Positions 1-64,000 of a stretch of DNA of 64,000 nucleotides are shown here, piece by piece. The position numbers and the translations under genes are program-made. Numbering within the stretch: position 1 is the stretch's first letter; each line of letters begins with the position of its first letter. This DNA comes from Psilocybe cubensis (lineage: Eukaryota): assembly GCA_017499595.2 (NCBI GenBank), contig CM039003.1:2108001-2172000 (forward strand), read 5' to 3'. The notes beneath the pieces are model-generated. The model saw nothing but the letters and a program-made list of their open reading frames with translations. It was not told the origin of the DNA and made no database searches.

Positions 1-37
1 ACGCGAAATCTTATCAATCCCGACGTCGACCAACAAA

Positions 38-3000
38 ATGGAGGTTCCCGATGCTGCCAATGTTCGTATAATTACCACTCTTGGACACGTTGATCATGGC
101 AAGACTACACTTATGGACGCCTTGCTCGCCGCGAACAACATCATTTCTCCACGAATGGCGGGTAAGATGAGGTATCTGGACAGTCGAGAAGATGAGCAAG
201 AACGTGGAATCACTATGGAAAGCAGTGCGGTCTCGCTCAAATTTCAGGTTATGGAAAGGTCTACAGATGGCGGTGCGTACATCTTCGCATAGAAAACTTA
301 TTATGCTATTGATGGTAAACTGTCCAGGTATAAAACCCCGAACGTACGTGGTCAATATGATTGACACACCCGGACATGTCGACTTTTCCAGTGAAGTATC
401 TACCGCCTCGAGGTTATGCGATGGAGCACTCGTCTTGGTTGACGTGGTGGAGGGAGTTTGTACGCAAGTCAGTGTGTTCTAGATTATACTTCAATTGGTT
501 ATGCTGAGCAACCCATTGTTTGTAGACTGTTGCCGTCCTTAGGCAGGCATGGCACGATCGCCTGCGCCCAATCCTTGTAATAAACAAGTTCGATCGGCTC
601 ATTACAGAGCTGAAGTTGTCGCCTATAGAGGCATACCATCACCTTGCTCGATTAATCGAACAGGTCAACGTCGTTATGGGCAATTTCTTTGCATCCGAGA
701 GGATGGAAGACGACCAACGGTGGCATGAAGAACGGGAGAGACGCCTGGCGGAGAAGAAGGACGCAATTGCTGACGAAGCCGATGCAACTGTCAACGATAC
801 TGAAGAATTCCAAGAAAAAGATGATGAAGACATTTATTTCGCCCCGGAGAAAGGCAACGTAATTTTTGCTTCTGCTCTTGATGGATGGGGATTTCGTGTG
901 GGCAAATTTGCCCAGTTGTATGCTAAGAAGCTAGGCATCAAGGAGGCCAATTTACGTAGAGTCCTATGGGGCGACTTTTTCCTTGACCCAAAAACCAAAC
1001 GAGTTATCAGCTATAAACACCTTCGAGGAAGAGCCCTCAAACCTCTTTTTGTCCAGTTTGTGCTTGACAATATCTGGGCTATCTATGATGCGGTCGTGGT
1101 GAACCCGTTCGTTCAATCCCTTTGTGTCATGAATATCTTTCTAACAGACATATTAGCAATCCAGATAAGGTTGCAAAAATTGTGACTACCCTCGAACTCA
1201 AAATTCCACCTCGCGATCTTAAATCCAAGGATACACGACACTTACTCTCCCTCATTTGCACCCAGTGGCTCTCCCTGTCGACATGCATCATCCAAGCTGC
1301 CATTGACATCGTTCCTACTCCACCAGTAGCTCAAGCCACCAGAATACCCAAAATGCTATATCCTTATCTATACGAGGCCACACTTCAACCCAGAAATAAA
1401 TTGGAAGAAGATCTTTTTACATCAAAATCGGGATCCAAAGCTTGTGTTGTCGCGTATGTCAGCAAAATGTTTGCGGTATCTTCTAAAGATTTGCCAGAGA
1501 ACAAGAAGAAGCCTTTGACTGCGGAAGAAATGAGAGAAAGAGCAAGAGAAGCAAGGGCAGCACGATCAGCGGAAGCAAAGGAGGAACAAAAGCCTACTCC
1601 TCAGGAAAATATTCCTATTTCAGAAGCCAAACAACTGGAGGTGGAAGAAGACTCCAAGAAAACCGATGGCGAGGTCGTACTTGGTTTTGCACGATTGTAC
1701 TCCGGTACAATCCGTGTAGATACTTCTGTATATGCTCTACTTCCAAAGTATAACACAGAGCTGGCGCCGACACATCCCAACAACGTTAGATACCTACTCA
1801 CTGCAAAAGTTGAAAGTTTATATGTTATGATGGGTCGCGAGCTTGTGCCTGTGACCGAGGTACATGCTGGAAATATCTTCGCCATCAAAGGGCTTGAATC
1901 CAAAGTATGGAGAAGCGCCACCTTATGTAGCCCGGACGACGCTGGAATAGTAGATGGACGGGCATCGGAAGACAAGGACTGCTTGATTAATTTAGGGGCA
2001 GTCAACAGATCGGTAAACATTCGTTTTTCCAATTCTTTAATGTACCCTAAGTTTCGTTCCAGGCTGCACCCATCGTTCGCGTTGCATTGGAGCCAGAGAG
2101 GCCTGCTGATATGCCGAAACTTATCAATGGGCTCAAGCTTCTCAGTCAGTCAGATCCATGCGTCGAAACTTTCCAACAACAAACGGGAGAACATGTTATA
2201 TTAACCGCTGGAGAGTTGCACCTTGAGGTAAATCCAATCTTAGTTTTCAGAAACAACCACTCAAAATCTACTTATAGCGCTGCTTAAAAGATCTCCGTGA
2301 AAGATTTGCCAAGGTAGAAATTCAAGCCTCTAAACCTATAGTTCCCTTTCGTGAAACTGCAGTAAAGGCGTCTGGTAAGTATATACCTTAGATGAATATG
2401 TGCTAGACCTTACGTTTGCAGATATGGCACCTACAAAGACACCTAATGCGCCGCGTGGGACCATCCGCGGTACAAGTTCACAAAAAGTTGTTTCTTTTAC
2501 CATCAGAGCAAGCCCACTTCCACCTACCATCATGGATTTCATCCTTGAAAACTTGACGACGTGGAAGACCCTCCAGCATGACAGGAAAGTTAAGCAAGGA
2601 CAGTCTGTAGACGAGGAAGATGCCGGTGATAACTACGGGGATGTGATTCGGAAGCCTACAGTCACACCTGAACAATTCTGGGACGCCTTTGACCAAAAGT
2701 GTAAAGAGGTCGGAGGTGAATGGTCGGATGCAGCAGACAAGACGTGGGCGTTTGGTCCTCAAAAGGCGGGTGCATGCTTGTTGCTTGATGCCAGAAAGCC
2801 GAAGCCTTACAGCTCGTCAGTCTCTTTATCTTATTCAACTTTCACAGCATACTAATCATGCGCTAATAGGCTGAGAGTTCGTATGCAAAAACAAATCATT
2901 GATGAAGACGGCGCTGAGATTGAGAGAGTGATCCGAGATTTCGATAATCACATTGAAACTGGTTTTCAACTTGCTACCTTTCAAGGACCACTGTGCGCAG

Positions 3001-3785
3001 AACCCGTAGAAGGCATGGCGTACTTCGTTGAACAGGTAGAAGTCGATACAGAGTCGTTAGAAAAAGAATTGGGCAAGTATAATGACTGGCTTTCTCCTCT
3101 ATTTCTCTTATTGACATAAAACAGAACAAAACCGAATGTCTCAAGTAACTGGATCTTTGATATCGGCCGTAAGAGATGCTTGTCGGAATGGCTTGCTAGA
3201 CTGGTCTCCTAGATTGATGCTTGCGATGTATACCTGCGAGATACAAGCACCTAGTGAGTATGAACCAGTAGGGTCAATATATATGCTCATCGGACCTGCT
3301 CAGCCGACGCTCTTGGAAAAGTATATGCGGTCGTTGCTAAACGACGTGGACGCATTACGGCGGAGGAAATGAAAGAAGGGACATCCTTTTTCAATGTAAC
3401 CGCGCTTTTGCCTGTTGTGGAGAGTTTTGGGTTCGCGGATGGTAGGTTGCGATCTGATTCTACTTGTTTGTCCCTTTGATACAACTTTACCAGATATCCG
3501 GACCAAAACATCGGGAGCAGCGAGCCCACAACTAATCTTTAGCGGGTACGTGCTTAACGATAGCATGCTTACCAACTCCCTCACCTTTTTGCAAGATATG
3601 AATTGCTAGATTTAGACCCATTCTGGGTACCAACGACAGAAGAAGAACTGGAAGATCTTGGAGAAAAGGCTGACCGTTCCAACATCGCGAAGGGATATAT
3701 GGATGCCGTACGTGATCGTAAAGGCATGTTCGTTGACAGGAAGATCGTAGAGTTTGCGGAGAAGCAGAGAACTCTCAAACGATGA
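38..3785 (+). CDS. EFL1: Elongation factor-like GTPase 1 (60S maturation, Tif6 release), multi-exon
   Basis: G1 motif [32 protein letters not shown] and NKFDR. EF-2-like domains GELHLE and [10 protein letters not shown]-terminus [10 protein letters not shown] is typical of Ria1/Efl1. ORF pieces are joined by short introns. Confidence 0.95.
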
Positions 3786-3975
3786 TAATGTCAGTTTGCG
3801 GATTTGCGGATTATATTATAACATGATAACATGGGCAAATTTAGAGAAGAAATATAAAGAGCAAAACAAGTAAAGGTAAGCCGATCCCCTGAAAAATCCG
3901 GTAAGTAAGACGAAGACAAGTATAGCCTGTACTTGTAGGTAATGTAATAATACAACATTATAGAAAATGTCCCCA

Positions 3976-6900
3976 CTACAGGAAACCACTTTCCTGTAGC
4001 AATCTGGCCATTTTTTCGTCTTCTCGTTCCCTTGGCTCTCGTTCAAGAGAAAGAGCCCAGAAGCGATCACTTGATGCACGAGTGTCTTGGAACTGGTTCA
4101 ACGAGTCGTTGATGAAGGACAATACAGGAGGCAAGGATTGGAAGTTGAAAGGTTGCGCCTGCCAGCGCTTGATGTCATTGATGACTTCTGAGGCCTTTTG
4201 TCGCTTGCGGAAATTGACCAAACCTCCTGGTAGGTTATCCGGATTACCATCCTGGATAAATTGTAGGGTGGAGAGAAAGACACCTGGATATAGGATCGGG
4301 TAAGAACATTTCAAATATCCTTCAAAAAGTTATAAACACACCAATGAAAGGAACACATGGTGGCGTCACTGATGCCATTAGAGATCTATACTTGGTGAAA
4401 TTTTTATTACTGTCGATGGTCATTTCACATGCACCAAACTGAGACATGAACCGTTGATTGACTTGTTCCCAAGTTCGCTTTAGTCGGCGAATAGGGGGAG
4501 TGTTAAGACCGGAAGTTATTGCAATCATGGTGGAGAAATTGTTCAAGGTTCGACAACGCTGTAAAAATTTGTTTAGAACGTAGATAAGGGTAACTTGCAA
4601 CGATGAAAGCGTACATCTGCGACAGCAATCAGATGCTTGATGACTTGAGCACGTCGACGAGAGTCTTCTTTGGTCAAAATTGACTCAGCGACCCAGTCAG
4701 CAATCTAAATTGCAACACCTTATTAAATAAACGAAAGCAAGACGTCGCATATCTTCAACCCACCCTATTACTGGTTTGGATAACAGTGGTAATATTGTCG
4801 ATATTTTCTGTTTTCTGCTCGCGTGAACGCTGGAGGCATTCCATCGGTTTAATTTTCTGGTAAAGTTGGCTCTCCATGATAGTTAGCTGGCGGGCCAGTT
4901 CTAGAGGGTCGATATCGAGTAGTTTAAGTTTCTTGCTGGACTTTGGAGCGATAGCGGGGGGTGGAGGGCCGGGGTTAGTGTTGACAAGTTGTTTAGCTTC
5001 TCCTCCCTGCGTTTGCTTAAGAATGAAGTCAGTAATGTTATGCAACAAAAATGTAGTGGTGGACTGACAATCCGCTCAATTTGGATTAGTAGATGCTTTG
5101 CAGCTGCAAACCTCGAGACTTCGTCCGTAGAGATGAATTCTTTCATTCGATCAAGAATATACATATCTTCCTTCTCCAAGACGCCATCGTCGACGACCAT
5201 AGACTTCATGGTGTTAATGACACTATAAACAGTTGAGCTGGTATATCTGATAGGGCAATAGAAGCATACACTTACCGCATTTGAATGACATGTTGCTTCA
5301 ATTTTGTCCATTCCTCTTTCTCTGATTGAGTAAGGTTATCAGGAGGTTGGATTCTGAAACGGGCAACCAGTAGGTCGAACAGTTCGTCCAATGTTGTGAA
5401 CGATTTGTAAGTCATGAGGAATGCTTTGCTGAAGGTCGTGTCTACAACAACGAGTGAGTGGGTGAGCAGAAGACAGGTAGCAGAATTTAGCCTACCAGCC
5501 TGTTCATGAGCAGTTAAACGCTCGACAAGTGCAGGTACAGTGCCACCACGCACAGAGCCATCGGCTTCAATGATAATGTCCGATGGTGAATAATTGGGCC
5601 GCAGATACCAAGGTTGGAGATCGGCTGCAACTTTGTCCGCATATTCATCTCCAAGAAGCTTCTTAAGCTTGTTGGTACCCGAGGGCCGGGAAGTAGGCTT
5701 CGTCGATGGCACTTTTTCAACGTAAGTTGAAGTACATCTGGTAATAATGTATGACATACCTTCATCTTCATATAGACCCATGTCATTATCAGCATAGCTG
5801 TCACGCATCTCGGTAGGAGATTGTGTCACAAGTGTGTTGTCCAAAGAGATTTCTGAATCCCGTGTGAGAACAGTGTCATTAGAGTTTGCCAGAGTTCGGT
5901 AAGAATCATAAGAAGATTCGGCAGTTGATTTCTGAGACCGTATACCTGGTCGGTTAAAAGCCAATTCCATGTCAACAACATCTTCGTTTTCGGAATGATA
6001 AGAGTCAATGCCTGATTTCTGTGAAGGATCATCAAAATGGTCGTTAATTACACTGAGTCGAGACATTCGCCAATCGATGGAGCCATTGTAATCGCCTTGA
6101 GACAACTCAGCCTGCTGTTGTCCTACAGAGAGCAGACCGTCGAAGACGCTTTTAATAACCCCGAGGTTACTACCCAAAGAGGATGACAGACGGTGCAAAA
6201 GATCGTACGCCTCCACTTGGTCGGGACTATGTGAACTCTTCTCTCCATCGTGGAGTGTTTGCGCAGCCAAAAGGAGTGTAGAGCTATCGTCGTAAATTGC
6301 CTGTGTTACTGTTTCCAAAGTACGAACCAGACCCCTCGCGCGTTCTACTGTTTCGGAATATTGATCGTGCACAGCTAGGTCACCAGATTGGCGGATACCG
6401 TCGATATCAACATGTCGCGCAACGTGAATATCAGCCACCACGTTTAGAAAACTAGAAATGTGGGTGATGAATTCTTGCACTCTCGCTTGCACTTGAACTT
6501 GAAAAGAAAGTAAATATACAGGTATGTGTAAAGCAAATTGCTGAAGAAAACGAACCTGAAGTATTTGTTGACAGTCGGAGAGCTTGGTTTAAGGCATCGT
6601 TTCTCTCCTGCAACCTCTCCAGCGATGTTGCTATTTCAAGTTTTGCTTCAGATCCTAGAACCTTTTTTGGCATTCCAGTCTCGCTCGTAGAAGCGACATA
6701 TCCAAACCCCTTCCAGGACCCCGCAGATCCACCACCAACAAGGCCAAGACCAATATTAGCGGTTGAAAATACACCCTGAAGCCGTTTGATATGTGTGCTC
6801 CCAGATTTGGACTGGTGTTCGTTTCGTTGCACTTCTAATACGAACGAAAGCACGGCTCGCTCCAGCTCTTCGGAGTCAGTTTCGATGCGAGTGAGTGTGT

Positions 6901-8423
6901 CTGTTAGCACAGAGCCAGAATCATATTGCATGGCACGAGCACTTAAAACAAGTCTCGAAAGGGTCGCAGTAACTTTACGCTGAGCAGGTTTGAGAGGGGC
7001 CTGAGAATTAGTTCTATCGTCGCGGTTCTTCCCATGGGTAGCATCTTGTGATAGTTGAATAGAGGGTGAAGTGGAAATGTATAGCAAGTTTCGAACGGCA
7101 AGCACAACACTGTATATCAGCATATCCATTTTCCCGTCATCCTCCGGCCGGCGGCCTGAACCAGTGGCTTGAACATTGTCTACCACAGCCTGGATTGCAC
7201 CTTTTGCGATCTCAGAAAGTTCTGTGACAAAAGTCGGGGGTGGAGGCTCCAAAGCCTGCTGAACTGCTTTAGCTATCCGTTCTGCTGAAGTCAACTCCAT
7301 GACTGCTGACTGATTGGGTTCGGTACGGGTGGTCGGGGATGCGATAGGGCGAGATTTACCATTACTTTGACGCGCTCGGGAATTTTGGAGATGATCAAAA
7401 GGTTCCACGTCGGAGTCGTCAGAGTATACACTGAGACGCGAAGTATCGGGTTGACGCGAGGTGCTGGAGGGCATAGTGGATATAGAACGGGTACTAGAGC
7501 CCATGCCTTCTGGCGTTGTCCATTGCACTCGTCCGTCAAGTTTGTTCACATAATAATGTGAAAAGCCGTCATCCGCGAGTTTCTTCACCCAGGCATCTGG
7601 TGATCCGTTTAGTCTATGACCGTCTTCTCCTCCCGAAGAAATTTCGGCAGAGTCGGTGGGGCCGAATGCCAGTCCAGCAGATGTACCTGAGCGAGAAGAC
7701 GTTTGTGATGTAAGCCCAGCTAGGTCGCCGTCTGATACTTCGTCTTCTGTTTCTTGAGGAAGATCTCGAGACCGCTGGCCTGTCTGAGTATTCACATAAT
7801 ATATCTGTGACAGCGTCAGAACACGCACACCGATTCGTAAATTCATGAAGTTGACTGACCTGGTTGCCTGCGGTAACCTCTGGTACCCAAAAGTCGCTCT
7901 GCTGAGTACCATTTGCAGCGGGAGCTTTATGAACCGAGATAGGATTCCGGTATGATGCTTCGTTGTCGGGCCATTGCTCCTCTGCCCGAGGTTCTGAACT
8001 CGCATGAGAGACCCCGTTTGTAGATTTGGGTTGTGCTGTCAACGCTTGTGTTTCAGCAGCTGCGCTTTCGGCTTGAGAGAAAGCTAGCTCCGCTTCTTCG
8101 TCTGATATGATAGTCACATAATTGGAAGGAAACCAGCCTCGCTCTTCTCCAAGCAAACCATCCCACCATCCCGAGGGTTGTTGCGTCAAAACCTCAATGA
8201 TATCATCTGTTCGAAACGAGAGAGCAGATGCGTCCTGCGCCTCATAGTCATAGAGAGCCCTACAGAACAATGTGGTGTAAGGTTCGTCGACGGCTTGCTG
8301 TTCCTCCTGTTGCGTTGCTTGTACTTGGTTGCTAGATGCTGAAGGTGATGTATTTGAAGCAGCGGCTGTCTTGTGAGAGTCAGAAAAGGAGTGAGAATAC
8401 AGTGCAGGCGTTACACCGTCCAT
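3976..8423 (-). CDS. CDC25: Ras guanine nucleotide exchange factor, CDC25/SDC25-like (SH3, two WW, RasGEF_N, RasGEF), paralog 1
   Basis: SH3 (ALYDYEAQDASALSF...GWWDG...GWFPSNYV), WW-like segments, REM (GGTVPALVERLT), catalytic domain (IDPLELARQLT, NNFSTM, PPCVPFIG, NFRKRQK), C-terminus LLQESGFL. Confidence 0.93.
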
Positions 8424-9174
8424 CAAAGAAGTGTAGCAATGGGCTGAGGTATGTCAAAGACTCAGGAAAGAGATAGTCAGGTCACCGAACGGGAAAGGTA
8501 CAGATTATGTAACATTGTGTGTCTCCCCTAACGAAGAAGGACCAGTCACTTCTCAGCCTTGGCGGAAATCGCAACCGCTACCAAGGCATCCGTATACACA
8601 GTCGCTAATGCATTTATTTGGGGTTCCAATTCCGAATCTTACTTTAAATAACATTACAGTAATAGTGCAACTACCGGATGAGAACATGAATCTGTCAATT
8701 TGAAACTGGTTCCCGAACCAATTCAAGCTCTCAGTCTCTGTAATATTAATTAGCGATAATTTCCCGAATCATGAAATCGACATCAACGTCTAGTGTACTT
8801 GGAAGCAAGTATTTGAGCGAGTCTGAAGTTTTCTCATCAGCAAAGAGTAGACAATTTTTTATATCTCGTAAAAATCCTCACATCAGAGCTATCAGGACAG
8901 CAGTCGAATCCAATTCACGTTACGGGCGCCACTTAAATTTAGGTCATTGTGGCTGACACGGAAAAGGGCACGCTTATGAAAATTTCCCTCCAGAACTTCC
9001 AAGTTTCAAAAACTTTCCCCAATACAATATTAGTTCCTTGCTTGGAATATCATATTAATGTAGAAAACTGTAAATACACCACAAATACATTAGCAAGTAT
9101 CGATATGCATACCCATCCAGCAGCGATCCCAAGTTTCCAAAATCAAAGAATGATTGTGAGATCCTAAACCTTTT

Positions 9175-12100
9175 CTAGAACCCGCTTTCTTGCAGCAATC
9201 TTGCAAACTTCTCCGAATCATCCTTTTCCCTAGGTTCCCGTATCAAGGAAAGTTCCCAGAAATGATCGCTCAGCGACCGAGATCCCCCACTAAATTTGCT
9301 AAGGGATTCCTTAATGTACGAGATCACAGAAGGAAGGGGCTGTAGATTGAAAGATTGTGTTTGCCAGCGCCTGATATCAATGATCACCTCTGAAGCCTTT
9401 TGGAACTTTCGAAAGTTGATCATATCGCCAGACAGCTTGTCCGGATTACCATCTTGAATGAATTGGAGTGTTGAAAGAGAGACACCTGCAAAGATAGCAT
9501 GAATATTCCTGCGCAGTCAAATAGCTTGAGGCATTTTTTACCTAGGAAAGGAACGTAAGGAGGGGTCACGGAGGCCATGAGCGTCCTATATCGTCCAAAG
9601 TTCTTGAAGCTATCGACGGTAACCTCACAAGCCGTGAACTGAGCCATGTAACGCTGACTGATTTGGTCCCATGTCTTTTTGAGCCGTCGTATGGGCGGGG
9701 TATTGAGACCCGAGATAATGGCACCCATTGTTGAAAAATTCTTCAGAAGACGGCATCGCTACCGACAGATGAGCGAAAACGTAATGTAAGATAAAAATGA
9801 CGTACATCTGCGACAGAGATAAGATATTTGACTACTTGGGCACGTCGACGAGGGTCTTCCTTGCTCAGTATACAATCAACTATCCATTCAGCAATCTTCA
9901 TAATATTTCAGATTCAACTCCAAATCGAAAGAAAAAGAGACACACTCGATTGCTCATCTGGATGACAGCGGCAATGTCATCATCGTGTTCATTTTTTTGC
10001 ATACGCGCACGCTGCAGACCCTCAATTGGCTTAATTTTTTGATATGATTCGCTCTCGATGATCGTAAATTGGCGGGCAAGCTCCAAAGGATCAATATCGA
10101 GCAACTTAGGCTGCTTTGCTGACTTCGGGATGATTGGCGGTGGGGGTGGCTCTTGATTCGTGTTGATTAACGTTTTAGCATCTCCCATTGCCTTCTGAAA
10201 AGAAAAAAAATATGAGTCGTATGCCTTGTCCTGAAAGAAATAAATCGAACTAACCGTCCGTTCTATCTGAACTAGCAAATTTTTGGCCGCAGCATATGTC
10301 GAAACTTCATCAGATGAAACAAACCCTTTCATCTTGTCAAGGATATACATATCCTCTGGGTCGAGCATACCATCCACCATGGTCTTCATGGTGTTGATGA
10401 CTCTGTTCAGAAGGGTTAGATTGCGATGGATGGGTTTGCAACATCTCTGCTTACCGTGTTCTAACCACATGTTGCTTTAATTTTGTCCACTCTTCTCTTT
10501 CAGCTGGACTTAAGCCTTCGGGTTGCTGCAAATGAAAACGAGCAACAAGAAGATCGAACAGCTCATCCAAAGTAGTAAAAGATTTATAGGTGACAAGGAA
10601 AGCTTGGGTGAAAGTGGTGTCTGTCACAGTGAGTTGGTCAAAGTATCAAAAAGTGGCACTGTGATAAAAAAACATACCAGCTTGATCATGAGCTGTCAAA
10701 CGTTCGACAAGGGCAGGTAATGTCCCACCACGTACAGAGTTGTCGGCATCGATGATAATATCTGAATCCTTATAGTCTGCTCTCAAGTACCAAGGTCGGC
10801 GGCCAGCGGCCACTTTGTCAGCATATTCAATTCCTAATATTTGTTCTAACTTTGGTACATTGGTCGAACCAGAAGGACGCGGAGGGGGTTTGACTACCAC
10901 AGGATAAGAAAAACCAGTATTATCCAGAACAATGACGACTTACCACTGGGTGCAATAGATTCTGTATCATCATCGTCTTCGAAGCCCTTCGGAGAGAAAT
11001 TGGATTGTGGAGCCTTATTCGAATTAGATGGCATATCTGGTGGTGAATCCTCTGGGGATGACCCTCCGGGTGGTGAAGGAGGATATAGCTCTGGATATAA
11101 ACTGTTCCGCTGATTCGATTGCTGTAAGGCAAGCTCGATATCAACAAGCTCCTCGTTGTATGAAGTATGGCCGTCTTCTGTCCCAAGATGTATTTTAATG
11201 GCACTTATACCGGAAAAACGCCAATCAATGGATTCTTTGTAGTCGCCCTTTACAGCCTCCGCCTGTTCGTAGCCCAATGAAAGCAAGTTTCCAAAAATTC
11301 GTTTCACGTGAGAAAGATTGTTGGCGAGAGAGATTGTAAGACCTTTCAACGTTTCATAGGAATCTTCTCGTTCGCTAGAAAAAGCATTGCGAACACCTTC
11401 GTGGAGATTCTGCGTTGTTAAAAGCAGAGATGCACTATCGTCATAAATCGCTTGTACCACGGCTTCCATACTCCGCACCAGAAGTCTGGCATCATTGACC
11501 ATGCGAGTGTATTCGTTGTTCAAAGAAGCGTCGCTGCTTTGTCGTACACCGTCAATGTCAACATGCCTTGCGACATAAACATCAGCGATAAAAGTCAGAA
11601 AAGTTGAGGTGTATGTAACCAATTCCTGCACTGCTGAACTGACTCGGTCGACTAAGATACATATATCAGATAAAATCTTTGAAATCGAGAGAAAACTCGC
11701 CTGAGTCGACATTAGTCAAACGGATTGCTTCCTGAAGGGAGATAATTCTCCTTTGTAATCGATCCACCGACAGATCAATTTCGAGAATGACATCAGCATC
11801 TAGGACTTTCTGCGGTACACCATTCCTAACATCACGGAAATGGTAGCCAAAACCTTTCCATGATGCAGCTGAACCTGCCCCCACAAGGCCTAGTCCGGTA
11901 TTATTTGCAGCAAAATACCCTTGTATACGCTTTATATTCTTGTTCGCCCCCAGTGTTTGTCCATGTATTCGTTGCGCTTCGAAAACAAACGAATTAACAT
12001 CCCTTTGCAATTCTTCTGCATCGGATTCGATACGGGTGAGTGTTTCTGAGAGTGGAGAACCAGAATTGTAAACCAATGCACGGGCACTGAGAACAAGCCT

Positions 12101-13435
12101 AGACAGAATGGCAGTCACTTTCCTTTGAGGGGATTTAAGTGCTGCGGTTGATGGTTGGGTGACAGAAAATCCCCTGGGATGTGGGAGATCAGCTACAAAA
12201 TGGATGGGGGAAGCTGCAGCAAGATAAAGCAAATTCTGGACAGCAAGAACAACGCTGCAAATTAATTTGTCCATTTTCTTGTCATCAACAGGCTTACGAG
12301 AAAGCCCGCTTGACTTAACGTTTCCTACAACATTTTGTATCGCAATCCTTACTGCAAATGCAAGGTCGGTGATAATATTGGGAGATGGGGATTGAGGCTC
12401 CAAGGCTTGCTCCAGTATCCTAGCATTCCTTTCATCGGAAGTCAGTTGGGCGATGGAAATTTTAGACATTGAGTTGGCCTGGACTTGGGGCAAAAATTGA
12501 GGGATGTCTGGATCAGACACAACTGCCGGTCGTTCTCTTGGTGGAAAAAGATGATCGCTTCGTGAAGTATCGGAGTCAGCAGAAGATACTTTTCCGTCTG
12601 TTGTTTGAGAGGAGCGAGGAGGACTAGACGTCAATGCATTCGCTGCTTTACTATCATCGGACGTTTGCTCCATTCCACCAGTCGACATGGCATTATTATA
12701 GGTTCCCAGACCAAGATCTTCACTGTTGCCTGACCGTGTAGCCTTCTGAGGTTTCAGTGCAGAAAAGCTATCATCGGATGTTTCGTTGTCTGATTCTCGT
12801 GGAAGGTCCCGAGAACGTTGTCCAGTTTTTATATTCACATAAAAGATCTGCTATGTATTAGGTGTTTATTCTGTATAAAGAATGTAACGACATTACCTGG
12901 CGGCCATCAGGAGTCACCTCTGGGATCCAGAAATCGCTTTGGTGGCTGGAGGTGCTGTTGTCCATGTCTTGATGAGGCGCGTTGAGACGTCCATCACTGA
13001 GAGTTGATGACTGAGAGGGTGGAAATACAATTGTAGGGACATCTTGTATGACCGGTTCGAGTGCACCCGAAAACACCCTTTCAACCTCCTCATCTGTCAT
13101 AACTTCAGTATAATTCGACGGGAACCATCCTCTCTCTCCGTTTAGTAGACCATCCCACCAGCCGGACGGCAGCTGGGTCAAAACCTCGATGATGTCACCC
13201 GTTTGGAAAGAGAGTGCTGAAGGAACGTCCGCCGTATAGTCATACTTTGCTCGACAAAACATTATGTCTGGTTGAGCGTTGTCGAACTGAAGGTGTCCAT
13301 TCGGATTCTGAGTCACAGACTCGACAATCGTGTTTGCAGAGGGACTAAAGGGATAATTTGTTTGGTTTCTTTGCGAGACTCAACGATGTATGCATAAGAT
13401 ACATACCTCATACGAGTTGGGGCCACTGTAGCCAT
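9175..13435 (-). CDS. Ras GEF CDC25-like paralog 2 (SH3, one WW, RasGEF_N, RasGEF)
   Basis: Collinear with paralog 1: SH3 AKYDY...GWFPSNY, GGTLPALVERLTAHDQ, IDPLELARQFT, PPYVPFLG, LLQESGF*. Start inferred as MATVAPTRMS, followed by a GTATGT...TAG intron. Confidence 0.88.
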
Positions 13436-13757
13436 TTTGGCTTCTGTGGAGGAGCAATAAGAAGGAGAAAAGGGCCACGATTCAGATCAACTGGAAAACT
13501 CACATGTGCACAGCCAGGGATTGTATCTGCCAATCTATCTCACCAGGTGTCATCCAGCACTGATTCAGCATCGCACAGGCAGAGTAACTTTCTCCGCCCA
13601 TCAGGGTTCTCTGATATCTGTGTTGTTCTGTTCTGATCCCATGAACGTCCGTCATATTACATAAACACTATAACCTCCGAAATTCTCTCAGGGCTAACTG
13701 TGTGGAGAAGCACTCTTGACTTCCTCAGAACTACTCGTATTGAGCGACGAGTCTGCC

Positions 13758-15010
13758 ATGCATAGAGAAATGGAACGCCCTCCAAGATCGCGCTCAAGGT
13801 CACCAAGGAGACGAAGTGACGTTGATATTGATACACACAGAACTGCTGCGACGGATGCCAGAAAGTCCACACGTCGTTCACGGTCGCGCTCATGTTCTAG
13901 ACAACCAAGGGATACCAGGAGTAGAAGTCGGAGTCCTGCTAGGAAAAGGCGACGTCGCCATTCACGTTCAGTTTCTTATTCAAGGTCGAGGTCAAGGGAG
14001 CGACGACGAAGACTTCCGTCCAGGTCTCGATCTCATTCAAGGGACCGAAAAGAAAACAGGCGATCATCGAGGTCGCGCTCTCGTTCGGTAGAAAGGACAG
14101 AGAAACGTCGAACATCTAGGTCTAGATCTCATTCGAGAGATCGGAAAGGAAAGCGAAGGAGGAGTAAATCCATTTCTAGTTCATCCGACTCAGAGGAGGA
14201 CAAATATCATCGTAAGAGAGAGAAAAGAAAGGACGGAAAGCGCTCGAAGAGCAAAGAACGCAAGAGAGATAAAAAACGTGAAAAGAAGGAACGCAAAGAG
14301 AAGGTGTGTATCCTTTAACTTTTCTCGACGCTTCGCGCGACTGAACACAGGTCAAGGGAAAGAAAAAGAAAGACAAAGGAAGTGTGCCTCACTGGGGCAA
14401 ATATGGGATTATATCTGATATCGAGTGAGTCTATTGGTTCAATTTGTGACGCTCTTGGCTTACAGAAGCTTTAGCATTTTTACGAAAGGCCAGGAATTTC
14501 ATACCTGGCTAGTGGAGGAACGGAAGACAAATCCCGAAACAATATCCAAAGAACAACAGAAGAAAGAGTTCTCGCGGTTTGTGGAGGACTATAACACAGG
14601 TAATCACTCTTCACATAAACACCACATATCTTCTCATGTGTTTGTTGCAGCCACTTTACCCCATGAAAAATATTACAACATGGAAGCTTACGAGAGGAGA
14701 ATGTCGGCATTGAGGCAAGGAGAGTATCTCCCGCCAACTGACGATATTTACGACTTCAATGCCGATCTGAAAGCTGTTAGCAGCTCACACAAGAAGAAAC
14801 TGACAGAGCAAGAATCATATATGAGCAAAGAACAGCTCCAAGAGCTACGGAGAGTTCAGCAGGAGCGGAGTGAGGTATGATTCAAATTTTGTCCTCCAGC
14901 CTGACATTCGTTTGATTTTGGTCTTGTAGGTCGGTAGAATGAAACTTTTGGGTATGGATGTGAAGCAAAACTTCGGAGTTCGGATGGATGGTACAATGTT
15001 CGATGGATAG
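13758..15010 (+). CDS. RS-rich/lysine-rich putative nuclear (splicing-related) protein with conserved C-terminal domain
   Basis: Long RS-dipeptide N-terminus and KR-rich segment, then WGKYGII...EFHTWLVEERK...FVEDYNTATLPHEKYYN across canonical introns. Confidence 0.75.
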
Positions 15011-15458
15011 TTGCCTGCACCTACAAATTTATAGTGAACAGAGCCGAACGTGTCTTTAAATCCCGTCGTACAGTGTATTCAAATCAACGTTAACCTGGAT
15101 ATGTCCCCGGTAACATCTTCATGCAGCAATGAAATGTTATGCAGTAAAAAACTGAATATTCTGACCAGTCAGAGTGTCTTGAACATGCAGTTAGTTAGTA
15201 GTTGCAACGCAAAAGAAGTATTTAAGATGACGTCGATTAGTACTCAGCGCCAGCATTTAAACATACCCGCCCAAGGCAGGTAACTTATTCACGTGACTGT
15301 GTTGAACACTGCTTTGACATCCAGGTTGGTATTCAATCCGACTTTTGACTTGAATCTATGAAGGTCTCTTCTTACAAAACTTGATAACTTGTCATTATTG
15401 GTCTCTATCAAGTTCATTTCAATCGGGCTTCAATTACACTCGTGGCGTATGCTTTGCC

Positions 15459-15816
15459 ATGTCTCAACAAGATGAAGAACAAAGCTTCTTCGAAAGGGAG
15501 CGCGATAGGTTATCGCGAGAGATCACAAGCGTAAGAACCAACTATTGCCCATTACTTTAGTAATCCATGTAATTTAGGCCCTTCTTTTTAGGGCTTCGAA
15601 GAGTTGCTTTCTTCCACAAATGCATTGAATCGCAAGCTGGAGGAAGTTCTAGGAATGACCAAAGAATACGATACAATCGCTGCACTTTGGCATAGTTTCT
15701 ACCAACTCATGCGCAACTCTGGACAGGATGAAGAAGTGGAAGAAGAACTGCCTGGACTTCCCGGTACTGGCAGTCATGTTGTAGCAGTCAAACAGAGCAC
15801 TAGCAAGAATGATTAG
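15459..15816 (+). CDS. DAD1: DASH/Dam1 kinetochore complex subunit Dad1
   Basis: Two exons: MSQQDEEQSFFERERDRLSREITS|GFEELLSSTNALNRKLEEVLGMTKEYDTIAALWHSF, matching the Dad1 pattern. Confidence 0.85.
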
Positions 15817-15926
15817 TTCGTGGTCTCTAGCACGTTTGATCGATTTAAGGAACAAAACAAATATTCAATTGTACATGAATTGGAACAAGTAAACTACTAC
15901 AGCAGCAAATATCCACATGGGTCCGT

Positions 15927-19748
<3,822 letters not shown>

Positions 19749-20097
19749 GATGGATGTAGGTCTGCGGAGCGACCGCCTGAGCTAGAGGTCGATGATGAGG
19801 GGCAAGAGATAAAGGTGAATCCGACTGTGGCTGAGCTGTTTGGCCCAAAGGGGCTGTGATTAGTGTGATCGAAGAATGTTATTATTATTTTTGCGGTCCA
19901 TGCTAAGTCCCCATCCGGCCAACGCGGCCATTCCTTGCAACTTGTCCGGCTTGGCCACTACAGACGCATATACTCGCTCAGTTATGCCCACCATCGCGTT
20001 TAAGTCTACAATCCGGTCGTCTTCCGACCATTGTACCCTCACTTTGGTCATCCGTCACTGCCTTGTCATTGGACACCCTTCAGACTTTATGCATTGC

Positions 20098-22258
20098 ATG
20101 AAGCTGTCACTTCCCGATATTGTCGATGTCCTTTTGGCCTCACAACTGTTGATCACAATCTCTGGAATGTTGAACGGTGTTAGAATCTCTCCTGGTATAC
20201 TTGTGGACTCTTGCATAGCCCGTCACCTTTTGGATTATCTGCGCTTGGTATTTTTGCCTTTGAATACATAATCCACTCCCCAACGAGTTTTAACGTGTTG
20301 AGCTCCTCTCAGAATGCACACGAACTGGGAATAATTGCTGTGTCCGACTCTTATATCTCCGAAGATACTGGCCTGTTAACCTGTACAATATGCACCTGTC
20401 CAGCCACCTTGACGATGATGCTAAATGGTCCATTGCTTCCTTAGTTTCCTGCACTGGCGCTCGTCCATTTCCGTCGACAAATGATGCCCTGTCTGTTACA
20501 TTGGTCGGTTTCGACCTCGACTATATCTGGAAAATTCGAAATAATGTTCCCGCAGAGAAAACGGGTTTTCAAGCTGCCGCCAAATTAAACCCGTTCTCTC
20601 GCAGTGTACTTTCATTGCCCTATCTGACTGCCGTAAATAGCGTCATTGAAAGATTTGTCGTTTTCCAGCTTGTCAAGTATGTTGTTTAATTTTACATCAA
20701 AATTTTCGTTTTAACATCCTTCAGACGCTACCCCCTAATTTTTGGCCCTTGGTGTCAGGTACCCCTGACGACAGAGTATTGATGCATGAAATCTGACATA
20801 TCCAGCAACTTGATGTAGAAAGCCGCTTTTTTACATCAATATCTCATTCGATTACCCGTATTAAAACACGCTCTTTGAATCCGGAGTTTCAACGCATATG
20901 TGATAAGTTATTCAAGGCAAATTCTCAAACAACTCTGTTGGACAAAAAATATTCATTTATGCATCATAGCTTTGCAAACGGCAGTCAGGCGTATCATCGT
21001 CGTTTGCGGCTGCTGCTTTGTTTGATTTCATTGGGGATATAGGAGAACCAGAGGCGCAAATAAATTTGTCCCCTGATATGCAAAGAGACTACATTGTAGC
21101 CGGTATGGAAAGGTTTTATCGTTTAGGGTTAAAACGACCGTTGTTTAAGGTTTAAACCATTCTATGATTGTCCAAAATCTAATTAACTTAATATCTCAGG
21201 GTACATCAACTATTTGCATCCCAGAAGACGTGGGAGACGCGGTTCTGCTTGAACATGAAGTTGACGACAAAAATGAGATCGACTTTGTCTCCTCGTTAAG
21301 CTCTTCTGGGATTCTGGAATCGTACTCTGAGCAATACAATTTCGACTCGGACGGGGGGTATTCATATCGAGAATCTATGCACCAGAAATCTAGCGAGCAC
21401 ACATGGCCTCACTTTGAATTTGCTTTGGCGCCGCCCGTTTTCTCCTCAGAGGAGAAACGCATGAATGAAGATGGGATCGAAGACGACAGGCATCTCAATT
21501 CTAGGACTGAAGATAATGATAATGACTCTGAGCTCCGAGATCGTCTAGGGTCGCAATACACTTTTAGGTGGTATAAAAACTATGCTACCTCGGCGGAACT
21601 TGATCTTGGAGACGCCGACATTTCTAGCAGTTATTGTGACTGGTCAGGCGATGATGAAGATGAAGTCGAAGGCTCTCAGGAGAAGCTTAATTTTGCATCC
21701 ATGGGAATACCACTTGCTTCCAATACCGATAATTTGCAGCCGCATAATTTGCCTAGGTCAAGATTGGCTAGAATTGACGAGATCCGCCTGGACCATGTAT
21801 GTCTTGTGTCCAGAGGCCACCAAGGATCCCGCGCTTGGTTATCACAAATCCAAAAGGAAGACGCGAATGCAAATCACGGAAATTGCTTGTTTGCCGACGT
21901 GGATGTGGACATGGAACAGTTTGCTTGTGGGGCCAACTTCGACACAAAGGCGAAAGACAACGGGAAGAGTGTTGAAGCCCGCTCTGCAGCCCTGCACCTG
22001 GATTACGATTTTGGTCCGAACTACATACCCCTCGATTACGAGGGGAGCCCCCCTCATGCGGTTGCTTTATCTCTAGGGAAGAATAACAGTACCATAACAC
22101 TGGGGAGTCAGGAGCGCGTGCCCACCACTATCTCACTCTCAGCGGAAAGCGACTCTTCTTTTAGCACCCAGCAGGAATTGGTGGATCGCACTTGTGAGCA
22201 AGAAGGGTTCCGCAAAGCTCCAAGTGACAATGGATTTTTTGCTATTGAGTTCGACTAG
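20098..22258 (+). CDS. Hypothetical multi-exon protein with acidic low-complexity C-terminal exon
   Basis: 364-codon D/E/S-rich ORF at 21164-22258, preceded by short open segments separated by intron-like gaps. Start and exon structure are uncertain and no family was recognised. Confidence 0.45.
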
Positions 22259-22591
22259 CTCGCTCCACGTTGGTTACTTATGCAATACATTTTGCGCTCC
22301 CGGATCTAGAGCTAAGATCAAGCTAAGATGGCAAATAAATAATATTGAGCCGAGCGGGGAAAGTCGGAAGATTAAACGGCATCTCGGCTTACAAGGCAAT
22401 GAGTTTGATTCCGTTGCGGAGCAACTGCGGGGAATCAAAGTTGGTCACAATCTAAGTATTGGTGTTCAATATATTATATTCACTGTCATCCTCGTTAACC
22501 ATCATCATCATCATCGTCCCGAGGATTGCTTACAACCTCAGCCTCCAGCTGTGTCCCTCGTTTGCCACTATCCTCCCTGTCATCGATCAAC

Positions 22592-23225
22592 ATGAATCCC
22601 TTCCAACGCAATAAAGTCGACATCAGCGTAGGTCACTTTGCCTCTGGGAATATGTAGTGACTATTCGTTAACCTGCATCTGCATTATAGAACCTGAACCC
22701 GCAAGAGCAACAGCTATTTGCGAAATATGGAAAACTGCCAACACATAAGAGCGTCCTCATGAAGATGCAGAAGGTGCGTTTGTTGTCCAATGTCTCTGCC
22801 TCTAGGTTCATCTGATCTGAGTTTACTTGACCAGGATCGGAAGTACTTTGATTCTGGAGATTACGCTCTTTCAAAGGCCGGAGTTGCTCCCCAAAGCACT
22901 GTTGGTACTGCGATCCCGAATCCGGAGAAGTGAGCGTTGTGCCTCTAGTTTCAGACGGGATGCTGATCGTCTTTTGTATAATAGTATCCCTCATGCAACT
23001 CCGGGGAACGGTCACAACAACGGTGCACACCCTATTTCGATTTCGCCCACAAATTCGACTAGCCCCGTAAATAAAGAGAGCGGACTGGCAACCAATGAGA
23101 ACACAAATGTTCCGGATGAAGACCAAACTAGTGTTGAACCCGAGGCCAACGCCGAGTCTACGACCGTCGTCGAAGAGACAACCACATCCGAGACTGTGGT
23201 CGAGGAAATCAAGGCAGCTGTGTAA
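22592..23225 (+). CDS. IGO1: Endosulfine/ARPP-19 family PP2A inhibitor (Igo1/ENSA-like)
   Basis: Spliced sequence MNPFQRNKVDIS|NLNPQEQQLFAKYGKLP...|DRKYFDSGDYALSKAG. FDSGDY is the Greatwall/Rim15 phosphorylation motif. Confidence 0.92.
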
Positions 23226-23714
23226 TTTGTGATATGCTGATCGTAACCTCAATATGCACACAATTCCGGTGGGGCTGTCTATTTCGTATCCCGCAAAGGG
23301 TCCGCATGAGCTTTGGATGCGCAGTCCTGCCTCCGCAGAAGGAAAGTAGAAAATGCCTTTTCTATTACGCATACTCCAACGATTGCATGATTGGACCCCA
23401 CCACACACGTATCTACTATACTTCTTCGACATCTTTTGGAATATTGCGTTGTATTATTACCGATATTGTCCGTTTAGGCTTGCAAGGCTCCTTAGTGGTA
23501 CTTCTATGTCCGTCGTTATGTTATTTAGCGAAATAGGCGTTACTTTACAAACGAGGATCATCGATAATGACTGCAATTTTTGCTGTTTTCTCGTTTTATC
23601 TGCTGTTTCTTGCTCTATTACACCTGAAACCTTGAAATCTTGGTAAAGCTCAAATGCCCCCTGCCCAAGAAAAGGGGAAAAGGTCACGTGTCAATATGCG
23701 ATCTTTAATGCGAC

Positions 23715-23736
23715 TCGCGCCTCGCGTCGCGTGAAA
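23715..23736. promoter_or_regulatory. Cluster of MCB/SCB-like CGCG elements upstream of POL12
   Basis: tcgcgcctcgcgtcgcgtgaaa lies about 80-100 bp upstream of the POL12 ATG. ACGCG-type elements are typical of G1/S replication genes. Confidence 0.4.
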
Positions 23737-23816
23737 GACTCTGAACTACACCGTCACCTCGATTGACAGAGAATCGTCACAGGAACTTCCGTTCTCCAAC
23801 ATAACCATACCTCAAA

Positions 23817-26145
23817 ATGGACTCCCAGCTACGTGAAGAGTTGGAACGCGTCTTTAGGGACAATGGGCACATAATTGACGACAAATTGATTCCAGAATGT
23901 GAGTTTTGCTGTAATTCACCAGCGACGTCTGTTTGACGCGACAATAGGCGTTTCTATATGTAAAATGTATGTCATAAGTCCAGAGGACTTTAGATTCAAG
24001 GTCGAAGCGATGAACTACAAACCTTCGACGACGCGGTCGGAAATTATGCCCATCACAATGGAGACTTTGAGCGGTGTGAAGACGCAGATTCAGCAGAATC
24101 TGGCCAAGGCAAATGCACCGAGGGCGCAGAACGCGTCTCGGGGACTCAACACTGCCCAGGTTGATCGAAATAGGTTCATAACAGGGATGGGCCGAGGGTT
24201 CAGCAATAAAACTGTTGTCCAACCTCTTCCGGTGAAGCAAGAGGGTACCGAAGTGGAATCAGGTTGGGTGCATCGGAGTAACACTGTCCAGACATCTAAT
24301 GTCAGCTTCGTTGGACCATCATCGGATGCGGAATCGCGAAAAAAACGTGCCTGTGAGTAGAAATGAATTTCTTGAAAGCCGCGCACTCGACATGACTTCC
24401 CACTTTTAGACCGATATATGTTTGAGAAGATATCAGAAAGAAGCGACTGTGAGTAAATTTTAGATGGCATTTACTTAAAAACGAGAGTTGAGCGTGTATC
24501 TAAACTAGCTCTTGACCAACTGATTGACGATTTTGCGGATCTCATTCGCGCGCACTATGAAATTTCCGAGTTCGGGGATCCTTCGGCTACAACAGATGTA
24601 AGTAATACAATGATACCAGTCTTGATTTTACATTTAAAATGTTTTAGGAGGAAGTTGTTGTTGTCGGACGCATCACACATGATGCCGAAGCTGGATCGAT
24701 AGCGAAGCTGGTTGAAGGAGCAATTACTATCGAATCATCGCGTATGCTATCATCAGGTGCTCGCGTACTGCTCACATTGGATCCAGCAATTAAAGTTAGA
24801 GGATCTGTCAAGGGTGTAGGAGGTTTTGGGATATATCCGGGAGCGATTGTTGTATTGAAAGGCAAGAACGGAGGCGGAGGATATTTCCTGGCCACAGAAG
24901 TGCTTAGTGTACGTGAAATTTATCTACCATGCCTCAATTTTCCTCATGTTCCGTTAGATTCCGCCCCTTAAACCGTCCCCTGCAGCTCAGAGGTTAATCA
25001 ACCCTAAGATGGACCCCTTGACATCACAAAACCAAATTAATATGATGGTTGTTTGTGGTCCTTTTACAACGGACTCTGATATTGGGTACAAACCATGGCG
25101 TGCCCTTCTTCACCAAATCAAAGCACAGAAACCGGACGTGTTACTATTGGTACGCGCCCTCTTATTTTTTCACGGCTGGTTATTAAGTACCATATCAGAT
25201 TGGCCCATTCGTTGATGCCGCTCATCCAAAAATCAAAGCGGGAGAGTTGGATGTTTCTCCAGCAAATCTGTTCCGTGCCCACTTTGTGGATCCTTTAAAA
25301 GCTTTCCTGATAGCATCACCTGGAAGCATAGTGCTTTTACTCCCTTCCGTGCGAGATTTGACAAGCACACACGCGGCGTTCCCTCAGCCAGAGCTTGACG
25401 CTGATGTCTTCAATTTCAACCCTGTGAGTATTGTAACCGTACCAAGAAAGGAGTTTAGAATTAACCTAATCCCTTTGCTATGCAGCGCATTCATCTTTTG
25501 CCTAACCCTGCTCGGTTCACTATTAACGACGTTTCGTTCGCTGCCACCAGCGTAGATACCTTGTTCCACCTAAGGAAAGAGGAATACTTCAAACGAGGAG
25601 TAGAAGTCGAACCTCTTCCAGCCGAAGCTAACGATCTACCTAACGATGTCATGGCTAACCTGTGTCGGCACATGCTCTTACAAAGAAGGTACACCGACTG
25701 GATCCACCCCCGCATACAAACAAATTCTGATCGATATAATTTGTAGCTTCTACCCTATCTTCCCGCCACCGCCTGACCTGTCCGCCGAAGTCAATCTGGA
25801 CATGAGCCATTTTGACGGTGCGCGGATGGTGGATGAAGGAGATTTGGATTATGCGCCAGATGTGCTTATTTTGCCAAGTCGGCTGAAGCAGTTCTCAAAA
25901 GTATGCTTTCCTTCAATGGGCCCTCAAATGCATTTTATTGATTTGATATGGTACTTGACATCAAGGTTGTTCACACCACGAGCACATTGAACCCGTCGTT
26001 CCTCAGCAAAGGGACCTTTGGAACAATCTTGCTGGGCCCGCGGTCTGCTGGAACGCCACTGGAACGGTTAAAATTGGAAGTCGCAAAATTGGAAGTACCA
26101 ACGCCAGCAAGCGCGACTGCGACTGCAACAAAAATAGAAGTGTAG
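23817..26145 (+). CDS. POL12: DNA polymerase alpha-primase B subunit
   Basis: EEVVVVGRI, FGIYPGAIVVLKGKNGGG, VCGPFT, KPDVLLL|IGPF, LLPSVRD, AFPQPEL, LLPNPARFTIN, FYPIFP, PDVLILPSRL, NPSFL. Confidence 0.93.
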
Positions 26146-26242
26146 TCCCCTTCATGTATCTCTGTTTTTCTCAATGTTATCGTGCTCCCATTTGTATGTT
26201 TAGTATAATCGATTTTTTTATTACAGGGATATTTACGTCACT

Positions 26243-27862
26243 TTATCCTGCGAGTACATGTTCCAGGCTCTTCCGGACTGCGTCATCCAAGCCTTTGCCT
26301 ATGAGCACAATCTTTCCTGTGTCAGGTACGCCCATGCTATCGGTCGATGGCAGCTCTGAAATCTCGTACATGCTCCGCACACCCTGCAGAACATAGTGCA
26401 CGCCCTTCTCAGACGTAAACGCTCCTTTGCAGCGCAGAACCTTGAGGTCAGACGTCCCGCCACCACCATCCTCGATTTTATTTTCCCACAACGCGGTGCG
26501 GATCCACACGTCGAGCTTGTCCAGCTGCGCCTCGCTCAGGATTCCACATGATACTTGCAGACTCGAGATGCCGCGCAACTCGTAGTGGTTGGGTGGCAGC
26601 TCGTGTGTGTGTTCGCAATCTTCAGAATGGACGTGGGTGTCATCGTCGGCGTTGCCGTCTGGCTTTGACATGTCAGGAGGGGGGAGTCTGTAAGCAGAAA
26701 TGCCGATGATGTGCTTGAGGTCAATGTCTCCTTTGACGGTTTTGTATATCGGTGCGGCGGGATTGATCTGCTTTATGGTAGCTTCCGTTTCGGCCAGCAA
26801 TGATGGGTCTACCAAGTCTGATTTGTTAAGCAATATCACGTCTGAGCCTGCGATCTGCCTGTGTGCAACGGTGAATTAGAATTACCCGTTGGTGAATTTA
26901 CAAACGGAGAGACTTGCCGTACGCTTTCGCCAATTTTGAGGTCGTCCGTATCATGATCCTCTTCCATTTGCTGACAGTTGTCAGATACAAGCCATTCTGC
27001 TAAAAATAATGCAAGGGTTACCTTTAACCCAAAGACCGCGTCGACCACACAGACAACACCATCCAGAACAATATCCGCAAGCCCATTGGCATACTCTTCG
27101 TTTAGCCAAAACATCGAGGCGATAGGACCTATAGTACATCACTTCAGACTTCAGCCGCTGAGAAACCGCAAATTAATTGAGGTAAGCTGACCAGGGTCGG
27201 CCAGGCCGGTAGTCTCCAGCAGGATATAATCGAAAGCGCCCTTCTTCTGCATCAGCTTCTCGATGGCGGCTACCCCGGTGTCTTTAATGCTGCAGCACAG
27301 GCACCCATTCGCGAGCTCTAGAAACTCTTCTGTCTGTTCCGCCGTTGGATCATCGGCAGAAGATACGTTGATCGTTTTGGCTGTTTCGAGAGTCGGAGAT
27401 GAGTTATTACCAAGGGTGGAGCGCGGAGAGGGCCTTAGCGAGACGGACCTTCGATGTCCTGGGTGTGGTGCAATGATGTCAGTGATACCACGCAGGCAAC
27501 AGCAGTGACACAGGATGCTCACAGCAGTGTCGCCAAACTCGTTCATGATGACCGCTATCCGATAGCCATGTTTTTCTGTGAGGATGCGCCTTCAGAACGG
27601 GTCAAGGGTCGTTACGTCATAGGGTGCGAGTTGGAAGGGGAGACCCACTTGAGCAGAGTCGATTTTCCGGCGCCTAGGAAGCCGCATATGATTGTCAGTG
27701 GTACGCGCACGGATTGCGAGGGAGGAGCGGATGATGGATTGGGTTGTGAGATATCGGACGCCTCGACGAGGGAACTGGGAAGAACATTGGTAAGTTATGT
27801 GTTTGCTTCAGAGTGAACTGTGGTACTCACGGAGGTTCATCATCAGAATCGCTGAAAGACAT
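26243..27862 (-). CDS. ZNG1: CobW/COG0523 zinc metallochaperone GTPase (CBWD/ZNG1-like)
   Basis: N-terminal [11 protein letters not shown]..., [33 protein letters not shown], His-rich linker, CobW_C LRCKG and LQGV. Confidence 0.9.
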
Positions 27863-28072
27863 TTATGAAACAGATTTGCGCAAGTCGCAGTTGAATGTGG
27901 TTGGAGGTGAAAGCAATTAGAGGGAAGAGAGGAGATGGCCTTGGCACTGAGCCGGGGGGCGCGTGATCTGTTAATGAATGGGATCGAGGCTGTTGTAATT
28001 TAAGTCAAGTCCGCTGCTTGCCACTGATTAAATTGACCATATCGCCCCTCCCCAACTCAACAATCCCCTCCA

Positions 28073-29180
28073 ATGGCCTCAACGATGAGCGAAGAGCAGC
28101 TCAGGAGCGTCATCCAGGGCCCGATCGACGTTGAATGGCGGTGCGTCCCATCCAGTTTCCCTCTGCGCGTCGGCTGATCCACCCCTTGTCTCTTCGTCGT
28201 AGGTACGAGATGCGCAGAGAATGCCAGGAGATCCTCCCAGGGCTCCTTCTCGGCCCCTTCGTAGCGTCCAAGTCGCTAGAGACGCTGCTCAGTCTGCATG
28301 TAACACACATGTGCGCACACCCCTTCCCTCCATCCCCCCTCTATCTCTCCCAGCGCCACTTGAGTCCTTGACTGACGCGCGATTACACCTTTCTCGTGCG
28401 CTATGCAGTGTCTGCATCCGCGATGCCAAAGAGGCGTTCTCTGTCCGCCCGCGCTTCCCCGATAACTTCAAGTACATGACGCTCGATGTGCAGGATAACG
28501 AGGAGCAGAATCTCATACGCCTCTTCCCCGCGTGCGTCCCCCTTGCTCCCCGCATCCAACTATCGCTGCCACTAACCCCCCGTTTCTATTTCCAGTGCTA
28601 AAGCCTTCATTGATCAAGCTATCAACGAAGGAGGGCGCGTCCTCGTGCACTGCAACGGTGGGTAAAATTTACGCAAAGAAAAAAAAACCGGCTTTGTCTT
28701 TGTATTGACAACGATCCCCTTCCCTCTTTTTTTATTTTTACCAGGAGGGATCTCATTATCTCCGGCCTTTGTCGTGATGTTTGTCATGCAGCATTACCAG
28801 CTCTCGTGGGAGGATGCGCTGCATCTGGTGCAAAATCGTCGATACTGCATTTCACCAAACGGCGGCTTTTTGACCCAGATCAAGGTGCGTTAAGCGCCCT
28901 GCGCTATCGCATTGTTTGGGATGTTGACTGGGATGCATCTGTGTAGGAATACGAAGCCATATACAAAGCTAGCGTCGCGCATGCTGCGTTCCCCACGGCG
29001 CAGAGAACGGTAGCCCGTCGTAAGCGCGAGGATGAAGATGATGAGGACAACGAACGGTGCGTTCGGATCGCCTTCTATTCCATATCACTTCTTAACCCTT
29101 CACCGACACACAGAGTGGATGACCGAAAGCGACCGCTCATGCAAGCCGACTCGCTAGACGAGAACGCGATGCAGACATAA
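28073..29180 (+). CDS. STYX-like dual-specificity phosphatase domain protein (probable pseudophosphatase)
   Basis: WRYEMRRECQEILPGLLLGPF, GGRVLVHCN|GGISLSPAFV and VQNRRYCISPNGGFLTQI resemble STYX-family DSPs. Confidence 0.85.
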
Positions 29181-29404
29181 TGACGGATATGATGGATCAA
29201 TACCCATCCGTCGTGGCTGTCCCCATCTGGTTTGCATTGGTTTCCTATATTTTTTTCTTTATTTTTTTCATTTTCTCTTTTTCGGTTGTTATCTGTAACT
29301 ATGTGAATCCCACCGCAATTCAACACTGCATACCCTTCCTATATCTTGCCCCACTGCATTGCATTTTGGACCCAGGGCCCATAACTCTAAATATGCTTCT
29401 AATA

Positions 29405-30844
29405 TTACAATGATTTTATCTTAGCCTTTTCCTTTTCCTGAATAACGCGTTTTGCGTGGACATCTGTGCGAAAAAAAAAGATTAGTGGCGGGAGTGCAGG
29501 GGAAAGAGGGGAGTTTGTACCTTTGCGTTTGACGAACGCTTCCACGGATATTCCAGCGAATACAACAGCTGCGCCCAGCCATTGGCCCATGGTGAGGGTA
29601 TGGTTATAAACAACCACGGACAGTAGCATGGTGAATAATTTACGAGTTAAGGTTATCGTACTGCAGAAAATAGGTGAGCTATATCGGATCTGCACAAGAT
29701 CAACATAACATACACTAATGTCAATGATCCGAAATGTTGGAGTGTTTCAAAGATAAATAGTTGACCTAGAGCACCGGTGAGAGCGAATTGAGCAAGAGGT
29801 ACAATGATAGACGGGTGCTCTGAAATGAAGGTGAGTGCGCCAACGAGTTCCGATTGTCCGTCCTCCGAGGGGTGGATGACAGGGATATATGGCAGAGGGA
29901 GAACAGAGAGAATGGAGGTGAGGAGGGTGCAGAAGATGTTGATCCAGAACATCATCTGCTGGCCGGTGACTTTGTGCCTTGTGAAGATTTCGTCCTGGGT
30001 AGAGTTGGTGGCGCCGTCCAGGGCGAGGTTGATGAGGAGGTAGGATATGCCGATGAGATTGGCGTAGGGCGTCTGTGCCTGGCCGTTGCCGCCACCATGG
30101 GACTTGGACTTTTTCTTGTCGTCGCCCATGCCCATGAAGATGGTGATGCCGGTGGTGACCATGAGGACGACGAGGTACTTGTGGGGCGCGAACTTGCGGC
30201 GGTAGAGCAGGACGTTCATGATCATGACGGGGACGAGCTTGCACGACTTGCCGAGGACCATAGCGGGGTATGAAATGTAGGAGAGAGCGGCGAAGCCAAA
30301 GGGTGCGGCAGAGGTTATGAAGACAGAGCACTGAAGGTATCGAAGCAGAAGTGCCTTGGTGGAGAAACGCGTAGAGGGCTTGTCGTGGTGGTGCTTTCCG
30401 TTAGCTTTGCCGTTCCCGTTGGCAGCACCATTAACTGCCACTGGTTCTGTGTGCTCGAGACCGAGGCTTTTGGAGAGGGTATCTGTGGACTTGCGACGGA
30501 GGAGGATATACAGCAGAGCGGACACAGAACTGAGCGCGCTCTGACATGTGCCCATGAAGAGGGCAGACTTGAACTTGTGGGATGACTTGCCATCTATGTG
30601 TGCAAATGGGACGGACACTGTGGAGTATGATGAACACAGATCTGGTGAATAGAATGGAGTGACGCACATCTTTCCTGAGCGATAGCCCAAAGCTATTTAC
30701 AATAGAGATCAGCGGAGGGTCAATACAATATGGATCTACTTGCCAGAAACATAGAATAGACGCCGGCGACACAGAGAATGAGCCTGTGGAGAGATTAAGA
30801 TCCGGATGCATTCCAGAGAAAGACACATACCGTACGAAGGACAT
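29405..30844 (-). CDS. HUT1: UDP-galactose transporter homolog (UAA family, SLC35B1-like)
   Basis: [45 protein letters not shown]-terminal dilysine-like KAKIKSL. Confidence 0.92.
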
Positions 30845-31116
30845 TGCAGAGCACAGAGAATGGACAGAGAGACGCTCGCGTTATAAGATGACTGCCAGCA
30901 GCAAAGTTCCGCTCGGCTAAACAGATCGGGCTCTAAGTGACGTGTAAGCTGTGGCGGTGCCCATCAGTCCAATTAACATCACGTGGTCTCTTGATTGCAT
31001 TCCATTTGCATTTCCCCATCCACGGAGCCAGCCGAACAAAGTCTCTCTTCATACATTACCACTACTGCCCTGCTCCCACTACTCCCACATCCCCCAAAGT
31101 CTCCCTCTGCTTATTG

Positions 31117-33671
31117 ATGCACACTGGGGACCTCTATACTGCTTCTTCATCCACCGCCTATCTCGCCTCCAATGCCTCTTGGTCTCACCTCCCCGAACAT
31201 ACCCACCCACGCCCCATCATAGTAGAGCCTCCGTGCGAGAGCGATGAGGACGCCCAGCGCTCCAACCCACACAGGTCCTACAGGGCACAGTCCCTCGATG
31301 TAAACCAAAAGGCAACTGCTGCAATTCTGTCTCAGAACAGCCCCGACGATGCTGGTCCATCTGCCAGGAAAACACCCTCGCCCAGGCCTGCCTCTGTCGC
31401 CGCCTCTCCAGCCGCCCTCTTTCTCTCCTCCTTCCACAGTCCAGTCGTGTCGACTCCAAAGCCAGACGACGAGGGCCAGGTCATCTCAGGCTACACCCTG
31501 GGCGGCATAATAGGCTACGGCAGCTCCTCCATAATCAGACGGGCGACTTCGTCCTCCGGCGCTGTTGCAGCGGTCAAAATCATCCGCCGCTCAGATCTCG
31601 TCAAAGCGGGCAACGCCCCACAGGCGCGAAAGCGGCTGCAGCACGAAGCCGCCGTGTGGGCTTCTCTCAGTCACGAGCACGTCCTCCCGCTCTTTTCCAC
31701 AGTCCACTCCACATACGCCGACTATTTTTTCACTTTGTATTGCCCTGCCGGCTCGCTCTTTGATATCCTCAAGCGCGATGGGAATCCGGCACTCCCTCAG
31801 GACGACACCGGCATGATGTTCAGACAGGTCGTGAGAGGCTTGCGCTATCTGCATGAAGTCGCACGATACGTACATCGCGATCTCAAACTCGAGAATGTCC
31901 TCGTAGATGAAATGGGCGTATGCAAAATTGGGGATTTTGGTATGAGCCGGCGGATAGGCTCATTGGAGGAAGAAGAAGGCGAAGAGCTTGAGCAGCCAGA
32001 GTCGGATCATCCGTTTGCTGAAAACAGCGGTCTACACCGTGCAGTCTCCCTCGCAGCACCTACATCCAGACGACACACAGCGGTGTTCACAACCCACAGT
32101 CACCATCTTGCTCGCCACAACACTACTCGTCATCGAAATTCCACTTCTACCAACGAACCGAGTCATGCTTTTCAGCCAGGTTCGCTTCCGTATGCTGCCC
32201 CGGAACTCCTCTTGACACAAACTTCCGATGCTTTGCGGCCTCACCCCAGTCAAGATATCTGGGCTTTGGGTGTTATGCTATATACATTGTTAACTGGTTC
32301 TTTGCCGTTTTCTGACTCGTTTGAACCCAGGTTGCAAATGAAAATTTTGAATGGTGCGTCCTTCGCCTTTTGATTCCTTTGACTCGCTTGTTGAATTATT
32401 TCAAAGGCACATATCAAGTCCCTTCGGGTATCGGCCGTGGAGCGGAAAGGATCTTGCAAGGCTGCTTAGACCGGTCTGTGGCGAGCAGATGGACGATCGC
32501 TATGGTCGATGACGTTGCCTGGGGCGTCGGCTGGGGATCCGAAGGCGACGATGTGACACCCTCTGACACACCGAAAGAGAGCATCACCCCGCACCCGCCT
32601 TCAAAAGCCCACTCGCGCTCTCGCTCGCGGCCAGGCACCATCCCGATCCCGGACTCGTCACACGACTGCACCTGGGATCATAACAGCAGCGGTGGTGGCG
32701 AGGCGTCGCCGTCTCGGCCGTCATTGGGGACAGCATCGCGGAGATCGGCGTCGAGAGTGCAGCGGTCGCTGTCCCGCGCGCCTGCTCTGACTGACACCTC
32801 CTCGTCTGCACGCAGCGCGAGTCGGAGCGCGTCGCGCCGGCCGCTTGATCCGCTGACGGCTGACGCGTATATGCCTGAGATCATCGCGCCCAGTACGTCT
32901 TCATCGACGGCATCGGAGCCGTACTCGGCCTTTCTCGACGACTCGGCGCTCGATGTCGATGTTGATGTTGACGTTGACGTCGTAGCGTCGCCGGCGGAGT
33001 GCTCTCCGATGCGCAGGGGCCGCAGGCAGAGCAAACACCCGTTCCTGACCTCGCGCTCGCCGAGCTCTAGCGTCGTGCCGACGACGCCGCCGGATGGACA
33101 TCTGGTGTTATCGCCCGACGGCCTCGAGCAGCCTGAGGAGATGCACCTTGATCCTGAGGCGGCGGCGGCGGCGGCGTCTGCGCCGAGAGGGCGGATGGGG
33201 ATGCGGATGGGGAAGAGTGTGGATAGTATGCAGGCGGGGCTTCATCGGGGCGGTGTGGGGCGAGCGAGGGGGAGGAGGGAGAGCTCGTTTGGAGAGGAGG
33301 AGGAGGAGAGCGAGGAGTGGGCGGCGCAGGATATCATTGAGCCTGCTCTATCCTCGAACCGATCAGCAGCGGCGCTATGGCGCTCTTCGCTCCAGCGCGA
33401 TAGCGGTGCGGGTACGTCTGTGTCGGGTGATAAATCCACCCACGGGGAACGATCTGGTACCGGGAGACAGCGCCCGAGCAGCTCGCCGCCTATTGCGGCG
33501 CGGCGGCTGAAGAGCGCAGAGACGTCCGCACATGCACATGCGCAGATGCAAAAGTCGGCGTTGGAGGCGTTTTTGAAGTCGTCTGCGACGCCGGTGCCTG
33601 CGAGCATGGGTATGGGTATGGTTCTCCGGAGTAGGAGCATGGAGACTGGGTCTGGGCGGCGGCAGGTGTGA
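31117..33671 (+). CDS. Ser/Thr protein kinase (CAMK-group-like) with long disordered C-terminal tail
   Basis: IGYGSSS, AAVKII, HRDLKLEN, DFG, GSLPYAAPE, DIWALG. One intron near 32354-32406. Confidence 0.9.
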
Positions 33672-33726
33672 GCTTGCGTGTGCGTGTGCGTGTATATTTT
33701 TTTGGGGTGTTGCCTTTCTGTTTCTA

Positions 33727-33756
33727 CTGCTGCTTCTGCTTCTGCTTCTGCTTCTT
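33727..33756 (+). repeat. (CTGCTT)n microsatellite in kinase 3' region
   Basis: ctgctgcttctgcttctgcttctgcttctt read directly. Confidence 0.7.
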
Positions 33757-34238
33757 GTTTACTGTTTACTGTATCGTATCCTGTGCTTCTGGCTGAAAAA
33801 CTGGGTCTCCCTTTCTCCCTCTTTTTTTTTAATTTCTTGTTTCCTGTGGCATAAACTCATTGTATATCTGCTGCCTGCTGCCTACTGCACCGACATACTC
33901 ACACTCACCTTCTATTTCTTATTTATCACTTTTACTTTTTCACAAATTGTTTCCATATTCCATCACCGTCTTTTTTAGCCCATGTATGATTAGCGTAGTC
34001 TGTTTTGTTTCCATGATCACTCTACTCTATTCTACTCTCTATCATTTCCATTTCTGTTTCCATCGAGATGCCAGCAATTTATTGTATTATTCGATACACA
34101 CACACAATTGTACATACTCCCACAACAAATATTATAAGTGAAAAAGAGAAAAAGAACGAAAATTGGATTGCGATCGTTAGTCAAGCAAAACAAGCAAAAA
34201 GATTTTTTTTTTTGGCGCGGGGTGTTCACTGTTAACAG

Positions 34239-35739
34239 TTAGACTGGAACGGTATCACCGACCATGTTCATATCCGTGTGTTCCTGGATGGACGATTGCA
34301 TCGACCTGATATACTCCGCTCTGCGCTGTGCCGATTTTGCTTGGAGTGCTTCTACTTCAGCTTGTAGTTTTGCCTGTTTTACGAAAAAGGTTTGTTAGAA
34401 AAGTAGCTTGGAGGTGGGAGAGGGGAATGTGTGCATACCGTCTTTTCGTCGATGTCGGATTGGGAGAAGATAGAGTAGGGTCGTACTTTTGGGTCAGTTT
34501 GTATCACGTTTCCTGGGTAGATAAGATAATATTAATTCTACGGCAGGTAAAAAAAAAGAAAAACGCACCGAAGGCGGCTTGATTGAATACATCGTTCATC
34601 CAGTCGTGGTTGCGCTTGTACCGGGCCATCGCGAGCGTGCGCGTCGGGAACAAGTCCATTTCGTCTGTTAAATTTTTTTTGTGGGTGGATTGATTAGGTT
34701 TAGAAGCGTACGGCGTACCTCCTGAATCTTCGTCTTCGACGACACGCTGCTGTGGAGGGCGCTGAGTGACGGGTGACGTGGTAAGCGACGTATGGACAAG
34801 GACGAGGACGAGGACGTACAGCAACTGCAGGGTCAGGCCCGGGCCTCTGGGCTACAGCGGCAGCGGCAGCAGCAGCGCGCTCGCGCTCGCGGCGGCGTTC
34901 GAGCGACTCCATGGTGCTGTTCTGCTGCGCGAGGAGCGCGGCTTGCTGCTGGGTGAAGGACATGCCGCCGACGGCCATGCCCATGGCGGAGGGAGGGAGA
35001 CCGCCTTGGACTGGGTTGCCTGGGTGCATGGGATTCCCTCCCATACCTACACCGACGCTACTGCTGCCGCCGCCGACAGGACCAACTCCGCCGGGATAGA
35101 CTTTTTGCCCAGTCTTTTCGCCGAGGACGTACACGGGTGGTTCGTTGACGGGCATGAGCGGGTACGCACGGACGGGCTGGGACATGAGGGCAGGAGGGAT
35201 TGCTATATAAAAAAAAGACGGAATAAAAGAAAAGCGTGAGCGGATGCATGGAAACGCGACTCACGTGTGGCTGGGCCGCGTGTGTAGTGGACGAGGACGA
35301 GCTGGTGGCCTGTGGTTTTGAGGAGACGGTAGCGGCGGCGGACGCGGGAGGCGGATGTGTCTTGGGAGTTTGGGATGAATCCGCATTTGATCTCGTGTAC
35401 TTCGACTTCCTGGGTGGGGGTGAGCGGGATTTCTAGGGGCTGATGGGGAAGAGAGCTCACGCGCTGTGCGGTGGGGAGGGTGTACTTGACCTCTGGCTCC
35501 TGGTAGCGGATGCCATCGTTGGGAAAGGGCGAGTTGGGTGGGAGAAAGAGGAGGAGAAGGGTGCCGTCTGCAGGCTTGTCTATGTAGCTCCAGGCAAAGG
35601 GAACAGTGGTGGCCATGTGGGCAGCGCGGACAAGGAGATTGATGGCATTGTCATACGTGAGCTCGCGCTGGCTGGGCAGACTCTCCGGGTAGCGCAGACA
35701 GAGACCGTCCTGCTGGGCCTGCTGGAAGGAGGCGGACAT
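34239..35739 (-). CDS. SSR4: SWI/SNF-RSC subunit Ssr4-like protein (DUF1750)
   Basis: PFAWSYIDKPADG...FPNDGIRYQEPE, RVRRRYRL, LVLVHY, and late DEMDLFPTRTLAMARYKRNHDWMNDVF. Confidence 0.75.
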
Positions 35740-35852
35740 GGCGGCTGCTGTGGCTGTGCTGCTGTGGTGCCCGGGGGTGGTATTTGGTTTGACCTGCTAG
35801 ATTCAACAATGGGATTGTATGGGCGGGGAGAGCAGACTGTTGTGTGTATGGG

Positions 35853-36927
35853 ATGCCGTCAGTCGCGAGTTCGACGCCGCTGGATGTTCTCCGGCTCATC
35901 TTCAGCTGTCTGCCCTCGCCGGACCTCGCTGTCTGGTGCCGCGTCAACCGCACCGTCCATCCCGTCGCCAAGGAGGCTCTCTACCGCGCCCTCTATCCAT
36001 CCCGCCGCAATGTCCTCCCTCTCTGTCTCAAGCTCGCCACTGAGCCAGACATCGCCCTCCGCGTCCGCGCTTTCACCATCACCGACGACACCGTAGACAT
36101 GTTCCTCGGCGTCATCGCAGACGCCCTCCTCAAGCTCCCCCGCCTCCGCGCCCTCTTCCTCTTCATCGGCCCCATGTCCTCCTGGATCCTCCCCCGCCCC
36201 GACGCTTGTCCCTTCCAGCTCCACGAGTTCTCCACCAGCTTCTTCTTCGACGAGCCTCTCCAGTCTTTCCTCCAGTCCCAGCGCAGTCTCCTCCACCTCC
36301 GCGTCTCTGCCCCCCGCGATCTCTCCCTCTCGCGCGCCATCCGCCCGCCCATGTTCCCCAACCTCGTCTCCATAGCCGCTCCCATGTCCGTCGTCGAGGC
36401 AGTCATCCCCGGCCGCCCCGTCCGCAATGTCACTTCCTATCACTTTAATCACCATCCCCCGTCTGTTTCCTGCTTTGCCCGCTCAACATCGCCCGCGGGT
36501 GTCCAGCGCCTCATGCTCAACTTTACTTATCTCCAGACTCTTGCGCCTGACCAGCTCGCTGAATTCACTCCCAATCTCAAGTCATTCACTATAGACGCAG
36601 ATGCCATCAAGCCAGATGACTACGAGGTGCGTCTGCCACCACCATTCATCCTCAAAACTCACTCATTCCCTCTAGATGGTAGACCAGTTAACTGAGTGGA
36701 TAGAAGAGTATCTGTCATACGCAAAACATTTAAATTGTCTCATCATCCGCTTTTATCCCGCACTATCCAGTGTCCCCTGTCAAGAGATTGACTTTTCTGA
36801 TATGATCACAAGTATCTTTGCTGCCTCGGTCCATCTCGAGCATGTTATCGTACTATTTAACGGCGTCAAGGCAAAATATGTCTGTAGACAACCACCAGGC
36901 CAAGATTGGTATATTGTCAACGATTAA
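35853..36927 (+). CDS. F-box domain protein
   Basis: N-terminal PLDVLRLIFSCLPSPDLAVWCRVNR...AKEALYR followed by an LRR-like region; one intron. Confidence 0.75.
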
Positions 36928-36964
36928 TCAACTTTTTTCTTGCAAAATAAAGTGTATGACCCTA

Positions 36965-37468
36965 TCAATCCGTGGAGTATACCGTCATAGTAACTTTTAA
37001 ATCTTTCAAAACAGCCTCAGTCTCTTGCCATGGAACACCAAATTTGCCAGAGTTGAACCGACTACAAGACGTTAGCAAGCCACCCCTCTCGAGATGATTC
37101 TACACACACCAAGCATGCAACGGCTTATTCGACACATTCTTTTCCAGCAAATCCATCACCGCCGCCCTTGTCGCAGCCAGAATCTGCGCCGGCGCATCCT
37201 TCCGGCGCCCATACGCGCGCGATGTGAACAGGCACGCGATATCATGCGCGTCGTCTCCCGGAATCAGCAGACACGTCCCGACGAGCGACTCCCCGTGCGC
37301 CTGGCAGTGCGCGCGGTACACGCCGTACGCCGCCGGATAGATATCGCGGAACGCAAGTGCGATCCCGCTGCCCCATGCACCGTGCGTGTTGCATGCGTGC
37401 ACGAGGATGGTACCTGCAGGCGCGCTGAAGAGGGAGGCTTTGATGTGCGAGATGGTGTTGGTGCCCAT
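36965..37468 (-). CDS. POA1: Macro-domain ADP-ribose 1''-phosphate phosphatase (Poa1-like)
   Basis: LVHACNTHGAWGSGIALAF, IACLFTSRAYG and second exon RFNSGKFGVPWQET. Confidence 0.88.
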
Positions 37469-38099
37469 GTCGTGTTAGGATGCCTCGCTCGAGTCACAGT
37501 GTCGTGTGCAAGGTGGCAAGGCCTGCCCTAAGGCTTTGATGGCGTCTTGGGCCGGACTGAACGATCCTACGTCGTGGCTGGTGAGTTCTGCACCTCTAGA
37601 TGGCTTATGGCTCAACTTACATAACTTGACGATAACAGATGTTCTTGAATACGTATACATCTAGTCGTGGTTAATCAAGCTGCCTCCAAACTACGTAGCG
37701 GCTTCTCTCGCTTTGTGTAGGACACGGTTTGCTTCTGGTTCTCGTTAATCAATAGGATGATATTCGTTTCTTGCTCTTTGCTCTTTGCTTGATCGCGTTT
37801 GATCCTTCTAGATCAGAGCATGCCCTGGCCCTTCTGAGTTCTCTACGTACGTACGCGTGACTCCTGCTTCAAGCTTTGGATTTGAGGGTGCATTCATTCA
37901 TTCATTTAAGCCTTCATTCCCATCAAACACGTACCGGTTTTAACACTTCTCTTCAAGAATAGACAGACCGTGTGCCAAAGTCGTCCATCGTCTACCGTCC
38001 CTATCAGCTGGCCTGCCCTAAGGTCTCCCAATCGTTGGCGCCTATTTAACACCCACCCCCCATCTCTCTCTGCTTTCTCCTTGGACTACGGTGTAAGCA

Positions 38100-39220
38100 C
38101 TGTTTCCCCTCATCGGGGCCCTCCTCGTCGTAGGTGGTACGTGACTTTTCTCTGTCTCTGTCTCTCTCTCTTCACATTGGTTAGTCGAAGCTGAACGTAA
38201 ACCTTTCGTAGGTGCTCGTAATGTTGTATTCGGTAGCGGCCAAAGCCACGACCAACACTTAAACACTGAGCAGACTGCCTACACTGAGCAGATGCCGACA
38301 CTCATAATACCACATACTGAGCAACTGCCGACATGAAGCAGATGCAGACACTACGCAACTTAGAAGGTAAGCCAACTGTCACTTATCACTTATCACCACC
38401 ACCTCTATGCACCACGGAACCTCGCGCGCTAACTTTTTCTCTGAGCAGTTTGCCAATATTTACAATAAATATTGAGCAACTGCCGACACTTAGCAACTCG
38501 GGAAGGTAAGCCTCTTCTCACTTATCTCCACCACCACTGTGCACCGCGGAACCTTGCGCGCTAACTTTTACTCTGAGCAGTTGCCGACACTTACACTTAC
38601 ACTTACATTGAGCAACTGCCGACACGAAGCAGATGCCGACACTACGCAACTCAAGGAGGTAAGCCAACTGTCACTTATCACCACTACCACTATGCACCAC
38701 GGAACCTCGCGCGCTAACTTTTCCTCTGAGCAGTTGCCAATATTTACAATAAATATTGAGCAACTGCCGACACTTAGCAACTCAGGAAGGTAAGCCGATT
38801 CTCACTTATCTCCACCACCACTGTGCACCACAGAACCTTGCGCGCCAACTTTTTTCCTCTGAGCAGTTGCAGACATTTACACTTACACTTACACCGAGCA
38901 ACTGCCGCCACGAAGCAGATGCCGACACTACGCAACTCAAGGAGGTAAGCCAACTGTCACTTATCATCACTATGCACCACGGAACCTCGCGCGCTAACTT
39001 TTCCTTTCAGCAGTTGCCGACATTTAGTAAACACTAAATACTGAGCAGACTGCCTACACTGAGCAGCTGCCAAGATTTATCAGCTCAAAAATGTAAGCCA
39101 TCTCCCACCCCTCACCACCACCACCGCTGCCACTATGCACCACGGAACCTCGCACGCTAACCTTTTTCCCTCTCCCCTCTCACCCAGTGGCAACCCAATT
39201 TCGGGCAGAAATCAAATAAC
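38100..39220 (+). pseudogene. Decayed small secreted-peptide gene, copy A, with amplified intron array
   Basis: TATTTAA at 38043, then (CTG)FPLIGALLV|VLVMLYSVAA, then a frameshift to TAA at 38260, followed by six repeated introns. Confidence 0.5.
38320..39187 (+). repeat. Tandem array of six exon+intron units (about 130-170 bp, alternating A/B units)
   Basis: GTAAGC donors at 38367, 38506, 38659, 38790, 38945 and 39093. Each is followed by caccacggaacctcgcgcgCTAAC-like sequence, a pyrimidine tract and CAG. Confidence 0.9.
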
Positions 39221-39645
39221 CCAGGCCACATATTACGTTCATCTCCTCCCGTACCCATCATACCTTCCACGTCATTTAGTGTATTGTCAAAACTTCCTAC
39301 TCTGACTGTGTTAGTTTTGTTTGTGTATGGGTTTTTTTTATGTGTAGGAGACGGGTTTTGGTCCTCTTGTCAATTGATCAAACTGTTTCTTGCTCTTTTT
39401 CGGGTGTGATTGGTACTTTGAGAGATATATAAGGCTGTCTGTGGTATATGTGTGTGGGCCGGTGCTCAGGCCCAGTCACTAGTGAAAAGCTACAATGTAA
39501 AAAATGCGATTGCGCTTCGTTGTGCGTTCAGTAAAATTTTGCCTCCTGCAGCAGGTAAACGTTAAAACTCGCGGGTCCTACATGCACTCTTATCCAGCAA
39601 ATCCCGCCCTGCTGCCCCATGCCGTTTTGGTAAGCCTTTCGCTAA

Positions 39646-41125
39646 ATCGCTCGAGGTAGTTACAGTATCGTGTGCGAGCTGGCAAGGCCTGCCCTAAGGC
39701 ATTGATGGCGTCTACTTGTTGCTCCCTCCTTCACTGGGCCAGACTGGTTCCCTCATCAGAACGATTCTACACCATGGGTGGTGAGTTCTGTACCTCTAAA
39801 CAGCTCAGATGGCTTAACTTACATACCCCAACGATAGCAGATGTTCTTGAAGACGTATACATTTGGTTGTGTGACTAGCGGCTTCTCTTGCGATTGCGAT
39901 TTAATGATGGCGCATGGTAACTCAATATTCTTCATCGTGTTATCGCGCTTTGTGTAGGAAACGGTTTGCTTCTATTTCTCGTCAATTAATAAGATTGGTT
40001 TCCTGCTCTTTGCTCGATATCGTGTGATCATCCTTTCAAATCAGAGCGTGCCCTGGCCCCTCTCTACATGACTCTGTGGCTTTTAGCTTTGAGGGTGTAT
40101 TCATTTAAGCTTTCATTCCGATCAAGCACGTACCGTTTTTAACTCTTCACTCTTCAAGAATAGACAGACCGTGTGCAAAGTCGTCCACTGTCAGCTGGCC
40201 TGCCCTAAGGTCCCCATCGATGGCGTCTATTTAACACCCTGCCCCCACCTCTGCTTTCTCCTTGGCCTGTGTAATACACGGTTCCCCATCCCATCGGGGC
40301 CCTCCTCGTCGTAGGTGGTACGTGACTTTGCCCTCTCTCTCTCTTCTCCCACATTGGTCAGGTCTAAACTGAACGCCAACCTTCTGTAGGTGCTCGTGGT
40401 GTTGTATTCGGTTGTGGCCTTGCCACTGCCGACACTCAGCAGCTCAGAAATGTAAGCCATCTCTCACTTATCACCACATCATCACAGAAACCTCGCGCGC
40501 TAACCTTTTCCCTCTCCCCTCTCATCCAGTGGTATCACCAATTTTCGGGCTGCATCGCACTCCGCCCTTGCCTCTACACCCGTAGACTCGGGCAGACTGC
40601 CATTCTCGTATGTTTTGGGGCCCCACACGTCGATTTCTCGCGGTGTGGGGCCCCAATCCGTCGAGCTTACCTTTCAAATCAAATAACCCAGGCCACATAC
40701 CATATATTATGTTCATCCCCTCCCTTGCCCATCATACCTTTTGCGCTGGTTAGTGTATTGTCAAGCCTCCTGCTCTGACTGTGCTAGTTTTGTTTGGGTA
40801 TCGGTTTTTTTCATGTGTAGGAGACAGGTTTTGGTCCTCTTGTCAATTGATCAAACTGTTTCTTGCTCTTTTTCTTGTGTGATTGGTACTTTGAGAGAGA
40901 GATAAGGCTGTCTGTGGTGTGTATGTGTGGTGCCAGTGCTCAGCTCAGTTCCATGTTGCCAGCCACTGGTGAAAAGTCACAATGTGCAAGAAATGTGTTT
41001 TATTGTTGTAAAAACAATTTGCTGACATGTGGGATACGAAAATTTGCATCTCCCATTGCGCATCGTTGTGCTTTCAATCAAATGTCGCCTCCTTCAGCAG
41101 GTAAACACCGCAGGTCCTACATGCG
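39646..41125. repeat. Segmental tandem duplication, copy B
   Basis: Collinear with copy A. It has one intron where A has six, and ends in the real last exon of the Lys-AA9 gene. Confidence 0.92.
40278..40686 (+). other. Candidate three-exon small secreted peptide (83 codons) lacking ATG, copy B
   Basis: Exons 40278-40310, 40390-40451 and 40530-40686 join into one open frame, (ACG)VPHPIGALLVVLVVLYSVVA-LPLPTLSSSEIG...FQIK*. TATTTAA at 40228. Confidence 0.5.
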
Positions 41126-42293
41126 CACACACACATCAGGCATGTCCAACAATCAATGGAATACAACACAGTACCTGGTGGCGTGTAGCTCGAGAGGCCG
41201 AATAGCGACGTTACGATACCCGGAGAGGTGGCTGGTAGACAACCAATAAGCATAAACATGGAAGGGTTTTTCGATGAAGCTTCGACTTACGGGTGTATGC
41301 GCCTGGGAAGCTAACAGTCGCAGGAGTTTTAGGCGACGAAGAGCCAGTTACGGAAATTTGAGCACAGCTCATCTGTTTAAGTGGTAACGTTATATCTCCC
41401 GAACAATTATAAACAAGAAATTTCCAAGACGTACATAGAACTGAGCGCCTGGGTATGATGTCGCAGCCTGCAGCGCTATAGTCAAAAATCTGATTTAAGA
41501 AACATATTAACGATGGAAAGATGGAGAAGGATTCTTACCAATCGCTTCGGCACGGAAGAGGTATTGCCCAGACGCGATGCAAGTTGGAACAGTGAATGTG
41601 GCGTTACCGCCGTTCACAAAAAGAACATCCGAGCCCCATTGGCCGGTGGTAGCGTTGTATCCAATCTGACCGATCTTAAACCACTTGAGGCCTATCATCA
41701 CATCCTTGAATTTCGGAACGTGGCAGCCTCTCTGTTACGAGTCGATAACATACCTGTCACCGTGGATTGGGTGGCAGACGGAACCTCCGCCCTGAATGCA
41801 GAGTTAAATTGTTAATTAAATTAAACCAGCGATTTTTTTTTTTTGCTTACAGGTAGGCTAGGATTGGCCCTTTGTTGGTGGGGTCAATAGGGTCTGAAGG
41901 GTCAGGGCCGGTGTATCCAGCAGAGGTTCTGTGGAATTGCGCCGTGATCCTGTCACCGGCGTTGACAGGGATGACCACATCAGAAACGGGCTGGATGAAG
42001 TTGGTGTTGCATATTATGTTGTTAGACGTCAAATCTGTTATTGCCTTTGAATGGGAGACGTCAGCTAGGCCGTCCTCGCATATGCATAAAAGATGAAACA
42101 GACAGAGTTTGAAGTTGGAACTCGAACACCGACGCCATGACCTTGATCGATACCGTTAACAGCGACAGCCTAAAGAAGTGCAATTTGAGCCTTTGACAAC
42201 AGAAAAGACGGAAGTGGTATATACCGAGAAAACAGTTTTAGCGCTTACAGCGCATGCACCCACAATAAGAGATAACAAAGTGACCGACAGCAT
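41094..42293 (-). CDS. AA9 LPMO-like protein lacking the histidine brace (N-terminal Lys variant), no CBM
   Basis: Signal [18 protein letters not shown] then KTVFS, followed by [58 protein letters not shown] and PPGPAVFTC*. Confidence 0.9.
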
Positions 42294-43320
42294 GTTTGGG
42301 AGAGTCGGGACTGGTAACTTGAAATTTGTGGCCTAGTAGCTGACTCAGTCCTGTCGTTTTTAAACCTGATAACCACGGGTCGCTGTTAAAACGCGACTAG
42401 AAGCACATGGAGGTTGACTTTACGAATTCGAACTACTCTATAAGAAGCATGTTAAGTCGCGTGGTTTTGTCATGCCACTTGGAGTGATTTACCTTTTATG
42501 TTGTAAAATTTTTCATGCGAGGGTTTCAACGACATAACCAGAAGAGCAGCCGCCATTCGAAGTCTGGTCAGGGGACCACAAAGTTAGGTCAGTATCTGTG
42601 CCATGAGACAAGGGATACTCACTGAAAGCGAGATTTCAGCGAAGAAAGGGAGGACGATGCCTTTCTAGTGTCATCGTTGCAAAGCAATAGAATCAAGCTC
42701 GGCGTTGGCTATCAGTAGCGTTTGGGAAACGGTTGATCGGTATTTCAGAAAAGGAAATATATGGGGTGACACGACACGGTATAGTTGATTGTTGGGATTG
42801 AAAGATAGCCAAAATAGGCCAAAGTTCTATGGACGAAGTTCGGCGCTAAAACCTCGAAAGGTAAGGCTGGCTGCTTGAGCGCTGTTTGTGGTTAATACTA
42901 CTTGAGAAATGATAAAGTAGACATACCTAAACGTAATAGATATTGAAACAGGGAAAATAAACTGGAGCAAACGAAATTATCACAAAACCATCGTTGTAGC
43001 TTTGGACAAACCTTGGACAAACCTGAGAACATCTTGACATTACGTCACTATATCCCGGCCCGCAGGACCGCTGTTTGCCCCGGTTTACCGATCTTTGCCA
43101 CATTGCTATTAATGGCTATTTTTAGGTACGAGAGTCTCTTGGCTTTCTCTCCGAAAACTTGGACGACAAATACGATGAGTTACAAGAGGCCTAAAATACG
43201 CTGAATTTTATGGAATATAAAACATGATTTTATATGATAGAATCTCTGGATGATATACATGATATCGATGACTCGAAGTGAATGAAAGAGTTCATAAAGG
43301 TGGATGGGCCAAGATTTATC

Positions 43321-44779
43321 TTAAAGGCATTGGCTGTACTGATTTGACCAATAATGTCAGCGCCCTTCATGATATTAAATGTGATAGTACATACATAATC
43401 ATTAGATTTCACGCATGTGTATGGAGAAGCACAAGTAGTGGCGCCGGTGTATCTATTCGAATGTCATTTTTATCAACAATGTCCTCTACAGCTTTCAAGT
43501 TAATTCTTACCCAATTCCACCACACTGTCCATAATGTGCCACGGTTGCTCCAGATGATGTAGGAGTGGAGCTAGAAGCTGGAGCAGTTGATGTGGGAGAG
43601 GAGGCTACCGTCGTTGATGAACTAGGGGCCGGTGAACTTCCACTGCTCCCACTGCAGCTGAACACAGAGGGTCCTATTGGCTAATTAGACATCATAACGC
43701 GTGATGAAAATATAAACATACCTGGAATTGTGTAGGACTTCAAGTTGTTGTAAATGTTGACAGTAATTCCAGGGTCACTTCCTACATTAGCGTAAATTAG
43801 CATTTCTGTGTTAATTCATCAATGATGGTATGTGTTTCTTACCTTTGTAAGCGCCCGGGAAGCTTACGGTTGCCGGTGACGTACTTCCGCCTCCGGTTAT
43901 TTGGATCTGAGCGCATTCCATCTAATATCAACGGAGTCAATGGGGAAAGAAATTTGGAAAGAAATTAGAAAATACAACAAACATATAGCTGAGCACCTGG
44001 ATACGATTCGGCAGCATGCAAAGCTGCAAAAAGAGATACTTCAGCATATCCATCAATAAAAAGTTCGCAACACATACCGATAAGCTCAACACGAAGCAAG
44101 TATTGTCCTGGCGCAATGCAGCTTGGAATCGAAAAGCTGACCTTTCCTTGATTGGAGATAAGTTTGTCCACTGCCCAGCTTCCACTGCTATCAAGACCGT
44201 CATGGTAAATTTTGAACCAATTCAAACCGGTGACAGTGCTCTGTGTAGCGTTGTTAACCTTTGCCCTTTATGCAGTTTAGCTTATATTAGCACATTGTTT
44301 GGGAAAATGAAAACTGACAAGTATGCAAGGATGGGGCCTTTGTGTGAAGGATCGATGGGGTCAGCTGGGTCATTTGTTCCGGCGCTAGTGAGCGTGTGGT
44401 GCCATTCAGCGGTGACTTGAGCTCCTGCAGGTACCGGAATAACTGTCGTTGAAACAGGCTGGTGGTACGGGTTGATCCCTCCATTGCAAATCAAATCATT
44501 CGAAGTAACATCTGTAATAGGCTGCCATAAATCGAATCAACACTTGCCAGCGGTACTACTGAGTAACGGGTTACATACACCATCGTAATCGGGTACACGA
44601 ATACCGTTTATGTGTCCTTGAGAAACGCCATTGACCCAAAGTGTCTAGCAATGGCGACTAAGTTAGCAAGGTAGTCCTTTAGCCCTGCGATAAATTGTTC
44701 ATATTACCTGGAAAATAGTGTGAGCGGAGGCAGAGTTTGCAATCAAAAAAACAGTTGCTATTGAGTTGGAGAGCTTCAT
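43321..44779 (-). CDS. AA9 lytic polysaccharide monooxygenase with C-terminal CBM1
   Basis: Signal [19 protein letters not shown] then HTIFQ (His1), [22 protein letters not shown] linker, CBM1 [32 protein letters not shown]. Confidence 0.95.
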
Positions 44780-45799
44780 CTTTGCTTGTAGCGTAACTTC
44801 GATAGACCTTTTCCGTCTCTTCTTTATATACACATCCACTCAGGCACCTTAAAGATCGAATCTGTAGTCGAAACACATAAAACTTAATGACTATGGGTCA
44901 GTTCCTATAAATAACTCAATATCTAAAAATACGACTCGAGATATCACAGGACGAAGCGAATACTAACATCATTCTACGTGAATTATGAGTGTAAAATAAC
45001 CAAGACTCGTAAAAAACGCGTGAAATTCGGAGCATTAAAGGTATGTAATTTCCTGACTGGTGGAAAACAGGGAGTACCGGCCATGTGCTTAGCAAGTCCA
45101 TTCGCTTCATACGACCATGTTCATCCGTTAAGTATCCGATATTTGATCCATTGGTGTCGATTGGTTGAAGGTATTAGACTTTATAGGATTTCGCTCATCG
45201 GAAGTAATAAATATGCCCATTAGCACCGAAGCTTCATTCCTTGGCAAATTTAAGGAGTGCTTAACTAGGCTTAACTGCGCTTAAATTGGAAGAATGTGTG
45301 CAGGTTTTCCTTGGGTACCCCGCGGGGTCGAGCAGGCGTGCTTACCTCGTGAGAGCTGGTGAGGTCATTGCAATGTTCATCATCATATGATAAACAAAGA
45401 CTTAATAAGAAGTACGCTGCCCAGAACATCGAGATCGCAAACAACCGGGATTTATCCTGATTTACAGCGCGATGCCGTGAAATACGCGGTGTACAGTCTT
45501 GTACAGTGAGCAAGTACGGAGAAGAGCCGACCGGATCTCGCAAAGATTTTCAATGACAGATCGTTTATTATCTTAAAAGCTTGACAGCTTGATGCGGGTG
45601 CGAAGTAGATGAGAAACTTGAAGAGACCAATGGCAGAGAAAGCGTTTAAAACCTTTGGTTTCTGTTGAGGACGACGACTTGGATTGATAAAAGAAGTCCC
45701 GGATTCGAGAGAGACAGAATAATGCAATTTTGTGTTGTAAAATATAATGTATGGTAGAATAGTTAGAAGAAGTCGAAAGTAGCAAATGTACTTTAGATC

Positions 45800-47259
45800 T
45801 TAGCGACATTGACTGTACTGTTGACAGTCTCAGTAAAAATTTTAAATTTCCATCCAAGGTCTAGAAACTTACATAGTCGTTAGATTTCACGCAAGTGTAA
45901 GGTGCCTTGCATGATGTGGCTCCGGTATAGCTAAAGAGTTCGGTAAGAAATAATATAGTAGATTATGTGACAGTAGAAGCTTACCCTATGCCGCCACATT
46001 GTCCCCATTGATCAACAGTCCCAGACGGTCCCGGATTTGCAGACGTTGGGGTAGTAGTGCTCGAAACAGTAGTTCTAGATGTTGGGGTTGAAGAAACCGA
46101 GGTTACTGGGTTTGGGTTTGGGTTACCACCGCTGCAGGTGAAGACGGATGGCCCTAAAGTTTCATTATCGATACATAAACGAATGCGCGATGATATTTTT
46201 TTGTAGCTGACCTGGGATTGTATATGAAGTAGCACCGGTATACAAGTTGAATCTGATTCCAGGGTCGCTTCCTGAAAAGAACACGTTAGCAAATTTTAAA
46301 CGAAGACAAAAACAATACTTACCTGAGTATGCGCCAGGGAAGCTGACAGTGGCAGGAGACGTGTTTCCGCCTCCAGTGATCTCGAGTTGAGCGCATTCCA
46401 TCTAAGAAGGAAGATGAAATACTGTTTGATACATTGTTTAAAACGACATACGTAAAGTTGAGCACCAGGGTAACTCGACGCGGCGTGAAGTGCTATTGAA
46501 ATCAAAAGTCAGATTGGTTCTAGTCGGCGAGTAAGTTGAGATATCCAACCTATCAGTTCAACACGAAGAAGATATTGTCCAGCGGGGATACAGTCAGGAA
46601 TGGTAAAGGTAACCTTGCCCTGATTTTTTATAAGTCTTTCCACTGCCCAGCCATTTGAGTCAAGGCCATCATGATAGATCTTGAACCATTTCAATCCCGT
46701 GACGTCAGATTGGGTAGCTGAAGGGACTTGTGCACTGAAGAAAGAGAAGAATGATGAAACAGGTCTGCAGCCTCATGAAAACTGGACACTTACAGGTATG
46801 CAAGAACTGGGCCATTGTGTGAAGGGTCGATTGGGTCAGAATGATCACCAGTTTTGCTGGTAAGAGTGTAGTGAAACTGGGCGCTAACTTGGCTGCCAGC
46901 GGCCACCTTGATGACAGTAGTGGACACAGGAGTACGGTATGGATTGATTCCACCGTTGCAGATGACGTCCTTCGACGTGACATCAGTGATTGGCTACAGA
47001 GTAAGATGCGTCAAAAAGAGTCGCACAACCAAAGAAAATTGGTGGAAAATTTACGCCGTTGTATTCAGGCACTCGAATGCCGTTGAATCGCCCTTGCGAT
47101 ACCCCGTTGACATACAATTCCTATATAATAGTAAGTGGATTAAAATGACATACTATATTTCTTGAGTCACTTTTCACATACCTGGAAAATAGTATGGCCT
47201 GAGACGCCGCCAATCGAAAACAGGAGAGCTGTGAGAGCTAGCAACTTGGAGATGGCCAT
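45800..47259 (-). CDS. AA9 lytic polysaccharide monooxygenase with C-terminal CBM1
   Basis: Signal [21 protein letters not shown] then HTIFQ (His1), [19 protein letters not shown], linker, CBM1 [32 protein letters not shown]. Confidence 0.95.
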
Positions 47260-48312
47260 GACTGGTGATGTGTAGAATACACCTCCATAATGCATTTTAT
47301 ACCATTTGGCACTCGGACATTCTGCGCGTTCCGCTGAAATATCGGGATGGCAATGCCCATACCGTGCTCGGTAGATGAGCCCAATTTCAAATCAAGTGTG
47401 CAGAGAAGGCTTGAAAGGGTCAGGAAAGAGTTTTCGGACTCAGTTGGTCATAACAAACACAGTGCAAATGCCTCGTTAGTTTGCGTTGCCCTGCGTCACG
47501 TTGCATTGAAACCCATAACGTCTATATCCCCAGAGCCTATGATGCAAGAAAAAGCTACCGGGGATGGCAAACAGAAAAGCTTGGCAACCTAGGCGCCAAT
47601 AAAACGTCTACCCTAGACTGGGTACTAAGCTGTACTAAGTCGGATAGGTGGACCAGAATGTACCGCAGAGGTGCCGAAATTCGTGACGACGAAGAAAGAG
47701 CGGAGTACACTCCGACACAAGCGTTGCAACTGAGCAGATAGAAGAAAACCCAAGCCAGGGTTAGTCAATCATTTGGGAGGGAGAAGGCTGAACATGTTTA
47801 TAATTTACGGAAGTTTACTTTGCTTTTTATTGATACCGTTCAAGCGCATTCGAATGATAGAACGTCTGTTTACGCTGACTTTACCATATCGTCCTCTCTG
47901 CTGCATTATGTTCTCTGGCCTGGCACTACGTGTGTAATCAGATGTTTTGACGTGATTGTCATTGAAGAAAGAATACAGACATGCCATTTACTTCTCGTCA
48001 TGTTTCCAATTCACGTCCAACTACTTCTTTAATGAAGAGGACTAACCTCTAAAGATGTTCTTCTCCGTAACTTGAGATATTCATCTTTGAAAAGGTTGGA
48101 ATGTGGTCTTCATGCAGCAACGGGGGGAACCACAGCGCAGTAATATCAATCATAATATACCAAAACTATTTCCATTGGCCCGGAGACGATTAACATTGCA
48201 GCCCAATAAGTCCCTTCCTTTCATCGTCCCGGTATCCTCGAAGACAGCCTAGATAATCATAAGTGATTAGAAGGCTTATTGCTTGGTCTTATGATCAACT
48301 CGACGTACATAT

Positions 48313-49016
48313 TTAATCCTCTCTCCAAATTACCTGGCCATTAGCCCATTTCTCACCCCATAATGCGCGTTTGTGATAGACCTTCCTCAATTCCTTGAAT
48401 TCTTTCACAAAATCGTCTACATCCCGCCCACTTTTCGGCGTACCCGTGCCTGACTCAACTGGCAGACTGGATTCCTGTTGGACAAAAGATGTGGCCAGAG
48501 CCTCTGATTCTTCATCTTGGGAAGTAGTACTATGCCGCAAACGCATTAAAAGAAATTGTGGGCTAAACCTCTACAATCCGTAAACAATGGCTGTATCGCA
48601 ATTGTAGGGGTCTCACCTGGTAAACTTCTTTTTGTTCCTTTTCTAATTCTTTCCACCTAGCTTCCAAGCGTTTCGCTTCATCGAACGCATCTTTAGTTTC
48701 TGATCTGAGGTCATACAATCGCTGTTGCAAGGCGAGGTTATTTTCTGTTGCAAAGTGAGATTAGTGATTGACTCATGAGACGATACTACGCACTAGCGAT
48801 AGCTTCGTTGGCAAGTCCAAGCTCAGCTTGCGATTTATAGAGATCTTTCACATAACTAAGGGAGTGAAAAACAGCTTGGAAATATACAGGATCTGAAAGC
48901 AAATCCTCTAGGTCTTCGCGTCTAGTTGGATCGTTAGGCGGTGTTCTGATTAGCGACATCTATACGAACGATAAGTGAGCCAGTTCTGGAAAGTCAGTAA
49001 CAAGGGTTGAGGCCAT
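48313..49016 (-). CDS. VPS37: ESCRT-I subunit Vps37 (Mod(r) domain)
   Basis: FPELAHLS|REDLEDLL, a coiled coil, and C-terminal ESEALATSF...DDFVKEFKELRKVYHKR. Confidence 0.8.
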
Positions 49017-49133
49017 TGAGGGCAGAAAAGGATGTGATATATTAGATTGGAGTAGTTGTGGGTGAAGTGGCTATTAACCTGTGATCAATCAAACGCGACA
49101 TATTTGATACTCAGAAACTCAGTCTCAACAATC

Positions 49134-50001
49134 ATGTCCGTTGTCTTCCCCGGAGACTATGTTCCTGCTCAACATGTCAACCTTAAACTTGGGCCCGGCC
49201 TCTTGCAGACATCCAGTATAAAGTCAGAAAACACCGACTCCAATGTGATTGCGACTCGTGCAGGTATACTCAATCATTCAGCAAATCGCAGTAAATGGTG
49301 GATAGAAAGTAATTCACGGCGCGTAAGGAGTTGATTCTTTCCATCATATATGTCGTTTCACGATTCTCTTACGACTCCAGTATGTTCCTGCTGCCCAAGA
49401 ATTGGTTATTGGGTCTATTATACAAAAAGTTGGTGAAGGGTTTCGAGTAGACATTGGCGCTGCCCACCCCGCGTCGTTAGACTCTCTTGCCTTCGAAGGT
49501 GCAACAAAAAGGAACAAGCCAAATCTTAAAGTGCGTTCAGCTGACTTGTTGTAGTGTTATAGGCGCTGATGCGCGACTGCTTAGGTTGGATGCCTTGTAT
49601 ATGCACGCGTTTCTCTTGCTCACAAGGACATGGAGCCGGAATTAGAGTGCTTTGACGCCCAAACACGTAAATCTGAAGGATTTGGCGAACTGAAAGGTGG
49701 TTTTGTTGTCCGATGCAGTTTGAAAATGTGCCGAGAGTGAGCTTCTCGATCTCTTTGCTGTTTGCAATTAGAACCAATGTTTTTATAAAGCCTATTGGAT
49801 CCCAAACACTTTTTGCTCCCCCTTCTGGGAGGACGCTTTCCTTTGGAAGCTGCCGTGGGGGTGAATGGAAGAGTTTGGGTAAGTGCAAAGGAAACTAAAC
49901 AAACCATAGCCATCGCACGATGTATAGAAGCAGCCGATCCAGATGGAGGAAGCCTAGACGCGGAGGCAGTGAAGGATTTCCTCAACACACTTGACATTTG
50001 A
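49134..50001 (+). CDS. RRP40: Exosome complex subunit Rrp40
   Basis: VFPGD, LGPGL, YVPAAQELVIG, LAFEGATKRNKPNL, GFGELKGG, EAAVGVNGRVWV. Confidence 0.92.
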
Positions 50002-50122
50002 ATAAAACCTGGTATCATATAAATAAGCTGCGATCTGTGGTATACATACATTATTGTACAATTAATTCCATCTACTTTGTTGGGGACCCAAAACATATCG
50101 AGAGCAAAGCTGGCGCTACAAA

Positions 50123-50820
50123 TCAATCGTCATCTGCCAAACGGGCTCTTTTTGTCGGTCTTCGTGAGGAAGCACTTGCTGCGCTGACCAATTCCTCTTC
50201 ACTATCACCCGTACTGCGGTGGCTGACACTGGCGCGTTTACGTCGTTGATATTCTCTATCCTTAATCTTCTTTTGCTGTGCGACAGTCAACTCCTGATTT
50301 CGGGTGGCGGGAGGTACTGCTATTGTAGTGACACCAGGAGTAGGTTGCTTCACAAATTCCTCGGCTGCAGGCGCCGGATCGTCGCCTTCTCCCATCAGCT
50401 CGAGGGACTTGACTAACATGTTAATTGCGCGTGAAGAAGGCGCCCCGCAATGCCATGTACTCACCTTTTGGAAGGTCATGCTGCTATTAGAGAATATGCG
50501 ATCGTGATCGTGAACTTCGTTTCTCCTGCGCCCCGATCCTTGATTTTTGAGGTAGTTTTCGAATCCCTGAATGATATTCCCGCCACTGTGTGCAGCAGTT
50601 TCTGTGAGGTATGTGGCTTCGAGGTTGTATATCTGAACTTCTATCTGAGCCTGACCATAGCCACATAAAGTTATCGCATGCGTCTTGGCGAAACTAGCAG
50701 AAGACATACCAGCTGCTTGTCTATGGCTCTCTTCTTGGGCAACGCTTGCATGAGTTCCTTTTTGAGAGTCTCGTAGCGGGACCTGTCGTCCGCTGTTGGG
50801 ACCGCGGCTGGGTCAGCCAT
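50123..50820 (-). CDS. EAF6: NuA4 histone acetyltransferase subunit Eaf6
   Basis: KKRAIDKQL|AQIEVQIYNLEATYL...GNIIQGFENYLK...DRIFSNSS. Confidence 0.9.
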
Positions 50821-50969
50821 GAGGCTTGAGGACTTGGACGAAGGTAGGTTGGCTGCCGCCAATACCCAACCTGAAATGAAACTCTTTATTCGACTTTGTG
50901 ACCCGGATGCAATTGCCAGTGACTGTTCAGAATTGATGTTTGTCTGTGCTTGGCCCAGAGGTTAATAGG

Positions 50970-50993
50970 GACGCGTGTCCTATAGGACGCGTC
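50970..50993. promoter_or_regulatory. Near-palindrome carrying two ACGCGT (MCB-like) sites in the EAF6/RPT5 divergent promoter
   Basis: gACGCGTgtcctataggACGCGTc; the core gtcctataggac is a perfect 12-bp palindrome. Confidence 0.4.
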
Positions 50994-51038
50994 AGTTGGC
51001 CCTATTCGATTTATTCATCGTTCTCCTCACAGCTTCAA

Positions 51039-52692
51039 ATGTCTTCAGCACCTCCCTCTAGCAACCCACCTCCCAACCCGGAAAAGAAGCCAGAACCATC
51101 GACATCCTCAGATGCTCCAGCTCCTACAGAGGGCCCCGCCCCAATGGATGTCACCCCAGATGTCCCGCCAGAGGAGACCTGGGCCGATATACCAGCCGAC
51201 ATCCTTGCATTAAGCAGCGAGGAAATTGCACAACGAACGAAGCTTATAGACAACGATATCAAGGTGTGCAGCTAATACTCTGTCTGCATACAAATACCAA
51301 TTATCCGATGTCCTCATAGGTTATGAGGTCAGAAACGTTACGGTTGCAGCACGAGCAAAGCGTAATGAAGGAGAAGATCCGTGATAACAAGGAGAAGATC
51401 AAACAAAACAAAGTGTTGCCTTATCTTGTTGGAAACGTTGTGGAGGTGAGCTCTCACTATTCTTGCCTCTGCCAGAAACAATCTTACAAAGTTGTAATAG
51501 ATTTTGGATATCCACGACGAGGATGAAATAGATGGCGCCAATCAAGACCTTGATTCTATGCGGAAAGGAAAATGTGCAGTCATCAAAACCTCTACACGAC
51601 AAACTGTCTTCCTTCCTTTGATCGGTCTTGTACCCGCTGAGAAGCTCAAACCTGACGACCTCATTGGTGTCAATAAAGATTCATATCTCGTTCTTGACAC
51701 TTTGCCGACGGAGTACGATTCACGTGTGAAAGCCATGGAGGTAGATGAGAAACCTACAGAACAGATGGATGTTATTGGTGGTCTCGACAAACAAATCGAA
51801 GAAATTATGGAAGCCGTTGTGTGGCCCATAAAAAACTCAGCCAGATTCCAGAAGTTGGGTATCAAGCCTCCAAAAGGGTGTTTGATGTATGGACCACCTG
51901 GTACGCAATATGTCTTCCTCCCCGAATATTCGCTAAATTTGGCGTAGGTACCGGGAAGACCCTTCTGGCAAGAGCATGTGCAAATTCTGCGGAAGCTTGC
52001 TTCTTGAAGTTGGCGGGTCCTTCACTGGTTCAAATGTTTATTGGAGATGGCGCTAAGCTAGTACGTGACGCATTTGCTCTGGCAAAATCGAAGGCACCTG
52101 CCATTATCTTTATCGACGAGCTCGACGCTATTGGCACCAAACGCTTCGATTCAGAAAAGAGTGGGGACCGTGAAGTACAAAGAACGATGCTGGAACTCCT
52201 GAATCAGTTGGATGGGTTTGGTAGTGACGACCGAATCAAGGTATGATGCATGCTTGCCAAATTGATGCAAACGATAGCCTAATTTTAGTTGATTGAAGGT
52301 TATCGCCGCTACAAATCGAATTGATATTCTTGACCCTGCTTTGCTTCGTTCTGGTCGTCTTGATCGAAAGATAGAATTCCCTCTACCCGACGAAGTTGCT
52401 CGAGCCCGAATTCTCACCATCCACTCTCGCAAGTTGAAGGTGGCCCCAGATAATGTGAACTACGCTGAATTGGCAAGGAGTACGGACGAATTCAACGCCG
52501 CACAGCTCAAAGCCGTGTGTGTAGAAGCCGGCATGATTGGTTTACGGGAAGGCGCCACTGAGCTGACACACGAACATTTCCTGAGTGGTATTGCAGAAGG
52601 TGAGACTTACGACCAGACAACTGTGCATTGTAGAACTAACACTCCTGGCAGTGCAAAGCAAGAAGAAGAATACCCTCATGTATTTCGCCTAG
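51039..52692 (+). CDS. RPT5: 26S proteasome regulatory AAA-ATPase subunit 6A
   Basis: [58 protein letters not shown]-terminal HbYX motif MYFA. Confidence 0.96.
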
Positions 52693-53420
52693 ACAACCTA
52701 TTTTGTCCTCGTTACTCCTGTCGTTTCATTATCATCTCATTAAGGCCAGCTCATTGTAATCATGTGTATAATTCAATATCGGAGGTTTTGTTCGCTGCCA
52801 AATTTTGTCAGCAAACTTTGGAGTGATGCTGTGTTGCCCTGTACAGACTAACAAATGCGTGATCTCTAGGGCAAACTTAACCGAACATATTTTAGAGCTT
52901 GATATTTATATACGCAACATTACATCTTCTGTTCTCCTCCTCTGGCACAGTTGTTTGGCCATGTCCGCTGTAGTCCTGGGTAGTTAAGAGCTAATCGGAT
53001 TCATTAGGATTCTTGATCTTTTTTGGAAATGCAGACTCCGGACACGCGATGCGGCGATGGCTCAGGATGCTTAACTCAGACTGCATCTGCACCAATGACA
53101 ACGTCAGTAGGATTCAATGCTTCATGAGATCGTCGGGCCACGGAGAAGCAAGCAAATAAGCTATATGAAAGTTCTTGCCATGCCCTTCTATCCCACACGC
53201 TCCTCTCTCCTTGCTACTCACAAGCCCCTCTGCGATGACCACCACTGGTACCTGCCAACGCCAGAAAGACGCATTATCTTCAGTTTTCAGCTTCAATTCT
53301 GCCCATGTTCTCGGCTCTTGTGCGTCCCTAGACGGCATACGTTCTTCTCTGGTCCATTTACTTCCCCGATATCAGATTACGGACACCTTACCGACCAATT
53401 TTTTGCTGTATCGCGAAGAG

Positions 53421-55055
53421 ATGTCGCCCACAACCACCAATTTCTATTATCCTAAAGGCATACACTCGCTACCAATCGAATTGTTATCTTCCATATTCGT
53501 GTTTGGCGCCGGGTTCGATAATTATGCCGACTCACCATTTCTACTCAAACCGGAGAAGGAGTATGAACCAGTTCCGTCATCAGATTTCCAGGTTGTCGTA
53601 TCTCATGTTTGTCATCACTGGCGCGAAGTCGCCTTAAGTACGCAGTCATTGTGGACGACTTTGCATTTTGGACATCCGTCCCACATTCCCCGCGCCAAAG
53701 CGTATCTCGCACGGTGTTCCAATTCAGCAACTGGTTTGCTGGATATTCTTGTCAATACAGTGTCATACGAAACACACGCACGAGATCCACTCCGCACACT
53801 CTATGATTCCGCACTTATCGACATATTCGAGCTTATTGTGCCCCATGTCAAAAGATGGCGCGCGTTTCACCTTAAAATATCTGACCATAATTGCAAAGGT
53901 ACTGCCAGGCGTTTTCTCAGCAGCTGTGGGCCTGCCCCAAATCTTGAAACTCTACAGCTCTACCATTTTGAAGACTTTCGGACATCACAGCGACTCTTCG
54001 AAGCCATCCAAAAGCCTCCAGTGACCATTTTTAGTAACGACTTGCCTCGCTTGAGGAACGTTTCTTTAATCGGAGTCAATCTAGGATGGGATAGTAGCCC
54101 TTACCTATCCAACCTAAGGACACTGGAGCTTGCACTACATTCTGAAAATGTTCGACCCTTCTACGTGAGCTGGGATCGTATACTCCAGTCGAGTCCAGGA
54201 TTGCAGACACTCTGCCTCCACTACTCTGGTCCCAAGGCTACGACGGACGACCCGAGCTCTCAATGGCCCAATGCGGACCAAAAAATTCAATTGAAAGTAT
54301 TGAAGGAGCTTAGTTTAACCTCTCTCGATCCCGATTATCTCTACGATTTAGTCCAGAGGTTATACTTTCCAAATCTTCAAGTATTGACGTTGGATTTGCC
54401 TGACCTTGAGTACACATCCTTCATCACATTGTTGGCAAACCCGGGAATATCACACATAGTGACTGGGACGTCGACATACATTTGCCCTGTGCCCCCAATG
54501 GGATCCCTACACAACCTTCAGACCCTTGTAATACGCGCTCTAGATTGTTCACTAAAGAGCTGGATAGAATTCCTGCACTCAATGCCTGAATTACGCAATT
54601 TGCAAGTTGATTTCGGCCGTGTAGGGGACCGCGCTTTGTTTTGGTCGGTGTTCACCCAACCAAGTACGGCTCCTGCTTCTGGAAGAGAATTTTCTGCGAA
54701 AGGACGTTGTGTTCATGCGGGGATTGTTCTGCCACGACTGGAAAGGTTTAAGTTTGGGGGGATTTTGGGACGAGATATTATTGCCGCATTGGCATATCGA
54801 TACAAGAATCGAACCAAACTCACTCCTAGCAATCAAATATGGATTATTGGCTGGAATGGACATGTCAAAGCAGATATTGAGCGGGAGAGTCTGATTGAGA
54901 GAGGTTTTTGGATGCCCGACGATGAGGACAAAGAAGAGGCAAAAATAATCATTAGGAAATATGACGACCCGGAGGAGGAGGAAATTGAAAGCATCGACGA
55001 GGGATATGGAGAAGAAGAAGAAGAAGAAGAAGAAGAGGAGATATTCGAGGATTAA
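53421..55055 (+). CDS. Agaricomycete-type F-box-like/LRR protein with acidic tail
   Basis: Single long ORF: IHSLPIELLSSIF...VSHVCHHWREVALSTQSLWTTL, LRR-like repeats and a poly-E end encoded by (GAA)n. The start codon choice is uncertain. Confidence 0.8.
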   Translation: MSPTTTNFYYPKGIHSLPIELLSSIFVFGAGFDNYADSPFLLKPEKEYEPVPSSDFQVVVSHVCHHWREVALSTQSLWTTLHFGHPSHIPRAKAYLARCSNSATGLLDILVNTVSYETHARDPLRTLYDSALIDIFELIVPHVKRWRAFHLKISDHNCKGTARRFLSSCGPAPNLETLQLYHFEDFRTSQRLFEAIQKPPVTIFSNDLPRLRNVSLIGVNLGWDSSPYLSNLRTLELALHSENVRPFYVSWDRILQSSPGLQTLCLHYSGPKATTDDPSSQWPNADQKIQLKVLKELSLTSLDPDYLYDLVQRLYFPNLQVLTLDLPDLEYTSFITLLANPGISHIVTGTSTYICPVPPMGSLHNLQTLVIRALDCSLKSWIEFLHSMPELRNLQVDFGRVGDRALFWSVFTQPSTAPASGREFSAKGRCVHAGIVLPRLERFKFGGILGRDIIAALAYRYKNRTKLTPSNQIWIIGWNGHVKADIERESLIERGFWMPDDEDKEEAKIIIRKYDDPEEEEIESIDEGYGEEEEEEEEEEIFED

Positions 55056-55541
55056 ATGGAACTCAATTTACATTCTTGCCGCCCTTTTGGACTCTTTTTT
55101 GACTTTTTTTGATGACTTTACTTTTCTGCATTTGCTGTATATTATGGCAATAACTTCATCAAGTTGCATATCATGTCAGACTGCTTTGAAGCGGGGAGGA
55201 GGAAACCGTGCTTTTGGTAGATAATATGCATCATATCTACCATCCCTTGCCAGACGCCATCAGTGATCACTGACCCGTCGAGATAAGATATATGTAATGT
55301 CACGTGTGAGACGACTGTAGAAAGTTTTGAATTTGCAAAGTTAAAATAACTGCCGTACTCAGGCGTTGACTCCAGCTGTTGCTTTTTCACCGTTCGACTC
55401 GACCGCGCTCAAATTATATCTTAGTTGGTCCCCAAAGACAAGCCAGACCAAATCTGATTGTAAGCACAATCTACTGAAAAAGACCGCACCTTCGGCCGAT
55501 CGCTGCTCCATGCTTTGCAACTAGTTTCCTCCCAACTCAAA

Positions 55542-58500
55542 ATGGCATTCGCAAGTGCTATTCATGACCCACTCTCGATAAACCTAGGGCGCCAAAGAGA
55601 CGCACTACTATCATGCATCCCTAAAAATTCCAACTATCATGACGCCCTAAAACATGCAAATGCAACACGAGAGCTTCTCTCAATATTGTCCTCTCTTCTA
55701 GCTGTACCAGCATTCACTAAACTGGTTGCCGTTTATTTTCGGCCAATCTTGATAGATCTCTGTGCACGGTGGTTAGAGAGTGAAGATAATGTAGAAAACC
55801 ATTTTGTAACTTTATGCTATCTTCTTGAAGTCCATGAAGAACTTTTCCCGTACGTTCATATCCTTTGTTCTTGTTCATCGCGCTCACTTGTTTCAGTGTA
55901 TTGAACCAACTATTACTCAAGTACTATAAGAATGGTCCTCTTGCTTATATTGACGGAACACTATCCCCTCTTTCGATCAATACTACGCGATTGCAACGCC
56001 TGCTTCTTGCTTATTACCGACTTCTGCAAGCCAATCGAGAACTTCCTCGTCATCTTGGATGGTCTTTGGCCCCACTGTCGACCATAGTATGGACACCACA
56101 TCTCGATAACGCGGCCCGACTGTTGTCCATACGATGTTATTCTCTTCAAAGCGGGATGGGTGAAGAAGAGAGATGCAAATTAGAACGCGAAATTCTTGGC
56201 GAACCCTGTGGTGTTGACTGTCCGCTTAATTACGGCCAAGAATTAGATGGAACCAACAAAGAGGTCGATGGATGGGTTATTCCCGCGGTAGAAGTCAAGA
56301 GGGTGCAAGAAGAACGGGATAGCATTGCTACTACATCCCAAGACTATTATTCACGAGAAAATTCAGAGAGTGTATACACTTTTGACACGGCTGATTTAAG
56401 GTATGATTAATTTCCAGAATATCTGAGAATGTTTTAAAAGTTTTATTAGCCCCCTGATCGTCGATATTCACGGTGTTCTTTTACTGCGATCTTCGTCTTC
56501 ATCAATAATCAATGGGCCTCTAATCCCAACACCATCCTCGATAAATTCACTCCGTCAAATCGCACTTCATATATCTTCGCGATTACCGACACTTCTAACT
56601 TCACCTCCTTCTGCAGGAAAAGCCCTACTTATTTCTCACATTGCTAAATTACTCCATCCCCAAAGTCAAAACCAGATTGTGACGATACATCTTGCAGATA
56701 CTTCTTTGGACCCTCGAGCCCTATTAGGATCATATGTGTCCTCAGCAGTCCATCCTGGGACTTTTGAATGGAAGGAAGGCGTTTTGGTTCGCTCCATGAG
56801 AGAAGGCAAATGGGTTGTGTTAGAAGACATAGACCAAGGGAGCAATGAGGTCCTTGCGGTGATCAAACCCCTTGTCGAATCTTTAACCATTTGTAAATGG
56901 ATAGGCGGTCGAGCACAACTAGATGTTCCCGGTCAAGGCAGGGTTGTTGCCCATTACGATTTTATGCTTTTCGGGACACGGTCCCTTCAACCGTCAAGGG
57001 CTGGACGCTTCCAACCTCCAGCCTTCTTTGGGTCACATAGATTCTCCGAGGTAATCATTGAATCTCCAACCTTTGACGAATTGCAAACTATCATCAGCGC
57101 GAAATTTCCACGCTTGGCTGGCAGTCCTGCCCGCGTTATAATCGAACTTTGGGACTCAATAAAGAAACTCAGCACACATAACTCAAGTCGTGACGTAGGC
57201 TTGCGAGAATTGCAAAGGTTTTGCCACAGAATTGATAGTCTATTACCACCTTCCTACCAACCGATGGACATCGCTTGGGATGGCCAGAATACCTTTTCAC
57301 TTGCCGACATATTTCCCAATATATCTCTCAGGGAAGATATCTACCTCGATGCCCGTGATGTGTTTTTCGGTGCAGGGACATTGACTGCGTCATCTCTTGC
57401 GCATTCAAAACTCGTCGCTCAAACAATAGGCGATCGCCTTGGCCTTGATACTGACCGCCAACAGTGGGTCCTTGCAGGCAAAGTATCGGAACTTGAGATG
57501 GAAACAGATGCAAATGGCCAGACCTTGGCTATCCGTCTGGGAAGAACCCGCCTTCCTGCTCGAGCCAATAAACAACAAATTTGGCAACCTGATGCGCGGC
57601 CATTTGCTCTGCACAAACCCGCTTTAGCATTACTCTCTCGTATTGGGAAAGCTGTTTCTCACAACGAACCGGTTTTGTTGACGGGAGAGACTGGTACAGG
57701 CAAAACAAGCGTTATTTCATATCTTGCCACTTTGTTACACCGTCCTCTTATATCTCTCAATCTTTCGCACCAGACAGAATCTTCTGATCTTATTGGTGGT
57801 TTGAAACCTATAGACGCTCGAATTCCAGGTTCTGTTTTGCAGGAGAAGTTTATTCAATTGTTCGGGTCGACTTTCAGCATTCGGAAAAATGCTGCTTTCG
57901 AAGCGGAAGTCAGAAAGTCGGTCAATGAATGCAAGTGGAAAAGAGCAGTGGGTTTATGGAAAGAAAGTGTGCGGATGGCCATCGAGAGAATTCATGCTAA
58001 AAAAACAGAAGATACCCGGTATCAATCTTCATTTTATCGACTTTTAACAGCTTGTTGACTGGTTTCGCAGTTTACCAGAAGCTTTGGACAATGATGCACC
58101 TCGGAAGCGTCGAAAAACACATGCTTATGAACCAAAGTCATCCGAATATGCCTGGTCGACATTTCTTCATGATGTTGAAGAGTTTGAGGTGCAGCATGTT
58201 CATGGAAAGGGAAAATTTGCTTTCGGGTTTGTTGAAGGGCCTCTCATAAAGGCGTTAAGGAGCGGTGATTGGTATGTTGAGGTTAGGTAATCTTTGTTTG
58301 ACTGACATTCAATCAACTTTTGATAGGGTCTTATTGGATGAGGTGAACCTTGCGAGCCCAGAAACTTTGGAATGTATATCAGGTCTCCTGCATGGCCCAA
58401 CATCATCCATCACCCTGACCGAACATGGTTCCCTGGAACCCGTCCCTCGCCATCCTGACTTTCGCTTGTTTGCCTGTATGAATCCCGCTACAGACGTTGG

Positions 58501-61500
58501 CAAAAAAGATCTTCCTCCCACAATTCGATCGCGCTTCACAGAAATTGATGTACCTCCTCCTGATGCAGATAAAGAAACATTGTTGAGCATCATTGCGCAG
58601 TACATTGGACACATCGCTGTTGGTGATAAAAGGATCATTATGGACATAGCGGAATTTTATACAGCTGTGAAAGAGGTTGCAGAGAGTAGGCAAATAGCCG
58701 ATGGCGCCAACCATCGTCCGCATTTCAGTATGCGCACGTTAGTACGTGCCCTTACTTTCGCCGCCGACACAGCTAGCAAGTATAGCTTGCGTCGTTCTGT
58801 TTGGGAAGGTTGCCTCATGGCATTCACAATGGCCTTGGACGGCGAAAGTGCTAAAGTTGTCACTGCATTGGCCCATAAATATCTTTTATCGGTTGTCAAA
58901 AACTTCCGCTCAGTCCTCGCAAAAGATCCAGCGCCTCCGTCCGATGGTATATTTATCAAGCTTGGGCCGTTTTATCTTGAAAAAGGACCCTTGGAGGACG
59001 ACTTGGTGGAAGAATACATCATCACCCCATCCGTTGAGCAAAAGCTCATAGATCTCTCACGGATTATCTTGACCCGTCGATTCCCTGTTTTAATCGAAGG
59101 ACCAACATCTAGTGGTAAAACCAGCTCCATTGAATACTTAGCAAAACGTACGGGTCACCGTTTTGTTCGTATCAACAATCACGAGCACACAGATATCCAA
59201 GAGTATCTGGGGTCATATGTATCAGATCCGTTCACAGGGAAACTTATCTTCAAGGATGGGCTTCTGGTCCAAGCCCTTCGCCACGGATACTGGATCGTTT
59301 TAGATGAATTAAATCTTGCCCCAACTGACGTACTGGAAGCTTTAAATCGGTTGCTGGACGATAATCGTGAGCTAGTAATACCTGAAACGCAGGAGGTTGT
59401 TCACCCTCACCCACACTTCATGCTCTTCGCTACTCAAAACCCCCCTGGACTTTACGCTGGTAGAAAGATCCTTTCGCGGGCGTTCCGTAACAGATTCCTT
59501 GAGGTCCACTTTGAAGACGTACCTCAGATCGAACTGGAGACAATTCTGTGTCAGAGATGCCGGATCGCTCCCTCTTACGGCAAGAAAATTGTCAACGTCT
59601 TCCACGAGCTGCAAAAACGTAGACAAACAAGTCGGGTTTTTGAGAGTAAACAAGGTTTTGCGACTCTGCGCGATTTATTCCGTTGGGCAGGCCGTGATGC
59701 AGTTGGCTATCAAGAATTGGCCGAGAATGGATATATGTTGCTCGCAGAGCGTGCCCGGCGTCCGGAAGACAAAATTGTCGTGAAAGAGGTCATTGAAACG
59801 ATCATGAAAGTCAAGATAGATGAAGACATGATGTACAACCTTTTCCGCGCAGACATCGATATGAGCACATATCTTGGACATCCAGTACCCGCCACTCCAA
59901 GTATCACCTGGACCAAAGCAATGCAACGTTTGTATATTTTGGTGTGTCGTGGGTTAAAGTTCAACGAGCCTATTTTGTTGGTCGGAGAAACAGGTTCAGG
60001 CAAAACATCTGTATGCCAGGTATTCGCAGATGCGTCTTCACAGCGCCTTCTTGCTCTTAATTGCCACCAAAATACTGAAACCGCTGACCTTATCGGTGGA
60101 CTTCGACCTGTGCGAAACCGTAGTGCATTGCAAGCAGAAGCCGTGCGTCAGGTGTCATTGATACTCAACGCATATGGCATCAACGATGTACCGTCAAGCG
60201 TGGAAGGACTGGCCAAATCTTTGTCTTCGATCATGAAAAACATTCATGAATCAGATTCTCATTCCCGGCATCGGCTACAAGTTGCCCATCAACAGTTATT
60301 ACAGCTCAATTCCATTTTTGAGTGGCACGATGGCCCCTTGATTGAAGCAATGAACGAGGGTGATGTTTTTCTCTTAGATGAAATATCACTCGCCGACGAT
60401 TCCGTTCTTGAGCGTCTCAACAGTGTCCTTGAACCTGGACGGTCGATTGTCCTGGCAGAACGAGGTGGGACAAATCTTGAACAAGCTGCAGTCCGTGCGT
60501 CAGATTCCTTTAAGCTCTTGGCGACTATGAACCCCGGTGGGGATTATGGCAAGAAAGAGCTGTCACCTGCACTTCGCAATCGCTTTACAGAAATATGGGT
60601 TCCGTCTGTTGATGATCGTGATGACCTGGAACTCATTGTTGGGAGTCTGTGGTCTTGCACATCTCTTCAATCGTACACTACTTGTCTTCTGGACTTCGTC
60701 GAATGGTTGTGCTCCCGGGTTGGTGACCGTTCCTTGATGAGCTTGCGAGACATTCTGGTGTGTTCTGGTATTCTAACTCCGTTACCTTTCTCTTAACACT
60801 TTTTGCAGGCATGGGTTGTGTTCACTAATTCAGCATATAAGGAGAATCAGACGGAGGGGCTTCAGAGTGATGAATTATTTGTACGCCAATTCTGTCCTTC
60901 TTTCCCAACTCCTCTGAAATGATAAAATAGCATCACGCAGCCCACATGACTTATTTAGACGGCCTGAGCTCACTTCCTCAGCTTGCAGCCTACTCTCGAG
61001 AAGCAATGAAACGATTGAGGTCAGATGCAATTGCTAAACTTCAAGAGATTGTCCCTTTGCATCAACCACTTGGTTCAGCTGTGCAAACCTTTGACTCTAC
61101 AAAATTCATCCAGCTTGGTTCTTTTGCCATTGAAAAGGGAAAAAACGCTCAGATGTGTCAGTCATTCAATCTTAATGCCCCGACTACGATGCACAATGCC
61201 ATGCGCGTAGTCAGAGCTTGCCAAGTCCCAAAACCTATTCTGCTGGAGGGAAGCCCTGGCGTAGGGAAAACAAGTTTAATCACTGCCTTGGCTCAACTTA
61301 CTGGGCACACATTATGCCGAATCAATTTATCTGACCAGACCGACCTCATTGATTTATTTGGTTCAGATTTACCTGTGGAAGGTGGTTCTGCAGGCGAGTT
61401 TGCTTGGAAAGATGCTGAATTCTTGAGGGCCCTGCAGGAAGGGCATTGGGTTCTACTCGACGAGATGAATTTAGCTCCTCAGGCTGTGCTTGAAGGTCTC

Positions 61501-64000
61501 AACGCAGTTTTGGATCATCGTGGGACAGTGTATATACCAGAACTCAATCGCTCGTTCCAACGACATCCATCTTTCCGCATATTTGCTGCTCAGAACCCTT
61601 TACATCAAGGAGGAGGCAGAAAGGGTCTTCCAAAATCTTTCGTTAACCGCTTCAGTAAAGTCTACGTCGAAGAATTAACGCCAGCAGATTTATATACCGT
61701 ATGTTCACACATCTTTCCCGATCTTGGCGAATCTACCCTGCAAGCTATGATCTCGTTCAACCTCCATTTAAATGACTCTGTCACAGTGCAACGTTTGTTT
61801 GCTCAGGATGGTTCCCCTTGGGAATTCAATTTACGTGACATCATTCGTTGGGGCACACTCACATCACATTCTCACCACACACCGTTGGCCTTTTTACGCA
61901 GCATATATCTTCACCGATTCCGCTCAATAAAAGATCGGCAGAATGCATGTAGCATCTTTAACAAGGTATTCTCTGTGAATACAAATGAGCTAGAAAACTC
62001 TCCTCCCTGGATGGTGTCTGCTTCGGAAATGCGAATCGGTCATTTCCAAACCACAAGACATAACAAGGGGCCGATGTCTCGTCCAACTCGTTTTTTGAAA
62101 TCACAACTTTCTGCATTGGAGGCTCTTGGAAACTGCGTTTCACAGTCTTGGCTAGCAATTTTGACCGGGCCAAAATATAGTGGAAAGTCTAGCATCGTTC
62201 GCACCCTCGCCAATTATTCTGGACACCGGTTGTGCGAAGTTTTTGTAAACAGCGCTACAGACACGATGGACATTCTAGGAAGCTTTGAACAAGTTGACCT
62301 GCGTCGGCGCCTGACCACTTTGCTCGACGATCTTGTTGACGTTATCGACATTGATATTCGCTCGATTGCAGGGTCCAAGGTATTATCTAAATACCGACAC
62401 GAGGCTTGTGATTTGCGAAATTCTTGCTATACTACTTCAGATCAAGATTTTCAAAGATTGTACCAAAAGGTGGAAACTTTTATTTCCCGGTTGGTTGCCT
62501 TGGGGCCGCCCTCAATAAACCAGTACAAGCGTATTTTTACCTCACTTGCCGACCTTTCTTCTTTTTCCAGTATCGGCCAATTTGAGTGGGTAGACGGCCC
62601 TCTTATCAAAGCTATGAAATCCGGAGATTGGATTATGCTCGATGGCGCAAACCTCTGCGGACCCTCTGTTCTGGACCGTTTGAATTCTTTGTGTGAAATG
62701 AACGGTTTTCTTACACTCAGTGAACGAGGATTTGTCAATGGTGAAGTCCAGGTTGTCAAGCCGCACCCAAATTTCCGGCTATTTATGTCTGTTGACCCCC
62801 ATTACGGAGAGCTCTCTCGAGCAATGCGAAACAGAGGCATAGAAATTGCTCTCATTGATGGCCCCATCTCGGATGATCAACAGATTCTCCAAGATCATTA
62901 TCGGCTTCCTCGTGTTTTACCCGCCGCCTCTTCAGGGGGTTATATCTCCCAAATTACTTTGTTTGATGCTGTTCGACGCGGCCTTTTACAGGCTGAAGTG
63001 GAAAGGTCACCACTCTTGACATCCACAGGACGGTGCCTCGACCAAGACTCTGCACTTTCGAATTTGCTTGATCAAGCTCCGAATCTCATATTTTCTTCAC
63101 TCCCAATCAACGTTGAAGTACCGTGGATTCCCTTCCTCTCGCGTACATTAGTGCCGGCCTACATACCTTATGTATTGCGATACGTCTCTCATTCTCGGTA
63201 TCAAATGTCCTGTCAACCCATTTTAGTCGACTTCCTCGAAGCATTCCCTCAGCAAGAATTGCGCCATGCTCTTGCGAATATTCGAACATTTTATTTACAA
63301 CGAAAACAAACTTCGGATGCGTTTTTATTGGCACAGGTTGGAATTACTTCTAATTTGCGCGATATCTTCTCATATAGCCTCTTTTCTTTAGCCTATGGAT
63401 TTCTTTTGGATAGAAGGCACTTCGTTCGAAAAGTCGTTTGGAACCCACGGGGAAACGTTGCGTTCCTTGACTTTCGAAATTCTTAGTCTCAGTGCCGTAC
63501 TATTCATTTCTAAGCGAGAAAACCTTGTTGAGATGGACGAAAGAATTCCCCAGAAAGAGAAAAATATTCAAGCACATCACAGTGTGCTAAAGCTTTCACA
63601 ATATATGATCGACATCTCAGAGCACATAATAAAAAGTGCCTCTGTCATGGACTCCGGCGTGGTGGGTTCTAGCATTAACATTACGCTCTCATGACTAACG
63701 TATGACTCTAGGATTCAGTAAAACTGGCGTCTAAAATACTGGGCTATAGAACACATCTCATAGCTGCCCTCAATTCCTCCGCCTACGATTTTTCTGCCCT
63801 GTATGCTGTGTCGAATTGGCTGCTTGATAACCTCAGCAAATCCCCTCCAACATTCGATTTGTTACTTCAGGAATCTCAAACTCTCCACTCTATTGTCTCC
63901 CTCTCCTCGGGGCGTGGTTTGTTTAATTTATGGTCGAACATGTATATTGAGGAAATGTCTGGGACTATTCTCCAAGATGTTAGGCGTACTGATGAAATGG
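55542..64000 (+). CDS. MDN1: Midasin (dynein-related AAA ATPase for 60S export), 5' part; runs off the window
   Basis: Six consecutive AAA modules (GETGTGKT, GPTSSGKT, GETGSGKT, GSPGVGKT and others) with repeated FEWxDGPL, LDE(V/L/M)NLA and MNP...GKKELS motifs. Confidence 0.96.

Follow-up and report, generated by a model that had tools for sequence, protein, structure and literature searches.

A tandem array of introns with apparently exon-derived acceptors in a putative non-coding RNA gene of Psilocybe cubensis

How does a gene come to hold several near-identical introns one after the other? The question is raised by a 64,000-nucleotide stretch of Psilocybe cubensis contig CM039003.1 (hereafter the window), in which the original prediction saw one spliceosomal intron multiplied into six by tandem duplication. 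The locus concerned (37.5-41.1 kb) is flanked by a macro-domain gene on one side and an AA9 gene on the other, each transcribed from the minus strand. We think it likely that the locus consists of two tandem copies, A and B, of an RNA polymerase II gene for an abundant, spliced and folded RNA, in which a single founding duplication would have created a chimeric intron that was afterwards propagated.

The coordinates of the features are given in Table 1. It was found that all seven introns (six in copy A, one in copy B) lie exactly at the predicted positions, begin with GTAAGC and finish with CAG, and that the branch site is GCTAAC in all of them except intron 4, which does have the mutated form GCCAAC. 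A donor-branch-acceptor pattern run over both strands of the window gave six matches, every one in this array, and the intron core, allowing up to two mismatches across the 46.6 Mb genome, gave seven, all within this locus, compared to five scattered matches for a backwards control. Because the intron core is restricted to this locus genome-wide, we regard the introns as a local array rather than as copies of a mobile intron. Tandem Repeats Finder returned a higher-order period of 284 bp over the array and a 17-nt repeat in the exon preceding it. The whole intron with its flanking exon is repeated head to tail, and the 284-bp periods are 94.6% identical.

Table 1. Features of copies A and B of the RNA locus (positions in the window).
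Feature	Positions	Strand	Remarks
Promoter-like 14-mer GGCCTGCCCTAAGG of weak unit A1, no TATTTAA behind it	37520..37533	+	Putative role
Intron of weak unit A1	37581..37638	+	Spliced joint (GT..AG) in X10 and X11
3' stem of A1, paralogue of the other units' 3' stems	37715..37776	+	Weak alone (z -0.36)
Promoter-like 14-mer of strong unit A2	38010..38023	+	Putative role
TATA-like TATTTAA, strongly transcribed units only	38043..38049	+	Putative function
Exon 1 of RNA A, no ATG	38095..38136	+	5' end approximate; homology to B exon 1
First intron of A, outside the array	38137..38211	+	One X12 contig
Exon E0	38212..38366	+	17-nt repeat in about five copies, the putative source of the new acceptor; covered in 3/3 RNA sets
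Array intron I1, chimeric 3' end (putative)	38367..38448	+	I1-type junction spliced in X10, X11 and X12
Mini-exon E1, 57 nt, 1 base longer than its twin E3	38449..38505	+	
Array intron I2, chimeric 3' end (putative)	38506..38580	+	I2-type junction spliced in 3/3 RNA sets
Mini-exon E2, 78 nt	38581..38658	+	
Array intron I3, in the extra 284-bp period	38659..38733	+	Read from the sequence
Mini-exon E3, 56 nt	38734..38789	+	Contains a 9-bp perfect inverted repeat
Array intron I4, branch site GCCAAC	38790..38866	+	Sequence-based; exon behind it without RNA cover
Mini-exon E4, 78 nt	38867..38944	+	5' half missing from 3/3 RNA sets
Array intron I5	38945..39013	+	Two acceptors, 39010 and 39013, both used
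Mini-exon E5, 82 or 79 nt	39011..39092	+	RNA joints
Intron I6, old 3' end as in B	39093..39187	+	Spliced in X10 and X12 (side 81)
Last exon of A	39188..39392	+	3' stem 39344-39392; bulk RNA cover stops near 39384
Weak unit B1	39686..40008	+	14-mer 39686-39699, predicted intron 39781-39840, 3' stem 39952-40008; trace RNA cover, no joint listed
B2 promoter and exon 1	40197..40317	+	14-mer 40197, TATTTAA 40228; RNA from 40281
First intron of B	40318..40389	+	
Exon E0 of B, repeat single and unamplified	40390..40451	+	
Single homologous intron of B	40452..40529	+	Spliced in 3/3 RNA sets
Last exon of B	40530..40865	+	Junction hairpin, B-only hairpin 40605-40665, 3' stem 40817-40865

Splicing was evaluated in four of the 16 listed sequencing runs, namely three contig sets from two studies (X10, X11 and X12) and one raw DNA run (X15). 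None of the listed runs is recorded as RNA; that the contig sets derive from RNA was a guess, and it was borne out by skipped GT..AG intervals and empty intergenic bins; these sets represent other alleles than that of the window and do not come from the sequenced strain. The X15 DNA reads, from a different sample, covered 30 of 30 bins with the intron letters present. In addition to the joints of the I1, I2, I6, A1 and B introns (Table 1), the I5-type joints used acceptor 39010 in all three RNA sets and acceptor 39013 in X10 and X11, and the joint at the first intron of A linked a B-like exon 1 to position 38212. None of these splice joints was among those listed for the X15 reads. Therefore, the exon-derived acceptors work, as their joints are seen in the RNA sets and none is listed for DNA. 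No I3- or I4-specific junction was among the joints listed for the three RNA sets, so that the proposed check by spliced junctions succeeded for introns of the I1, I2, I5 and I6 types and for the one homologous intron attributed to the sister copy B, and not for I3 and I4, which are real in the sequence with putative splicing. The mini-exons measured 57, 78, 56, 78 and 79 nt, as predicted, with the correction that the last is 82 or 79 nt because intron 5 is cut at either acceptor. A 3-nt micro-exon ahead of the first intron was rejected, as exon 1 continues through.

Comparison of the intron ends indicates that introns 1 to 5 are chimeric, with a donor and branch point that appear to come from the old intron and an acceptor that appears to come from the 17-nt exon repeat. 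The distance from the branch A to the intron end is 26-27 nt in I6 and B, and 16 nt in I1, I2, I3 and I5; in I4 it is 18 nt, with a longer T run. From donor to branch point the chimeric introns are homologous to I6 and B, and the sequence that follows the shortened pyrimidine tract in I1-I5 is that of the exon repeat. The end of I6 is common to B and that of I1-I5 differs, in line with the claim that only the last copy keeps the original 3' end, and the slight difference between the fifth intron end and the first four was seen as well. There are five exact copies of the exon motif in the genome, all at this locus, four of them exonic and one across the I2 acceptor (38575-38590). The motif also occurs in E0, and once in B, at positions that precede any such acceptor, and is therefore native to the exon. 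Both sources, the parent intron (I6/B) and the exon repeat, are thus adjacent to the array. In copy B, the exon motif and the end of the intron have a few letters in common, which could guide a template switch. The use of these acceptors was observed in RNA, and their origin from the exon motif is our reading of the alignment.

The original prediction regarded A and B as a natural before/after pair, and this is unproven. Copies A and B differ at 130 of 1001 aligned sites (13%), and the oldest split among the intron copies, that between odd- and even-numbered introns, amounts to 9 of 60 sites (15%) and is statistically indistinguishable from it (P = 0.69); the intron tree was without any starred branch. 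No outgroup was found by a metagenome scan with the promoter pattern, which gave one chance-level match in a bacterial-type contig that was otherwise unlike the locus, and paralogue B is the sole comparator. Divergence between the two 284-bp periods, with 15 differences in 278 sites (5.4%), is lower than that between A and B (P = 0.0002). As this doubling is younger than the A/B split, the loss of all five introns in B is unlikely, and B may have lost one or two. An unlikely alternative, although one to be kept in mind, is that B is not ancestral: two or three array introns would have existed at the A/B split, and B would have collapsed to one by unequal crossing-over, with the gain itself still real. 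This would account for an odd/even split as deep as that between A and B, and the sequence of B does correspond to the first part of E0 fused to the last part of E5 and I6, but either history gives that arrangement. The amplified 17-mer has left no trace in B, where TGAGCA occurs 0 times in the mature RNA compared to 8 times in A, and such a collapse could not have extended to all five introns, given the young 284-bp doubling.

The array belongs to an older repetitive structure, in which copies A and B each comprise two older paralogous units (A1 and A2; B1 and B2), two of them strong (A2 and B2) and two weak (A1 and B1). The 14-mer opens all four units, which hold its only four exact copies in the genome, and a related 3' stem closes all four. 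TATTTAA follows the 14-mer only in A2 and B2; the comparison of weak with strong units therefore offers a natural test of the TATA-like box. In the weak units (37500-37800 and 39680-40030) the 14-mer, a single intron and the 3' stem persist without TATTTAA, and the depth of these units in X10 is hundreds of times lower. The 14-mer contains CCCTAA, similar to the Tbf1 site in the promoters of yeast snoRNA genes, and this serves as a lead only. Tbf1 has been linked to snoRNA genes (in part of PMC9272169). The genome also has 11 copies of the 14-mer with one mismatch and one extra stem match, which were set aside, as none of the 12 loci showed extended likeness. Two of these one-mismatch copies (L011 and L012; G000:C6, ~2.75 Mb) lie 20 kb apart in opposite orientation and similar surroundings, and are probably parts of a duplicated mobile element. 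RNA contigs run without a gap over 37367-37579 from the macro-domain gene (minus strand) into A1, so that the divergent 5' ends seem to overlap.

The spliced RNA is about 760 nt long for A and about 450 nt for B, with 3-8 exons. In X10 and X11 its contigs are ~44-73 times as deep as those of the neighbouring macro-domain gene, contig depth being a poor measure of expression, and bulk RNA cover of B stops near 40856. There is no ATG in exon 1, and the longest closed ATG frames, of 19 aa in A and 47 aa in B, do not exceed those of shuffles; one-base and 7-base indels that break the frame separate the two copies. The RNA thus exceeds 200 nt, is transcribed and has no conserved reading frame, as expected of a long non-coding RNA. 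We infer that it is non-coding, and the suggestion of a multi-intron non-coding RNA has held up to this extent, with splicing directly seen. An Rfam search of 36900-41800 with E up to 5 gave four weak matches, all far under the cut-off (the best 18.8 bits against 95.5), and a search of the last exon of B with E up to 10 also gave four weak matches, all far under the cut-off. As regards a snoRNA host, there was no Rfam match near cut-off and the array introns are unfolded, although a family outside Rfam could escape such a search. An SRP RNA was rejected because the RNA is spliced and has internal runs of 5-8 T; basidiomycete SRP RNA is described, in part of PMC4605306, as an intronless polymerase III transcript that ends at a U run. 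The Rfam fungal SRP model found zero matches anywhere in the genome, and that search is therefore uninformative. An exact protein look-up of three short frames matched none, which says little, and no description of this RNA or of a like case was found in a literature search of mostly open-access papers.

The predicted folds bear on what the RNA may do. A hairpin spans the last exon junction in both copies (A, 39083-39092 with 39188-39206; B, 40439-40451 with 40530-40553), with z values of -6.8 (0 of 500 shuffles) and -3.5 (1 of 500), respectively; its core pairs have probabilities of 0.8-1.0 when the whole RNA is folded. Smaller hairpins are predicted across the new junctions: four of the five fold better than ~97% of shuffles and J2 is unremarkable (47/500), this signal being in part that of a hairpin inside E1, E3 or E5. 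The structure of the first junctions and of the weak-unit junctions is unremarkable. In the 3' stem, 11 of 12 pairs are kept in all four units, and changes are one-sided, with 0 of 12 double-sided. The strong hairpin confined to B has a z value of -5.85 and is kept in mature RNA; it was rejected as an intron, since it is present there without differences, and as a mobile element, since it has a single copy in the genome. The array introns (38367-38448; 40452-40529) are unusually unfolded, 200 of 200 shuffles folding at least as well. For spliced A, the folding predicts that one exon repeat copy (38269-38283) is paired with the first exon junction (38129-38136, 38212-38217), to which the exon repeat is nearly complementary.

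Our guess as to function, in which we have middling confidence, is that the RNA is structured and acts as a protein-binding scaffold or decoy, its ends being fixed and its middle free. We consider it unlikely, in comparison, that it is the neutral by-product of a relic gene with a strong promoter, spliced because its splice signals persist, the hairpins having arisen from DNA template switching. Such an origin would be in keeping with the lack of relatives in the metagenome scan and with the free divergence of the middle between A and B; moreover, the motif as found in mid-exon is the reverse complement of its form at the acceptor, and there is a perfect inverted repeat in E1/E3, both of which template switching would produce. 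The predicted array hairpins fit both selection on the RNA fold and DNA template switching. It is the last-junction hairpin that favours selection on RNA folding, because in DNA it is split by an intron of 78-95 nt and it is whole only in spliced RNA. A by-product also sits poorly with the persistence of the 14-mer and 3' stem in four diverged units, and with a depth 45-70 times that of the neighbour gene, when basidiomycete lncRNAs average under coding genes (in part of PMC6525899).

It is still less probable that the RNA is the message of a very short peptide, with a non-AUG start in exon 1 or with a 30-codon frame near the 3' end. An open hydrophobic frame is common to A and B over exon 1 and the start of E0, but it has no ATG in exon 1, and it diverges after ~18 codons, with different stops. 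A 30-aa ATG frame is likewise common to A (39340) and B (40813), but it lies behind many ATGs in A and mostly beyond the bulk RNA cover. The exon indels listed for the RNA alleles, of 3, 6 and 18 nt, would suit a reading frame, although those of 6 and 18 nt are repeat units, and neither of the two frames tried had a Pfam match. A pheromone or secreted peptide was rejected on the same hydrophobic frame, which is without a start codon and is not shared over its length.

We are equally doubtful that the RNA is a small-RNA precursor, the units being microRNA-like precursors cut from the conserved 3' stem with a 5' arm starting with U. The stem has 18 pairs in A2 and B2 (z -2.0 and -3.0), and the arm sequence is confined to the four units, bar one chance-level match. 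However, the weak units have only 11-14 pairs, the stem of A1 is weak, and the loop letters are as conserved as the arms, which fits a 3'-end signal; furthermore, bulk RNA cover stops on the 3' arm, and the Rfam scores given above are far under the cut-off. Also speculative, and judged improbable, is the broader proposal of a new family of abundant fungal RNAs whose fold would be completed by splicing; the number of modules might then tune how much protein or spliceosome is tied up, and four- and six-intron alleles would form a dose series.

The number of introns is not the same in every source. The RNA alleles carry four array introns, and the six-intron form was not seen spliced in the three RNA sets. 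One X12 contig has the order E0, an E3-like exon, an E2-like exon, E5 and the last exon, which amounts to four array introns, and all three RNA sets have just one E1/E3-type and one E2/E4-type exon. In each of the sets the depth of the bin 38774-38907 is exactly explained by the 14 last letters of E3, and it follows that the 5' half of E4 is without cover. Exon skipping makes up 0.5% of splicing events in Coprinopsis, as a section of PMC12230235 reports, and a shorter allele is therefore likelier than skipping. It follows from these comparisons that two of the six array introns would be allele-specific, and intron number appears to vary between strains. Therefore, the multiplication of one intron to six stands for this sequence, whereas the RNA sets have four.

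It is very unlikely that the extra 284-bp period is an assembly artefact, with two four-intron alleles written in tandem. The RNA sets with one exon of each type would agree with this, and the X15 depth over the array is ~70% of the six-intron expectation and nearer the 57% expected for four, a rough figure from a mixed sample that seems to have extra copies; moreover, four runs contain 0.95 of the words, and these runs may themselves be the source and lack independence. However, the periods differ at too many sites (15/278) to be a copied stretch, and an assembly of 46.6 Mb in 21 contigs suggests long reads that would span 0.9 kb. Such an artefact would in any case leave the chimeric origin and the four-intron form untouched. 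In X15, depth is ~2x that of the flanks over 37836-38371 and there are loose ends at 39482 and 40873; this pattern suggests that the sample has extra whole-gene copies.

How many founding events are needed can be judged from changes that the introns share. I1-I5 have a common break point, new 3' end and donor-side changes, all absent from I6 and B, so that one founding duplication followed by copying suffices; among I1, I3 and I5 there are 1-2 differences in 54-60 sites, and between I2 and I4 there are 5 in 60. The strong form of the original prediction, in which each duplication joint made its own new acceptor, is highly improbable, since the slightly different end of I5 is set against a single break point in all five introns and the shared donor-side changes. 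What remains of that proposal is that an acceptor was recruited from the exon motif at one joint. Multiplication by tandem duplication as such is borne out by the 284-bp period and the spliced joints.

The following order of events would account for these features. A strong polymerase II promoter would drive a folded non-coding RNA whose ends are fixed while its middle is free, and this freedom would have let a short repeat grow, the 17-nt exon motif first multiplying through slippage in the A line. A single duplication would then have joined the exon motif to the inside of the pyrimidine tract of the next intron at a few bases of microhomology. The upstream copy would have retained the old donor and branch point, and the CAG supplied by the repeat would have become the new acceptor, 16 nt from the branch A. 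Through unequal crossing-over, the exon-intron unit could next have multiplied until there were four array introns; the later 284-bp doubling would have brought this allele to six. Units of 56-82 nt are tolerated because no frame has to be kept.

This reading can be set beside known cases, each cited from part of the source. The closest is the potato RdRp intron of Ma, Lan and Niu (2016, PMC4974935), in which a boundary-crossing tandem duplication gave a chimeric intron with a donor from exon sequence. As there, most signals are inherited from the parent intron, one splice site comes from the exon, and RNA supports splicing, in our case in other alleles than the window's. The present case is its mirror image, the acceptor being new and the donor and branch point inherited; the host is non-coding, the intron has been amplified to four or six, and it is apparently polymorphic. 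The potato case has a species tree, whereas only paralogue B is available here. Two requirements for a proven gain are quoted in PMC4974935, an identified source and a phylogeny that clearly separates gain from loss; in the present case the source lies next to the array, and the divergence among the intron copies overlaps that between A and B. Copying of a pre-existing intron by internal duplication is known from Arabidopsis TOUCH3 and from Gao and Lynch 2009 (as cited in PMC4974935 and PMC3443670), and the head-to-tail exon-intron units resemble such multiplication, which covers four of the five extra introns; unlike in TOUCH3, the copied unit is itself a new chimeric intron. Whole-intron propagation is counted by Ma et al. 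as multiplication and not as gain (PMC4974935). We therefore describe the locus as a single gain of an intron, through the mirror form of a known type of mechanism, followed by propagation.

The tandem-duplication model of gain, to which the array was originally assigned, holds as regards the tandem duplication that creates an intron, but not in the strict form of Rogers (PMC3443670): there is no duplicated exonic AGGT for both ends, and an existing intron gives the donor and branch point. In the part of that source which tabulates gains, 188 events come under tandem duplication, and 'imprecise' gains through latent splice sites are allowed. Tandem exon duplications are common in untranslated regions, where there is no frame to keep (Ivanov and Pervouchine 2022, in part of PMC9013439); those examples are from animals and often mutually exclusive, whereas the copies here are included consecutively. 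The RNA resembles the basidiomycete lncRNAs treated in PMC6525899 in being intergenic and unconserved in sequence between distant species, but those are mostly single-exon and below the level of coding genes, whereas the present RNA, with its 3-8 exons, greatly exceeds the neighbour gene in depth. Near-identical intron copies within one genome recall fungal introner-like elements (parts of PMC4457414), but here all seven copies are in one locus, with flanking exon and undispersed. What is new is the host RNA, the last-junction hairpin in both copies and the varying intron number.

Intron gains with the source in plain view are few, and this case supplies a mirror form missing so far, in which a new acceptor from exon sequence is spliced at high depth. 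It is a clear example rather than a new principle, because the mechanism class is already established. As the array seems to vary between strains, gain and propagation could be traced within one species and rebuilt in a minigene. The locus also points to an overlooked, very abundant and folded mushroom RNA.

Two further observations concern the AA9 side of the locus. A low-level spliced transcript from the minus strand behind the AA9 gene is indicated by an X11 contig that lacks 58 nt, bounded by CT..AC, at 41115-41174. Over 41800-46800 there are two AA9-like genes, seemingly in tandem on the minus strand, one piece of which has a Pfam match.
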